NCBI GenBank assembly: GCA_002368195.1
Contig: AP018178.1
Span: forward strand, 5,401,286 to 5,465,285
From: Calothrix sp. NIES-2100
GTDB taxonomy: Bacteria; Cyanobacteriota; Cyanobacteriia; Cyanobacteriales; Nostocaceae
Direction of reading: 5' to 3'
DNA length: 64,000 bases
Part shown: one piece after another, positions 1 through 64,000 of the stretch
How the letters are laid out: every line of letters starts with the position of its first letter
How positions within the stretch are numbered: the stretch's first letter is position 1
Notes under the pieces: generated by a model
What the model saw: the letters and a program-made list of their open reading frames with translations, nothing else
The model's database searches: none
What the model was told of the DNA's origin: nothing
Translations under genes and position numbers: made by a program

Positions 1-206
1 CAGAAGATGGTTATTCATTAATCCGCAAAGTGCGATCGCTACCACCAGAGCAAGGAGGGAATGTGCCAGCAGCAGCACTGACAGCTTATGCTAGAGCAGA
101 AGACCGGATGCGAGCTATCCAAGAAGGTTATCAGCTACATTTACCTAAACCAATTGAACCAGCTGAGTTAGCAACAGTAGTTGCTAGCTTGGTTGGTAGA
201 GCTTAA
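1..206 (+). CDS. 3' end of a response-regulator receiver-domain protein; partial, the start lies outside the window
   Basis: The frame reads ...DGYSLIRKVRSLPPEQGGNVPAAALTAYARAEDRMRAIQEGYQLHLPKPIEPAELATVVASLVGRA*. The ALTAY...R...A...G......KP motif is the typical C-terminal part of a CheY-like receiver domain. The stop codon is at 204-206. Confidence 0.55.
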   Translation, partial: EDGYSLIRKVRSLPPEQGGNVPAAALTAYARAEDRMRAIQEGYQLHLPKPIEPAELATVVASLVGRA

Positions 207-375
207 CCTTTTAACTACTTGCTCTTGTTAAGCGACAGAGCTAAAAACTGGAAAGCATTCTTAGGTGTCATGACCTTTCTAACGTAGCTTTCGCTTAATC
301 TGGCTATCTTGTCCACTGTTGTCCAGTGTTTAGCTGATAGCAACTGATATCCCAGCTAACTGTATTAGTAACAAA

Positions 376-1536
376 TCACCATGCATAGACTAACGGGTAT
401 GTAGCATTTTTCACAGCCTGAAGCAAAGGATCGCGAATCTTTGCTTCCGGGAACCAAGCAGCGCCCAGATCCCAAATAATCACACCGCCTAAGCCATTTT
501 TTTCAACGTAATCAATCTTTACCTGAACAGATTTTTCATTTTCATAAGAAATAAAACTATCAGTAGCTGAACCCAGTGAATTAATTTTTAAATAGGCAGA
601 TTGAGTGGTTGTATCCCAGTAATAAACCTGCTTTTTGTAATAGCGATTAATGATCTCAAAATAAGGAATTGATCCCAATATCGGTATCTGAGTTTTATCC
701 CATTTCTGTAGCGGCTCAAAAACACCGCCCCATTTTTTGCCCTCAAAGTCAATACCAATTCCTAACTTACTTGCGCTGACACCTGCATCAACAAAAGCTT
801 TCACAAGACCATCAGCAGAAGGCAGAAGTTGACCAGTGCTAGGAAATTTGTAACCACCGTCATAAAGTGGAGCATTGTGCCAAGTCACCGAACCTAGCTC
901 ATTGCTGGCTAAATTATAAGTCGTGATATTGATTTGCGCGAATTGGTCTTGCAATCTGGCAAATAGCTCTGGTCGCTCCTTGACAGCCGCAGTTAAGATC
1001 GGCCGAGGATTAATGGCACTCAATTTCTGACTCAAAAGATTAATGAACGCTGTATATTGCGCTTCATCTTCTTCTGTGAGAGATTGCCAATGAATATCAA
1101 TACCATCGTATTGTTCGCCACCATAGCCTGTATAGTCATTTGTTAAAAATTTGACAAGATTATTAGTGAAGGCTTCGAGATTTTCCGGGCTGGTAGCGGC
1201 TCGAAATCTCCGGTGTGTCGCGCCCTTGACTTCTGTTTTACCATCTCCCCCACCGATCGCAAACAGCACTTTTGTTCCGCTTGCATGGGCTGCTTTCAAC
1301 AGCGCCGCCGAGTTATCTGGGGTAATTTGATTAGTTTCAACATCCAAGCCTGCTGGATCAAAAAGCGAACTGTGCTGTTGAATACCTGGTTTGACAGCAA
1401 AATGGATGACAGCAGTCACAGCGCTATAATCAATGTCTTCAGGGCGTAAATATTCTTGCCTCCAACCGGGATAATAGGCGTTAGTCCATGCCGTCAGGCG
1501 TTTGCCGATCACTGCTAAACTTTCAATTGTGTTCAT
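376..1536 (-). CDS. Glycoside hydrolase family 18 (chitinase-like) protein with substitutions in the catalytic motif
   Basis: The fold shows GH18-like motifs (FAIGGGDG, ...GGVIIWDLG). The DxxDxDxE catalytic box reads DGIDIHWQ at about 1084-1107. The start is probably the ATG at 1536 (MNTIES, preceded by AAGAGG) rather than the longer ORF start at 1575. Confidence 0.75.
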   Translation of the reverse strand: MNTIESLAVIGKRLTAWTNAYYPGWRQEYLRPEDIDYSAVTAVIHFAVKPGIQQHSSLFDPAGLDVETNQITPDNSAALLKAAHASGTKVLFAIGGGDGKTEVKGATHRRFRAATSPENLEAFTNNLVKFLTNDYTGYGGEQYDGIDIHWQSLTEEDEAQYTAFINLLSQKLSAINPRPILTAAVKERPELFARLQDQFAQINITTYNLASNELGSVTWHNAPLYDGGYKFPSTGQLLPSADGLVKAFVDAGVSASKLGIGIDFEGKKWGGVFEPLQKWDKTQIPILGSIPYFEIINRYYKKQVYYWDTTTQSAYLKINSLGSATDSFISYENEKSVQVKIDYVEKNGLGGVIIWDLGAAWFPEAKIRDPLLQAVKNATYPLVYAW

Positions 1537-1705
1537 AGTACCTCTTGAACCTACACATTCTGCGATCGCTATCAAGTATCAGAACACACTAGTCTACAAA
1601 CGGCGTTGGTACTATTCCGGAAGGCTGATCGAAAGAAAGGCAAAGGGTAGAGGAGACAAGGGGGACAAGGGAGTGTGGGGAGTGTAGGGAATTTTCTTCT
1701 CCATG

Positions 1706-1737
1706 TCCAATGCCCCATGCCCCATGCCCCATGCCCT
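1706..1737. repeat. STRR-type heptamer array (CCCCATG x4)
   Basis: Direct tandem repeat ccccatgccccatgccccatgccc, visible in the sequence. Confidence 0.7.
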
Positions 1738-2713
1738 AAAGTTGATGAGAAGCCAGAAAAGCTTCGACTTCATCTGTAGTGGGTTGGGAGGCGATCGCGC
1801 CTGGTTTAATGGTAGTTAGCGCACCCACAGCGCTGGCATAGGTAACAATACGTTTTGCGATTTCTGGATTACCCAAGTTTTGGATACCATGCTGAAGTAT
1901 TTGATAAATAAACCCAGCCAAAAAGCTATCCCCCGCACCCGTTGTATCCACTACAGGTATAGAGAATGAGGGTAATTTGCCTTCATTTTCAGCTAAGCAG
2001 TAGGCGCAACCATTTTCCCCATCGGTCACCAATACTCCCTCAATCGAATTTAACCTGTAAGTAATTGCACCTGGATCATTAGTATCAAATAGCCATTCTG
2101 CTTCTTCTTTGGAAAGCTTGATAAAATCAACTCGTTTCAATATTTGCTCAATCTTTTGCCGAGCAATATTGGCATCTTGCCAAAATACAGGTCGCCAATT
2201 AACATCCAGCAAAATCTTCAGATCGTAATATTCTGCTAATTCTAAAGCACGGTGAATTGCCTGTTCACTGTCAGGATAAGCCAATTCCAAAGTACCCAAA
2301 ACCAAAAAATCTGCCTCTTGAAACAGAGGTAAGGGTAATTTATCTGCTTGCAGGCGCGTATCAGCAAATTCAGTGGTGTCATATTTGCCAAATCCAGCAA
2401 AAGTGCGATCGCCTGCGAGATCCCTTGTCACATATACTTGCCTTGTTGGTGCTGTCGGATGGCGTTGCACCCCAATTGTATCTACGCCTAATTCTTGTAA
2501 AAGCTTTACCAAGCTATTCCCAGGTTCATCTTCACCAACCGCGCCGATAAAACCTGCTGGTGTCCCCAGCTTGACTAAAGCACAAGCCACGTTAGCTGGT
2601 GCGCCTCCAGGGTAAGGAGTCCAAGACTGAACTTCTTCTAGCTTTAGCCCCAATTGATCGGCTAAACAATCAAACAAAATTTCACCGAGACATAAAACAC
2701 GGGGATTGCTCAT
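1736..2713 (-). CDS. PfkB-family carbohydrate kinase (fructokinase/ribokinase-like)
   Basis: N-terminal LCLGEILFD..GGAPANVA and C-terminal TTGAGDSF motifs are PfkB signatures. Confidence 0.8.
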   Translation of the reverse strand: MSNPRVLCLGEILFDCLADQLGLKLEEVQSWTPYPGGAPANVACALVKLGTPAGFIGAVGEDEPGNSLVKLLQELGVDTIGVQRHPTAPTRQVYVTRDLAGDRTFAGFGKYDTTEFADTRLQADKLPLPLFQEADFLVLGTLELAYPDSEQAIHRALELAEYYDLKILLDVNWRPVFWQDANIARQKIEQILKRVDFIKLSKEEAEWLFDTNDPGAITYRLNSIEGVLVTDGENGCAYCLAENEGKLPSFSIPVVDTTGAGDSFLAGFIYQILQHGIQNLGNPEIAKRIVTYASAVGALTTIKPGAIASQPTTDEVEAFLASHQL

Positions 2714-3065
2714 TTCATTTTAGTTTGCGATTTGTCAGTCAGATTTTCCAGTATAAAATCTACAATAAACTTGGCTATCTGTCGCCCGTCCTTCATCGCT
2801 GGAAATAGCAATGTTTGCTACTAACATGAGATATACATGCTTTGTTCCCCACATTTTATTGCATCATGAAAACAGCTAATTTTAGCTATTTGATGGTAGT
2901 ATTTAATACTGTAATTTCGTCAATTACCTGAAGATGAACCAAAAATAAACAGAAAAGAATAGCAATTGTAATGCTAATCGCACTGGAAACGCCTGCCGAC
3001 AAAAGAATCTTCTAGAATGAGAGAGAGCGGTTAAGTACATATACCAAGGGAGGATAGAATAAGTC

Positions 3066-3329
3066 ATGGCTGCTGGCGAGTCTCAGACCCCTGTTAGTCT
3101 GTCAGACAGAGAACTGCAAATTATCGACTTAGTGGCCGCTGGCTTAACTAACCAAGAGATTGCAGGAAAACTGGAAATTAGCAAACGCACAGTTGATAAC
3201 CATATCAGCAATATTCTCACGAAAACCCAGACGGAAAACCGAGTAGCTCTTGTGCGCTGGGCTTTACAGTGGGGCAAAGTCTGTTTGAATGATGTCAATT
3301 GCTGTTCTCTGCCTAACCATAATGATTAG
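3066..3329 (+). CDS. Small LuxR-family helix-turn-helix transcription regulator
   Basis: LSDRELQIIDLVAAGLTNQEIAGKLEISKRTVDNHISNILTK is a canonical LuxR/GerE helix-turn-helix. Confidence 0.7.
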   Translation: MAAGESQTPVSLSDRELQIIDLVAAGLTNQEIAGKLEISKRTVDNHISNILTKTQTENRVALVRWALQWGKVCLNDVNCCSLPNHND

Positions 3330-4084
3330 ACAAGTTGCTAGTCAGGATGCGATCGATGGCGTTGAACCATAACATCATTGATTGCGTTATCACGTTCAAG
3401 TTCTTTTGGTTTACAGCCAAGGCAAATCTGACGCTTAACTAAGTGTTCTGCTCTTCACGCATTAATTTCATCAGTGTGAACTTCTACCACCAAGTTTTTT
3501 GAGCGTCAAACTCAACCAATTTTAGATTTTGGATGCTCGGATTTTGGTGAAGCAGCGACGGGTACCCAAGGAGTTTCCACGCCACTTACGCGGCTCTACC
3601 TCTTAACCCGGATAACGCAGTGGCTCCCCATGAGCGACTGCACCAAGCCGAAGGGATTTAACCCGACCACGCTTGCTACTTGGCTCAAGGATTTTCAATT
3701 TTGGCAGCCCTGCGCCTTTGCGGGTTCTCAAGGCACTTCGTTCAGTCGGTAGACTTGTAGGAAGTGGCGTGATTTTGGATTTGTTCCGCCCAAAGATGTG
3801 CATGAACCAAAAAAAATCTAAAATCGGCTTTTCTTGAATCTAAAATTGGCATAATGCTCGTCAAAGGGAGTCTTTTCACTGTCGGTACAGTCTTTTTCTG
3901 ACTTTACCGATAGAGAAGTTCCCTTGGGTGCAACAGTATGTATCCACTCAACAATAAAAATTAGCAATAATATATTGCTCGAAGCGCTACATTTGAAAGA
4001 AACCCATGTTGCTTTATCGACTTGGGGAGCAGTGTTCCTGTACACAAGCCCGATTAGGAAACTGCGCTTAAAAGCGCTTGAGTT

Positions 4085-4846
4085 GTGTTTCCTCCCACAG
4101 CTAGAAGCAGTGGGTTTCTACACATACCGCGAGATTTTATGAATACTTCTGCTTCTTTTCAAAGTGGCTTATCTCCCTTTGACTTTTTCAACTTTGATTT
4201 AACGACTCCCATATCTGGGAATATTCCGAGAGTCGCAGAGCCAGCGGCGGCTGTTGATTTTCCCCAACCCACACCGGATGCTGATTTACTCAGACAGCTA
4301 TCATTTATTCCGGGATTGAAAGAAATTTTGCTCCTGCGACAAGTTCATGCTTTAGAACATGCTACTGTTTGGGTTCTGAGTGAATCAAACAGTGCCTATA
4401 CGAACAGCAGAGAATCTACCAATGTTCAAGTTGATAACGAACTATTAAGCGGGTTGTCTACAGAACATGGATTCTACCTCTATGGTGAAGTCAATATTAG
4501 TGATTTACGACGTGCAGTCACTCTCGCCCTACATCGCCTGACTAGTGGCGAATCGGATTTAGCTGTACATCCCCGTTGCGGCACAAATTTATCAGTAGCT
4601 ATGCTGTTAACCGCTGGACTAGCTGTGGGTGTGCATCTGTTGCTACCGTTCCGACCAATTGAGCAACTCATCGGTTTGGGATTAGCAGCGACAACAGCTG
4701 CTGAACTTGCACCAGATTTAGGTTTAATGGCACAGCGCTACATCACAACTGCCATTCCCTTTAACCTCAAAATTGAACATATTATTCGGACACGGGACGT
4801 TTGGGGACGAGAGGCGCATTTTGTGAAGGTGAATTGGCAAGAATAA
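4085..4846 (+). CDS. Conserved hypothetical protein (function unknown)
   Basis: Long ORF with coding-like composition and conserved-looking segments (HALEHATVWVL, HPRCGTN). The real start may be the ATG at 4139. No family confidently recognised. Confidence 0.45.
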   Translation: MFPPTARSSGFLHIPRDFMNTSASFQSGLSPFDFFNFDLTTPISGNIPRVAEPAAAVDFPQPTPDADLLRQLSFIPGLKEILLLRQVHALEHATVWVLSESNSAYTNSRESTNVQVDNELLSGLSTEHGFYLYGEVNISDLRRAVTLALHRLTSGESDLAVHPRCGTNLSVAMLLTAGLAVGVHLLLPFRPIEQLIGLGLAATTAAELAPDLGLMAQRYITTAIPFNLKIEHIIRTRDVWGREAHFVKVNWQE

Positions 4847-4978
4847 TATCTCAGCTTTCCTTTGCTGCTAGTGAATATCCGCCTAATATCTGTTCTGCTC
4901 TGCCAAGCGGTATTTCTATTAATATAGTGACTTACCGCTATGCGATCGCGCGCCTACGCATTTTCAGAGAGTTAAGTA

Positions 4979-5980
4979 ATGAGAAAGCTTTATTTCTTAC
5001 TTCCAGGAACAGATAGTAAATTTGCTTGTGGTGGTCTTTGGGCAGAGTTAAAAACAGTTAATTTAGTTCAGCAGATTTGTAGCGCTGATGTTGTCACTTA
5101 TCGTCAAAGGGAGTCTGGCAGACTGTTTATAGATGATCTACTCCAAGAGAAAAATTTAAATGATGTAATTTTTGTTATTAGTTGGGGATTTGATATAGCC
5201 CAACTCGCTGCTAAACTTCAACAATATAACGTTGTATACCATGCTCATAGCGCAGGTTACAAATTCTACTTATCAGGCAGTATACCCATTATCACTGTTA
5301 GCCGAAATACAATGGGATATTGGGGGCAAAAATCTCCCAACTCTTTGATTTATTATTTGCCTAATCAAATTAGTAACGAATTTCAAAATTTACATCTACA
5401 AAGAGACATCGATGTTTTAGTTCAGGCAAGAAAATCTTCAGAATATTTAATGCAAGCATTGATTCCCGAATTAGAGAAAAAATGTAATGTACTTGTGGTT
5501 AATTCCTATGTAGAAGATTTGCCTGGATTATTCAATCGCGCTAAAATTTATCTTTATGACTCTGCTGAATATTGGGCGCAACAAAATGTAAGTGAAGGAT
5601 TTGGTTTACAACCAATGGAAGCCCTTGCCTGTGGCTGTCAAGTATTTTCAAGTGTCAATGGCGGGTTATCTGATTACCTAGATCCGGGATTTAATTGCTA
5701 TAAAATTGCTGGATATTCAAAAGAATTTGATATTCAACGTATTTTAAAGGTGTTGGAATCTCCAGTCAATATGACTTTGTCGGAAGAGTTTTTTAACGAG
5801 TATCGGTACGACAATATTATTAAGCGGTTGCAAGTGATTCTGGATGAATTAAACGAATTTTTCGATCATAAAATCCAACAACCACAAAATATTCCCGAAC
5901 TCTCAAGAATCCGTTTAGTAAAATTACTGACAAAGAATATATACAGTAAAGTGCGTAAGAAATATTTTCGGGACAATTGA
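4979..5980 (+). CDS. Glycosyltransferase family 1/4-like protein
   Basis: The C-terminal EGFGLQPMEALACGCQVF matches the GT-B/GT4 EX7E donor-binding motif. Confidence 0.7.
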   Translation: MRKLYFLLPGTDSKFACGGLWAELKTVNLVQQICSADVVTYRQRESGRLFIDDLLQEKNLNDVIFVISWGFDIAQLAAKLQQYNVVYHAHSAGYKFYLSGSIPIITVSRNTMGYWGQKSPNSLIYYLPNQISNEFQNLHLQRDIDVLVQARKSSEYLMQALIPELEKKCNVLVVNSYVEDLPGLFNRAKIYLYDSAEYWAQQNVSEGFGLQPMEALACGCQVFSSVNGGLSDYLDPGFNCYKIAGYSKEFDIQRILKVLESPVNMTLSEEFFNEYRYDNIIKRLQVILDELNEFFDHKIQQPQNIPELSRIRLVKLLTKNIYSKVRKKYFRDN

Positions 5981-6203
5981 AAGTTGCTAACACAGAAGTA
6001 GCGGAGTGAAGGCGTGCGGGCTGTGACTATCTTTGCTGCCAATGCATAATCTTGATGCCCGTACCAGGCACCACCGAATCTAGCGCAGCGTTCCCCAGTT
6101 GCGTCAATGTTCACAGTCCCGGTTTTTTGTTAACGTTAGCCGAAGGCTTTGGCGAAGCCATCGCTTGACATTCAAGACAGTCGCTACGGGCGATGAGATC
6201 GTA

Positions 6204-6389
6204 CTACAAGAGGCGATCGCACTTGTTGAGGATGGTGCGTTCCCAGGATAGGGTTTGAGTGAGGTATGGAAGTTGTGGCAAGGAACGCACTCTACAAGAT
6301 CGGCGATCGCACTGCAAAATGCCAGAGCGATCGCGATTCAACTCATTGGCTGAAGTTGTTTTAGTTGGGGTGGTTGATAGGGTTCTCAT
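6204..6389 (-). pseudogene. Orphan 5' fragment duplicating the leader of the DUF4157 gene
   Basis: The first 26 residues (MRTLSTTPTKTTSANELNRDRSGILQ) and about 90 nt of 5' UTR are near-identical to the start of the 838-aa gene at 9054. The frame then diverges and stops after 61 codons. Confidence 0.5.
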
Positions 6390-6537
6390 CCAGTTCTCCT
6401 GGTTTTAAGTTAAAACTTGGGCGATCGCTTGGGTGAGTTAAAGGATAGTTGCTTAGGGGTGTGATTTGTTGGGTTTCATGCTTCGACTCAACCTACGGTT
6501 GGGCGATCGCACCGCAAAATACTGATTCTACGCAGGC

Positions 6538-9054
6538 TTAAAGGTTGTAAATTTTTCCTTCAATGTCACAGATGATAATGTTTCGGTCTCTCGCATATTT
6601 CAGCACTATTTCCGGAAGAGGCAATACGTATTGAACAGGAACCTGAAGCACCTGTACTCCCTCTAGCACTTCGCCCTTGAGGTCGGCTGAGCGAATCGGG
6701 GCTTTCGGCGGGTACTTGACGTAGAGTTCCTGGAGATAGTCCAGCGCCTTAAGCTCATCATTTGCGAGTTGCCCCATTGGAAACTTACGGGAGATTATTT
6801 TCTCTCCTTTAATGTACAGATCGACGCGTGGATATCTTCCGCTTGGCGTACGCAGCTGAACTTCAGCATGCGCCCCTTTCGGAATTTTCAGCTTATTGAA
6901 CAAACTGCCCGCTTCTTTAGGATCCGCGACTATGTCACCGAGTGGGCCTTCAAATCCCTCTTGAAAACCACCGAGGTGTTCAAGTTCCTCTTCGAGAGCC
7001 GTTAAGTCGCAAATTCTATGCGTACTCCATCGACAGATTTTTCCGTTTAGTTTTCTGCGATATATATGACTGCCTCCATCATGCTTAATTTCCATCTCGT
7101 ATACAAAGCCCTCGTCAACGAGCGCCTTGTCAGTTACACCGCGAACCTCACCAGCTTCTACTGCCCTAACGACTTGTGGACCTTCAGTACGTGCGATCTC
7201 TTGTTCAACCGATGCCCGTATTTTGGTCGCCGCCTTCTCCGCTACTTTATCGAGCGTTTCAGCCGCTTCAGACGTCGCCTTACCTTCTCCGCCGCCCATG
7301 AGCTTGCCAATAACGAGATTTACGAGGATCTCTCGACCTGCGCTGCTAGCGATGTCCTTGAAACTTCGACCTTCGCCACTAAGATCCCGCAATCCTTCCT
7401 CACCCAGATCGTCGAGCACGACACCAGCAATCATTATGAGAGGACTAGGTGAGAAGGACAGGACAAAGCCACCGGCCTTGATCAATAAGGGAAAGAGCTG
7501 CGCGGCGAATTTCGCAGCCTCAGCAGTTTCGCGCATAACCTCACCAATGACGGTCTGTCTATTGAGGAGATCAACACTCCCGCTGTAATACCACAATGGG
7601 TAACCATCAAGATAGACCCAAACGATGCCTCCACTGTCAGATCCTGTCCCAAGGGTCTTGTAGATGTCAGCAATGTGGAAACGACCATAACGCTGACCAA
7701 CCCTGAAAATAATATCACCGACCAGTCCCTGGTGAATTCGATGCTCATGTTGATACAGATCCTTCGTCCTAATTCGTTTTATCTCCTTGCTGTCATCCGT
7801 AAGACTCATATTTTGCGGCGTCCTGCCCGCAGCTTCTAGGTAACTATCGCGGTAGCGTGTGATCAGCGCATGAGTTAAATAATCCTTGATAGGTCCCCAA
7901 TGATCCATCAATTCCATCACGGCCATCTCACGGGCGTTTACAGATCCCTCGAACTTGTCCAGACTTGTCTGCTCAAACATGGGACGTAGGTGTTTTTCGG
8001 ACCCCATCCGTATGTATTCTGGTGCATCCGGATCGAGCGGATTGTGTCCACGCAAGAGATCAGTCAGCAGTATCGCAATCTCATCGACAATGTCTGACTC
8101 TGCTCCATCTTGCTCTTGCATTCTCATAAGAGATCTATCATCTTGAATTACAAAACTCGCACGCGCAATCGCCCAGTTTTGGAGTTTGTAGCCCGTAATT
8201 CGATCATCCGGGCCTTGCCCCGACGACCATCTCCGATCAGCCATATAGAGTGGATCATCTAACCCCGATCCTGTTTCCTGGCGTTGGACAAGAGTCGTTG
8301 ATGTTGGTCTTAAAACCTGAGAAGCGCTAGACCAAGTGGCGGGTGGACTGCCGGACTGCTGGATAGCATGAGCCAATTCGTGAGCCAGCAACTGTCGTCC
8401 GGTGGTGCTTCCGGGTACGAACTGACTTGTGCCGAATACGATATTGTGCCCCACTGTGTAGGCATGAGCCTTCACGTCCCACGCCGATCGCTCGGCAGCC
8501 TCGCCGGAATGCACCCGCACCCGTGAAAAGTCATGGCCGAAACGCGGCTCCATAAAGGCACGAGTTGCTGCATCAAGAGGTTGTCCAGGTGAAGATAATG
8601 CTTGATGAACACTGTAGGGCGCTTCAGAAGATTCTTGGGTTGAAGCTGGTGCAGTTGTTTGATTGCCTGTAGCTTTCGTCTGAATGACATCCTCCGCTGC
8701 TACTTGAGGCGAAACTTGCCGTTGAACTAAAGGAGTGATTTGACTGGCGATTTCCCTTTGAATCATCCCCTCTTCTTCGTCTTCCAGTTCCATCTGGCGC
8801 TGAATCGCTGGTTCTGGCATCCGCATTACCTGGTCAGCAATGCGATCGGCTTCCAGTTCCAAGGGATCGTTACTAGCCCCAATCATGAGCTTCCGTTGTA
8901 AGCTAGCCTTATTCTTCGCACAACTGGTGCATTCTCCACCCGCGATCGTATGTTGCCCACAGGACTCACATTTCCGCTGCAAGATGCCTGAGTGACCGCG
9001 GTTCAACTCATTGGCTGAAGTTGTTTTAGTTGAGGTGGTTGATAGGGTTCTCAT
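6538..9054 (-). CDS. DUF4157 (HExxH Zn-metallopeptidase-like) domain protein with a long C-terminal extension; polymorphic-toxin/effector-like
   Basis: A Cys-rich leader (CESCGQHTIAGGECTSCAKNK) is followed by the canonical DUF4157 block: LELEADRIADQVMRM ... SSPGQPLDAATRAFMEPRFGHDFSRVRVHSG ... LLAHELAHAIQQ. After that comes about 580 aa of uncharacterised sequence including a hydrophobic segment. Confidence 0.8.
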   Translation of the reverse strand: MRTLSTTSTKTTSANELNRGHSGILQRKCESCGQHTIAGGECTSCAKNKASLQRKLMIGASNDPLELEADRIADQVMRMPEPAIQRQMELEDEEEGMIQREIASQITPLVQRQVSPQVAAEDVIQTKATGNQTTAPASTQESSEAPYSVHQALSSPGQPLDAATRAFMEPRFGHDFSRVRVHSGEAAERSAWDVKAHAYTVGHNIVFGTSQFVPGSTTGRQLLAHELAHAIQQSGSPPATWSSASQVLRPTSTTLVQRQETGSGLDDPLYMADRRWSSGQGPDDRITGYKLQNWAIARASFVIQDDRSLMRMQEQDGAESDIVDEIAILLTDLLRGHNPLDPDAPEYIRMGSEKHLRPMFEQTSLDKFEGSVNAREMAVMELMDHWGPIKDYLTHALITRYRDSYLEAAGRTPQNMSLTDDSKEIKRIRTKDLYQHEHRIHQGLVGDIIFRVGQRYGRFHIADIYKTLGTGSDSGGIVWVYLDGYPLWYYSGSVDLLNRQTVIGEVMRETAEAAKFAAQLFPLLIKAGGFVLSFSPSPLIMIAGVVLDDLGEEGLRDLSGEGRSFKDIASSAGREILVNLVIGKLMGGGEGKATSEAAETLDKVAEKAATKIRASVEQEIARTEGPQVVRAVEAGEVRGVTDKALVDEGFVYEMEIKHDGGSHIYRRKLNGKICRWSTHRICDLTALEEELEHLGGFQEGFEGPLGDIVADPKEAGSLFNKLKIPKGAHAEVQLRTPSGRYPRVDLYIKGEKIISRKFPMGQLANDELKALDYLQELYVKYPPKAPIRSADLKGEVLEGVQVLQVPVQYVLPLPEIVLKYARDRNIIICDIEGKIYNL

Positions 9055-9093
9055 CCAGTTCTCCCGGTTTTAAGTTGAGGCTTGGGCGATCGC

Positions 9094-9412
9094 TCATGAC
9101 CAGTTTCCGGTCGGAGATTGCCAACGAAACTCTGCCTCATTAATGGGACGTTCAATCTTGTCCAGTTCAGTACGGATACTGGCTAATACGAGAGGCATTG
9201 TTACAGAACTGCCTGCTTTAGCGGCTAAGAATGTGGCATTCAGGGCAATATTATGTATATTACCACCCGTTAGATTAAACCAGGCCAGATGCTCCTCATC
9301 TAGTTCATCGGTAGGAGTTTCGGCGCAAAGGCTCGTTAGCAGATCAGCTTGCGTTCTGCCAATCCAGGAAAGGGAAAGTCGATCAAAAACCGTAGCCGCC
9401 GCAGGAATGCCT
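9094..9412 (-). pseudogene. C-terminal remnant of an AAA+ ATPase with no start and no ATPase core
   Basis: The minus-strand frame gives ...DRLSLSWIGRTQADLLTSLCAETPTDELDEEHLAWFNLTGGNIHNIALNATFLAAKAGSSVTMPLVLASIRTELDKIERPINEAEF, which resembles the lid subdomain of AAA+ ATPases. The frame is closed by an in-frame stop immediately upstream, so there are no Walker motifs. Confidence 0.55.
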
Positions 9413-9573
9413 CATCTAAAGCACAAGTCGAAGCCTTGAAAAACTACACTGGTTATGATCCAGAATTCGTCCATGTTGATAAAATTTATCGCACAAGAGA
9501 GAACCGAGCTTGGTCGCACTGGTTTCCGGTAAAAATTGCTTGGCAAGCGATCGCCCTAATTTACCACAGCTAA
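9349..9573 (+). other. Short ORF, possibly a transposase-related remnant at a rearrangement junction
   Basis: 74-aa ORF containing ...GYDPEFVHVDKIYRTRENRAW.... It sits between two gene fragments. The assignment is weak. Confidence 0.2.
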
Positions 9574-9739
9574 ATCATCATTGACATTAAAACTATTTTC
9601 TGGGGTTTAGAGCCAAAAGTAAAAATACTCATAGGTTAGACAGTTGCGCCTAACTTCGCATTTTGCTAAGATTAGCCTAGTAATGGGTTAAGGAGATGTA
9701 AATAATGGCTATTTTTAGGTCAAGAGGAAAACCAAATAG

Positions 9740-10048
9740 ATGCGAATCATCACTGAGAAAAGACTCAAACAAGCTTGTGAAAAGTACCCCGATGCTGAAG
9801 CTAGCATACGCGCTTGGAAAAAGCTTGTAAAAGAACAAGACTGGAATAGTTTTAACATCATCAAAACTACTTCCCTTTTTGCTCTAGATGGAGTTAAAAA
9901 CTTCGTAATTTTTGATATTGGAGGTAATAAATATAGGTTAATAACCTGTATTAACTATAGGACTAAGGCTATATATATTCGTGAGTTCCTTACTCATACA
10001 GAATACGATAAAGATAAATGGAAAAATGATGAATGGTTTGATAGCTAG
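9740..10048 (+). CDS. higB: Type II toxin-antitoxin toxin, HigB family (RelE/ParE superfamily)
   Basis: GGNKYRLITCINYRTKAIYIREFLTHTEYDKDKW matches the HigB/killer-protein consensus (GNxYRL...Y....VY.R.LxTH.EY). Confidence 0.8.
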   Translation: MRIITEKRLKQACEKYPDAEASIRAWKKLVKEQDWNSFNIIKTTSLFALDGVKNFVIFDIGGNKYRLITCINYRTKAIYIREFLTHTEYDKDKWKNDEWFDS

Positions 10049-10146
10049 CTTGTAATTAGAGAAGCTATAAAACAAGTATAACTAGGGTTACTCAAGCTTT
10101 AATCTTAGTTATAAATGGCGAAATTGCAATATACTATAATGATAAA

Positions 10147-10575
10147 ATGTTACACAAAAATACCTATACAGAATTGCTTACAAGTTTCCCCCCGCGCCCT
10201 ATAAAATCTGAGGATGATTTTGAAAAAACTCAGGCAGTTATTGATAAATTGCTTGACAAAGGAGAATTGACAGAGGAAGAAGAAGACTATCTGAATTTAC
10301 TAGGAATGGTAATTCATGAATATGAATCACAACAAGATTTAGTTCTAGATATTTACGGAGTAGACCTTCTCAAGGTTTTAATGGCTGAATTAAATCTTAA
10401 ACAAAAAGATTTAGTTCCTATTTTTAAAACAGAATCGATTGTTTCTGATGTGCTAAAAGGTAAGCGGAAGTTGACAGTTGAGCATATTCAAAAACTTGCT
10501 GAGTTTTTTAAAGTTTCGCCTGCTGTATTCTTTCCTGTTAATTTCTCAGACAGAGACTTTTTGGAAGTGGCTTAG
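10147..10575 (+). CDS. higA: HigA-type antitoxin with an XRE-like helix-turn-helix
   Basis: Sits immediately downstream of higB. The N-terminal part (EDDFEKTQAVIDKLLDKGELTEEEEDYLNLLGMVIHEYE) and the C-terminal helix-turn-helix (LKQKDLVPIFKTESIVSDVLKGKRKLTVEHIQKLAEFFKV) match HigA. Confidence 0.7.
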   Translation: MLHKNTYTELLTSFPPRPIKSEDDFEKTQAVIDKLLDKGELTEEEEDYLNLLGMVIHEYESQQDLVLDIYGVDLLKVLMAELNLKQKDLVPIFKTESIVSDVLKGKRKLTVEHIQKLAEFFKVSPAVFFPVNFSDRDFLEVA

Positions 10576-10647
10576 TCTACACAATCAAGCATTGACTACA
10601 AATAGATGCACGCTCACATCAAGAAACAAAATTATTGTCAAAAGAAA

Positions 10648-10680
10648 AGCCGCTAATATGCTCTGTTTAGCGGTTTTTTG
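10648..10680 (+). terminator. Rho-independent terminator after higA
   Basis: Stem ccgctaa...ttagcgg followed by a TTTTTTGTTTG tract. Confidence 0.6.
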
Positions 10681-11002
10681 TTTGCGCTTTCATACGGTGG
10701 TGGGTCGTAGATGCCTACTTTTGCTGCTGCTGTCTTGACTAGTCGCCAAGCTTGAACTTGGCTCGCTATCCTCAGAAAGCGGGAACTCTCTGTTGGGAAA
10801 GGGAACGCTTGAGAGCGATCGCTCTCAATTGACTTGTCTGCAACCGGACATATCAAAGCCAAGCAAATGTTCTGGTAAATTTTTGCGGAATGTATCCTAA
10901 AGCTCTGGAAGTCAATGTTGCGATTTGATTTATTTTTTAGCAATTGCTACCTAATTCAATGGTTAGCGCTAGTATATCTATGTCTTTTTTCGCAGTATAA
11001 AT

Positions 11003-12646
11003 ATGGCGCAAAATTTTTACGTAAATCCAGGGTCAGGCAATGATAGCAACGTTGGTAGCCAACAAGCTCCCTTTAAAACGATCGCCCAAGCCCTGAAGGT
11101 GGCTACTCCTGGTAGCAGAATTCAACTAGCAGACGGTAATTACAATGCTACTACCGGTGAAGTTTTTCCCTTAACCGTTCCATCTGGTGTAATAGTGGTG
11201 GGTAACGAAGCCAACAAAGGTAGCAGCGTTGTGATTGAAGGTAGCGGTAACTACCTCAGCCGGACATTTGCTGGACAAAATGTCACCTTTGTGATGCTGA
11301 ATGGTGCGGAGCTTCGCGGAGTCACTGTCACAAATCCAGCTAGCCGTGGTTCTGCTGTTTGGGCTGAATCTAGTACACCAACTGTTGCCAATAGCACCTT
11401 CATTAATTCCAAGCGAGAAGGAGTTTTTGCCACTGGTGATGCCAATCCAGTAATCATCGGCAATATATTCTCTGAGAATGCTGCCAATGGTGTTTCCATA
11501 GCTAAAAATTCCAAAGGGGAAATTAAAGGTAATACCTTCGTCAAAACAGGTTATGGTATTGCCGTTAGTGATGCTGCCGCACCCACAATTGTAGATAACA
11601 AAATTTCTGAAAACCGCTCTGGCATTGTTGTCTCTGGCACTGCGCGTCCGATTCTGCGTAATAATATCAGTGAAAAAAATACTGATGATGGTCTGACAGT
11701 AATTGCCAGCGCCTTACCAGATTTGGGCAGTGCCAATAGTCCTGGGGGTAATATCCTACGCAACAACGGTAAGTTTGATTTGCAAAATGCTGGTAGCAAC
11801 CAACTGATTTCTGTGGGAAATCAAATCGATCCCACTAAAATATCGGGCAAAATTGAGTTTGCTTCTACTCCAATACCCACACCAACCCCAACACCTACAC
11901 CAACGCCCACACCAACGCCCACACCAACACCCACACCTACACCGACACCCACGCCCACACCTACACCAACACCGATACCTGTACCTGTACCAACGCCCAC
12001 ACCAACACCAACGCCCACGCCCACCCCGATACCGACACCCACCCCAACACCAACACCCACCCCAACATCCAGCGATTTAACAGACATTGCTAATCATTGG
12101 GCAGCTGCGTTTATTAGAGAATTAGTCAAACAAGGAATAGTTAGCGGTTTTCCCGATCGCACATTTAAACCTGATGCGACAATGACTAGGGCACAGTATG
12201 CTGCTTTACTTGTCAAAGCTTTCAACCCATCCCCAAACCGTGCGGCTATCAAATTCAAGGATGTAGCAGCAGATTTTTGGGCGGCTAAGGTAATTCAGCA
12301 AGCATATCAAGGTTTATTTATCGCTGGTTTTCCTGATGGTACTTTCCACCCCAACCAAAATATCCAGCGCGTGCAAGTTATAGTTTCTCTGGTAAATGGA
12401 TTGGGATTATCTGGTAATACTACCACCGCTTTCAAATTTGATGACCAAGCGAAGATTCCTGACTATGCCAAGGATGAAGTCGCCAAAGCGATAGATAAGC
12501 AGATTATCGTTAATTACCCGAATCCCAAACAACTCAACCCTACCCGCGATGCTACACGCGCTGAGGTAGTGGCAATAGTTTATCAAGCTTTAGCAGATGC
12601 TGGTCGTGTAGCGGCGATTAACTCGCCTTATATCGTAGTTGGTTAA
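11003..12646 (+). CDS. Cell-surface protein: right-handed beta-helix (DUF1565-like) domain, Pro-Thr linker, then three S-layer homology (SLH) domains
   Basis: The N-terminal part has repeated beta-helix turns (GV.V.N....N...G). It is followed by about 65 residues of PTPTPT linker. The C-terminal part has three SLH motifs ([70 protein letters not shown]). Confidence 0.8.
11868..12070. repeat. Coding microsatellite (ACNCCN)n that encodes the Pro-Thr linker
   Basis: Roughly 200 nt of ccaacacc/acgcccacacc repeats inside the CDS. This also produces the spurious antisense ORFs 11821..12087 and 11853..12080. Confidence 0.8.
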
Positions 12647-12697
12647 TTTGTATACATAGCCGTTAAGTGAAACCTTCGGCTAGATTAACAAGGTCGT

Positions 12698-12735
12698 TAA
12701 GGGCGGGGAGACCCCGCCCCTACAAATGCATGTGT
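12698..12735. repeat. Small GC-rich palindromic element, copy 1
   Basis: Reads gggcggggagaccccgcccctacaaatg. A related copy lies at 15978..16010. Confidence 0.4.
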
Positions 12736-12876
12736 GGAATTATTTGAAAAATTTGGTATTTTTAACAACCTCAAATTTAAATATACTGACTCGGCAGGGT
12801 TAATTAATTCTTTGAGCTTAGGACTTCCTGTCAGCAGTCCGAGAGTATCAGTGTTTCGCCTTTCGAGGCGGACAAG

Positions 12877-13236
12877 TTAGATACCGACAGCTTTGTTAAA
12901 ACGGATCAGTTCCAAGCTGCGATCGCCATATACTCCTTCTATCTGTTGGCGACAGCAGTCAATAGCAAAATCGTTGAGTTCCTCTGGCTCAATTCCATAC
13001 ATATCCTGAAATATATCTGTTTCTACGCGGCAGAAACGAGGACGATTGGGGTAAATGCGACATTCTCGCGTTTGATGGTCGAAATTAACGCACCATCCGC
13101 CTTCACCTACCATACTCAGGTAAAGTTCCAGTTCTGCGGGTGAAAGATACTCTTCTATCTCTGGACGATCTGCTGGGTCAAGATTACAGCAGGCTCCACA
13201 TTGCTTTATACATTCCCAAGTTGCCATATTTGTCAT
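12877..13236 (-). CDS. YkgJ-family (UPF0153) cysteine-cluster protein
   Basis: CxxCxxCC (CGACCNLD) plus additional Cys residues typical of the Fe-S/zinc YkgJ family. The start may be the MATWEC Met at 13224. Confidence 0.7.
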   Translation of the reverse strand: MTNMATWECIKQCGACCNLDPADRPEIEEYLSPAELELYLSMVGEGGWCVNFDHQTRECRIYPNRPRFCRVETDIFQDMYGIEPEELNDFAIDCCRQQIEGVYGDRSLELIRFNKAVGI

Positions 13237-13335
13237 TTGTCATTTGTCAGTTGTCATTTGTCAGTTGTCAATAGTCAAGGGTCATTTGTCTTCCTTGTCC
13301 TCCTTGTCCCCCTTGTCTTCCTTGTCCCCTCTGCT
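13231..13335. repeat. STRR heptamer arrays (TTTGTCA x5, then CCTTGTC-like x6)
   Basis: tgtcatttgtcatttgtcagttgtcatttgtcagttgtca, then cttccttgtcctccttgtcccccttgtcttccttgtcccc. Confidence 0.7.
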
Positions 13336-13499
13336 CCCTAATCCCTAGTCCCTCATCTTACATTTTTATGTCTTTTCTTATAATTTTGTTAAGTAAATTA
13401 AATCTAGCAGTCCATAGCCGGATATGATCGATCGCGGGTTTTGCAATTGAAGTTATTGAATTTTTTAAGACCAATCGGGAGGAAACAATGTTTGGATTG

Positions 13500-13631
13500 T
13501 TTGATGCTTTAGCCAATATTAATTGGGAAGTTATTTTTCAACTACTGTTTGTCGGTCTAATTGTCCTGGCTGGGCCTGCTGTAATTTTTGTCCTAGCATT
13601 TCGCAACGGCGACCTGTAAAAGTACTTATTT
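13500..13631 (+). CDS. psb30: Photosystem II reaction-centre protein Psb30 (Ycf12); not listed in the ORF track
   Basis: 43-aa [46 protein letters not shown]. It matches Ycf12/Psb30 (..NINFEVI.QL....LIV.AGP.VIF.LA.R.GNL) and has GGAGGAAACA 5 nt upstream. Confidence 0.75.
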
Positions 13632-13652
13632 AATAAAGTTCAGAGCGGCGGA

Positions 13653-13677
13653 AGCCGCTGCTCTGAATTAGAGCTAA
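13653..13677 (+). terminator. Stem-loop downstream of psb30
   Basis: cagagcggcgg aa gccgctgctctg; the trailing U-tract is weak. Confidence 0.4.
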
Positions 13678-13730
13678 GTGAGTTGAAGCAGATTCTCAGA
13701 TTTCCCAAATCAAACTTAATATTTGAAAAT

Positions 13731-15866
13731 TTACGACTCATGATTCAGCACCGATAAAGCCATAAGTGCAGCTTGAATTATACAGTCATACTGTGGTTGA
13801 CAAATATCAACTTCTTGAGCATTTTCACGGCTATTGCCCAGTAAACCAATTGTATGTCCTGGTTGCATAACTAAGACTTTGCCTTCAGCATTTTTAATTC
13901 TTAATTCTGGTAAGGAACCCTGTTGAAAGATACCACAGGTGTATCGGCGTTGTTTATACTCAAAGCTGGTGGTTAAGGGATGAGGTGAAGAGGAGAAAAA
14001 TAGGTGAGACTGTGTTGTTAGCCGCAGGCCTATGAGTTCCATCTCGATGGTGGTATTACCATTAAAATGATTTTCTCGCAGTTTATAAGCAACATCGACT
14101 CGCGAAGGGAGGGGGTAGTAGTCGCGCCAACGCCAAGCGATCGCTTTAATTTTATACTGTTGATGATCGATAGTTTGGGCAAGGGTGAGTTTGATGTGAC
14201 CTTTACCAACTATTTGTTGCTCAACTACTTGCACGTTAGGTGTCCAGAACACCGGATCGGGATTATCGATACCGCAGGGATGGAGAGCATTGATCTGTTG
14301 ATAAAGTTGGTGATGAATTTCACTAAAATTGACTTGGGTATCAATTTTCAGTAGAGGTTTGAGATGTTGGGGTTGCAGACATTGGTTAGCAAACTCAATT
14401 AAACGCGATCGCACTGCTGATAAATTCTGTGCTGGTAAAGAATATCCCCCAGCGGCTTTGTGTCCACCATATTTATCTAACAAGTCGTGACAAGCCTGCA
14501 AAGCTTCAAACACATGAAATTCGGGGATTCCTCTGGCTGAACCGCGAATGTGTGTTTCATCCTCATAAGTGCCAATAAACACCGGCACACCGTAGCGTTC
14601 CACCAAACGGGAAGCGACAATCCCAATTACACCATGATGCCAGTTTGGTTGTACAACTATTAATACCCGGTCTTGCTGGAGTGATGTGATAAATTCAGTT
14701 TCCACATAAGCGATCGCTTCTTGTTCGATTTGCTCACACATTTCCTGGCGTTGCTGGTTCACACCTTCGCACTGCATTGCTCTTTCTATAGCTATTCCCA
14801 TATCATCTGTGGTAAGCAAATCAATCACAATCTGCGGATCGCCAATTCTACCGATCGCATTAATTCTTGGCCCCAGCTTAAACCCGATATCCTCAGGCTT
14901 TAGGGATTTGGACGAAGATGACGCGGAGACTTTCTGACGCGGGGACGCGGTGAGATAATTTTCTCCGTGTCCCCGCGTCTCCGTATCCCCTTGTCCATCT
15001 CCCCTCGCCTGAACCCCAGCAATCTGAATCAACGCCTGTATTCCTGGTAAATGAGATTTGGGTAAGAGTTGTAAACCACGTTTTACCCAACGACGGTTGA
15101 CACCGGTTAAGGGAGCTAAATCTGCGATCGTTCCCAGTGTAAATAGTGCTAACATTGGCTGGATTAAGCCCCTAGTCTCGCCTAACTGTTGTGCTAGAGA
15201 CACCGCCAGGATATAGGCGACACCTACACCCGCAACACCGCGATAAGGTGAAGATTCGGCGATTAATTTGGGGTTGAGAATAGCGTTAGCGTTTGGTAAT
15301 TGTTGGGGAATGTCGTGATGGTCGGTGACAATTACCTTTAATCCTAGTTCTCTGGCTCTAGCGATGGGTTCAACTGCGGAGATCCCATTATCGACAGTGA
15401 GAATTAACCCAACGCCTTCGCTGTGGAATTCTTCGACAATTCTTTTATTAATGCCATAACCATCGTGCATCCGGCTAGGGATAGCATAATCAACGTTAGC
15501 ACCTAAAGCACGGAGACTGCGCAACAGTAAAGCAGTGCTAGTCATCCCATCAGCATCATAGTCACCGCAAATGGCAATTTTTTCTTCAGAAGCGATCGCA
15601 TTTTGCAGTAACTCTACACTGATTGCCAAATCGGGGAATTCTTCTAAAGGCACAGGTAAAATTAAAGATTCTGGCTCTAAAAATGCTTGTGCTGCTTCTA
15701 AGCTTTCAATCCCCCGGTTAATTAACAATTGGCTGACAATCGGGGATATATTACTAGAAGCAGCTAGCTTTTGGGCAAATTCGGCTTTTTGCGGATAAAT
15801 TTGCCAACGTTGATTCGGTAAGCGTCGGCGAGGTTTTGATGTTTCTGAGCGAGCAATGTCTAGCAC
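13731..15866 (-). CDS. recJ: Single-stranded-DNA-specific exonuclease RecJ
   Basis: DHH motifs (ICGDYDADGMTS, VIVTDHH) plus a DHHA1 C-terminal region. Confidence 0.85.
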   Translation of the reverse strand: MLDIARSETSKPRRRLPNQRWQIYPQKAEFAQKLAASSNISPIVSQLLINRGIESLEAAQAFLEPESLILPVPLEEFPDLAISVELLQNAIASEEKIAICGDYDADGMTSTALLLRSLRALGANVDYAIPSRMHDGYGINKRIVEEFHSEGVGLILTVDNGISAVEPIARARELGLKVIVTDHHDIPQQLPNANAILNPKLIAESSPYRGVAGVGVAYILAVSLAQQLGETRGLIQPMLALFTLGTIADLAPLTGVNRRWVKRGLQLLPKSHLPGIQALIQIAGVQARGDGQGDTETRGHGENYLTASPRQKVSASSSSKSLKPEDIGFKLGPRINAIGRIGDPQIVIDLLTTDDMGIAIERAMQCEGVNQQRQEMCEQIEQEAIAYVETEFITSLQQDRVLIVVQPNWHHGVIGIVASRLVERYGVPVFIGTYEDETHIRGSARGIPEFHVFEALQACHDLLDKYGGHKAAGGYSLPAQNLSAVRSRLIEFANQCLQPQHLKPLLKIDTQVNFSEIHHQLYQQINALHPCGIDNPDPVFWTPNVQVVEQQIVGKGHIKLTLAQTIDHQQYKIKAIAWRWRDYYPLPSRVDVAYKLRENHFNGNTTIEMELIGLRLTTQSHLFFSSSPHPLTTSFEYKQRRYTCGIFQQGSLPELRIKNAEGKVLVMQPGHTIGLLGNSRENAQEVDICQPQYDCIIQAALMALSVLNHES
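14915..15010. mobile_element. Inverted-repeat mini-element inserted in-frame within recJ
   Basis: gacgcggggacgcgg pairs with ccgtgtccccgcgtc as a near-perfect inverted repeat. The segment encodes a low-complexity insert (GDGQGDTETRGHGENYLTASPRQKVSASSSS). Confidence 0.35.
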
Positions 15867-15977
15867 AATAAAAGTTACGAGTGATCTCTAACTCATAACT
15901 CATAGCTTAAAGCGATCGCTTTTGCTAGTTTTTCACACCGATTTTATCAACGATCACATGTCACAGATTGTCGTCAA

Positions 15978-16010
15978 AAACGGGGAAACCCCGCCCCTAC
16001 ACAAATGACC
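15978..16010. repeat. Small GC-rich palindromic element, copy 2
   Basis: Reads acggggaaaccccgcccctacacaaatg. Compare the copy at 12698. Confidence 0.4.
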
Positions 16011-16036
16011 AATGACCATTGACAAATGACAACAAT

Positions 16037-16462
16037 TTAATAAACTTTTACATGACCATCACTGAGCATCTCAAGAGAGCGATCGCCAGGGTTACGTTTC
16101 CCCGGACGGAGTTCTACACGTAATGTCGCAAAGTCGGGTTTAGAGATAATTGCTTGTAGTGGTAATCCCATTTCATCCCAAAACATCAGAGAAATTCTTG
16201 GCTGTGTCTCATCACCCTGCATAAATTGCAATTCCTGTCCCGGTCGTAGGGGAAGGGGGTCTGTTCCTTGGAGTTGCTCTAGTTTCACCAACCCTAAGGT
16301 TCTATTTACTACTTCTAATCGGATAGATTGACCGGGAGTAAATTGAATCGGACGCGGGCCACACTTAGAGGCACAAGTTCCTGCTATTGTGGCACTATGG
16401 TGATTAGTTGATGTTATGAAAACGGTAGCGGCGGCTAAGAAGACTGGCAGTAATTTAGACAT
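16037..16462 (-). CDS. Hypothetical secreted protein with an N-terminal signal peptide
   Basis: MSKLLPVFLAAATVFITS signal-like N-terminus. No recognisable domain. Confidence 0.5.
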   Translation of the reverse strand: MSKLLPVFLAAATVFITSTNHHSATIAGTCASKCGPRPIQFTPGQSIRLEVVNRTLGLVKLEQLQGTDPLPLRPGQELQFMQGDETQPRISLMFWDEMGLPLQAIISKPDFATLRVELRPGKRNPGDRSLEMLSDGHVKVY

Positions 16463-16859
16463 AACACCCAGTATAAGTACTTGAGTTAAATCCTACTCCA
16501 ACAAAGTACTAACAAGCCTCAGCAGATTCTCCAGAATTTACACAAAACTTAAGCACACTTCATCAATTCTTGGCACGGCAAGATTTTGACGAAGGTATTG
16601 ATAAATTACAGCAATTTTCTTTTATTTGCAGCAAATCTGTCGTCAGGGTTTAGCAATGCTCAAGCCTGCATAGGGTAGTCTATTTATCAAAAATTGTGAA
16701 GATATAAATCAATAAATGGGAAATATAGAAATAACCTCTCGCAAACAGATGGACACTGGAAAATTTTGCAGTGTTTCATCCTCAAGGATTTGACATTAGT
16801 CGCCTTAGAGAAGTGTGCTAGCAAACATCTGTTTAAGAACATTCCCATAACTAAGAGCA

Positions 16860-19800
16860 ATGGAACTTAATTCAACTTCTACGGAAAATCAACTTCTATT
16901 GTCAAGCACTCACCTCCAAGAACAACTAGAGCAGCAAAAAGCCCTGGCCAATGTGATTGTAAGAATTCGGGAGTCTCTTGACTTAGCAACGATTTTTCAA
17001 ACTACCGTCAAAGCCGTGCGGCAATTGTTGAATGCTGACCGAGTAGCAGTCTTCCAGTTTGACCATCAAAGAGACTGGGAAGGTGAATTTGTTTATGAGG
17101 AGGTTGCACCTAATTGGGACTCGGTAATCGCCGCAAAAGTTCACGACCACTGTTTTGGAGAACAATTTGCGGCTCAGTATCAACAAGGTAGAGTGCAAGC
17201 AGTTGCTGATATTTATGATGCCGGACTAAGTAATTGTCATGTAGAAATTTTAAGTAAATTTCAGATCCGCGCCAACCTTATTGTGCCGCTTTTGAGAGAG
17301 CAAGAAGTGTGGGGCTTGCTTTGTATTCATCAGTGCAGTGAAGCGCGTAACTGGAAAGAATCGGAAATAGAATTTATCCGCCAAATTGCTAACCATCTGA
17401 CTGTAGCAATTCAACAAGCCAAGCATCTGCATCAAGCTAAACTACAAGCGAAAAAATTGACGCAAGCCGCTCAACGTGATCAAGTAATTGCTCAGATTGT
17501 TGATAAAATTCGTTCACCCTTGGATATTGAAAGCATTTTTGCGACGACGACTCATGAAATCCGCCAGCTGCTGCAAGCCGACCGAGTTGCAATCTTTCGC
17601 TTCAATCAAGATTGGACTGGTAGCTTTGTCGCTGAATCATTTGCTGAAGGCTGGAAATCTTTGATTGGTGTAGAACCTGCGATTAATGATACTTATTTAC
17701 AGCAAAACCAAGGGGGACGCTACGTTGACAACGAAACATTTATTGCCAATGACATTTATCAAGCAGGATTATCAAACTGTCACGTCACCCTGTTAGAGCA
17801 ATTTCAAGCCAAAGCCTTTGCTACAGCCCCGATTCTTCAAGGTGACAAACTCTGGGGAATTATTGCGGCTTATCAAAATTCTTCGCCCAGAGAATGGCAA
17901 TCTTATGAAGTCGAATCACTTACCAAAATCGGCACACAAATTGGTGTAGCCTTGCGACACCATCAGTTGCTAGTACAAGCTCAATACCAAGCAGAGCAAC
18001 AAAAAACTTTAACCAGCGTCATTACTCGCATTCGAGAGTCCTTAGATTTAGATACCATCTTCCAGACTACAGTCAAAGAAGTGCGGCAAATGCTGCAAGC
18101 AGACAGAGTAGCAGTCTTTTGTTTTGATTCTCAAAAAGATTGGGAAGGAGAATTTATTTCGGAAAACGTAGCACCTAATTGGGACTCGATTATCGCCACC
18201 AAGGTTTACAATAACTGTTTTGGAGAACAGTTTGCGGCTCATTATCGACAAGGACAAATCCAAGCAATTGCAGATATTTATGCCGCAGAATTAAGTGAAT
18301 GTCATGTCGAGATTCTCGAAAAATTCCAAGTGCGGGCAAATCTGCTAGTTCCGCTACTAAAACGAGGTAATTTATGGGGTTTATTGTGTGTTCATCAATG
18401 CAGCAATCCTCGAACTTGGCAATCTACTGAAATTGAATTTGTTAGCCAAATTGCCGAAAACTTAGAAGTTGCTTTACAACACAACGAACTTTTAGTTGAA
18501 GCACGATATCAAGCAGAGCAACAAAAGACATTAACTAGTGTTATTGCCCGGATTCGTGAGTCTTTAGATTTAGAAAGAATCTTTCAAACTTCTGTGACTG
18601 AAGTAAGACAACTATTAAAAGCCAGCCGAGTCGGGGTTTTCCGTTTTGATCCTCAACAAGACTGGGAAGGAGAATTTATCTATGAAGATATAGCTTCCGG
18701 TTGGACTTCTGGAATCAAAGAAAAAGTTTACGATCACTGTTTTAGTGAACAATTTGCACCGCTTTACGCCCAAGGCCGAGTCAATACAATTGCTGATATT
18801 TATCAAGGAACGCTTCCAGCCTGTTATATTCAAATTCTTGAAAGATTTCAAGTTCGTGCCAATATGGTCGCGCCTTTATTAAATCAAGGTGAACTTTGGG
18901 GATTACTTTGTATTCATCAATGCGATGCTCCTCGTCATTGGCAAACTTCAGAAATTGAATTTGTTACGCAAATAGCTGAGCAATTAGGAGTTGCATTAAA
19001 ACAGGATTCTTATTTAAAGAAATTTCAAAATCAGGCTGTTCAATTAGCAGAAGCTACAGAGCGAGATAAAGCAATGGAACGGCAAAAATTGCTAGCTGCT
19101 ACTATTGATAAAATCCGCCAATCACTCGACATTCAAACTATTTTTAAAACCACAACTCAAGCTGTGCTTGAGTTGCTCGAAGTTGAGCGGATTGCTATCT
19201 ATCGCTTCAACTCAGATTGGAGCGGTAAATTTGTGGCAGATTCCTTTAAAGATGGTTGGAAACCTTTGGTAAAAGCTCAACCAATGCTGATAGAAACCTT
19301 TGCAGGTACAGACGACGATAACGATTTACCGCGCAATGAAACTTTTGTTCCTATTCGACAAGGTGAGCAATTATGGGGATTATTAGTAGCTTATCAAAAT
19401 TCCCAACCACGCTATTGGAAGGACGAAGAAATTAATTTACTTGCTCAAGTAGGTGTGCAATTAGGAATTGCTATTCAGCAAGGAGAATTACTCGAACAAA
19501 CCAAGCGTCAAACTTTAGAACTTACTCAAGCTCTGCAAGAATTAAAACAAACTCAGTCCCGATTAATTCAGGGTGAAAAAATGGCTGGATTAGGACAACT
19601 AATTGCTGGAGTTGCCCATGAAATAAACAATCCTGTCAGTTTTATTAAAGGCAATATCATACATTTGCATGAATATACTCAAGAATTGCTGAATGTCATC
19701 AAAATTTATCAGAAAAATGACTCATTGTCCCCAGATATACAAAACAAAATTAATCAAAAAGAGTTGAAATTTATTATTGAAGATTTACCCAAAACTATTG

Positions 19801-20399
19801 AATCTATGAATATAGGAGCAGAGCGGATTCACCAGATTGTACTATCATTGCGAAACTTCTCACGTACAGATGAGTCTGGATTGAAATTAGTAGATATTCA
19901 TGAAGGATTGAATAGTACTTTACTGATCTTAGGGCATCGATTTAAAAACAATAGAGAGCGTCAATCTATTAAAATTATTAAAGAATATGGTAATTTACCT
20001 TTAGTCGAATGCTATCCTGCACAACTAAATCAGGTGCTGATGAATATTCTGAGTAACAGCATTGATGCATTAGATGATAAGTATCAAACCATCCAACACA
20101 AGTATTTGCAATTATCAAAACCTTGTCCAGAAATTCCTTTGACTATTTGGATTAATACGCAGACATTAAATAACCAAATTTTAATTAGGATAGCAGATAA
20201 TGGTCTGGGGATGCCAGAAGAAGTGCGATCGCACATTTTTGACCCCTTCTTTACCACCAAAGACGTAGGTAAAGGTACAGGATTAGGGTTATCTATTAGC
20301 TATCAAATCATAGTAGAAAAACATCACGGTCAAATTCGATGTTCTTCTAAACCAGGAGAGGGAACAGAGTTTATGATTGAAATTCCGATTAAATCCTGA
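16860..20399 (+). CDS. Multi-GAF (five tandem GAF domains) sensor histidine kinase
   Basis: Five GAF-like blocks that share ...[26 protein letters not shown]...W.GEF..E.....W.......QG.....DIY...L..CH...L..FQ.RANL..P.L....LWGL...HQC. These are followed by HisKA (AHEINNP) and HATPase_c ([15 protein letters not shown]). Confidence 0.85.
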
Positions 20400-20579
20400 C
20401 AAAAGGGTTAATGAATTTATTGCGCAAAGCGGTAGGGGTTTAGCAATGCTCGCTAAACCCCTACTTCTCATTGTTTTTTGAAGGAGTTTAATACCTTCGC
20501 TGTTGGCGATGGAAGAATTTCTTTACCACTAACTACTGACTACTGACAAAAAGACACAAAACATCTTTTGAAAATTGCT

Positions 20580-21413
20580 TCAACCGAAGCGTCCACTAAT
20601 GTACTCTTCAGCTTCTTTAGTCTTAGGAGAAGAGAAGATTTCCTTTGTCGGACTAAACTCGACTAATTTACCCCGACGTTTACCATATCCGTCAATTTCG
20701 GTATTGAAAAAAGCCGTCCAATCTGCAACCCGCGAAGCTTGTTGCATGTTGTGCGTCACCATAATAATGGTGTATTGCTCGTTGAGTTCTAAGCAGAGTT
20801 CTTCCACTTGACGGGTAGAAATGGGGTCAAGTGCAGAGCATGGTTCATCCATTAATAATACATCTGGTTTCATAGCGATCGCTCTGGCTATGCATAGCCT
20901 TTGCTGTTGTCCACCAGATAAGGCCGTACCCTTGTGTTTGAGTTTATCTTTGACTTCATCCCAAATGGCGGCGCGTCTTAAGGAATCTTCGACTAATTCA
21001 TCGAGGTTTCCTTTATAACCGTTAGAACGCGGACCAAAGGCAATATTTTCGTAGATTGATTTCGGAAATGGGTTTGGTCTTTGAAAAACCATACCCACTT
21101 GCCTACGTAATTTTACTGAATTAACTTTGGGATCGTAAATATTGCGATCGCGATAATGCAACCTCCCCTCTACCTTCGCTCCAGTAATTAAATCATTCAT
21201 GCGGTTGAAGCAACGTAGTAAAGTACTTTTACCACATCCTGAAGGCCCAATAAAAGCTGTAATTTGTTTTTCAGGAATTTTGATGTATACATCTAGAAGT
21301 GCCAAAAATCCACCATAGTAAACTTTAAGACCCTCAACATCAAATACTGCATTATTTTCTTGGTTAAGCGTGCCATGATTATTCAATTGACTTCTACGAT
21401 TATTGAAAGTCAT
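20580..21413 (-). CDS. pstB: Phosphate ABC transporter ATP-binding protein PstB
   Basis: GPSGCGKST Walker [10 protein letters not shown] signature and the PstB-type N-terminus (VYYG...AL.DV). Confidence 0.9.
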
Positions 21414-21479
21414 CTTACCTAGCTCCTAATATCAATGAATGCCTAGAAAACTTATTAACTATTGAATGCACTTTGCTAT

Positions 21480-22376
21480 CTAACGATAGAAGCGTTGCCG
21501 AATATAAATTGCCACACCATTAAGAACTAAAATCAAACTTAGCAAAGCAATAATTGTTGCTGCTGCTGCATTAGCAAAACCCGGTTCTGGACGAGTAATG
21601 TAACTGTAAATTTGAATTGGTAATGCCATAAATCTCTGGAACAAACCAGGATTAAAGGTAAGAAACCCCACAGCACCAACAACAATTAGAGAAGCTGCAT
21701 CACCAATGGCGCGGGATACAGAAATAATTACGCCTGTGAGAATACCAGGTACAGCATAAGGTAGGACATGATGACTAATTGTCCGCCATTTTGTAACACC
21801 TAAGCCGTAAGAAGCATTTCTGATTGAATCAGGAACGGCGCGAATTGCTTCTCTAGATGTCACAATAATCACTGGCAAAGATAGCAAAGATAAAGTCAAT
21901 GCTCCAGAAATTAACGCCGGGCCAAAGCCAAGCAAATAATTAAAAACCCCTAAACCCAGCAAGCCGTAAACAATCGAAGGTACACCCGCCAAATTGCTGA
22001 TATTGATCTCAATAATTGCTGTCCACCAGGCTTTTGGTGCATATTCTTCAAGATATAAAGCTGCTCCCACACCAATTGGTACCGTCACAAACAGGACAAC
22101 AAGCCCTAAAAGAATGCTGCTGATAATAGCCGGACGGATACCGCCGTCTTCAGGGAAACGAGAAGGAGTTTCCGTCAAAAATCCAGGTGTCAAAAATCTC
22201 CCTAATCCGTCTTTTAAAATATCAAAAAGTAGCAACGCTAGGACGAATACACCAATCAGCAACCCTAACAAAAAAAGTACTTCAAATACTTTCCCTAATT
22301 TTTCTCTACTCTCAACATTATCAGTAAATTCTGTTGCTGAATTAAAAGAATCATCTCGTTGATAAGCTCTAGCCAT
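21480..22376 (-). CDS. pstA: Phosphate ABC transporter permease PstA
   Basis: Polytopic permease with an EAA-like loop, in pstSCAB gene order. Confidence 0.85.
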   Translation of the reverse strand: MARAYQRDDSFNSATEFTDNVESREKLGKVFEVLFLLGLLIGVFVLALLLFDILKDGLGRFLTPGFLTETPSRFPEDGGIRPAIISSILLGLVVLFVTVPIGVGAALYLEEYAPKAWWTAIIEINISNLAGVPSIVYGLLGLGVFNYLLGFGPALISGALTLSLLSLPVIIVTSREAIRAVPDSIRNASYGLGVTKWRTISHHVLPYAVPGILTGVIISVSRAIGDAASLIVVGAVGFLTFNPGLFQRFMALPIQIYSYITRPEPGFANAAAATIIALLSLILVLNGVAIYIRQRFYR

Positions 22377-22482
22377 GTTTGTCAGTTGTCAGTTGTCAGT
22401 TTTCAGTTTTCATTGGGCATTGGGCATTTAATATTTCTCCTCATCCCCTTGTCCCCCTAACACCTTGCCCCTCTGCCTTCTA

Positions 22483-23436
22483 TTACTCGTACTTTTCCTT
22501 AAAGCGATTAGAAATCCAATAACTCACAATATTTAAAACTAAGGTGAGCAGAAATAAAACAGCACCTACAGCATATAAAGTCTGGAAATTGAGGCTACCA
22601 CGGGGACTATCTCCACCAGAAATTTGCGCCATATAAGCTGTCATTGTTTCAACTGATTCTGCGAAATTAATAGTAAGTTTTGGCTGTTGTCCGGCGGCGA
22701 TAATTACAGTCATAGTTTCACCCACCGCGCGAGAAGTACCCAAAATAATTGAGGCGATAATTCCAGACAGCGCTGCTGGTAATACTACTCTAAAAATTGT
22801 TTCCAATTTAGTAATACCTAAAGCGTAGGCTCCCTCTCTTAAAGAACGGGGAACTGCGCGAATAGCATCTAAACTGATAGAACCAACAGTAGGAGTAATC
22901 ATTACTCCCATCATTAACCCTGCACTCAAGGCGTTGAAAATTTCCAGGGGGAAAAAATTTCGTAGTAATGGTGTGACAAATAACAGTGCAAAATAGCCAT
23001 AGACTACCGTTGGTATCCCTGCCAAAAGTTCCACCGCCGGACGTAAAATTGCTGCTACTTTAGGTTGAGCATATTCACTTAAATAAATCGCCGAAGATAA
23101 ACCTAAAGGAATCGCCACCGTCATTGCGATCGCTGTAGTTAAGAAAGTACCATTAATTAAAGGCCAAATACCAAAATGTTTCTCTGCAAACAGAGGTGTC
23201 CATTTAGTATCCAGAAAGAATTGCGCAAACGAAACTTCTTTGAAAAAACCAATTGTCTCCTGAAAGATAATTAGGACGATGCCAAAGGTGGTAAATACCG
23301 AAACTAAAGCACAAGCAAATAAAATTGCCGCAACAATATTTTCTTGGATATCTTCAGATGCATTTTTATCTAGTGACTGCCTAGAACGTTGAAAAGAATC
23401 TTCTGCAAAATTTGAATGTTGCATAAAATTTGTCAT
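22483..23436 (-). CDS. pstC: Phosphate ABC transporter permease PstC
   Basis: Polytopic permease immediately downstream of pstS. Confidence 0.85.
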
Positions 23437-23496
23437 TTGTCATTTGTCATTTGTCATTTGTCCCCCGGTTGCTGAGCGAAGTCGAAGCACTGCTTT

Positions 23497-24498
23497 TTAA
23501 ATAAAGTTTGTAATCGGCTCACCTGGTTTGGCTTTTTTGAATTTTGTGCCAGTTTCACCAGTAGCAAATTTTTGTTTTACCTTGACGTAAGCTTCATCAG
23601 GTAGTGCTACGTAACCAACGCTATCTACCCACTTCCAAGAATTTTCTAGATAAAAATCGACAAATTCTTTGACTGCTGGCTTGTTATCTAAGGATTTTTT
23701 ACTGACATAAATAAACAGGGGACGAGATAAAGGTGTGTAGACATTTTTGATCACATTATCTACGGGAACTGGTTTTTCACATTTCCCTGTAGGACTTTCT
23801 ACAGCAACTAAATTGAGTTTTTCCTGGTTTTGAATGTAGTAAGATATGCCTACATAACCTAAGGCTGATGCATCACCGGCTACCCCTTGCACCAGCAGGT
23901 TTTGATTGTGGCTAGGAGTGTAATCGGTACGTCCATTTTTGGCTTTTCCTGTAACAGCCTGAGTCAGATAATCAAACGTTCCTGTATCTGAAGCGGGAGC
24001 ATAAAGCTTCATTTTTTGGTTAGGAAACTTAGGATTAACTTGATTCCAATTTAATATTTTTCCATCTGATTTAGCACTCCAAATCTTTTTTAGTTCATCA
24101 ATAGTTAGGCATTTAGCAAAGTTATTTTGACGATTGGCAATTATAGCAATTCCGTCTAAAGCTATGGGCAACTCGACAAATTCAATCTTCTTACTATTAC
24201 ATTTTTTGATTTCTTCATCTCGAATTGTCCGAGAAGCACCAACAATATCAATATCACCATTACAAAATTTGCTGATACCGCCTCCAGTACCACTTGAAGC
24301 AACGCTCACTTGAGCTTCCGGTTTAAACTTTTCGTATTCTTCAGCAACTGCTAGCGAAATGGGGAAACCTACTGCTGCACCATCAATACTCACTTGATTT
24401 TTTAGTTGTTGTCCGCTATTACAAGCAGTAATATTGCTAGCAATGAGCATTAAAGATGCTAAAAAAAAGCTATTCTGAAATCGGCTCCAAAGACTCAT
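23497..24498 (-). CDS. pstS: Phosphate-binding protein PstS (lipoprotein-type signal)
   Basis: Signal/lipobox (LIASNITAC) and PstS motif SSGTGGGISKF..G..DIVGASR. Confidence 0.85.
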   Translation of the reverse strand: MSLWSRFQNSFFLASLMLIASNITACNSGQQLKNQVSIDGAAVGFPISLAVAEEYEKFKPEAQVSVASSGTGGGISKFCNGDIDIVGASRTIRDEEIKKCNSKKIEFVELPIALDGIAIIANRQNNFAKCLTIDELKKIWSAKSDGKILNWNQVNPKFPNQKMKLYAPASDTGTFDYLTQAVTGKAKNGRTDYTPSHNQNLLVQGVAGDASALGYVGISYYIQNQEKLNLVAVESPTGKCEKPVPVDNVIKNVYTPLSRPLFIYVSKKSLDNKPAVKEFVDFYLENSWKWVDSVGYVALPDEAYVKVKQKFATGETGTKFKKAKPGEPITNFI

Positions 24499-24560
24499 AA
24501 ATTAATCAATTCCGATAATATTGATTGCAACTAACTCAGGCTGGATAAAAAAGTGAGCTT

Positions 24561-25724
24561 CTATACTTTTTTAGCAGCTTGAACTTTGTCAAAAATTGCC
24601 CCATTTTCAAAAAACTTTTTCTGAATATTATCCCAGCCACCTAAATCTTGAGAAGTAAATAAAGTTTGGACTGGAGGATATTGTGATGCAACTTCTTGAG
24701 TGACAGTCGGGTTAACTGGACGATATCCTAATTTAGCAAATTCGCGCTGGGCTTCTGTTGAGTAAAGAAAATCCACAAACGCTTGTGCAACTTCTCTTGT
24801 ACCATGCTGATCAACGTTTTTATCGACTATGGCTACAGGATTATCGATAGAAATGTTGACTTGGGGTACAACATAAGGCAATTTTGAGCCGTTTTTATCT
24901 GCCAAAATTATCTCATTTTCGTAGTTAATTAAAACATCTCCCTGATTTTGTTGGAAAAATAAATCGCTAGCTTCACGAGCATCTTTAGTGAGAATAGGGG
25001 CGTTTTGATAAACTTTAGTGAGATAATCTAAGGCTGTTGCATCGTCACCACCTGTGAGCGTGACCGAACCCCAAAAAGCTAAGAATTCCCAAATAGCAAT
25101 ACCAGAAGTTTTTGGGTTAGCTGCAATCAATTTTACGCCATCTTTTGCCAAGTCTTGCCAATTGTTAATGTTTTTGGGATTGCCTTCGCGGGTAACAATT
25201 GCAGCGACTGATCTACTAACAATACCATTTCTGGGAGATTTAATTTCCCAACCTGATTTAATCAAACCTGCTTGCTGAATTTTGTTGACATCTAAAGGTA
25301 GAGCGAGGTGTACTATATCTGCTGCTTGTGAGCCAGAAATCACAGCAGCAGCTTGAGCGCCAGAACCGCCATAACTTTGCTCAAAAATGACATTTTGATT
25401 GTGTTCTTGTTTCCACTTTTGCACAAATTTGGGAATTATTTGGTCATGGGCGGCTTTGGTAACTGAGAAGGAAACCAATCTCAGCTTGACATCAGATTTA
25501 CTAGCTGTACTGCTTCCCGAACAGGCAGCAACTAATAAACTAAAAAAAGTACCTACTAAAAATAGACTGACAACGCTTTGTAGGGAACGTCCATTGAACC
25601 AACTTCTAATTTTTTGTTGGTACAAAAGTTGCATAGTTTGCCAAATTTTCATGACATAAATCCGCATTCGCTCTGTTAGATCCGTACTTAATTGTGTCGG
25701 ATGTTGCGATTTGCTCATTTCCAA
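24561..25724 (-). CDS. sbp: Sulfate/thiosulfate-binding periplasmic protein homologue (Sbp/CysP family)
   Basis: Strong similarity to E. coli Sbp throughout (SYGGSG.QA..VI.G..AD...LAL..D...I...G.I...W, NPK.SG.A.W.FLA.WG, NISID.PVA.VDK.V...GT.EVA.A...FLYS.E.Q...A...YRP). The true start is probably an internal Met (MKIWQ or MQLL). Confidence 0.75.
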   Translation of the reverse strand: MEMSKSQHPTQLSTDLTERMRIYVMKIWQTMQLLYQQKIRSWFNGRSLQSVVSLFLVGTFFSLLVAACSGSSTASKSDVKLRLVSFSVTKAAHDQIIPKFVQKWKQEHNQNVIFEQSYGGSGAQAAAVISGSQAADIVHLALPLDVNKIQQAGLIKSGWEIKSPRNGIVSRSVAAIVTREGNPKNINNWQDLAKDGVKLIAANPKTSGIAIWEFLAFWGSVTLTGGDDATALDYLTKVYQNAPILTKDAREASDLFFQQNQGDVLINYENEIILADKNGSKLPYVVPQVNISIDNPVAIVDKNVDQHGTREVAQAFVDFLYSTEAQREFAKLGYRPVNPTVTQEVASQYPPVQTLFTSQDLGGWDNIQKKFFENGAIFDKVQAAKKV

Positions 25725-25883
25725 TCACCCCTAAATCTACGGTATTTTGAGCTAATTACCGTAATTAAAAAAAATTATACGATATATAGAACAAAAGTTC
25801 TCATCAAGCTTCATTTTTGTTTACTAAGTGAGCAATCGTTTATGAAGCAATTTCTCTACCACTTAAAAATAGCAAGATAGTTG

Positions 25884-25928
25884 AAAAAAACCTGGTTTTT
25901 ACTGCTATCAAGCCCAAAAACCAGGTTG
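25884..25928 (-). terminator. Rho-independent terminator reading on the minus strand
   Basis: 12-bp stem aacctggttttt/aaaaaccaggtt, followed on the minus strand by TTTTTTT. Confidence 0.5.
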
Positions 25929-26122
25929 TATTTATACATAATTTCCCGAAGAATTATGTCATTAGTAATACGTCATAGGGCTAACAAAAGAATTTTTTAA
26001 GGTTTTAAATCATGTTTGCGATAGATAAATTATTCATAAGGGCACAACAATGTTGTACCCCTAGCTATCTGTCGCCGTACCTTGATTTTAGTATAATTAT
26101 TTACATACTATTAGTAGTGATT

Positions 26123-27427
26123 CTACTTATTAGCTGTGGCTTCTAGCCAGACTTCCACATCGTCGGTGAGTAGCTTCTGTGCAGCTTCTAGCATTGAGCC
26201 GGCTATATCTTTGAGGTCTTCGCGATTACTTAAATAAGTTTTTAATGCTTCTAATGGATCAATGCTACTACTAGCAGTCAGTTCGGGAATGCGGGGTCTA
26301 GCTAGCTGACTCAGTAATTCTGGTTGAATGGTGTAGGTATGAGCAGAATTTAAAGCACTATGGAGTGAGGAGTTATCAATTAAATCTAATTGTTCCGAGC
26401 GGATTTTATAGATTAAGCGAACTACAGCATCTTGAAGATCATGTTTAGCGATCGCTTTGATTAATGCTGCTTGCGGATCTTCTGCCTTAGATAAATCTAC
26501 CTCAATTGTCCGAAAAGTCCGCACAGGTAAAGGACAAAACTTCCAATTAGTTCTACCTGGCTCTAATTCTACGATCACATAACCCTTGTCTTCTTTTTCT
26601 TCGCTAAAATCCACCCGCTCAATGCTTCCTGGATAAATCACCGGCGGATTGTTGGATTTATTCAGGTTTTGATGCTTGTGGACATGTCCTAGGGCGACAT
26701 AATCAAAACAAGGCCTTGTCAACAAAGATAAAGGTAAAGTAAAACCTTTCCCGACAGCTAACAAGCGTTCGGCTCCCAAGGTGGCATTGTCAGCCATTAA
26801 ATGTGCTAAGAGTACAGTAGGTACATCAGGGTCAAGACGACGAATTTCTGCTTCTAAAACAACTTGTAACCTGTCAGTTAACAGTTGATTGACTTCTGCA
26901 ATCGATAAACCTTCAGTTTCTTGGCGAGTCATTAACGTTGAACGTGTCAGCCAAGGTAGGGTAATGACTTGCACTTTACCATTACGGGTTTGGATTTCGT
27001 GGGTAGTTAAGGTATCACCCACAACAAAACCTCTGACTCCCAAGGTGCGGTAAATATTTAAACTCGCTCCTCCCAAGCCTTGGGAATGTTGGTCATGATT
27101 TCCTACCAACAGCACCGTCGGAATCTCTGCATCCACAAGACGGCGAAACTGGCTAGCAAAAGCTTCTTGGACATAAGGCGGTGGAGTTGCATCGGGAAAA
27201 GCATCGCCACCAAATATGACTAAATCTACAGGATCTGCGATCGCTCGGTCAATACATATAGATAATGTATTGACAAAATCCTCCAATCGTGTATTTAATC
27301 CTGTTACAGCATTGATGCGTCCGTGGGAGAAGCTACTCCCCATGTGGATATCTGACAGATGGAGGATTTTAATCATAATTAGTTTTTTGTTCTGAGTCAT
27401 TTGTCCTTTGTCTAATACTAATGACAA
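26123..27427 (-). CDS. SbcD/Mre11-family metallophosphoesterase (DNA-repair exonuclease subunit)
   Basis: ILHLSDIHMG ... GDAFPD ... GNHDQ ... calcineurin-like phosphoesterase motifs. The start may be the MIKIL Met at 27376. Confidence 0.7.
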   Translation of the reverse strand: MSLVLDKGQMTQNKKLIMIKILHLSDIHMGSSFSHGRINAVTGLNTRLEDFVNTLSICIDRAIADPVDLVIFGGDAFPDATPPPYVQEAFASQFRRLVDAEIPTVLLVGNHDQHSQGLGGASLNIYRTLGVRGFVVGDTLTTHEIQTRNGKVQVITLPWLTRSTLMTRQETEGLSIAEVNQLLTDRLQVVLEAEIRRLDPDVPTVLLAHLMADNATLGAERLLAVGKGFTLPLSLLTRPCFDYVALGHVHKHQNLNKSNNPPVIYPGSIERVDFSEEKEDKGYVIVELEPGRTNWKFCPLPVRTFRTIEVDLSKAEDPQAALIKAIAKHDLQDAVVRLIYKIRSEQLDLIDNSSLHSALNSAHTYTIQPELLSQLARPRIPELTASSSIDPLEALKTYLSNREDLKDIAGSMLEAAQKLLTDDVEVWLEATANK

Positions 27428-27445
27428 ATGACAAATGACTACTGA

Positions 27446-28171
27446 CTAAATATGAATTCCACATTCAGTTTTACCAGTTCCCCGCCAGCGTCCAGCGCGT
27501 TCGTCTTCACCTTCGCCTACTTTGGTGGTGATAGGTTCATCGCCAATGCTGGGATAGCCTTGGTCGTGCAGGGGGTTGTAAATTACTCCATGTTCAGCTA
27601 CGTAAGCCCAGCTATCTTTACGTGTCCAGTTAGCTAAGGGATTGACTTTCAAACGTCCTTGACTATCCAATTCCAAAAAGGGCATATTAGCACGGGTAAC
27701 TGCTTGGTCGCGGCGACGACCGGTAATCCAAGCGATGGTGTTAAGTTCGTCTAAACCCCTCATCAGTGGTTCAATTTTGGTAACGTGATGGAATTGGGTA
27801 ATATCTTTGTCCCAAAGTGCTTCGCCGTATTTAGCAATAAAGGCTTCGCGGCTATCTAAGTCTGGAGTTTTGTAGGTTTGCAAATCCAGGTTATAGATTT
27901 CTTTACTTTTAGCAACTAGTTCTAGAGTTTGGGGGAAGTGGAACAGGGTATCGAGAAAGATCACCGGGACTGGATGCTTCAGTTCACTATAAAGAATGTG
28001 GGTAATTATCATGTCATCCACGTTAAAGGCGCTGGTTTGCACCAGTCCTGTGGGGATATTTTCGATAGACCAGGCCAGTATCTCTTTAGGAGTCGCAGTT
28101 TCAAGTTGTTGATTTAACTGCTCTAAGTCAAATTTGCTTGTTTGGGATTCAGAGATCGTGGAAACTGTCAT
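27446..28171 (-). CDS. cysH: Phosphoadenosine phosphosulfate (PAPS) reductase CysH
   Basis: PAPS_reduct fold with the C-terminal ECGIH motif. Confidence 0.85.
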   Translation of the reverse strand: MTVSTISESQTSKFDLEQLNQQLETATPKEILAWSIENIPTGLVQTSAFNVDDMIITHILYSELKHPVPVIFLDTLFHFPQTLELVAKSKEIYNLDLQTYKTPDLDSREAFIAKYGEALWDKDITQFHHVTKIEPLMRGLDELNTIAWITGRRRDQAVTRANMPFLELDSQGRLKVNPLANWTRKDSWAYVAEHGVIYNPLHDQGYPSIGDEPITTKVGEGEDERAGRWRGTGKTECGIHI

Positions 28172-28528
28172 GATAATTTTCTAACTAAATAGTTCTTGAA
28201 CTTCGACAAAATTTATTTTACCTCATAAGGGTACACAAAAAGACACATAACCCGCTGGGGAATGAGGGATTATCATTTTCTGTAACTAGTAGTAGTTTAT
28301 ACTCGAAAAGTATATATTTGGTTAATGTCATCAAATCTGGATGTAGAAAGTTAAGCCAATTCTGCCTGGTGTCTAAATTTCAGCAATTGAGCAAAGTCGG
28401 AAATAAGTAATTACTACAGTATTTACTAAGAAACTTTACGTAATCTTAACTTTTACCGTATTTATATGGATATAGAATACAATCCTGATATTCTTAAGGA
28501 ATCCTTAACTTGCAGGGATCAATAAAAA

Positions 28529-28633
28529 ATGAACGATTCTAAAACTTCTGGTTCTTTGGGTGTATCTCTACTGATGGGCGTTCTGATCATGTTGACAAGC
28601 GCTAGCGTTATCACAATCATGAACGCATTTTAA
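28529..28633 (+). CDS. Putative 34-aa single-transmembrane peptide; not listed in the ORF track
   Basis: MNDSKTSGSLGVSLLMGVLIMLTSASVITIMNAF. An A-rich region lies upstream, and a strong terminator hairpin follows 35 nt downstream. Confidence 0.35.
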   Translation: MNDSKTSGSLGVSLLMGVLIMLTSASVITIMNAF

Positions 28634-28669
28634 AAAAAGCAATAAAATTTTAGCAAATAAACTTTACAA

Positions 28670-28698
28670 GCCCCTCTGCAATATCGCAGAGGGGCTTT
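28670..28698. terminator. Stable hairpin; probable bidirectional terminator
   Basis: gcccctctgc aatatc gcagaggggc with a flanking T-run. It lies downstream of both the small + ORF and the minus-strand GAF sensor gene. Confidence 0.55.
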
Positions 28699-28888
28699 AA
28701 CATTTATATTTGTCATTTGTCACTTTACATTTCGTCACTATCGAGGGGAAGCGCAGCCATTGGGTGGGAAAGGTTTTCAGGCTGGAAGCAAGTGGTATCC
28801 CAGACTGCAACTCCCTCACCATGTCACCGCGTCTCCCCGTCTTCATGTCAGCCAAAATCATACCCTTAGTCAAAAATGCCCATAATTA

Positions 28889-31189
28889 TCAGCTTTCTGT
28901 TGTGACCTCAGACGATCGCTCATAGAATACATTTCTCATTTCCGAGTTGTCATACTGGTCAGCAATTTTCAGAGCTACCACATCTTGGTAAGAAAAATTG
29001 CGTAAAGATGACATCATAGAGTTGATGCGATCGGCTTGCAGTTTCATTGATATCAGGATTTTAGGTAGTTTGTTAATCAGAAAATCCAAATTAATTGCTT
29101 CTGTCTGATAGGTAATTTCACCGTTTGGGTGAGGATAGTATGACTGATACAAACGCAAAAGTTCTAGCAATTTTTGGATGCTGTCGCTGATATCGGAAAG
29201 ATTAGTGGAGATAAAGTTAACAGGGTTTTGGATTTGGTGTGCGACACTCAATGCCCATAGTCCAACGCTGGACATTTTTTCACTTTTAATTAGTTTTGCC
29301 TGGGTTTTTTGGATTTGCTCGAGCGCTTGCACTAGGTGTTGTGCTTGTTCTGTGGCGGCTGATTCCGCAGCGCGACTGTTTTCATATAGTTGTGCGTGCT
29401 GAATAGTCAGCACCGCCTCATCAGCTAAATGCTGCAACAAATCAATTTCCTCATCTTGCCAATTTCTGGGTGCAAAACACTCATGAGCAATGATTAATCC
29501 CCATAATTGGTTACCCATTGTAATTGGGACAATTAAATTGGCTCTAATCTGGAGACTTTGTAAAAATTCTCGATGGCAAGGAGTTAAATCTGCTGAGGCT
29601 GTATTGTTGATCGCTCTGACTCTGCCGCGCAAGTAAAGACGGGCAGATTCTTCAGGAAAACATTCTAATGGTGTTCTCATCCCCAAAATCGAACGCAAGT
29701 TACTGTCTGCATCTTCAACAACTACTTCACCTTCGGAGTCATCGTGAAGTTTATAAATCAATACCCTGTCTGTTTTGAGCAATTTCCGCACTTCCTGCAC
29801 AAGAGTTTGCAAGGTGACCTTGTAGTCTAGATTGCTACGTATTTGATCGGAAACTTGCTTGATAACCCTGCTAAAATCTAAAGATTTTTGTAATTGAGCT
29901 GTGCGCTCTGCTACTAAACCTTCTAAATTAGAATTCAGTGTTTGTACTTGTTGGTACATTTGCTGTTGCTGAATTGCGATCGCAAATTGATCGGCTATAG
30001 CTTGTCCCAATGATATTTCTTCCGGCTTCCACTCAGGCGCTTGTCCTTTTTTCTCCTCTAGCCAAGCCGCAAATGAAAGCTGGGGTAGCCTTTGTCGCTC
30101 ATTGGTATCTCGTTGTCCTGCCCACAGAATTTCGCTGTCAAATTCAGTCCGAAAAATAGTTAAAATCCCAATAAAACTTTGACGGTAGTTCAGGGGAATT
30201 ACTAACATCCCCCGTATCTTTGTTGGTTGGAATAGGGGAGCTAGTTCTTGCCAATGAGGTTCTTTGTGGAGATCAGTAATTGCCCAAATGTTGCCTATTT
30301 TGCATTCAGCTATCCAGTCTTGCCATAGGGGATGCTGTTCCATGACAGTGTTTGCTTGTCCCTCTGGCAATGTTGGTTGTTCGCCACAAATGTATAATTC
30401 GGCATTCTGCTCAATGTAAAGCCTGCCGCCGATCGCACCAAAGGTGTCAATAGTCGCTTCTAATGCTGATTGGTACTGGATTGTGGGCAAGGCATGTAAG
30501 AGGGTGGTGATTTGGTTGGCGATCGCTTGTTGCTGTTTTTCTGCACGGGCTTGGCTGAGTAGGTAACTTTGGGCGATCGCCACTGCTATGTGATCGGCTA
30601 CTTGCTGTACTAATTGCAATTCCCGTTTTTCCACTGTTCGTGGTGTACTGTGGTGTGATACCAATAATCCCCACAGTCGCGGTTTTGCTAATTGGTCTTT
30701 GGGGTCGTGGTGTAAAATTGGCACTACTAGCGAAGACTGCACACCCATTGCCGTCAGGTAGTCAATATGGCATTGGTCTACTGCGCGATAGTAGAGATTT
30801 TCCCTACTAAGAGATTTGCCAGTTTCGGGACTGTCTAGTGGTGATAGTCCAATGCGCCCAGTGGCTACATTCACTATTGAGCGTTGTCGCGCCCGCAGAA
30901 ACAGATCTCGTGCTTCTTGGGGAATATCACTGGCGGGGAAGTGCAGCCCTAACACTGAAGGTAGACGCTGTTGATGTATAGATTCCGCAACGACTTCTCC
31001 ATTACCGTAGCTGTCAAACCGATATACCATCACCCGATCTGTGTTCAAAAATGAACGAATTTCTGTAACGCTGGTGGTTAATATGTCTTTGAGTTCGAGA
31101 GATTGCCTAATTCTGGTTGTTATGCGGTGTAACAAACTCTCTTCGGCAATTCTTGTGTCTAAATCATGTGAATAGTCAGGACTAATCAT
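28889..31189 (-). CDS. GAF-domain sensor with a HisKA dimerisation/phosphoacceptor domain but no HATPase_c catalytic domain (truncated histidine kinase)
   Basis: Two or three GAF domains (..RIRQSLELKDILTTSVTEIRSFLNTDRVMVYRF...) and the H-box VAHQIQNPVNF ... LRNFS. The ORF then stops within about 25 residues. No N/G1/G2 boxes are present in the 190 nt downstream. Confidence 0.75.
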   Translation of the reverse strand: MISPDYSHDLDTRIAEESLLHRITTRIRQSLELKDILTTSVTEIRSFLNTDRVMVYRFDSYGNGEVVAESIHQQRLPSVLGLHFPASDIPQEARDLFLRARQRSIVNVATGRIGLSPLDSPETGKSLSRENLYYRAVDQCHIDYLTAMGVQSSLVVPILHHDPKDQLAKPRLWGLLVSHHSTPRTVEKRELQLVQQVADHIAVAIAQSYLLSQARAEKQQQAIANQITTLLHALPTIQYQSALEATIDTFGAIGGRLYIEQNAELYICGEQPTLPEGQANTVMEQHPLWQDWIAECKIGNIWAITDLHKEPHWQELAPLFQPTKIRGMLVIPLNYRQSFIGILTIFRTEFDSEILWAGQRDTNERQRLPQLSFAAWLEEKKGQAPEWKPEEISLGQAIADQFAIAIQQQQMYQQVQTLNSNLEGLVAERTAQLQKSLDFSRVIKQVSDQIRSNLDYKVTLQTLVQEVRKLLKTDRVLIYKLHDDSEGEVVVEDADSNLRSILGMRTPLECFPEESARLYLRGRVRAINNTASADLTPCHREFLQSLQIRANLIVPITMGNQLWGLIIAHECFAPRNWQDEEIDLLQHLADEAVLTIQHAQLYENSRAAESAATEQAQHLVQALEQIQKTQAKLIKSEKMSSVGLWALSVAHQIQNPVNFISTNLSDISDSIQKLLELLRLYQSYYPHPNGEITYQTEAINLDFLINKLPKILISMKLQADRINSMMSSLRNFSYQDVVALKIADQYDNSEMRNVFYERSSEVTTES

Positions 31190-31598
31190 TCGGTATTTAT
31201 ACCTGGTGTTGAAGTATTAAAAGGTAGATGCACCGAAACCTGGATGACTGGAAAAGCTTGTTATCTCTCTAACTTTCAATTAAATACTTACGTATTTACA
31301 CATATTATAAAGTGTGATTGATAATAGAGACTAGAATTAATTAGTAAAAAATGTTGCTAAAATTTGGTTATATCTGCTTATGCGGTAAGTGTTGTGAGTT
31401 AGCAAAATCTTAGCAGAGAGTGATGTGCATGGTGCATGAAGTTAATCAATGAACAAAATAGAAAATAAGTATAAGTTTGTTAACAATAAATCAGCACTTG
31501 AAGTGTGAATTAATGTAGCGCTTGTGTGAGCAAAAGCTGATAATTCAGCGATCGCTCTACATTTAGATAACATTCTCTGATACCGAAAAATTCAGCGT

Positions 31599-31823
31599 TC
31601 ACAACAGCATTCTGAATTCATCACGGGTGATCTGGCAATCTCTGAGTATTTGCGCCAGCAAACCACGACCAATAGTTTCACCCGAATGTACAGGGACTAC
31701 CGTCCGGCGTCCATCACTATGTATGAGAATATGATGACTGCCACGTATCCTGGCAACCTCAAAACCTACTTTACCAAGTGCGTCAATGACTTGGTATCCA
31801 GTCACACTTGGCAATTGGCTCAT
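31599..31823 (-). CDS. hicA: HicA-family mRNA-interferase toxin
   Basis: 74 aa, GYQVIDALGKVGFEVARIRGSHHILIH...G..V.VP.H; YcfA/HicA signature. Confidence 0.8.
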   Translation of the reverse strand: MSQLPSVTGYQVIDALGKVGFEVARIRGSHHILIHSDGRRTVVPVHSGETIGRGLLAQILRDCQITRDEFRMLL

Positions 31824-32110
31824 ATTTCCACTGCAACTCGCTGGATACCCACAAAGTCTAATGAATCTTGCTGTTGATCTTCAAATTCTAGACACAGTAA
31901 AATTGCTTCTTGAATGCGCTCAGTTAAATCGTCTAAAGATTTAGCCTGCGTGTGACACCCAGGAAGACTTGGGACAGAAGCAACAAAGTATCCATCCTCA
32001 TCTCTCTCGATAATCACGTTAAATTCTCGCTTCATGATGGACTGATTTCGCATTCTTTGTTCCATTTTCTCACAATTGATTGAGGACAACTGATTAAAAG
32101 ACATCCCCAT
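31820..32110 (-). CDS. hicB: HicB-family antitoxin
   Basis: MKREFNVIIERDEDGYFVASVPSLPGCHTQAKSLDDLTERIQEAI is UPF0150/HicB N-terminal domain. The stop overlaps the hicA start (ATGA). The likely start is the internal MKREF Met. Confidence 0.7.
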   Translation of the reverse strand: MGMSFNQLSSINCEKMEQRMRNQSIMKREFNVIIERDEDGYFVASVPSLPGCHTQAKSLDDLTERIQEAILLCLEFEDQQQDSLDFVGIQRVAVEI

Positions 32111-32167
32111 CCGGTTTAAGCCTATGATTTCTTGTAGAAATGCGAGTTAACGCAAGGATGGCAGCAA

Positions 32168-32443
32168 ATGCGAGTAATTTTATATAGCAAACCTGGATGT
32201 CATTTATGTGAAGGTTTGCAGGAAAAGCTAGAGAAAATTCAAAATCTGGCTTTTGAGTTAGAAATTCGCGATATTACGACGCGGGATGATTGGTTTTTGG
32301 CGTATCAGTATGAGATACCAGTTTTATATTTATCGAACAGCCCTGCGGGTGAGGTAAGTGAGAAACCTTTGCCACGTCCTTCGCCTCGTGCTACTGTGCA
32401 GCAGTTGGAGCAAATGCTGCGTAAGTATTTCCCCAATGATTAA
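32168..32443 (+). CDS. Glutaredoxin-like (thioredoxin-fold, DUF836) protein
   Basis: MRVILYSKPGCHLCEG... CxxC in the glutaredoxin-2/DUF836 context. Confidence 0.7.
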   Translation: MRVILYSKPGCHLCEGLQEKLEKIQNLAFELEIRDITTRDDWFLAYQYEIPVLYLSNSPAGEVSEKPLPRPSPRATVQQLEQMLRKYFPND

Positions 32444-32490
32444 AATAATGCAGAATAAGCGCAAGAAAAGCGTGTGACGAGGTTCACAAA

Positions 32491-33984
32491 ATGAAACTGC
32501 GGGAACTACTAGCAGCGATAGACTCTGTAGAGCAATTACCTAACCATCCGGCTTTAGAGGATGTAGAAGTGCAAGGCTTAAAGACAAATTCCCATGCTTG
32601 TGGTGTGGGAGATTTGTTTATTGGAATGCCAGGAACTAGGGTAGATGGTGGAGAATTTTGGCCAAGTGCGATCGCATCAGGTGCAGTAGCGGCGGTGGTA
32701 TCTCCCCAAGCTGTGGAGAAAAATCCGCCTAATACTGAGGCTGTTGTCATTAGTGCGAGTGACATGACTCAAGCCTGTGCCCAATTAGCAGGTGCTTTTT
32801 ATGATTATCCGGGAAAAAAACTCAAATTATTTGGTGTCACTGGTACTAATGGTAAAACTACCACTACACATTTGATTGAATTTCTGTTGGGGAAAGCAAA
32901 TCTCCCCACAGCTTTGATGGGAACTCTCTACACGCGCTGGCCTGGTTTTGCAGAAACTGCTGTCCATACCACACCGTTTGCGGTGGAACTGCAACAACAG
33001 CTAGCACAAGCTGTCGATGCTGGTTGTGAGTATGGAGTCATGGAAGTTAGTTCCCATGCTTTAGCCCAAGGTAGAGTATTAGGTTGTGAGTTTGAGGTGG
33101 GAGTGTTTAGCAATCTCACTCAAGATCACCTGGACTATCACCGCGATATGGAAGATTATTTTGCGGCGAAAGCATTGTTATTTAGTCCCAATTATCTCAA
33201 AGGGCGGGCAATCATTAATGCTGATGATGCTTACGGACAAAGATTAATTGCTTCTTTGAGTCCAGACAGAGTTTGGAGTTACAGTGTCAATGATCGCGCT
33301 GATTTTTGGATGAGCGATCTTAATTATGAACCTAATGGTGTGAGTGGGACACTACATACACCCAAGGGTGATGTGGCTTTTCGTTCACCTTTAGTTGGTC
33401 AGTATAATTTAGAAAATCTTTTGGCAGCTGTCGCCGCAGTTTTACACTTAGGTCTAGATTTGCAGTTAGTTGCAGCTAGTATACCTGAGTTTCCTGGCGT
33501 TCCCGGAAGAATGGAGCGGGTACAGGTAACTGCTAACCAAGATATCAGCGTAATTGTGGATTATGCCCATACACCAGATAGTTTGGAGAATTTGCTCAAA
33601 GCTGCTCGTCCGTTTATTCCTGGTAAGATGATTTGTGTGTTTGGCTGTGGTGGCGATCGCGATCGCACTAAGCGCCCAAAAATGGGAAATATTGCTGCTC
33701 AATTAGCCGATGTGGCGGTGGTAACTTCAGATAATCCCCGCACTGAAGACCCCGAAAGGATTTTACAAGATATTGTAGCAGGCATTTCCAATACAGCAAA
33801 TACCACTGTAATTGGCGATCGCGCTACCGCCATTCGGACTGCAATTTTACAAGCCCAACCAGGAGATGGAGTGTTACTTGCTGGCAAAGGTCACGAAGAT
33901 TACCAAATTCTCGGTACTGAAAAAATTCACTTTGATGACCGAGAACAAGCACGAGCCGCTTTACAAGCCAGATTGAAAATTTAA
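32491..33984 (+). CDS. murE: UDP-N-acetylmuramoyl-L-alanyl-D-glutamate--2,6-diaminopimelate ligase MurE
   Basis: GVTGTNGKTTTTHLI P-loop, the Mur ligase middle domain and the MurE-specific DNPR motif (TSDNPRTEDP). Confidence 0.9.
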   Translation: MKLRELLAAIDSVEQLPNHPALEDVEVQGLKTNSHACGVGDLFIGMPGTRVDGGEFWPSAIASGAVAAVVSPQAVEKNPPNTEAVVISASDMTQACAQLAGAFYDYPGKKLKLFGVTGTNGKTTTTHLIEFLLGKANLPTALMGTLYTRWPGFAETAVHTTPFAVELQQQLAQAVDAGCEYGVMEVSSHALAQGRVLGCEFEVGVFSNLTQDHLDYHRDMEDYFAAKALLFSPNYLKGRAIINADDAYGQRLIASLSPDRVWSYSVNDRADFWMSDLNYEPNGVSGTLHTPKGDVAFRSPLVGQYNLENLLAAVAAVLHLGLDLQLVAASIPEFPGVPGRMERVQVTANQDISVIVDYAHTPDSLENLLKAARPFIPGKMICVFGCGGDRDRTKRPKMGNIAAQLADVAVVTSDNPRTEDPERILQDIVAGISNTANTTVIGDRATAIRTAILQAQPGDGVLLAGKGHEDYQILGTEKIHFDDREQARAALQARLKI

Positions 33985-34157
33985 AATTAATCTAGAATTC
34001 GATTTTTGGTGTTAGGGGCGCTATTGTTAGCGTCCCTATTTTTGATGCTATTGGCTGCTGAGAGTATGGCGGGCTGGTGAATCCATGTGTCGCCATCATT
34101 GTGCAAATTCCTATTTAGATATCAATAAAAGCCAATAATAAATTTTAAATTTTTCAC

Positions 34158-34358
34158 TTATTTCAAGTCAGCAATGCTTGCGACATTATATGGTAAGTGA
34201 TACACTCCATTAGTTTTAAAATTAATTTTCCAGAATTCATAATTAATATTAATTTTCTTAGCTTTCTCGTAACCAAGGTAAACATCAGGGTGAAAAACAA
34301 AGACCGAATTATATTTGACTCTATTCTTCTCTATCCCTTTTGCTTCTGCTTGACTCAT
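34158..34358 (-). CDS. Hypothetical small protein in an AT-rich patch; uncertain
   Basis: 66-aa ORF divergent from the kinase gene. No homology recognised. Confidence 0.2.
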   Translation of the reverse strand: MSQAEAKGIEKNRVKYNSVFVFHPDVYLGYEKAKKININYEFWKINFKTNGVYHLPYNVASIADLK

Positions 34359-35772
34359 GAATGATTCTCTAGCTCAGGATCTGTCGATTTATCAGTTGGC
34401 TTTGGCAATGCAAGCGCCTCCCCAACCATTACCCCTTAGTCCGGCGACTCTGCTATCACTACTTAGGTCACAAATTGACTTACTGATTGAGCAAAAAATT
34501 GTAGCGACTTTATGGGTAAAGCTACCGCCGGGAAAAATTTGGCAATCAGAATTATGGCGTTATCAGTCCGCCGTAGATGTGCCTGTTGTCATTTATAATT
34601 GCCAGGTTGAGCAGAGGCGAAAAGGGGAAGCGACAGAGAGTGTATATCTTAGCCCAACACCCGATAACTTATCTATTAAGTTATTACCAAATAGATATAT
34701 ACAAAGGGAGTATTTTGTTATAGCATTGTCGCCACAGTTTTGCAGTTTAATTTTGGCTCATCGACCGCTCAAAAGACGTAAAACCCAAATCGTCAGGAAG
34801 GGAAATAGAAAACCTCTGCCTTTATTGGCAATGACTACTGTCGAAGGTAGAGTAATTGAGCGAGTCCTAGATGGAATTATAGAAAGCAGAACACCAGAAT
34901 CAGCGACGATAATCCCGGCTGATTTTATTTGCCCCAGTGTACCAGACTCAGCCCTGATGAATCAGCTGTTAGTCAAACAAGTCCAGCGGCAAAATGAAAT
35001 TAATCAGCAATTGATGACAAAGCGGCTTTCCAAGTTGCAGCAACAAAATCAGAAGCTATACCACAAAGCGCAAATCAAAGATGAATACTTAAGCAATGTC
35101 TGTCAGGAGTTGCGTACACCCCTCACTCACATGAAAACAGCGCTGTCGTTATTAAATTCTCCCAACCTGAAACCTCCCCAACGGCAACGTTATTTACAAA
35201 TGTTAAATAACCAGTGCGATCGCCAAAATTCTTTAATTACTGGTCTGTTAGATTTAGTACATCTGGAGCGCAATTTACAACATTCACCTTTAGAAGCAGT
35301 TTGCTTAGCGGATGTTGTTCCAGGAATTGTGAGTACCTACCAGCCTGTAGCCCAGGAAAAAGGAATTATGCTAGCCTACACAGTGCCCACAGAACAGCCA
35401 TCTGCATGGTGTGTGAGTGGCGGGTTGCGGCTGATTGTGATTAATCTACTGCATAACAGTATAAAATTTACCCCCAGTGGCGGGCAAGTGTGGGTGCGAT
35501 CGCGCGTACACGGCGATTATGTGCAACTAGAAGTCCGTGACACAGGTATCGGTATCGCGGAAACAGAGATTCCCAAAGTCTTTGAGAGCTTTTATCGTGT
35601 GCGTTCAAGTACAACGGATGAATCTAGCAGCCCTGGGTTAGGGTTAACGGTGGTGCAACAGTTACTTTGGCGTTGCGGTGGTTTTATTTCTGTGAGAAGT
35701 AAGCCCAATGAAGGTTCAGTTTTTATCGTTAATTTACCAATTGTGCGCTCTGTGCTAAACACTAAACAGTAG
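34357..35772 (+). CDS. Sensor histidine kinase with an uncharacterised N-terminal domain
   Basis: HisKA (ELRTPLTHM) and HATPase_c (LHNSIKFT, RDTGIGI, GLGLTV) in the C-terminal half. Confidence 0.8.
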   Translation: MNDSLAQDLSIYQLALAMQAPPQPLPLSPATLLSLLRSQIDLLIEQKIVATLWVKLPPGKIWQSELWRYQSAVDVPVVIYNCQVEQRRKGEATESVYLSPTPDNLSIKLLPNRYIQREYFVIALSPQFCSLILAHRPLKRRKTQIVRKGNRKPLPLLAMTTVEGRVIERVLDGIIESRTPESATIIPADFICPSVPDSALMNQLLVKQVQRQNEINQQLMTKRLSKLQQQNQKLYHKAQIKDEYLSNVCQELRTPLTHMKTALSLLNSPNLKPPQRQRYLQMLNNQCDRQNSLITGLLDLVHLERNLQHSPLEAVCLADVVPGIVSTYQPVAQEKGIMLAYTVPTEQPSAWCVSGGLRLIVINLLHNSIKFTPSGGQVWVRSRVHGDYVQLEVRDTGIGIAETEIPKVFESFYRVRSSTTDESSSPGLGLTVVQQLLWRCGGFISVRSKPNEGSVFIVNLPIVRSVLNTKQ

Positions 35773-35802
35773 TAGAGCCGCAACGGAGCGATCGCATTGT
35801 CA

Positions 35803-36028
35803 GCCGATATTATGGCATAACAGGGCGATGTATTAATATAACAAGCCGATGTTATGCCATAACAGGGCGATGTATTAATATAACAGACCGATGTTATGGC
35901 ATAACAGACCGATGCATTAATATAACAAGCCGATGTTATGGAATAACAAGCCGATGTTATGGAATAACAGACCGATGCATTAATATAACAAGCCGATGTT
36001 ATGGAATAACAGACCGATGTAATTAAAT
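35803..36028. repeat. Intergenic tandem array of about 10.5 21-bp units built from two alternating palindromic subtypes
   Basis: Units are CGATGYATTAATATAACARRC, alternating with CGATGTTATGG(C/A)ATAACARRC. The cores TATTAATA and TGTTATGGCATAACA are palindromes. Confidence 0.8.
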
Positions 36029-36123
36029 TGCAGCGCGATGCGATCGCGCTGTGCCAGTTGCGTAAGTCCTGGAAATATAATTTTTATGATAGGCTAAGTT
36101 TATTGTGAACAAAATGTCTTGAA

Positions 36124-36387
36124 ATGTCTAAATCAATTAACATTAATGAAGCAAAAGACCAGCTTCTTCAACTGTCAGAACAGTTAGACAATGAACCTGT
36201 AATCATTACAAATGAAGGATTACCAGTAATGGTAGCTATTAGTTATGAGCGATACCTTTCTATGTTAGAAACTATGGATATTTTATCAGATCCACAATTT
36301 AAAGAACAATTAATAGCTGGAATCAAGGAAGATAAAGAAGGTCAAAGGGTAAGTTGGTCGGATGCCATGAAAGAATTAGAATGGTAA
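36124..36387 (+). CDS. Phd/YefM-family antitoxin
   Basis: INEAKDQLLQLSEQLDNEPVIITNEGLPVMVAISYERY.SMLETMDILSDP is the Phd/YefM signature. Confidence 0.8.
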   Translation: MSKSININEAKDQLLQLSEQLDNEPVIITNEGLPVMVAISYERYLSMLETMDILSDPQFKEQLIAGIKEDKEGQRVSWSDAMKELEW

Positions 36388-36390
36388 ATT

Positions 36391-36711
36391 ATGGAATATG
36401 AAATTGAGTTTATCCCTTTAGCTATTAAGTTACTTAAAAATGTTAAAGATCAAAGAGAACAAAAAGCACTGCGTCAAAAAATCGAAAAACTCAAAATAGA
36501 ACCAGAAAAACAGGGTAAAGCTCTAACAGGTCAATTTCAAGGTTATCGTAGTGTTAGGGCAGTTGGTCAACGCTATCGCATTGTTTATCGTGTTGAGCGA
36601 GAGCGAATTATTGTTGTTATTGTGGGTGTGGGAATGCGACGAGAAGGTGATAGACAAGATATTTATGCGGTTTTAGAAACTGAGTTAGAAGAAGAATCTT
36701 CTGGAGAATGA
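36391..36711 (+). CDS. RelE/ParE-family toxin (Txe/YoeB-like)
   Basis: Starts 4 nt after the antitoxin stop. GQRYRIVYRVERERIIVVIVGVGMRREGDRQDIY is RelE-like. Confidence 0.8.
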   Translation: MEYEIEFIPLAIKLLKNVKDQREQKALRQKIEKLKIEPEKQGKALTGQFQGYRSVRAVGQRYRIVYRVERERIIVVIVGVGMRREGDRQDIYAVLETELEEESSGE

Positions 36712-36927
36712 AACATTTACTGTTTATTCCACACATACATCTGACAAAAGCAGCACTAAAACCTTGGAAAAGGAATAATAAATAATAAAAGTCCTAGATA
36801 TGGACTATTTAATAATAGATTTAATATTCAGCACTATTGTCTATTTCTTTTCTTATCTCTTTTGTTAATTTATATTGAGTTATTTAGTAAATTTTCTTTC
36901 TTTAAGGTTTCAATTTCCTTCAATCTC

Positions 36928-36960
36928 AAATCCCCGACTTCTTTAAGAAGTCGGGGATTT
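36928..36960 (-). terminator. Perfect 14-bp stem-loop downstream of pntB
   Basis: aaatccccgacttc tttaa gaagtcggggattt. The U-tract is poor, so this may be an attenuator or processing hairpin. Confidence 0.4.
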
Positions 36961-37024
36961 GGCTGTTCATGAATGATTTAAGATTGCTATGTCAGTTAAA
37001 ATTAAGTCTTTTAACCAACATTGG

Positions 37025-38479
37025 TTATGCAGACAATACTGGTTTAGCGACTAGCTTGAGGTTGGCGCTTTCGTTGCTCAATTGTGCAAGGTTAGCAACG
37101 GTAGCATCAATATTTTTCTTGGCATCGCCAAACAACATCAAGGTATTTGCCTTGTAGAATAGGGGGTTTTCCACTCCGGCGTAGCCACTAGCCATACTGC
37201 GCTTCATGACGATAACAGTAGTAGCTTTCCAAACCTCAAGTACTGGCATTCCCGCAATCGGGCTATTGGGGTTTTCTAAAGCGCTGGGGTTAACGGTGTC
37301 ATTCGCACCAATCACCAATACTACATCAGTCTCAGTGAAATCCTCATTGATTTCATCCATCTCTAAAACGATGTCGTAGGGTACTTTCGCTTCTGCTAAC
37401 AGCACGTTCATGTGTCCCGGCATCCGACCGGCTACAGGATGGATACCAAAGCGAACTTTAATACCGCGAGTGCGCAGTCGTTTGACAATTTCTGAAACTC
37501 CATGTTGTGCTTGCGCTACTGCCATACCATAGCCAGGAACAATGATTACACTCTTGGCACGGCAGAGAATTTCCACTGTGTCTTCCACTGTGGTGGAGTT
37601 AACTGTACCCTCTGGCTGTGCGCCATCAACAGCAGTTGCAGTACTTGTCTGAGCGCCAAAGCCTCCTAAAATAACGCTGATGAAGGAACGGTTCATGGCT
37701 TTGCACATGATGTAGCTGAGGATCGCCCCGCTACTACCTACCAAAGCACCGGTAATGATCAACAAATCGTTGGATAACATGAACCCAGCAGCAGCAGCAG
37801 CCCATCCAGAGTAGCTGTTCAGCATAGAAATCACCACCGGCATATCAGCACCGCCAATGGCCATTACCAGATGAATGCCCAAGACTGCGGCAATTGCAGA
37901 CATGATTAATAAAGGTTGCAGTCCAGCGATCCCCGCTGTACCAATAAACTGACTACCAAGCCAGATGGAAGCTGCAAGGATAGTCAAGTTCAATAAGTGC
38001 CGTCCAGGGAGAAGTACAGGTTTGCTGGTGATGATCCCCCTGAGTTTACCAAAGGCAACGATGGAACCTGTAAAGGTGATTGCACCAATAAATACACCAA
38101 TAAATATTTCTATTTGGTGGATTGTCGATTCTACAGAAGTGAGCGATGGCGTTTCTTGGAGATAATTGGCAATTCCCACGAGAACTGCGGCTGCACCCAC
38201 AAAACTATGCAGAATTGCCACTAATTCTGGCATGGCTGTCATCGCTACCCGCGCCGCGACAATCGCACCAATCACGGCTCCGGGGATCGCAACTGCGGCC
38301 AAGGTGCCGTAAGCATTTGTATTTAAGGTGAGTGCGGTAGCCCCAAAGGCAATTACCATGCCCACAATCCCATAGACGTTGCCTTTGCGGGCTGTTCCCT
38401 GATCGGATAGCCCCCCCAAGCTGAGAATGAAGAGGGCGCTAGCCACAATATACGCTACTGTCAGTAAGTTGTTTGACAT
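37025..38479 (-). CDS. pntB: NAD(P) transhydrogenase subunit beta PntB
   Basis: Polytopic N-terminus plus the dIII NADP(H)-binding domain ([10 protein letters not shown]...). Confidence 0.9.
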
Positions 38480-38488
38480 AATTTCCTG

Positions 38489-40075
38489 CTATTTTTGGAA
38501 CATTTTGAGCATACGTTGGGTGACTAGGAACCCACCGGAAATGTTAATCGTTCCCACGAAAATGGCGATCGCTCCTAGAATACTGGTCGATAAGTTGGAT
38601 GCTCCAGATATTTGCAACATCCCGCCAATAATGATGATGCCGCTAATGGCGTTAGTAACGCTCATCAGTGGTGTGTGTAAAGCTGGTTTCACATTCCAAA
38701 TTACTTGCCAACCAACAAAGCAGGCGAGGACAAAGACGATGAAGTGAGAGAGGAATTCTGAGGGCGCATTCATGCCGATCCCAACTAAAGCTGCACCAAC
38801 TAACAGCAGCCAGATCAAGTTACTCCCACCTTTGGCGGAACTCTTCATTGGGGCGGTAGCGGTTGTTAATACTGGCTCCGGCTCTTTTTGGGTTTCTTGC
38901 TTTGCGCCAACCGGCTGTGGTGTTACCTCTACTTTTTTCTCCACCTTTGGTGGCGGATAAGTAATACCGCCAGCATGAGTAACTAAAGCACCTCTAATTA
39001 CTTCATCTTCAAGATTGACTGTGAAATTTTTAGCCCCTCCCATTTCTTCCAGCAGATGGCAAAGATTGTTACCGTAAAGCTGACTTGCTTGTTGTGCCAT
39101 CCGGCTGGGTAGATCGGTCAAACCTACTATCGTTACTCCTTTGTGACGATAGACTTCACCAGGGTGAGTACAAGCACAATTACCACCTTGCTCTGCTGCC
39201 AAATCGACAATTACAGACCCTTCTTTCATGCTCTCAACCATTTCCTGGGTAATCAGCACAGGTGCTTTCTTACCGGGGATCAGGGCTGTGGTGATAATGA
39301 TGTCAACTTCTTGCGCTTGCTCTGCAAACAGTTCCATCTCCGCCTTGATGAATTCGTCGCTCATCACCTTGGCGTAGCCGCCTTCACCACTACCATCTTC
39401 GGCAAAGTTGAGTTCGAGAAATTCTGCGCCTAGGCTTTGTACTTGCTCTTTGACAACCAAGCGGGTATCAAATGCCCGGACAATTGCACCCAATCCGTTA
39501 GCAGTACCGATCGCGGCTAATCCCGCTACACCCACACCAATGATCAACACCTTGGCTGGCGGTACTTTTCCCGCTGCGGTAATCTGACCGTTAAAGAAGC
39601 GTCCAAAATTGTTAGCCGCTTCAATCACCGCCCGATAGCCGGCGAGGTTGGCCATTGAACTTAAAGCATCCAGTTTTTGCGCCCGACTGATGCGGGGGAT
39701 CGCATCCATCGCCAATACTGTAGCTTTGCGTTCTACTAGTTTTTGTAACAGTTCTGGATTTTGGGCAGGCCAGATAAAACTGATCAGCTTGCCTCCCTCG
39801 CGCAGCAACTCTGTTTCATGTTTACCTAGTTCTGGGTGCATTTGGGGTGCACGCACCTTGAGTACGATATCTGCCTGGGACCATAGAGTTGCAGCATCTG
39901 GAACAATCTGACATTTGGCTTGGGTGTAAGCATCATCCGCAAAATTTGCGCCACAACCCGCATTGCTTTCCAAAATTACATCAAAACCAAGCTTTTGCAA
40001 CCGTTTGGCTGTTTCTGGCGTGGCTGCTACACGCTGTTCACCAGGGTAGACTTCCTTTGGGATACCAATCTTCAT
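38489..40075 (-). CDS. pntA: NAD(P) transhydrogenase subunit alpha PntA (dI plus the membrane dII N-terminus)
   Basis: AlaDH/PNT N- and C-domains (MKIGIPKE..., [13 protein letters not shown]) followed by 4 TM helices. Confidence 0.9.
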
Positions 40076-40089
40076 TGGGGTTTTCCTTT

Positions 40090-40260
40090 TGATTTAGCTG
40101 AGTTCCCCGAATAATGGGAGGGATTAGGGAGTAGGGGCAGAGGGGCTAGGGGCAGAGGAGATGAGGGGGGATGAGGGAGACAAGGAGGACAAGGGAGACA
40201 AGGAAGACAAATGACTATTGCCCAATGCCCAATGCCCTGTTTGGCCAATGCCCAATCTTT
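40090..40260. repeat. STRR-rich spacer (GGGGMAR/GACAAGG heptamers, CCCAATG x3)
   Basis: gaggggctaggggcagaggag...gagacaaggaggacaagggagacaaggaagacaaatgac...cccaatgcccaatgccc. Confidence 0.6.
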
Positions 40261-41624
40261 ATGCAAGTTAATCTCGGAATCCTGAGAGCGCAAAGGGGTT
40301 GGAAAAAACCGGATTCTAGTGTCTCTTTTAATCTGGTGCTAGTAGCGATCGCCTCTAGCCGGAGGTTTATATGTTACACCAACCTCACAAATACTCTGAA
40401 ATTAATTTTGGGACGCCAATCGCACGCCACTTACGGGAATCAAAGCTTGGATGCCTTGGGCACAAAGCCTTTCAGGTATCTACAGCCTTAGCTGCTCCAA
40501 CAACCCTTATTAACAAAGTGTCCTTGCTTTTTGCCTCCCCTACTCCGGTTGTATCTTTTTTTGGGTTCGATTACTTCTCTTCAACATACTATTTACTCTA
40601 GTGTATTGTATCTATCATTGTATTAATTCTTCATAACGTTTGTGTAAATTATTAGCCGCTAAAATTTGTGGCAATCTTAATGTTTGAAAAATCAAGGTTT
40701 TTGTTAACTCGAAGCTAATTTATAGAAGCTCGAGAGTTACTTTATCAAGAACATATGACATCTCAGTTCAAAATAAATTATGCCTAGTTATTTTGGCGCA
40801 TTTGTATGCTATTTACTCGCTTCGTGTGTCAGTTGTCAGTTGTCAGCTTCTTGTTTTTGATGGCATTTTAATACTCTATCTTCTTTTGGAGTAAGTGCTT
40901 TGCAAGAGTTTCACTCCTTGTTGCCAGTAAAGTTTTTTTTTATAATTTTTTAACAATTCCTTTGCTTTTACCCTACTAGTGACAAAATCTCCGATTTCTG
41001 TAGTTGGAGATTTTTAATTTTGCTAAATATAGTTTAAAACTTGGATTTTGTATTTTATTTTAAATTCTGAATTTTAAATGTTTTTCAAGACTTGTTAACT
41101 TAACTTTACATCAGGATGTAATATTTAATAGAGAAACTGATTCACTGAAAAAAACCCAGAGGACAATACATGAAAAAAAGACAAGGGGATGAGGGAAATG
41201 CCCAATACGCAATGCTCCAATTTTTATTTTCCCAGAGTTAAAAAAGCGTTAAAGAATGCGATCGCATTTCCTAACGAGAAGATTTGCAGGTAGCTTATTT
41301 GACATTACCCCTAACCCCTCCCCCGCTTGCGGTGGAGAGATAAAGAGCAGCTTTTTATACTGAGGGGAATGAGGGGGGTAAAAAAACTCTGATACCAGAA
41401 CTGCGATCGGACTCGATGCTTGTTGAAGTGTAACCTCACCAGCTTTGAGAAGCAGCATGATGCTTTGACAGCTGCAACTGGTAAGAGGATGATCGAAGCG
41501 ATCGCGCGTTACAGTATTAGTCAGAAAAACTCTCCGTCACATAGGGTTTACCTGTAGCTAAGTCTGATGAATACAAAGAGAAAAATAATTAGAGGATTGG
41601 GTATTTTAGTTCGTATAGTTTAAG

Positions 41625-42461
41625 TTATCGTCTGTCTAACCAAGCCTGTAAATCAGCCAAACTGGTAAAATCTAACAATGCTTCGCTCAAATCTTCCAGA
41701 ACAGGCAAAGGTAAATCAGCAATTGACGAACGCATTTCCCCTGGAAGTTCTGCAAACCGCTTAGTTAGTTGTCGAATAACGAGGTTAAATGTTGCTTCTT
41801 CTCGCCCTTCCTCCTTGATTTCTCGGTAAACTCGCGTTTGCTTGAGTGTGATGTCTAACATTGACTCTACCTCCCTTCTGCTTAATTGTTCAAATTTGTA
41901 CACCATAATTGTCGTAATCATCTCTATTATGGCGCGACTTGCTTGTTCAGTTACTTCTTGACTAGTTCTTGTTAACAAATACTTGGCTGCTGCTGGTGCT
42001 TGTTCTTCTTCTACCGTAGTGAGTACCATCAGCGCTACCCATAAAGGTAACTGACGAATATCTCCTAATTCATCCAAATACACTCTATGCACTTGTCCAC
42101 CGTTCAGTAATGAGCGATGGGGATTAATATCATTTTGTTCGATATTGCGTGATGGATAAATTATAACTGCTTGCCAATCGCTAAATCTGGCACGATTACG
42201 ATAGAAATATAGTGAAGATTCTGCAAATAATCTTTCGTAAAGCTGTTCATCTTTTTGAAACTGTACTTCACAAAAATATACAACTCCAGCACCTTCATTG
42301 TCAGGTGGAAGAAATACTCCATCAATCTCAAATGTAGGTTCTTTGACAGCTACTGAATCAAATCGATAAGCTTCTGCATTAGTCGGCGGTGTTGCTAGTA
42401 ATTGAAACAACAGGTTAGGAAATTGTTGAAACAGTTTATAAAAGATTGAATCTCGACGCAT
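41625..42461 (-). CDS. Rpn-family recombination-promoting nuclease/putative transposase (PD-(D/E)XK, YhgA-like, with a DUF4351 C-terminus)
   Basis: The N-terminus MRRDSIFYKLFQQFPNLLFQLL is the characteristic Rpn/DUF2887 start. The C-terminal LPLPVLEDLSEALLDFTSLADLQAWL matches DUF4351. Confidence 0.75.
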   Translation of the reverse strand: MRRDSIFYKLFQQFPNLLFQLLATPPTNAEAYRFDSVAVKEPTFEIDGVFLPPDNEGAGVVYFCEVQFQKDEQLYERLFAESSLYFYRNRARFSDWQAVIIYPSRNIEQNDINPHRSLLNGGQVHRVYLDELGDIRQLPLWVALMVLTTVEEEQAPAAAKYLLTRTSQEVTEQASRAIIEMITTIMVYKFEQLSRREVESMLDITLKQTRVYREIKEEGREEATFNLVIRQLTKRFAELPGEMRSSIADLPLPVLEDLSEALLDFTSLADLQAWLDRR

Positions 42462-42622
42462 GAAGTATTATTTGCAATCTGTATTAGCCATCTTACAAAG
42501 TTTTTAGATACAGAGTTAAGTAACTGCAAAATTTTGACATAAAACAGTTTTATATGAATATTTACAGAGTTTTTTATGTGAGGAGAAGCTCTAGAACATT
42601 TAAACCGCTATTGATTCAACAA

Positions 42623-43975
42623 TCATAAAAACCCTGCTGACTCATACAAGCGTTTGAGCATGGCGGTAATCTTCACACCATAATCTAAATCTGCTGACCA
42701 GCGCCCTGATAACTGATCGATTAAGGGAGCAATACCACGGGTGACAAAACGAAACCGGGGATCGACAACATCGTTCACCAAAGGTTCTAAACTGGCGTAA
42801 GCTTTTAAATGTTGGATGTGCGCTCTCACACCAATTCTGGCACTTTCAAAAGATGCTGCTTGTGCACTACCGCCAATTGTACCTAAACCAGCAAAGTTAT
42901 TTTGTACTGGTGTAATATCACCACCAAAGCGTAAAAATCCGGTTTCAACACACATTTGACAAAAAGCAATATCGTAGTTGATCCCCTCTGTACTCGCTTC
43001 TTCTCGATAAAGTTTTGGGATGTCGGGAAATTGCACTAAACCATTTTCATTATTGTTTTTCAGAAATCGCTGTAATTGGTCTTCTGAAGTATTACCATTC
43101 GATACAATGCGGTCAAATTGACCAGGGCAAACTACTAAAATTGACCGCAAATTTACAGTGCGAGTTGCAGAATCCCAGCCAACAGAAACATTAAAATCTC
43201 GCAGTTCAACTGCTTTGACATATACTACTTTATGATAGGTAATTCGGCGAACTTCTGGGACTTTTGATAAGTCAACGCGTAAGCGGTCTGCCAAATCAAT
43301 GGGAATGTAAGCGTTGCCATTAATTAATATCCCTTGTTCTGAGTATTTTTGCCCGTTAATATTAATATTAATTGGTGGATAACTTGGTTCTGGGGGAGTT
43401 CCTTGATTAGGATCGATCGCCCGACTCCAAGAAGCCAATCCATCAGCAATTCCCAAAGCAAAATCGCGACGACGATTTTGGAGTAAAGAACGGTCTTCCG
43501 GACTACTGAGGAAACCTACTTGCATTAACAAAGAAGCGATCGCAGTCTGTCTGCAAAATACCAACTTACCCAATCCAGTATCGCTATCAGGCTTGACTCC
43601 CCGATTCGGTAACTGGGGTACACGGCGCAACAGTCCTAAAAGTAAAAGTTCCGCATTGCTTTTACGTTGATTATTGCTGGCAATATAGAACACACTAGCC
43701 CCCCGCACACTAGGACTACTAGCTGCATCAGCGTGAATTTCTAACGCCACATCAGTCGAACGACCACGGGAATTGATCCAGGCGATAGTATTGGCTGCAC
43801 TCAGGTCATCGGGAACTGCTAAAACTTCAAAATTACGCGCTCGCAATTCGGTTACAATCAAATCCCGCAACAGAATCATTTCTTTAGCCTCTGTTGTCCC
43901 GCCTGCGATCGTCCCTGGATCAATTCCCCCAGTTTCTTTGCCTCCGTGAGCAGCAGAAATAAAAATACGCCCCAT
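42623..43975 (-). CDS. Two-domain cell-wall hydrolase: N-acetylmuramoyl-L-alanine amidase (Amidase_3) plus a C-terminal glucosaminidase-like domain
   Basis: IFISAAHGGKETG...EIHADA is the Amidase_3 (AmiC-type) signature. The C-terminal YDIAFCQMCVETGFLRFGGDITPVQNNFAGLG resembles mannosyl-glycoprotein endo-beta-N-acetylglucosaminidase. Confidence 0.7.
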   Translation of the reverse strand: MGRIFISAAHGGKETGGIDPGTIAGGTTEAKEMILLRDLIVTELRARNFEVLAVPDDLSAANTIAWINSRGRSTDVALEIHADAASSPSVRGASVFYIASNNQRKSNAELLLLGLLRRVPQLPNRGVKPDSDTGLGKLVFCRQTAIASLLMQVGFLSSPEDRSLLQNRRRDFALGIADGLASWSRAIDPNQGTPPEPSYPPINININGQKYSEQGILINGNAYIPIDLADRLRVDLSKVPEVRRITYHKVVYVKAVELRDFNVSVGWDSATRTVNLRSILVVCPGQFDRIVSNGNTSEDQLQRFLKNNNENGLVQFPDIPKLYREEASTEGINYDIAFCQMCVETGFLRFGGDITPVQNNFAGLGTIGGSAQAASFESARIGVRAHIQHLKAYASLEPLVNDVVDPRFRFVTRGIAPLIDQLSGRWSADLDYGVKITAMLKRLYESAGFL

Positions 43976-44089
43976 CTTCAGTATTTCCTCTTGTAAGAAT
44001 CAGTCTAAGCAATCCTGTATATCATTCTTGGTTGAGCAACAACAATATAATAGCCATCAGGAGTCCTTGATCATTTGTCCTTTGTTATT

Positions 44090-44215
44090 TCTCCCAAGTT
44101 TTTGCAGAAAACAGCCCCAAGGAAAAAGAAGGGGGATGAGGGGACAAGGGGGACAAGGGGGACAAATGACAAATGACAAATGACAAATGACAAATGACAA
44201 CTGACAACTGACAAA
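44090..44215. repeat. STRR arrays (GGGGACAAG x3, TGACAAA x6)
   Basis: ggggatgaggggacaagggggacaagggggacaaatgacaaatgacaaatgacaaatgacaactgacaactgacaaa. This also generates the spurious ORFs 44057..44312. Confidence 0.7.
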
Positions 44216-44217
44216 AT

Positions 44218-46146
44218 ATGTACATCCCTCGCTTGCACCCAGATACAATTGAAGAAGTTAAACAACGCGCTGATATTGTAGATGTCGTCTCTGAGTACGT
44301 AGTTTTACGCAAGCGCGGTAAAGATTTTGTGGGTTTATGCCCGTTCCATGATGAGAAAACCCCTAGCTTTACTGTCAGTCAGACTAAGCAGATGTACTTT
44401 TGCTTTGGCTGTCAAGCAGGGGGAAATGCAATTAAGTTTTTAATGGACTTGTCCAAGCGTTCCTTTGCGGAAGTGACTCTAGATTTAGCTAGGCGTTACC
44501 AAGTACCTGTACAAACCCTGGAACCTGAGCAAAGACAAGAATTGCAACGACAGATATCTTTGCGCGAACAGCTATATGAAGTTCTCGCTTCGACAGCGCA
44601 ATTTTATCAACACGCCCTGAGACAATCTCTAGGACAAAAAGCATTACAGTATCTCAAAAGCGATCGCCTCCTTCAAGAAGAGACAATACAGCAGTTTGGC
44701 TTAGGTTATGCGCCCGCAGGCTGGGAAACACTCTATCGTTATCTGGTAGATAGTAAACACTACCCAGTGCAACTAGTAGAAAAAGCCGGATTGATTAAAC
44801 CCCGCAAAGAAGGGGGCGGTTATTATGATGTGTTTCGCGATCGCCTAATGATTCCCATCCGTGACATCCAAGGGCGGGTAATTGCTTTTGGTGGGCGAAC
44901 CCTCACCGATGAACAACCAAAGTATCTTAACTCCCCAGAAACCGAGCTTTTTAGTAAAGGTAAAACCCTCTTCGCCCTCGATCAAGCCAAAGGAGGGATT
45001 TCCCAACTCGATCAAGCTGTGGTAGTAGAAGGATATTTTGATGCGATCGCTCTCCACTCGGCGGGGATTAATAATGCGATCGCTTCTTTGGGTACAGCCT
45101 TAAGTTTAGAACAAGTCAAGCTGGTATTACGCTATACCGAATCAAAACAGTTGGTTCTCAACTTTGATGCTGATAAAGCGGGAAATAATGCCGCCGAAAG
45201 AGCGATCGGTGAAATTGCCGAACTCGCTTATATGGGCGAAGTCCAGCTAAAGATTCTCAACATCCCCGATGGGAAAGATGCCGATGAGTACTTGCATAGT
45301 CATAGCCCAGACGACTATCGCCAACTCTTAACTAATGCGCCCCTATGGCTCAATTGGCAGATTGAGCAAATTACCAAAGACCGTGATTTAAAACAGGCTA
45401 CAGATTTTCAGCAAGTAACCCAAAGCATAGTAAAATTACTTAAAAATATAGTTAACAACGATACCAAAAATTATTATATATCTTATTGCGCCGAAATCCT
45501 CAGCTTAGGAGATAGCAGACTAATTCCGCTACGAGTCGAAAATTTGCTGACTCAGATTTCTCCTCCTAACAGCTACTCTCAACCGATACCAATCAAGAGA
45601 AAATCGGAGAATAATAAAACTTCCCAGAGTTCATTTGCTGCTAGCGAACGCGGTTTGTTAGAACGCGCAGAAGGCTTATTATTGCGGATTTACCTACATT
45701 GTCCTGAACAGCGCCAAGCTATTTTCAACGCATTAGAAGAAAGAGACTTACAATTTAGCCTTTCCCATCACCGCTTTTTGTGGCAAAAGATTTTAGAGTT
45801 ACCTACACAGCAAGTAGACTTAATTTCAAATTTGCAAGATAGATATTTAGAATTATCTGAAGATTTGAGTTTAGTGTCGCATGTGTTTCATTTGAATGAG
45901 AAAAGTAAGACAGATGATATACTGCGTACTCCTCAACTTGTTCAGGCGGCGATCGCTTGTATGGAACTAGTTATGTGTGAAAAGCGCTATCGTCACTTTG
46001 AGGAACTATGGACACAATCTGATGAAAAAGCCGAACCAGATCTATATGAATATTATGGTACAAAGTTTATAGAAGAAAAACAGCGGTATCTCAAATTAAA
46101 CGCACAGCGGAATTTTTCTATAGAAGAAGTGCTGAAATATGCTTAG
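44218..46146 (+). CDS. dnaG: DNA primase DnaG
   Basis: CHC2 zinc finger (CPFHDEKTPSF), Toprim (VVEGYFDAIAL) and a DnaB-binding C-terminus. Confidence 0.9.
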   Translation: MYIPRLHPDTIEEVKQRADIVDVVSEYVVLRKRGKDFVGLCPFHDEKTPSFTVSQTKQMYFCFGCQAGGNAIKFLMDLSKRSFAEVTLDLARRYQVPVQTLEPEQRQELQRQISLREQLYEVLASTAQFYQHALRQSLGQKALQYLKSDRLLQEETIQQFGLGYAPAGWETLYRYLVDSKHYPVQLVEKAGLIKPRKEGGGYYDVFRDRLMIPIRDIQGRVIAFGGRTLTDEQPKYLNSPETELFSKGKTLFALDQAKGGISQLDQAVVVEGYFDAIALHSAGINNAIASLGTALSLEQVKLVLRYTESKQLVLNFDADKAGNNAAERAIGEIAELAYMGEVQLKILNIPDGKDADEYLHSHSPDDYRQLLTNAPLWLNWQIEQITKDRDLKQATDFQQVTQSIVKLLKNIVNNDTKNYYISYCAEILSLGDSRLIPLRVENLLTQISPPNSYSQPIPIKRKSENNKTSQSSFAASERGLLERAEGLLLRIYLHCPEQRQAIFNALEERDLQFSLSHHRFLWQKILELPTQQVDLISNLQDRYLELSEDLSLVSHVFHLNEKSKTDDILRTPQLVQAAIACMELVMCEKRYRHFEELWTQSDEKAEPDLYEYYGTKFIEEKQRYLKLNAQRNFSIEEVLKYA

Positions 46147-46350
46147 TATAAGCATCAAATATTGATGTAAGTAGGTGGGCGCTAAAAAACACAACTAAAT
46201 TAAGAAATGTAAATCGTTTAAAAGTTTATATTCTTCAAAGCGTTTCTGCTGCTTTACATAAGTTTAGGTAGTTCGGTTTAATTGTGCCTACCTACTTATC
46301 ACATTTTCGGTGGATAATAAATTAAGTTAATACTTGATTTTGAAACTTCT

Positions 46351-46809
46351 ATGGATGCTGATTCAAAATTCTTTCTATTGTTTGGTTCGATATTTGCTGG
46401 TGTAGGCAGTATATTTGCTGTCACAGGCATTATCTTTGTCATCAATACTCATTCTTTTGTCAGCACGGCAGAATCTATACAAGGAAATGTAATTGATTTA
46501 AAGTTACGTTCATCAACTGATAGTAAAGGTCGCTCCTCTTCTGCTTACTATCCAGTCGTTAAATTTACTCCAAGTTCGGGTGAAACCATTATATTTGAAT
46601 CCAATACAGGTAGTAGTCCACCAGCATTTAGTAAAGGTCAGCAAGTAGAAGTTTTATACAATCCTAAACAGCCAAATTCTGCCATGATTAATTCTTGGCT
46701 TGAGCTATGGTTTTTACCGGGTATGTTTGCTGGTATGGGGTCAATTTTCGTGCTTATTGGAGGAGTTGCACTATTTCAACCTTTGCGGAGGCTAATAAGT
46801 TTTAAGTAA
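46351..46809 (+). CDS. DUF3592-domain membrane protein
   Basis: Two flanking TM helices around a beta-rich core with the conserved ...YYPVVKF...G......S.......G..V.V.YNP..P pattern. Confidence 0.6.
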   Translation: MDADSKFFLLFGSIFAGVGSIFAVTGIIFVINTHSFVSTAESIQGNVIDLKLRSSTDSKGRSSSAYYPVVKFTPSSGETIIFESNTGSSPPAFSKGQQVEVLYNPKQPNSAMINSWLELWFLPGMFAGMGSIFVLIGGVALFQPLRRLISFK

Positions 46810-46820
46810 TTTTAAATTAT

Positions 46821-48086
46821 TTACTCCTCTTCATCCCAATCATCATCTTCACTCCAATATTGTTGGGGTGCATCACCATGAATTTCTAAAATCTTGGCTT
46901 TTTTAATTTTGTTATCAGAAGGTTCAATTGCTTCTAATTGCACATTAAATTTCCAATTATCGCCAAAATCATAAAGATAAGTCATGCTTGCACCCGGTTC
47001 TAGAGGTAAATCACCAATGCGGATTTGATCTGCAAATGGCGGTGATTCCATGTAGGGATGACCAATGCTACAAGTGCGACCAAAACGGTCTTTATAACTA
47101 AATTCGTATAGGTGATCGTCATCAAAATCAAAAGCATCAAGAATTGTCCCAGCTAACCAGCTTAATTCTCTTTTTGCTGGGATCGCAATCCGTCGCCAAG
47201 ATTTAGCAACGGATACTTTAAAAATATAAATACCATCAGTAAAGCCTTGCTGAGGGAGAGTCAAATTATTTTGCCATTCTGGGAAAAAAGGCTGTAAACT
47301 TGGCTGCAAGTGTCCAAAGTTTATATTGATATCTTCCTCAAACTTGCCTACAATTCCCACGGGAAAGAGTAACATGAATAGAGCATCACCAAGCGGTAAA
47401 CGTTCTACACTAATAATCCGCCATCCCTTACCTGCTTCGGCTTTTCCTTGTTTAATAGTTAATAATCCAAATAATTCTGATAAAGCAACATTATGCAACC
47501 CCGGATTATAGCCAAGAGTTTGTTGGTCATCATATTTGGTCAAGTTTAAGCCTTTATCAGGAATGTGCCCCCAAAACTGAAGACACTTACCTAGATTATT
47601 CCATCCATTGTGACGTTCACCTAAAACTTCATTATTTCCCCAAATTAACCAAGCTTCAAGTAAGGTGAAATAACGTTCTGTCAGGTTAAGGTTAGACCAA
47701 GATTCTAATACAGCTTCATCTAATACTAAAAATTGTTTTTTCCCTTGAGATGTGATTTGTCCGATTCCCGAACTGCGTAATAACAGATAAAGTCCATTAA
47801 TGTAAGGATATGATTTTTGTACAGGACGTTTCAGTTTAGTGTCGATTGGGTGACTTAAGCGAGAATTCAGTTCTGATAATATTTTTAAAGGTAGAAGATG
47901 ATTAACACTACTGACTTCCACGCCTTTTGGTTGGAGAAAATCGATTAAGGTTTGAAAGTCACGCAGAATTGTACCTGGTTGATTTTCATCAATACTTAGT
48001 TCTTTGAGGAGTTGTTGCTGTGACTCTGGGAGGGAAGGTAGTTCCTGATTCAGTGTCAGTTCTAGGTTGGCAAATAAGTCTTCCAT
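46821..48086 (-). CDS. Plasmid pRiA4b ORF-3-like (IS1096 TnpR-type) family protein
   Basis: C-terminal LYDFGDNWKFNVQLE matches the PRiA4_ORF3 DFGDxW motif. Confidence 0.6.
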   Translation of the reverse strand: MEDLFANLELTLNQELPSLPESQQQLLKELSIDENQPGTILRDFQTLIDFLQPKGVEVSSVNHLLPLKILSELNSRLSHPIDTKLKRPVQKSYPYINGLYLLLRSSGIGQITSQGKKQFLVLDEAVLESWSNLNLTERYFTLLEAWLIWGNNEVLGERHNGWNNLGKCLQFWGHIPDKGLNLTKYDDQQTLGYNPGLHNVALSELFGLLTIKQGKAEAGKGWRIISVERLPLGDALFMLLFPVGIVGKFEEDININFGHLQPSLQPFFPEWQNNLTLPQQGFTDGIYIFKVSVAKSWRRIAIPAKRELSWLAGTILDAFDFDDDHLYEFSYKDRFGRTCSIGHPYMESPPFADQIRIGDLPLEPGASMTYLYDFGDNWKFNVQLEAIEPSDNKIKKAKILEIHGDAPQQYWSEDDDWDEEE

Positions 48087-48164
48087 AATTAAAAATTAAA
48101 TTAAAAATTCAATTTAAATTTAATCCTACGAATCAAGAACTGGACAAAATTTAGCAAATGATGA

Positions 48165-48746
48165 ATGCTAATATTTTCGCTTGCTAGTTACAAATCTCAC
48201 AAATTTGATATGAACAGTAATACTCGCCTCCAGATGATTCTAGCTGACACACCTGTAGGGATGATTTTACCCGCGATCGCCCAACTTAATCTACCTGATT
48301 GGTGGTTAGCAGGCGGTGCGGTACGAAATACAGTCTGGCGCTTAATTTTTGGGGATGACTGCGAGTTAGTAATCAAAGATTTTGATATTGCATTTTTCGA
48401 TATCCAAGGCGATCGCACCCAGGAACTAGCCGCCAAAGCCACCCTCACACAACAGTTTCCTAATAACGAATTTGATGTGAAAAATCAAGCTAGTTTTGCC
48501 CGCTGGCGCGATGGCGACACAGCATACAATAGTACAGAAGATGGCATTACACAATGGTTACATACTGCTACTGCTGTAGGGGTGCGGCTAAATGCGCAAG
48601 GAAAATGGGAGTTTTTTACCCCCTACGGCTTGGATGATTTATTTAATGGAATTATCCGCACTACGCCTGTACATACTGATAATCCTCATGCGCATCAAAA
48701 AGCAGCTATTTTTTTACAAAAGTGTCCTTATTTGCGGTTAGCATAA
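48165..48746 (+). CDS. Nucleotidyltransferase-family protein (DUF925/NTP_transf-like)
   Basis: WWLAGGAVRNTVWRLIFG...VIKDFDIAFFD resembles the Pol-beta-type nucleotidyltransferase GG..R......DxD core. The start is possibly MNSNT at 48192. Confidence 0.5.
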   Translation: MLIFSLASYKSHKFDMNSNTRLQMILADTPVGMILPAIAQLNLPDWWLAGGAVRNTVWRLIFGDDCELVIKDFDIAFFDIQGDRTQELAAKATLTQQFPNNEFDVKNQASFARWRDGDTAYNSTEDGITQWLHTATAVGVRLNAQGKWEFFTPYGLDDLFNGIIRTTPVHTDNPHAHQKAAIFLQKCPYLRLA

Positions 48747-48812
48747 ATAAATTTTGTAGTAAGCACTTTAGTGCTTAAAAGGTCAGGACTGAAGTCCTTA
48801 CTACAATGATTT

Positions 48813-51137
48813 TTAATTATTAATTCTTAATTTGGCATGGTTGAGTTCACTTTCAAAGCGGCTATAGACAATTTCGATAGGATACCAAGTTGAAAACCAG
48901 TATAAATCTTGCATAACTTTGGCAGAGTTATTATTATCTACTTCAAAATGAACTAAGGCTAAATTATTTAAGCCTATTACTTCGCGTCCATCTTGAAACC
49001 AAGGTAATTTCCAAAAAGCTAAATACTGTAACCATTCCCATTTATGGGTTTTAGCTTGTTTTTTGGCAGTCATTAGCCATGAAACATTAGTGCCAAAGTC
49101 AGCAGTTTTTGTGCTAGTTCGGGAAATCCATTCCATTAAACCATGCCATTCGGGCGGACGAGGTGATAAAGAATCACTGTAGGATTTTCTGCTAGAAATT
49201 TCTACCATATAAGGGGAATTTGTCCAGCCTATCCATTGTCTAGTTTTTTCTGGTAACAGCCATTGTTTGAGTCTTGTATGAATGATTTGAGTAATCTTTT
49301 CTTCATTTTTAAAAGCACTAGCTGTTAACTGGACTAATATAGATTTTTTCTCAGAACCTAACGATTTTTTGGTATAAGTTAAGCGGACAACAGAACTGTA
49401 GTGAATGTCTCCAGATAACACAATTACTTGTTGGCGTTGCTCAAATAATGTGGTGAGAAATTGTGCTAAGGCTTCGTAATTAATATTCCATGCATCACCT
49501 ACATCTACACCATAAACTTTATCTCTTTTTAAATGCCAATGGTGAATCCAATCTATTACTTGTAAACCAAATAAATTTGTCGGTGCAATCACAAATGTAG
49601 CTTGCATTGGCGATCGCCCTATCGGTTTGTGTGTGACTTGTTCTAAAGGCTGGGATAGTTGCTGTGCAAAGGCTGGAGGCGATAGCAGCATTGGCGGCGC
49701 TATTGGTTTTTGATCGGCTGGATAACCGCGCCAAGTGCGTGTATCTAAAACTATGACTTCATGGCAAAAGCTGCGTACCGTATAATGCCATGTTAGGGCT
49801 TCTGGGTCTCTGTCTAGTACTAAAACTGAATCATATTGCACAAATTCCGGTAAATTTGTACTGGGGTTAATAGGCGGCATTCCTAAGTAACGGGCGATCG
49901 CATCCCACGCTTCAGCATTCATTCCCCCAGATGCAGACCAATCCGCCGCTGCTTGTAATAATTTCTCCCCTGGTTGTCCGCCTGTAAATTGCTTGGGTGT
50001 ATTCCCCCAGGCTTGAAAAACTGCATAGGCTAACAAAGCATTTTGCACTGTTCTCCGTCCCAAGGGTTGTCCTAAAACCCGCAAACACCAAGCTTGGTTG
50101 AGGTTCCAGTCATCGCTGACATCATGGTCATCGAAAATACTATACATGGGAATGTTCGCCAGCGCCCGCCGCACTTTCCACAGGGTATGGATAAATTGCT
50201 GCATATCCCGCACTTCTTTATCCCAACGGCGGCTGACGCGATGTCCATCCATCACCTCCCGCCCTTTGGGTAAGGTACTCGGCCAGCAAGCGGGAGACCA
50301 TGACAATATATAAGATGCGTAATATTCCCCCAAACTCAGCAGGTGACTGCTAACTTTGGCAGCTTTATTGTGTAATCCGGCGGTGAAACCTGCTTGATGA
50401 GTGGCGATTTCTGCCCGATGTCCGGGAAGCAGTTGCTTTGGGGTTAAATAACTGGGGTCGGCGGCTGTTTGCTGTGTCAAAGGTAACCTTTCTTCCCAAC
50501 CTAAAAGCGCATCGCCTAACTGAGAAGAAACCCACAACAGCGGATCGGCGACATCATCACCATAAATTTGGTCGCCTGTAAGGAAAAGCTGATGGGGTCT
50601 TTTGCGGGGCTGGTTGGCGGCTGACTCAATCAAGCAATCGAGAATTGGTAACGCATCAAAGCCATCACCGTGAGGTTTACGACAGGAACCATGCACAATC
50701 CGCAAATCTTGTAAATCCGTTGGCGGGAGGACAAATGTGGGTTTTTGATGGTCAAAATAGCTGATGTTCACAGCGGGAAAGCGGCTAGAACATAAAGCTT
50801 GCTGCAATGTTTGCGGCTGGGAAGACTCCTCAATAAATTGTAGGTCGTAGGCGTAGATGCGATCGCTACTTAATAAATAACTACCCGCAGATTCCGCCGT
50901 TACTGCCACAATATGCAGCGATTTTCCCAGGGCAAAAGTAGAACGTCTTCCCTCTAACAGCAGATTTGTGATTAACTCACCGTGATTTGCTGTGTCATAA
51001 ATCTGGAGTACCACCTCACAAGGACGTTTCAACGCCACCCAGACTGTAACTGAGTCGGATTCTGTATGTTGTAATATAGGCCCCGCCAGAATTAGCGGCA
51101 ATTCTTGTAAAAACTCTGCTCCAAATAAATCGTTCAT
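48813..51137 (-). CDS. PhoD-like metallophosphatase (alkaline phosphatase D family), large form
   Basis: LTGDQIYGDD, IFDDHDVSDDWN and VLSGDIHYSS are PhoD/calcineurin-like motifs. Confidence 0.7.
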   Translation of the reverse strand: MNDLFGAEFLQELPLILAGPILQHTESDSVTVWVALKRPCEVVLQIYDTANHGELITNLLLEGRRSTFALGKSLHIVAVTAESAGSYLLSSDRIYAYDLQFIEESSQPQTLQQALCSSRFPAVNISYFDHQKPTFVLPPTDLQDLRIVHGSCRKPHGDGFDALPILDCLIESAANQPRKRPHQLFLTGDQIYGDDVADPLLWVSSQLGDALLGWEERLPLTQQTAADPSYLTPKQLLPGHRAEIATHQAGFTAGLHNKAAKVSSHLLSLGEYYASYILSWSPACWPSTLPKGREVMDGHRVSRRWDKEVRDMQQFIHTLWKVRRALANIPMYSIFDDHDVSDDWNLNQAWCLRVLGQPLGRRTVQNALLAYAVFQAWGNTPKQFTGGQPGEKLLQAAADWSASGGMNAEAWDAIARYLGMPPINPSTNLPEFVQYDSVLVLDRDPEALTWHYTVRSFCHEVIVLDTRTWRGYPADQKPIAPPMLLSPPAFAQQLSQPLEQVTHKPIGRSPMQATFVIAPTNLFGLQVIDWIHHWHLKRDKVYGVDVGDAWNINYEALAQFLTTLFEQRQQVIVLSGDIHYSSVVRLTYTKKSLGSEKKSILVQLTASAFKNEEKITQIIHTRLKQWLLPEKTRQWIGWTNSPYMVEISSRKSYSDSLSPRPPEWHGLMEWISRTSTKTADFGTNVSWLMTAKKQAKTHKWEWLQYLAFWKLPWFQDGREVIGLNNLALVHFEVDNNNSAKVMQDLYWFSTWYPIEIVYSRFESELNHAKLRINN

Positions 51138-51318
51138 TGCTAACTATGCAAGCCTTGTTTCCATCGTATTGCTATAGTCGCGCATTTTCTGCTGCAAAAT
51201 ATTGACGATAAACTGCTTCTATGATACAAATGTACTATTAAACAGTGCGATTTTGCAGCAGAATTTAATACTCTCAACAGATAAATAGCATTTTTAACCC
51301 CACAGGAGAGCAAAATAA

Positions 51319-51726
51319 ATGAGACTATCTAAAATGGACTTGAGTAGCCTGATTGCGATCGCTCATGCTGACGGACATTTACAATTATTGCTCGATCGCG
51401 GCGACGAAATAGAACTTTTAGAGATTCCCGCACCAGTTCAAGCTTTTGAGGGGTTGGTAGAACTGAACGAGATTATAGCGGAACCTGTGGCGCTTCCTGA
51501 ATATGAAGAACCGATTGCGTTGTTACCTGTGAGTTCATCAATGGCGGCTAGCATTGCTTACGATAGTCACGAGCAAACTTTGCAGGTTGAGTTCAAGAGT
51601 GGGGCAGTTTATGAGTATTCTGGGGTAGATGAGGAGACATGGGAAGATTTTTACTCGGCTGATTCCGTTGGTAGTTTTTATAATCAGCAAATTAAAGGGA
51701 GATTTGACTGCGAAAGGATAGGGTGA
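51319..51726 (+). CDS. KTSC-domain protein
   Basis: C-terminal SIAYDSHEQTLQVEFKSGAVYEYSGVDEETWEDFYSADSVGSFYNQQIKGRF matches the KTSC domain pattern. Confidence 0.6.
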   Translation: MRLSKMDLSSLIAIAHADGHLQLLLDRGDEIELLEIPAPVQAFEGLVELNEIIAEPVALPEYEEPIALLPVSSSMAASIAYDSHEQTLQVEFKSGAVYEYSGVDEETWEDFYSADSVGSFYNQQIKGRFDCERIG

Positions 51727-51797
51727 GAGGGAAAATATTTCATCTTTCGCTTACCCGAAATAACGCCCGCAGGCTAGAAGCCTGGGGCTATCGATAC

Positions 51798-51845
51798 AAA
51801 GCCCACCTTCGTGGGCTGTTTTTAGCCCACGAAGGTGGGCTTTGT
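51798..51845. terminator. Bidirectional Rho-independent terminator formed by twin mirror-image hairpins
   Basis: aaagcccaccttcgtgggctgtttttagcccacgaaggtgggctttgtt: two 7-bp-stem hairpins, each followed by a T-run on its own strand. Confidence 0.7.
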
Positions 51846-52059
51846 TCGATTAGCCGCACCCTTCTAGGGTGACGGCGGTCTGTTGGGTAAGCGAGGGGTT
51901 TTACCTCTGAGTCGCCAGTAGTATCTTTAAACAGGAGTAGGTTAAATCCAATTCTCCATTATTAATTACGTGATTCGCCGGGAAAAATCACCAACTGTTC
52001 ACCTTCAGAAGGCGGAATTTGCACCTCAAAGCATGAAGGTTGAAGTTCAAAACCTGAAG

Positions 52060-52235
52060 CTTGCAGCTTTTATCCTCAACGTTGCGGCTTTGATGTCGGA
52101 AATTGCGGCTTTTATCTCGAACGTTGCGCCTTTTTGCTTGAACGTTGCAGCTTTTATCCTCAACGTTGCGGCTTTGATGCGGAAATTTGCGGCTTTTATC
52201 TTCAACGTTGCAGCTTTTTGCTGGAAAGGTGAGAA
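52060..52235. repeat. Tandem array of 8 x 21-bp units (CGTTGCRGCTTTTATCYTSAA) carrying the palindrome CAACGTTG at each junction
   Basis: Read directly from the sequence. The repeat accounts for ORFs 51970..52299 (+) and 52047..52277 (-) with NVAAFIL/KAATLKI periodicity. Confidence 0.8.
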
Positions 52236-52460
52236 AATGAGCAAGAGCGATGCCTGCGGCGGGCTACGCCTACGCACTTTGATGGCAACTTATGAGTGAA
52301 TTAGCAATAGTCATGGTGATGGGAAGGAAATTAAAAAAGGCGATCGCAGCGATCGCGGCTTGTTTTGCTTCGCTTGCTATGAAAATTGCCTAACCGGACT
52401 CCCTATTATCCCCATTCACCACAACTGACTCAAACAAAATCCGCATTTCTTAATTACGAA

Positions 52461-55400
52461 TTACTCTTCTTTGCCTTGCAACCGCAAAAAATGCACCCGT
52501 CCTGAATCTTCCCCTGCAACAACTCTCACCCCATCAGGTGCAACAGCACAGCATAATATTCCCCCATCCCCAATGAAGCTAGCAATTACTTCTCCAGTTT
52601 GCCAGTTCCAGACTTTCAGAGTTTTATCAAGAGAACCAGAAATTAAGTACTTGCCATTTGGACTGGGGGCAACTGCACATACCTCAGAACTATGACCCTT
52701 CAGAGTACGCAGTTCTTTACCAGTTTGCCAATTCCAGACTTTGAGTGTGTTGTCAGAGGAAGCAGAAATCACGTACTCGCCATCTGGAGTTAGAGCAACT
52801 GCATATACCGAGCGGCTATGACCCTTCAGAGTACGCAGTTCTTGTCCAGTTTGCCAATTCCAGACTTTGAGTGTGTTGTCCCAAGAAGCAGAAATCACGT
52901 ACTGGCCATCAGGTGTGAGGGCAACTGCATATACGGAGTCACTATGACCCTTTAGGATACGCAGTTCTTCCCCAGTTTGCCAATTCCAGACTTTGAGTGT
53001 GTTGTCAGAGGAAGCAGAAATCACGTAATTGCCATCAGGTGTGAGGGCAACTGCATTTACTGAGTCACTATGACCAGCTAGAGTACGCAATTCTTTTCCA
53101 GTTTGCCAATTCCAGACTTTGAGGGTGTTGTCATTGGAACCAAAAATCATGCAACTACTATCTGCGGTGAGGATAATAGCAGTTAGCAAGTCAGTATGAC
53201 TCATTAAAGTACGTACTATTTCCCCAGTTTGCAAATTCCAGATTTTCAGGGTCTTGTCAAAGGAGGCAGAAATTATGTATTCGCCATCTAGGATGAGGTT
53301 AAGAGCGGTTACCCAGTGAGTATGACCAGCTAGAGTACGCACTTTTTGTCCAGTTTGCCAATTCCAGACTTTGAGGGTGTTGTCATCGGAACCAGAAATC
53401 ACGTATTTGCTATCAAGGGTTAGGGTGACTGCATTTACAGAGCCACTATGATCCTTGAGGGTACGCAGTTCTTCACCAGTTTGCCAATTCCAGACTTTGA
53501 GAGTGTTGTCAGCAGAACCAGAAATCACGTAATTGCCATCAGGTGTGAGGGCAACTGCATTTATCCAGATACTATTACCCTTTAGGGTACGTACTAGTTC
53601 CCCAGTTTGCCAATTCCAAACTTTCAGGATATTGTCGAACGAAGCAGAAACCACGTAGTTGCCATCTGGAGTAAAGGCGACTGCTGTTACCCAAAAACGA
53701 CGATTCTTTAGAGTAAGTAGTTGTTCTCCAGTTTGCCAATTCCAGACTTTGAGAGTGTTGTCATCTGAACTAGAAATCACGTAATTGCCATCAGGTGTGA
53801 GGGCAACTGCATTTACCGAATGACTATGACCCGCTAAGGTACGCAGTTCTTCACCAGTTTGCCAATTCCAGACTTTGAGAGTGTTGTCATCTGAACTAGA
53901 AATCACGTAATTGCCATCAGGTGTGAGGGCAACTGCGTTTACCGAATGACTATGACCCGCTAAGGTACGCAGTTCTTCACCAGTTTGCCAATTCCAAACT
54001 TTGAGGGTGCTGTCATCAGAACCAGAAATCACGTAATTGCCATCAGGTGTGAGGGTAACTGCATTTACCGAGCTACTATGACCTTCTAGGGTACGCAGTT
54101 CTTCACCAGTTTGCCAATTCCAGACTTTGAGGGTGTTGTCAGCGGAACCAGAAATCACGTAATTGCCATCAGGTGTGAGGGCAACTGCATTTACCGAGTG
54201 ACTATGACCCGCCAGGGTACGTACTAAGCAACCGCTAGGAGAAGTCAAGCTTGCTGTTTGCGGAAGCAAGCTAGGAGTTTTGCATTCCTGCGCTTGCGTT
54301 AACAATGCTTGAATTTCTTCTCTTTCAAAACCCAGCAAACGCCCTAATAATTGCCCTGGCAATTGCTGTTTATCTTCATTTAAAATATGTGCCGACAGTC
54401 TCAATGCACCTTGAATTAACTGTAAATTCTCATCCTCCGGCAAAAAATTATAATCTGCTATCAAAGCATTAATATTGATGTTATCCAACTTCCCCTGCAA
54501 CCAGCGAAAATCACCCAGCAGTTGTTGTAATTCCCCTTCCCTTCCCCCTGCTTGCAAGTGATAGGCTAAATTCTGCCAGATATAGCCGTCATTTTCTAAA
54601 CTATGCCAACCTCCGGGGTATTTCTCACTGTAAGCATTTAACAGGCGATTGTGTAAAAACCCTATCCCCTCACTTTCGGTTGCTAATGTCGTGTACTGCT
54701 TCCTGACATAATCAAACTGCAAGTCATGCAACTGCAAATTTCCCGCTTCATCCCGCAAAGCCAGAGATTTACTCACCAATTCATCAATGACATCTTGGCT
54801 ATCAAACTCATCTAACCCCAAGGGTTGCCAAAAAGTCTGCAAAACTGCTTCGGGTATGGGTGTATCTTCTCTAAATACCGCAAAATCTAAATATCGCTGT
54901 TGGTAATTCTCATCTAAAGCCGCCACACTGACAGCAATAGCTTTGAGTAAATCGGGATAAGGATAATCGGGAAATTGTTGTTTGATTTTCTCTAAATCAG
55001 CGCTGCGGAGTTTTTCTAAAATATTCTGCCAGCGATTTGCAGGTTTCCCCCGCATCATCGCGCCCACCATCGCCAATGCTAAGGGCAAATACCCACATTC
55101 CCGCGCTACCTGCAAAATTAACCCCACCCCGGCTGCGCCACCCCTCCCCGCAAGCGAGGAGGGGTAAGAGATAATTTCTGTTTCTCGGCTGCTTTGCAAA
55201 GAAGAGAGAGATATATCGATATCATCTTTCCCCCTCCCTGCTTGCTCTGAGGGGTTAGGGGTGGGGTGCAGTATCTCCGGTTGATTTGCCCAATCTGCCA
55301 ACAGTTCTAACGCCTGTTGTTCACCCAAAACGGCCAGCTGATATTCTTCCCCTCCCAACCCCGTGACTATCGCTGCATCACGGGTAGTAATTAACATCTG

Positions 55401-56081
55401 ACAGCGTTCCCCCAACACATCAAACGCCGTCGCATCATCCAAACGCCAGATATCATCCAAAATCAGCAAGCAAGCTTTCTCGGCAAACAACTCCCGTAAC
55501 CGCGCTTTCGCCAATCCCACCTCGGTAAACGCCGCTTGCTTCTCACCCAACGCCGAAGCAAGATAGGATTGCCAAGTTAAAATTTGGGGCGTTTGTCCAA
55601 ATGTTATCCAAAACACCCCATCAGGAAACGCCTGTCTGACTTCTTCATCCCGCGCTAAGGCTGTAGCTAAGACTGTTTTGCCAATTCCGCCCATTCCTTG
55701 CACACCTACACGGCGACTTTTCCCTGTAATACCCACAGGTTGCTTTGTTGGTGATAATACTTTCTGTTTTAAGGGTGCAAGTTCTTCCAGACGGGGTAAA
55801 AAGTGCGGCGGTAACTCTGGGACGTTGGTAAGATTGCCTAAAGGTAGTTGATTGGGGTCAAAATTCAGCGTAGAAAGAGCTTGTTCGATTGTATCTAATT
55901 CCTGCTCCAAGCGTTTGAGTTCTGTTTCCTCATCTTGGATTTGTTGTTCTAACTGAAACTTAACAGCAACCCCAGCCTCAATTGCGAAAGCCAGCCGCAA
56001 CTGCGTTAACTTCTTATTTCTCCGATCCCAGTCGGCTTGAAGGGTATCTCGCTGTTGTTCCAATCGCTGTCGTTTCGTCAT
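52461..56081 (-). CDS. STAND NTPase: N-terminal coiled-coil domain, NB-ARC (AP-ATPase) domain, then about 14 WD40 repeats
   Basis: P-loop GMGGIGKT, followed by LLILDD, the hhhTTR motif and GLPLAL. The C-terminus has 14 highly similar about-42-aa WD40 units (...GHSxSVNAVALTPDGNYVISxSxDNTLKVWNWQTGEELRTL...). Confidence 0.85.
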   Translation of the reverse strand: MTKRQRLEQQRDTLQADWDRRNKKLTQLRLAFAIEAGVAVKFQLEQQIQDEETELKRLEQELDTIEQALSTLNFDPNQLPLGNLTNVPELPPHFLPRLEELAPLKQKVLSPTKQPVGITGKSRRVGVQGMGGIGKTVLATALARDEEVRQAFPDGVFWITFGQTPQILTWQSYLASALGEKQAAFTEVGLAKARLRELFAEKACLLILDDIWRLDDATAFDVLGERCQMLITTRDAAIVTGLGGEEYQLAVLGEQQALELLADWANQPEILHPTPNPSEQAGRGKDDIDISLSSLQSSRETEIISYPSSLAGRGGAAGVGLILQVARECGYLPLALAMVGAMMRGKPANRWQNILEKLRSADLEKIKQQFPDYPYPDLLKAIAVSVAALDENYQQRYLDFAVFREDTPIPEAVLQTFWQPLGLDEFDSQDVIDELVSKSLALRDEAGNLQLHDLQFDYVRKQYTTLATESEGIGFLHNRLLNAYSEKYPGGWHSLENDGYIWQNLAYHLQAGGREGELQQLLGDFRWLQGKLDNININALIADYNFLPEDENLQLIQGALRLSAHILNEDKQQLPGQLLGRLLGFEREEIQALLTQAQECKTPSLLPQTASLTSPSGCLVRTLAGHSHSVNAVALTPDGNYVISGSADNTLKVWNWQTGEELRTLEGHSSSVNAVTLTPDGNYVISGSDDSTLKVWNWQTGEELRTLAGHSHSVNAVALTPDGNYVISSSDDNTLKVWNWQTGEELRTLAGHSHSVNAVALTPDGNYVISSSDDNTLKVWNWQTGEQLLTLKNRRFWVTAVAFTPDGNYVVSASFDNILKVWNWQTGELVRTLKGNSIWINAVALTPDGNYVISGSADNTLKVWNWQTGEELRTLKDHSGSVNAVTLTLDSKYVISGSDDNTLKVWNWQTGQKVRTLAGHTHWVTALNLILDGEYIISASFDKTLKIWNLQTGEIVRTLMSHTDLLTAIILTADSSCMIFGSNDNTLKVWNWQTGKELRTLAGHSDSVNAVALTPDGNYVISASSDNTLKVWNWQTGEELRILKGHSDSVYAVALTPDGQYVISASWDNTLKVWNWQTGQELRTLKGHSRSVYAVALTPDGEYVISASSDNTLKVWNWQTGKELRTLKGHSSEVCAVAPSPNGKYLISGSLDKTLKVWNWQTGEVIASFIGDGGILCCAVAPDGVRVVAGEDSGRVHFLRLQGKEE
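55120..55268. mobile_element. About 150-bp inverted-repeat mini-element inserted in-frame inside the NB-ARC domain
   Basis: Termini aaccccacccc / ggggtggggtg, plus internal cccctcc...ggagggg hairpins. It encodes the low-complexity insert PTPNPSEQAGRGKDDIDISLSSLQSSRETEIISYPSSLAGRGGAAGVGL between conserved NB-ARC motifs. Confidence 0.4.
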
Positions 56082-56248
56082 TGCCAGGGTTGGGAGGTGG
56101 TGTTTTTAAGTATACATGGTGGGGGGAAGGGGGAAAGGGTAATGGGGAAGGGGATACTTTTACTTTCTTCTTTGCGCCTTTGCGTCTTTGCGTGAGAATA
56201 AACGAACCGCGAAGACGCGAAGTACGCAAAGGAAGAATTTTTGAGAGA

Positions 56249-58483
56249 TTACTCTGGTTTACCAATCAATTCCCTAAAAGCCGGCTCATCTGCAATATCA
56301 TCAAAATCAATATCTGTCGCTGCTTCTTCCTGATATCGGGGATTCAATTTAATCGCCTGCTGGAGATTTTCTACAGCTAATTCCACTTGCTTTTGTAGTG
56401 CATAACAGGCGGCTTTATTGTAAAAAGCACTCGCATAATCTGGCTTCAATTCTAATGCTTTGTCAAAAGAGGCGATCGCATCGTCATCTCTCCCCAGCCT
56501 TACCAAGCTATAACCCCGTTTATCCCAGAGTTTCGCTGATGGTTTAATATCTATAGCTTTGTCAAAAGATGCGATCGCTTCGTCGTATTCTTCTAACTCA
56601 ATCAACGCCAAACCGCGATTCATCCAAGCTACTGCGTCATCTGGCTTAACTTTCGTCGCTTGATTAAAGGAGACAAAAGCCTGTTGATGTTTGCGTAAGT
56701 TCCCAAAAGCCACACCGCGATCGCACCAGGCTTGATGATCGTTAGGATTAATTTTCAATGCTGTATCATAGGAAGCGATCGCGTTTGAGTAGCGTTTCAA
56801 CCTGGCTAGCGTCAAACCGTGTTTAAACCAAGCCAGTGAATTATCCGGCTGGATGTTGACTACTCGCTTGTAAAGTGCGATCGCCTCTTCATAACGCTTT
56901 TCACCAAACAGCACATCTCCCTGTGCAATATATTCATCGCAAGCGACGCTAAACTCTGTCTCCTCCTGGGTAGACGAGGTTGTTCCCCCCGTCGCTTCTT
57001 CCCCATCCCCAAAACCAGCAGATGTTTCCTCTAATTGTGCCGGTTCTGGTTTTTTCGCCTCAATCCTCATACTTGATGGCGATGGCTGTTTAATTTCTGT
57101 CAGTTCTTCTAAAATTAAATCTTTGCGTTGTTGCGCATCTAATTGTAACTCCGAAAGCTGCGATACAAAATCCGTTTCTAATCTTTCCAGTTTTTCTAAA
57201 ATCAGGATTTTCTGCTGTTGCGCATTTACCTGTAATTCCGAAAATTGCGAGGTAAATTCCGAACCAGATTTTTCTAAATTCTCAATAATTAAGTCTTTCT
57301 GTTTTTGCACTTCCACCAGTGACTCAGCCAGGTTCCTGGTAAATTCTGCTTGCAATTTTCTTAAATCTTGAATAATCTTATCTTTTTGCTGTTGACTTTC
57401 AGCTTGTAATTCTGCCAGTTGCCTTTTAAAGACATTCTCTAATTCGCCAATATTTAACAAACTTGTATCTTTACGCTGTCCCACCTCTGTTTGCAATTCT
57501 GATATTTTATTCGCCGCATCAGTTTTCCAAGCACTTTCTAATTCAGCAATATTTACCAAGCTTGTATTTTGACGCTGAGCAACTTCTGCTTGTAATTCTG
57601 AGATTTTATTCGCCGCTTCTGCTGCTAAACTAGCAATTCTTTCACTAACTATATCTTTTTCTTTTTGAGTCTCAGTCTGTAACGTCGATAAATGTAACGT
57701 CACTTCCGACCGAGATTTATCTATATTTTCAATAGTTATATCTCTTTGTTGTTCCGCGCTTAATAGCAATTCCGATAATTGCCCAGATAAATCAGATTCT
57801 CTCTGGCTGAAATTTTCAATTGTTAAATTACTTTGATTTTGGGCATTTGCCAGTAATTGCCCTATTTGAACACCAAATTCCGTGTCTAAATTCTCTAATT
57901 TATTTTGAATAATTTTAATTTCTGATTCTAATTGGTTTAAAATATTGTCCTTAGCTGTGGAAAAATCCGAATTAATTAAAGATAAATTTTCTTGCTCACT
58001 TTTAATCTTGGCTTGCAAATTCTCAGCCTCTTTCCCCAATTCCTGAGTAATTTTTTTCACCTCTTGAATTGCATTCTCAGCTTCTTGCTTCACAAGATTT
58101 AGCTGAGTTTGCAAATTTTCCACACCTTCTATCTGTGACATAGCCTGCTTGACAATTTCGCGGATTACTACTCCACGTAACAGCCAAAGTAAAACAATCA
58201 CGGCGACTGGAAACAAGCTTAATAATACTATCCAGATATTGAAGGACATGGTTGTCTGACTAAAATTACGCTGAACATCAGATGGGGCTGCATCTTGAAT
58301 CCGCTGTGGCGATCGCTGTTCCTCATTTGATAATACCGGAGCAGGAGTCACAGCAGGCGATAGAGCGGGTGCAGTTTGCCCATTGATTTTACCAGGAGAC
58401 AGCAGCAAGGGCGAAAAGATGATAACGCTCTGTAAAACTAAAGCGTAGACAACTGGATTTTTGCTTTTCATATCCCTATCCAT
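56249..58483 (-). CDS. Membrane-anchored coiled-coil and TPR-repeat protein
   Basis: Signal/TM (NIWIVLLSLFPVAVIVLLWLL), then about 350 aa of repetitive coiled coil (LQAE...QQQKD motifs), then 6-7 TPR units (AIASYDKALKINP...). Confidence 0.7.
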   Translation of the reverse strand: MDRDMKSKNPVVYALVLQSVIIFSPLLLSPGKINGQTAPALSPAVTPAPVLSNEEQRSPQRIQDAAPSDVQRNFSQTTMSFNIWIVLLSLFPVAVIVLLWLLRGVVIREIVKQAMSQIEGVENLQTQLNLVKQEAENAIQEVKKITQELGKEAENLQAKIKSEQENLSLINSDFSTAKDNILNQLESEIKIIQNKLENLDTEFGVQIGQLLANAQNQSNLTIENFSQRESDLSGQLSELLLSAEQQRDITIENIDKSRSEVTLHLSTLQTETQKEKDIVSERIASLAAEAANKISELQAEVAQRQNTSLVNIAELESAWKTDAANKISELQTEVGQRKDTSLLNIGELENVFKRQLAELQAESQQQKDKIIQDLRKLQAEFTRNLAESLVEVQKQKDLIIENLEKSGSEFTSQFSELQVNAQQQKILILEKLERLETDFVSQLSELQLDAQQRKDLILEELTEIKQPSPSSMRIEAKKPEPAQLEETSAGFGDGEEATGGTTSSTQEETEFSVACDEYIAQGDVLFGEKRYEEAIALYKRVVNIQPDNSLAWFKHGLTLARLKRYSNAIASYDTALKINPNDHQAWCDRGVAFGNLRKHQQAFVSFNQATKVKPDDAVAWMNRGLALIELEEYDEAIASFDKAIDIKPSAKLWDKRGYSLVRLGRDDDAIASFDKALELKPDYASAFYNKAACYALQKQVELAVENLQQAIKLNPRYQEEAATDIDFDDIADEPAFRELIGKPE

Positions 58484-58499
58484 TGGTCAGTTTTGCAAG

Positions 58500-59900
58500 T
58501 GGCTTACCTCTCTCCAATCTGTGACATGACTCTGGGCTAAAGCCACAGAGCTTCTAAGAATCACTTCTGAGATTTCCTAGTTGCTCCCTTGCGGGTTTTC
58601 GACTTTGACCTAGATTGAGTTTCCCCAGTCCCCGGCAAACCGTCTGCATAGGCGTTTTGGATTCCGACGTGTCCCGCCGTACTAATTAGTTCTATTCCTC
58701 TATTTCTGATCACTTGACTACTAGCAACATCACGATCAGTTGTGTAGTTACAGCTATGACAATGATGCACTCTAACACTCAAGTCTTTTCTAACTTCTGC
58801 GCCACACTCAGGACACTCAATCGATGTCCCCCTGGCACTAACTTCACCGAAGAATTTACCACGCTTCCAACACACATACTTGGTGATAGTTCGGAACTGT
58901 CCAAACCCTGCATCAAGCATTTGTTTCCCAAGCATTCCTTTTGCAAGAGTTCGGTAATCCAAATCTTCCATGAAGACCATATCACCAGTATCGCAAAGGG
59001 CGTGAGCTTGTTTGAAGTGGAAATCTTTGCGGGTGTTATCAATCGTGTGGTGAAGTCTAGCAACCTTAATGCGTTGTTTCTCGTAATTTTGAGAGCGCTT
59101 CTTTTTTCGAGAAAGCCTGCGTTGCAGCAATTTCAGCTTGCTTTGCATAACTTTCAGGAATTTAGGCGACTTTACAAGAACACCGTCACTAGTTGCCAAA
59201 AACTTTTCTAACCCCACATCCACACCGATGGGATGACCATGCGGCATCGGTTCTGGAACACTCACATCGCACTGAATATTGATCGAGGCATACCAAACAT
59301 CTGCTTTGTTGATGATCCGAACCTGCTTAACCACAAAAGAGCTAGGGATTGGGCGATGTAAGTTAATCGGAATCAACCCAAGCTTAGGAAGTTTGATATT
59401 TAATCCAACTACAGGATTTTCTTGAAACTGTGGAAACAATAAAGATTTGAATTGCCCAAACTTTTTAAATCTGGGGAACCCATGCCCAATCTTTTGAAAC
59501 CCCTCCCATGCTCGATGCAGTTGTTTGATAGATTGCTGCAAAACCTGACTTGGTACTTCACTTAGCCGGGGAAATACCTTTTTTGCTTTTGGCAGTGCAT
59601 TAAGCTGATTCACTTCACTGGGGAAAGGAGCATCCGCAGCTATGATATATTCATGACTAATCGAGCATCTGTCAACCAGACATGAACGTCCATTGCACCA
59701 ATCTTTAATTTCTCGCAGCCCGTAGTTATAGGCAACACGACAAACATCCATCCACTCAAAAAGTAACTGCTCTTGAGTGATGTTTGGATAGATTCGATAG
59801 CGGTAATTCATGGTTAGCATTCCACTATTTTACTATATTTAGTGGAGAATCTAACTCTAGTAAATTAAAGCCGTCCTAGAAGGACGGGGTTTTCAACCCA
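58500..59900 (-). mobile_element. Solo IS200/IS605-family element (IS1341-like; tnpB only, no tnpA); the boundaries are approximate
   Basis: Contains tnpB. A subterminal hairpin ccgtcctagaaggacgg lies at 59871-59888 at the presumed left end. There are no terminal inverted repeats, as expected for this family. Confidence 0.5.
58561..59820 (-). CDS. tnpB: RNA-guided endonuclease TnpB (IS605 OrfB family)
   Basis: Split RuvC motifs (GVDVGLEKFLATSDG ... E ... TDRD) and a C-terminal zinc finger (CPECG...CHSCN). The OrfB_IS605 N-terminus is MNYRYRIYPN. Confidence 0.85.
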   Translation of the reverse strand: MLTMNYRYRIYPNITQEQLLFEWMDVCRVAYNYGLREIKDWCNGRSCLVDRCSISHEYIIAADAPFPSEVNQLNALPKAKKVFPRLSEVPSQVLQQSIKQLHRAWEGFQKIGHGFPRFKKFGQFKSLLFPQFQENPVVGLNIKLPKLGLIPINLHRPIPSSFVVKQVRIINKADVWYASINIQCDVSVPEPMPHGHPIGVDVGLEKFLATSDGVLVKSPKFLKVMQSKLKLLQRRLSRKKKRSQNYEKQRIKVARLHHTIDNTRKDFHFKQAHALCDTGDMVFMEDLDYRTLAKGMLGKQMLDAGFGQFRTITKYVCWKRGKFFGEVSARGTSIECPECGAEVRKDLSVRVHHCHSCNYTTDRDVASSQVIRNRGIELISTAGHVGIQNAYADGLPGTGETQSRSKSKTRKGATRKSQK

Positions 59901-60114
59901 TTTTTCTGATAACAAATTATTAAGTTGTGAACCTCTCTGAAGAATACCTCTCTATCCCTTGGCGTACTACCCTGCGGGAAGCCGCTTCGCGTCTAATGCG
60001 TACTTGGCGGTTAGTAATTCCTGAATATTCAATGCATCTGCACAGAGAAATAGTCTAAGCTAAATTGAAGATGTCTTGAGTCTTTGATTAATCAGTACTT
60101 CTTTAATTTATCTT

Positions 60115-61527
60115 ATGGAAACTCAATTTTCATGGACTAAGCAATGGTATCCAATTAGCCCCTTAAGTTATCTTAATGCCACCAGTCCCAATCCCGTTAC
60201 ACTTCTTGGTAAAAAGCTGGTGATTTGGCAAGATAACAATCAAAATTGGAGCGCTATGGATGATTGTTGTCCCCATAAACTAGCACAATTATCTCTCGGA
60301 AATATTAATCAAGATGGAAACCTGATGTGTAGACATCATGGATGGACTTTTAACAGAGATGGGAAATGTACTAATATTCCTATGTTAACTGGTCATGCGC
60401 AAGAAATTGCTTGCAATAGTTTAAAGTCTCACGTTAAAACTTATCCCACACAAGTTCTTCAAGGTCTACTTTGGATATGGCCAGATGATAGCGCCACAGC
60501 TTTTGAAGATTGTACATTAAAGCATCCAGCTACCATACCAGAATGCGATTTAGATAAATCATCTACAGACTGGCACATGACAGAAATTCCTGTAAATTAT
60601 ACTGTTTCAGTTGAAAGTAGTTTTGACCCTTCCCATGCCCAATTTTTACATGCAGGAATCGGTTATTTTTCTCCAAAAAACGCAGTACCGATCCAAGAAT
60701 TTGCAGTAGTAGGTGAAATGTCTGCTGAAGCAGGTTTTAATCTCAAACATTCAGGTTACAATCTCCTCAACAAAGATATGGAAGCCACAAGGAAATTTAC
60801 ACCGCCTTCTGCAAATACTACTATCTACCGTTATGCTAACGGGAAAAATCATATATTTCAGTTGTATTTTGTGCCCACCCAACCAGGTCAATGTAGAAAT
60901 ATTGGTAAATTTATTGTTGAAGGGAATTCAGCTAAGAAAAACTTCTGGTTGGCGTTGCTACCAGATTATTTCCAAATAGGCTTACAGCATTTATCAACAT
61001 ACAAGCTAAGTGACCAAGATTTAACAGTCATGCACTCTCAAGAAGTGATGGAAGCTTCAATAGAGAAAAAATGGTATAAATCATACTTTATGCCTTCTCC
61101 TGCTGATGTGGGTATTGTCACTTTTAGAAAATGGCTAGATGCATTTGCTGGTGGCGGGCCTAGCTGTCCAGATAATCTAGTAAACAGTGCCAAAAGTGCC
61201 AAGGATCTGAATAATGAACAACTATATGACCGATGGCACAGGCATACAAAATTTTGTCCTAATTGTCGCCGTTCTGTGCTTTTTCTGGAAAAAATCCGCA
61301 CAATTTTGCCGAAGGTTACAGGATTATTGTCACTGTTAACATTGGTGTTAATAATCATAAATATTCCCGTCAAAGTTGCCTTAATCACAACAATTTTGGC
61401 AATCATCAGTTTGTTAATTTCATATTTTGTTGATAATTTACAACAACAATTTTTCAGTAGCCTTCCCAAAACAGGTTTACCTATAGTTACAGTTTATGCC
61501 GATCATCCCAGTAAATCTCTCTCATAA
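60115..61527 (+). CDS. Rieske [2Fe-2S] non-haem iron oxygenase, PAO/Tic55/LLS1-like, with C-terminal membrane helices
   Basis: Rieske box CCPHKLAQLS...CRHHGW, the mononuclear-iron region, a C-terminal CPNC motif and two TM helices. Confidence 0.8.
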   Translation: METQFSWTKQWYPISPLSYLNATSPNPVTLLGKKLVIWQDNNQNWSAMDDCCPHKLAQLSLGNINQDGNLMCRHHGWTFNRDGKCTNIPMLTGHAQEIACNSLKSHVKTYPTQVLQGLLWIWPDDSATAFEDCTLKHPATIPECDLDKSSTDWHMTEIPVNYTVSVESSFDPSHAQFLHAGIGYFSPKNAVPIQEFAVVGEMSAEAGFNLKHSGYNLLNKDMEATRKFTPPSANTTIYRYANGKNHIFQLYFVPTQPGQCRNIGKFIVEGNSAKKNFWLALLPDYFQIGLQHLSTYKLSDQDLTVMHSQEVMEASIEKKWYKSYFMPSPADVGIVTFRKWLDAFAGGGPSCPDNLVNSAKSAKDLNNEQLYDRWHRHTKFCPNCRRSVLFLEKIRTILPKVTGLLSLLTLVLIIINIPVKVALITTILAIISLLISYFVDNLQQQFFSSLPKTGLPIVTVYADHPSKSLS

Positions 61528-61629
61528 GAGAATATCATAGGCATCTTAAATCTCTGTAACAAGCCCAAGACACAAGCTCCAATCAAAGGCTAAATTATAA
61601 ACAAACTCAGCCGATACAATGGAGCTATA

Positions 61630-62130
61630 ATGACTTATCAAAGACCTGTATTTCTCCCTCCCCAGTCTCAGCAAGGAAAAATGCTCAATTGGATTGCGAT
61701 CGCGGGAATAGTTGCATTGTTTGCTACTGCTATTCATGCTTGGGTTGTATTACCAGAGACTATACCCATCCACTTTGGACTTGATGGTAAAGCTAACGGC
61801 TGGGGAAGTAAAAACTTTCTCTGGCTGTTACCAATTGTCGGTTTGTTAATGTATGGGATGCTGACAGTTGTGAGTCGCTATCCCCATACCTTTAATTATG
61901 CAGTCCGAATTACAGAAGAAAATGCACTGCGTCAATATCAAATTGCCTGCTCAATGCTAAATTGGTTGAAAACCGAATTGATTTGGTTATTTGCTTATAT
62001 TGAGTGGCAAATTTTTTACTTAGCCAATACAGAAACGCCTAACCTAGGAATCTGGTTTCTACCTGTATCTTTAATTATTATTTTCGGAACTAATGCGTAT
62101 TGGTTAACTCAATCTTTTCTGGCTCGTTAA
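61630..62130 (+). CDS. DUF1648-like membrane protein
   Basis: LPETIPIHFGLDGKANGWGSKNFL motif plus 4 TM helices. The likely start is MLNWIA at about 61681. Confidence 0.5.
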   Translation: MTYQRPVFLPPQSQQGKMLNWIAIAGIVALFATAIHAWVVLPETIPIHFGLDGKANGWGSKNFLWLLPIVGLLMYGMLTVVSRYPHTFNYAVRITEENALRQYQIACSMLNWLKTELIWLFAYIEWQIFYLANTETPNLGIWFLPVSLIIIFGTNAYWLTQSFLAR

Positions 62131-62142
62131 TCAACATACCCT

Positions 62143-63390
62143 TCATTTTTTAGCAGTTTCTAACTCTTTGGTAGTTTCACTGCTAGCAGTTGTGCTATTC
62201 ATTTGTTCTCGCAAAACTGCAATTTGATCAACCATAATCTCTGCTATTCCAGTAGTTTTCATGGTTCCCATCCAGCGAATCATCGATGAGAGAAACAATT
62301 CTTTGAGATAGGCGAAAGAAAAGCCATCTGTCATCATCACTATCTGAGTCATCGCCTCTGGTGACAAACGCATAGCAGTTTTTAGCTGATCGTTCCACAG
62401 TGTGATGTAAGCTTGTCTTACCGAGTTATCTGGTAAATCAAAATGATACTTACGATCAAAACGGCTGGGGCGATCGCGAATCGCCGGATCTAAACGTTCG
62501 GGATGGTTGGTACTAGCAATGGTAACAATCCCCTCATTAGCAGCAAAGCCATCTAGTTCATTGAGAAAGAAAGAACGATTTTCGTCAGTCAATAGAGAAT
62601 CTAAATCCTCTAGTACTAAAATACAAGGCGCAGACTGTCTTGCTTGTTTGAATACTTTCCGAATATTTTCACTATCAGTGTCATACTCAGATTGGAAACT
62701 TTTAACATACAAGCAAGGCTGTTGCATGAGATTAATTAATGCTTTGACTGTATGAGTTTTCCCATTTCCTGGTGAACCAATAAATAAAATTCCTCTTTTC
62801 CAAGGGATACCATAAGCTGTATAAGTTTCTTGAGAAGCAAAGAAGTTTATCAAGTCATCTTTAATATCTTGTTTCAGATTCCCATACAAAATTAGATTAT
62901 CAAAAGTTGCATTTTTAATCGATTGAAACAGTTCGGGGTTTTTGTTCCAATAACCATCTTCAAAAACTAAAACCTCGTCGCGGATTTCCGAATTCCAATC
63001 ACAAACAGCAGTAAAAAAATTTTCTGCCAATTCTTGACTATCAGCCATAATCCAGTAATATCTAGTTTTACAATAGCCTTCTTGCCAACTCATTAATAAA
63101 ACATCAAGTTTCTGCCCTTGCCATTGCACCTCAAATTCAGCATTTTCTGTATATTTATATAGATGATTGTCCATTCCATCCCAGCCAGTCAAAATTTGGT
63201 TGTGAATTGAGGAATTATCTTGAATTTTGCAAAGGTTAGCCTCAGCGTATTTCTCTAAACTGAATGTAGTATCGTTACCTTCGAGTAGGAATTTCCTGGG
63301 ATAAATTGCTGCTAATTCCTGACTAATATGATAAGCGATCGCATTATTTGGCAAACTAAGTGCTTCGGTAATCAGTTGTTGAATATTCAT
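62143..63390 (-). CDS. AAA+ ATPase with an about-200-aa uncharacterised N-terminal domain
   Basis: Walker A GSPGNGKT, Walker B ILVLEDLD and the second region of homology NHPERLDPAIRDRPSRFDRK. Confidence 0.8.
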   Translation of the reverse strand: MNIQQLITEALSLPNNAIAYHISQELAAIYPRKFLLEGNDTTFSLEKYAEANLCKIQDNSSIHNQILTGWDGMDNHLYKYTENAEFEVQWQGQKLDVLLMSWQEGYCKTRYYWIMADSQELAENFFTAVCDWNSEIRDEVLVFEDGYWNKNPELFQSIKNATFDNLILYGNLKQDIKDDLINFFASQETYTAYGIPWKRGILFIGSPGNGKTHTVKALINLMQQPCLYVKSFQSEYDTDSENIRKVFKQARQSAPCILVLEDLDSLLTDENRSFFLNELDGFAANEGIVTIASTNHPERLDPAIRDRPSRFDRKYHFDLPDNSVRQAYITLWNDQLKTAMRLSPEAMTQIVMMTDGFSFAYLKELFLSSMIRWMGTMKTTGIAEIMVDQIAVLREQMNSTTASSETTKELETAKK

Positions 63391-63530
63391 CCTGATTTAG
63401 TTACTTTCTTAATTAATTTATAAGGAACTACACAACATCTTTGATGAATTTCGGAATTTCAACCCAAAATTTCCGATTCCTCAGACAGATATCGGATTTT
63501 TATTTTATTTCAGAAATAAATATTTTACTT

Positions 63531-64000
63531 CTAGACAAATTTTTGAGTAAATTCGTAAATCAAATCTACTCTTCCCTTGCGTAACATCGCTGGATCTAAT
63601 CTTTCTGTAGTATTACAAGTCATTAATACTACTAAACGCTGTTTGATTTGCAGCCCAGATTCGTCAATTATGCTTTGGTACAAAGTGCCATCTAACAAAC
63701 TGAGAATATGTTCTGTTTTATTATTATATTGCGCTACTTCATAAGCACGATTTTGGGCTAAATTATCAGCTTCATTAATAATGATGCAAATTTGTTCTAA
63801 ATAAGTTGGGGGGACAAAATTCGTAATTGCATCATGATCTAAAATAAAAATTACGTAGCCTAAAGGTACTAAAATTTCTTGGGCTACAGCCTGTGTCCAT
63901 GCTGTTTTACCTGTACCTGGTTCTCCATGTACAACAACTGCTAACTGATGTTGATTGAGAATTGCTTGCTGTACTGTGTCTGTAAAATTTTGAATATCTG
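63531..64000 (-). CDS. AAA+ ATPase; 5' end lies outside the window
   Basis: The minus-strand frame gives GEPGTGKTAWTQAVAQEILVPLGYVIFILD...TTERLDPAMLRKGRVDLIYEFTQKFV*. The stop is at 63531-63533. Confidence 0.75.
   Translation of the reverse strand, partial: DIQNFTDTVQQAILNQHQLAVVVHGEPGTGKTAWTQAVAQEILVPLGYVIFILDHDAITNFVPPTYLEQICIIINEADNLAQNRAYEVAQYNNKTEHILSLLDGTLYQSIIDESGLQIKQRLVVLMTCNTTERLDPAMLRKGRVDLIYEFTQKFV

Follow-up and report, generated by a model that had tools for sequence, protein, structure and literature searches.

A stranded effector gene with a predicted nuclease tip in a probable relic of an eCIS operon of Calothrix sp. NIES-2100

Results

An intact effector gene of the type carried by extracellular contractile injection systems (eCIS), which are phage-tail-like injection particles, lies on the minus strand at 6538-9054 of the window, by which we mean the whole 64-kb stretch of Calothrix sp. 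NIES-2100 DNA analyzed here. As given in the list of open reading frames, it encodes 838 residues, arranged from N- to C-terminus as a Cys-rich leader, a DUF4157/eCIS_core domain with an HExxH motif, a central domain of about 430 residues, and a C-terminal tip of about 150 residues. The protein is 100% identical to P0001, named "eCIS core domain-containing protein". The leader is missing from its public annotation, a product of 774 residues, because the annotated start is the TTG at codon 65. The full-length homologues P0002 and P0003 extend over the leader too, and the public start is probably 64 codons too late.

The eCIS_core/DUF4157 domain (residues 159-235; 8350-8580, minus strand) matches Pfam PF13699 (eCIS_core, formerly DUF4157) with an E-value of 2.8e-30 and a score of 104.8 bits against a cut-off (gathering score) of 22. 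The HExxH motif, read off the sequence, is H225-E-L-A-H229 (residues 225-229). Both marks by which the domain of an eCIS-associated toxin (EAT) is recognized, a PF13699 score above the gathering score and an HExxH motif, are present. An earlier note on this DNA had described the 838-residue protein as carrying a textbook DUF4157 HExxH module and had tied such effectors to eCIS, and it was right on both counts.

The leader (residues 1-64; 8863-9054, minus strand) begins with MRTLSTT and contains LQRK motifs and a CxxC-x9-CxxC knuckle, in line with its earlier description as Cys-rich. Leaders of the same family head the DUF4157 cargo proteins P0019, P0079, P0025, and P0100 and the genes of loci L010/L011. 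In AlgoCIS, an N-terminal region is needed for cargo loading, and the cargo proteins of one eCIS have an N-terminal loading region in common (bioRxiv 10.64898/2026.05.27.728243). Such a common N-terminal region is found here at the sequence level, and the leader is a probable system-specific loading sequence.

The conserved central domain (residues 257-685; 7000-8286, minus strand) is delimited by alignment A1 and hydropathy and has no match in Pfam, NCBIfam, PDB sequences, or PHROG. Hydropathy gives a candidate hydrophobic helical hairpin at residues ~517-548 (7411-7506), which agrees with the buried hydrophobic stretch noted earlier in the C-terminal part. The domain is also found after eCIS_core and other N-termini, and the tips that follow it in homologues are of the AHH, colicin-DNase, Ntox1, and PD-(D/E)xK-like kinds. 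Possibly, it is a new membrane-translocation module specialized for nuclease tips.

The tip (residues 686-838; 6541-6999, minus strand) was examined with a structure model. An earlier model from 6 sequences had a pLDDT of 44.8; the model from 39 sequences shows a confident PD-(D/E)xK fold with the αβββαβ core, and on this model the tip is read as a PD-(D/E)xK-type nuclease-like domain. Foldseek of the model against the PDB gave no significant match, and the tip sequence has no match in Pfam, NCBIfam, PDB sequences, or PHROG. The Pfam search proposed in the earlier note for the C-terminal region thus gave no family, and the fold came from the model, which supports at the fold level the tentative PD-(D/E)xK guess made there for RVDLYIKGEKIISRK. 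The signature residues are E731, D745, S755-R756-K757, and E776, with S755-R-K757 on strand 3 in place of (D/E)xK, conserved E731 and E776, and an invariant D745. Among the matches listed, D745 is kept in 103 of 103 tips, S755 in 102, K757 in 99, and E776 in 101, and position 731 is E or Q in 103 of 103. The motif reads G..F...NEV...LDSY...EI(V/I)SRK...Y..E...KYP.

A combined profile of the central domain and the tip gave 697 matches in all, with the tip in ~100 of the 150 clusters listed. These counts come from an exhaustive representative search; a narrower homologue search returned 2 proteins with the tip. The tip is C-terminal in 102 of 104 proteins among the matches listed, which range from 131 to 4844 residues and include one Rhs protein. 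It is combined with eCIS_core, Rhs repeats, PT-TG, and Ntox1 (in P0184 the tip is placed after an Ntox1 domain), and many short tip proteins occur as well. One tip thus stands behind unrelated N-terminal regions, as in polymorphic toxins in the sense of Zhang et al. 2012. A widespread PD-(D/E)xK-type tip without a Pfam model and with a rare putative E-D-SxK active-site variant, and a conserved 430-residue "pre-toxin" domain ahead of several different nuclease tips, should be useful to toxin cataloguers.

Directly behind the tip gene, and overlapping its stop codon, L015 (Rhs) and L016 (stand-alone) each carry a small, conserved putative immunity gene. The two products match each other with E=1.6e-15, and the family has no Pfam match. 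In a search of the window and all loci, homologues were present in L015 and L016 only, and no immunity gene was found downstream of the DUF4157 versions of the tip (the window, L001, and L014). The earlier observation that no immunity-like ORF lies directly downstream of the effector gene is confirmed. The putative immunity family is a further entry of use to toxin cataloguers, and its absence from the eCIS cargo versions examined puts in sharper focus how cells that make eCIS withstand the antibacterial cargo they produce.

Upstream of the effector gene, tblastn with the ATPases of L005, L008, and L010 and six-frame reading identified a pseudogene remnant of an eCIS AAA+ ATPase of the Afp15/Pvc15 class (9094-9425, minus strand). 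It corresponds approximately to residues 598-707 of a 707-residue ATPase, and its alignment with the eCIS ATPase of L008 covers residues 598-704 of the latter. One in-frame stop and one frameshift interrupt it; its short homologues are named "SpoVK/Ycf46/Vps4 family AAA+". Of an intact eCIS ATPase, with a WHD and an AAA domain bearing Walker motifs in an open frame, the last ~110 residues only are left. The AAA+ C-terminal remnant reported earlier at 9094-9412 is thus an eCIS-type ATPase tail, with its extent corrected to 9094-9425. The truncation point is abutted by a fragment of an IS5-family transposase gene (9418-9514, plus strand), which is 78-86% identical at the DNA level to IS5 transposase genes carried by Nostocales plasmids and has a partial match to NCBIfam NF033578 (E=4e-6). 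The ORF at 9349-9573, taken before as a transposase scrap, is a chimera: 9418-9514 is IS5-derived, and the rest is antisense of the ATPase remnant. On the other side, blastn to Nostoc and Calothrix plasmids revealed a fragment (5995-6190, plus strand) that looks like non-coding sequence from the 3' flank of an IS110-family element; in pNsp_g, the matching sequence sits 150 nt past an IS110-family transposase gene. The ATPase pseudogene tail and the IS5 and IS110-like debris fit the decayed island suggested in the earlier note. Rfam gave no matches in 5800-9900.

A repeat search and pairwise alignment showed that 118 nt of the minus strand occur twice in direct orientation, at 9094-8977 (copy 1) and 6429-6312 (copy 2), with 108 of 118 positions identical (92%; divergence 8.5%) and two perfect 31-nt runs. 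The copies are 2665 nt apart, with copy 2 downstream of the effector 5' end; the window holds 2 copies, and shuffles give an expectation of 0. The repeat edges coincide with HIP1 sites. Copy 1 comprises the 39-nt spacer between the ATPase and cargo genes plus codons 1-26 of the effector gene. The spacer extends from the stop codon of the ATPase (9094-9096) up to the effector ATG, starts with HIP1, and has a GGAG RBS within. With 39 nt from stop to ATG, it is an intercistronic spacer with an RBS and not a promoter. A promoter and terminator scan found no enrichment and no promoter-like minus-strand site upstream of the effector gene. The repeat had previously been described as ~170 nt of promoter, 5' UTR, and 26 codons; the repetition and the 26 codons stand, the length is 118 nt, and the duplicated promoter falls away.

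Copy 2 is an orphan 5' stub, which would be what remains of a second, lost cargo gene, namely its spacer and codons 1-26. The 61-residue ORF at 6204-6389 is this stub continued into unrelated sequence. The stub version, DRSGILQ, matches the leaders of P0019 and P0079, and past the breakpoint comes HIP1-rich short-repeat filler. A blastx search of 5981-6540 for coding homology behind the orphan leader gave the 26-codon leader alone, and tblastn with all fetched DUF4157 proteins found no further remnants in the window. Outside it, the leader DNA pattern had 0 matches in the searched genome contigs, where an alignment-based locus search confirmed 0 of 599 pattern matches, and plasmid tblastn with the N-terminal 235 residues gave only distant DUF4157 genes (<60% identity). 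Tandem cargo genes with common 5' leaders occur in all multi-gene DUF4157 arrays fetched (L001, L005, L010/L011, and in part L004), so that the repetition of a 5' leader, earlier held to be unusual, is not so. Truncated 5' stubs of DUF4157 and CIS_tube genes are common at cassette borders in other cargo arrays. The "duplicated leader" would thus be the 5' end that two adjoining paralogous cargo genes have in common, the second of which lacks its body; the proposal that the orphan leader is a recombination scar is supported as a recombination or deletion scar.

In related contigs, within complete eCIS operons or next to them, an AAA+ ATPase gene precedes tandem DUF4157 cargo genes that have one 5' leader in common. 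L008 is a full operon (sheath, gp19 tube, Pvc16_N, AAA+WHD, base_V, and gp25) with cargo genes of this leader family placed after the ATPase. In L005 and L010/L011, 2-3 tandem DUF4157 genes whose N-termini are nearly identical come after the ATPase, and three leader copies stand in tandem in L001, the nearest homologue that shares the tip. Membership among the EATs is judged in part by a place in an eCIS operon or within about ten genes of one; at the present locus, the ATPase pseudogene tail is all that was found of one. With tblastn, no other eCIS genes (sheath, tube, baseplate, or spike) were found in the 64-kb window. For the rest of the genome, where the earlier note suggested looking for eCIS genes, 2 eCIS operons are on record for the strain (Supplementary Data 7 of Geller et al. 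2021; PMC8213781).

Discussion

We consider it likely, with a probability of roughly three in four, that ~3.3 kb from the cargo end of an eCIS operon survive at the locus as a relic, holding a stranded effector with a predicted nuclease tip for which loading in trans is proposed. The relic contains the last ~110 codons of the ATPase gene (a pseudogene), one intact cargo gene, and the spacer and 26-codon stub of the next. The ancestral layout would have been an AAA+ loading ATPase, then tandem same-leader DUF4157 cargo genes, then tube and baseplate genes. The IS5 scrap would bound the relic on one side and the IS110-like scrap on the other, and the relic may have been left by deletion in place or may have arrived as a fragment. 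An eCIS AAA+ ATPase from another place in the genome would recognize the leader, and the effector would be loaded into a particle; loading in trans is an assumption, as the 64 kb contain no eCIS structural gene. Once the protein is injected, the central domain and its hydrophobic hairpin might, as pure conjecture, help the C-terminal part to reach target nucleic acids, and the tip would cut DNA, possibly RNA, in a metal-dependent manner through E731, D745, and S755-x-K757. Further points against this explanation are that no promoter was found for the stranded gene, that the window has no immunity gene although the tip family has one in other contexts, and that Foldseek gave no significant PDB match for the tip.

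The whole locus, including the 838-residue gene, could instead be non-functional debris that has so far escaped a disabling mutation, given that the operon, the ATPase, and any visible promoter are lost, IS scraps lie on the flanks, and an immunity gene is lacking. We regard this as unlikely, since the 2517-nt ORF is intact and keeps the leader, HExxH, and every conserved tip residue, and the strain retains two eCIS operons. Moreover, the 330-nt ATPase remnant has two disabling mutations, and ~15 would be expected in the effector gene at that density, a rough estimate resting on two events. A different view of function, that the tip is an XisH-like DNA-binding or regulatory module and the protein no anti-cell effector, would suit the listing of XisH/XisI domains as eCIS "cloud" domains (PMC11297309) and the DUF4157 versions without a following immunity gene (the window, L001, and L014). 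It is nonetheless improbable, because the tip behaves as the end of a polymorphic toxin, terminal in nearly all matches listed, the Rhs protein included, follows Ntox1 in P0184, is paired, in Rhs and stand-alone contexts, with a conserved downstream gene that overlaps it, and keeps the complete E-D-SxK-E set.

The two leader copies also invite the idea put forward in the earlier note, an active cassette-switching device that swaps cargo bodies behind one expressed leader. The perfect 31-nt runs, the HIP1 sites at the repeat edges, and the 5' stubs of DUF4157 and CIS_tube genes elsewhere, which show recombination at conserved 5' ends over evolutionary time, speak for it. Yet the repeats are direct, and recombination between them would only delete the sole intact cargo gene. 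No recombinase or invertase is nearby, the filler behind the orphan copy contains no cargo body or coding homology, and the divergence of the copies speaks against frequent exchange. None of what marks a phase-variation switch was seen: the locus has direct repeats only, no adjoining recombinase ORF, and no alternative cassette. Active switching is thus highly improbable. The single inverted repeat found in the window sits in the HigA region.

EATs with an N-terminal DUF4157/eCIS_core domain have been described (Geller et al. 2021, PMC8213781; Danov et al. 2024, PMC11297309). The relic effector resembles them, as well as Cgo1 and Cgo2 from the cargo of AlgoCIS, in its leader, DUF4157 HExxH domain, long linker, and variable C-terminal toxin, and EAT genes likewise come after an AAA+ ATPase gene, often in tandem and often without an immunity gene. 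It differs in being stranded, with no eCIS structural genes in the 64-kb window and a pseudogene tail in place of the ATPase, and in a linker and toxin that match no Pfam family. As an orphaned eCIS effector, the locus is a rather ordinary case of something already known, and with thousands of predicted members already in the DUF4157 effector class, its effector biology is not surprising. Tme of the Streptomyces davawensis CIS also combines an N-terminal DUF4157 domain, predicted transmembrane helices, and a C-terminal endonuclease (PMC11126660), comparable to the mid-protein hydrophobic helices and nuclease-like C-terminus here. Tme, however, has 2247 residues, tape-measure homology, and an EndA-like nuclease (PMC11126660), whereas the present effector has 838 residues, no PHROG or tape-measure match, and a PD-(D/E)xK tip.

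The unusual E-D-SxK pattern of the tip, with similar spacing, recalls the Glu-Asp-Ser-x-Lys active site of the CdiA-CT DNases TA271 and YPIII (PMC9086364). The DNases compared are those of EC869 o11/TA271 (4g6u) and Y. pseudotuberculosis YPIII (4zqu), and E731, D745, S755, and K757 were tentatively equated with the catalytic residues by order, spacing, and secondary-structure position. Both are polymorphic C-terminal toxins with a cognate immunity gene, putative and in other contexts for the tip. The CdiA-CT DNases differ in delivery system and share ~8-9% sequence identity with the tip, with no sequence-level match. PoNe and the Pfam Tox-REase families are likewise PD-(D/E)xK-superfamily polymorphic toxin domains, some reported as fused to DUF4157. 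The tip was rejected as a PoNe member, since the PoNe motif Kx3GExnGIDx2YxnYx3ExK (Jana et al. 2019, PMC6688995) is absent from its sequence, and as a member of the Pfam Tox-REase families, since neither it nor its 39 relatives match the Pfam models.

Repeated 5' stubs offer a simple marker of cargo-array evolution. We tentatively propose, as a possibility that we rate below even odds, that eCIS cargo arrays are built and reshuffled by recombination anchored in conserved 5' ends, those of the cargo leader and the next tube gene. If so, cassette borders should carry short 5' stubs, the stub at 6312-6429 being one such scar, and a common leader would let stranded cargo load in trans in eCIS machines encoded elsewhere. 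The stubs would then be mirrored at CDI and Rhs loci by orphan toxin/immunity modules made of 3' ends. These CT/immunity modules, which sit downstream of cdiA and rhs genes, are 3' fragments without a start, scars of past recombination. Here, too, a fragment keeping a conserved piece lies just downstream of a full gene, but it is the 5' end, made up of the spacer with its RBS and 26 codons, and lacks both a toxin and an immunity gene.

A four-part, probable cargo protein whose leader is missing from the public annotation

The effector gene is a minus-strand open reading frame of 838 codons in the ORF listing (6538-9054). Its protein was divided into four parts by Pfam and by alignment with the closest homologues (alignment A1): a leader with a CxxC-x9-CxxC motif (aa 1-64), the eCIS_core domain PF13699, formerly DUF4157 (aa 159-235, Pfam E = 2.8e-30, with HELAH at 225-229), a strongly conserved central domain (aa 257-685), and a variable tip (aa 686-838). 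The public annotation gives a protein of 774 aa starting with TTG at codon 65, and the conserved leader (8863-9054) is lost from it. Homologues and the GGAG-ATG context support the leader start, so the annotated start probably lies 64 codons too far downstream.

Motifs of the form [LIVM]Q[RT][KQRE] were counted seven times over aa 25-259. Within the N-terminal 130 aa there are six copies of the form [LIVM]QR[KQRE], and a further one falls precisely where the DUF4157 module gives way to the central domain, with the sequence LVQRQ/ETGSGL (window 8284-8289, aa 256-257). Proteins without DUF4157 keep this border as LQRxExGSGL. The border motif could be a processing site.

The tip resembles polymorphic-toxin nucleases

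An exhaustive profile search yielded 697 proteins at E ≤ 0.001. The tip lies at the extreme C-terminus in 102 of 104 tip-bearing proteins, whose lengths range from 131 to 4844 aa, and its partners include many eCIS_core proteins, one Rhs protein of 4844 aa, and proteins with PT-TG or Ntox1 domains. Judged by this terminal position and these varied partners, the tip behaves as a polymorphic-toxin C-terminal domain. One DUF4157 protein of 1034 aa (P0184) has an Ntox1 RNase-like domain (761-847) directly before the PD-(D/E)xK tip (874-1034) and thus carries two tandem toxin domains.

Across 103 tips, D745 is invariant (103/103), S755, R756, K757, and E776 are kept in 102, 99, 99, and 101, respectively, and position 731 holds either E (85 tips) or Q (18 tips). 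The conservation of S755, R756, and K757 therefore places SxK, not (D/E)xK, on strand 3 of the tip. A Glu/Asp/Ser/Lys active site has been described for the CdiA-CT DNases TA271 and YPIII (PMC9086364), and the tip has the same pattern at similar spacing, the residues being matched by pattern. In its predicted working it can be likened to CdiA-CT PD-(D/E)xK DNases, although a sequence relationship to them is undetectable. From the predicted fold and this pattern, we infer that the tip is a metal-dependent nuclease, probably a DNase. An identity with PoNe was rejected, as was membership in the Tox-REase families of Pfam, to which that comparison was confined; the tip may still belong to a Tox-REase family absent from Pfam.

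The central domain matched no family in Pfam, PDB-sequence, or PHROG searches. It is found after eCIS_core and after other N-termini, and precedes at least 4 other tip types, among them the known nucleases AHH, colicin/pyocin DNase, and Ntox1. The hydrophobic stretch pointed out in the earlier note is present at aa ~517-548 and belongs to this conserved domain.

In two related loci, one with an Rhs context (L015) and one with a stand-alone context (L016), a gene of ~155 aa (17532-18014 and 497-958, respectively) overlaps the stop codon of the tip gene. The two proteins are homologous (26% identity, E = 1.6e-15), and neither had a match in a Pfam search. This family is likely the cognate immunity partner of the tip, as judged from gene arrangement and homology, and the toxin reading of the tip is supported by the conserved overlapping gene 3' of it in both loci. 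Neither the window nor the examined loci with a DUF4157 context contained a homologue of this putative immunity type, in line with a published statement that immunity genes are missing for many eCIS toxins (PMC8213781). Three families appear to be uncatalogued, those of the tip, of its putative immunity partner, and of the central domain, although the tip was judged against the Tox-REase families of Pfam.

The repeated leader is probably the head of a lost second cargo gene

Repeat search and pairwise alignment identified a direct repeat of 118 nt, with 108/118 positions identical, between 9094-8977 at the head of the effector gene and 6429-6312 downstream of it. A 27-mer taken from it is present at exactly two places in the window and in none of 100 shuffles. 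Each copy comprises 39 nt 5' of the ATG and codons 1-26. At the effector gene, the first of these 39 nt is the final base of the stop codon that ends the upstream ATPase frame. The segment therefore represents a spacer between two cistrons, with a GGAG ribosome-binding site, rather than a promoter; in a consensus scan, no promoter-like site was found on the minus strand upstream of the gene. The earlier description of a repeat of ~170 nt including a promoter was thus overstated in length and in kind, and otherwise holds.

The peptide encoded by the orphan copy (MRTLSTTPTKTTSANELNRDRSGILQ) matches the heads of two independent cargo proteins (P0019 and P0079), and this second cargo gene ends after 26 codons. 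Past the breakpoint, only HIP1 sites and short hairpin repeats were found, and coding homology was undetected. The window is cyanobacterial in its 42% GC and 64 HIP1 sites (GCGATCGC), and its best protein hit is from Calothrix sp. NIES-2100. At the average HIP1 density of the window, 0.56 sites would be expected in the 560 nt of 5981-6540, where 5 are found (Poisson P about 3e-4). Each repeat copy has a HIP1 site at its upstream edge, and another follows directly after the breakpoint of the orphan copy.

Related loci show how such leaders are normally arranged. L008 is a complete eCIS operon with sheath, gp19 tube, Pvc16_N, and a 707-aa AAA+ ATPase with a winged-helix domain, followed by two DUF4157 genes (550 aa and 729 aa) and then by CIS_tube, spike, and gp25; the 729-aa protein (P0025) carries the leader type of the effector internally. 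In L005 and L010/L011, the ATPase is followed by 2-3 tandem DUF4157 genes, and the cargo proteins are near-identical over their first ~60-100 residues and differ in their C-terminal parts. L001, which encodes the closest homologue with the same tip, has three leader copies in tandem, and L004 has five tandem DUF4157 genes. Experiments on AlgoCIS have shown that the cargo of one system has a common, system-specific N-terminal region and that loading via the AAA+ ATPase depends on this region but not on DUF4157 (bioRxiv 10.64898/2026.05.27.728243). A cargo array thus normally has its leader repeated, and the special feature of this locus is that the second cargo gene is broken off after 26 codons.

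Truncated 5' ends recur at cassette borders elsewhere. CIS_tube stubs of the first ~45-55 codons lie between cargo genes in L001 (2906-3031), L008/L009 (L008 13654-13842), and L014 (3727-3975 and 4862-5041), upstream of the intact copy where the contig extends to one (L008, L014), and DUF4157 gene stubs occur in L004 and L014. Such 5' stubs seem to mark the borders of cargo cassettes in eCIS operons.

A probable operon fragment between mobile-element remnants

Upstream of the effector gene, the remnant of the ATPase (9094-9425) can be aligned with residues 598-704 of the ATPase in L008; it is disrupted by a single in-frame stop and a single frameshift. Found at its truncated end are 97 nt of an IS5 transposase gene (9418-9514); of the transposase-scrap ORF proposed earlier, this piece stands, and the ORF itself is partly antisense of the ATPase remnant. 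On the opposite side of the relic lies a non-coding stretch (~5995-6190) that may be a solo end of IS110 type. It is about 80% identical to the DNA lying shortly after an IS110-family transposase gene on plasmid pNsp_g of Nostoc sp. ATCC 53789, and its 64-nt segment 6072-6135 has a 100% match on a plasmid of Nostoc sp. C057. The window copy contains a hairpin-like insertion of 24 nt, and no transposase lies beside it.

This locus belongs with the DUF4157 eCIS-associated toxins, a class already known. It resembles Tme, which combines DUF4157, transmembrane helices, and a nuclease (PMC11126660), in its plan, though the sequences differ. Most likely, part of an eCIS operon, comprising the ATPase tail, the first cargo gene, and the head of the second, was cut off by deletion or transfer associated with IS elements. 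The cargo gene has stayed intact next to a decaying ATPase tail, which suggests that the effector gene is still in use. No further eCIS genes were found elsewhere in the 64-kb window, and NIES-2100 is listed with two eCIS operons (Geller et al., Supplementary Data 7; PMC8213781). One of the eCIS machines of the strain would plausibly load the effector in trans by way of its conserved leader; after delivery, the central hydrophobic domain would aid entry, and the PD-(D/E)xK tip would then cut nucleic acid. We infer this loading, translocation, and nuclease activity from the anatomy and homologies established here.

The relic is neighboured by a glycosyltransferase gene (4979-5980) and a HigB/HigA pair, as assigned by Pfam; the pair of HigB toxin (PF09907) and HTH antitoxin (9740-10575) directly adjoins it. 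In the same window, 11003-12646 encodes a DUF1565/beta-helix protein with three SLH domains and a long (TP)n linker derived from a simple repeat.
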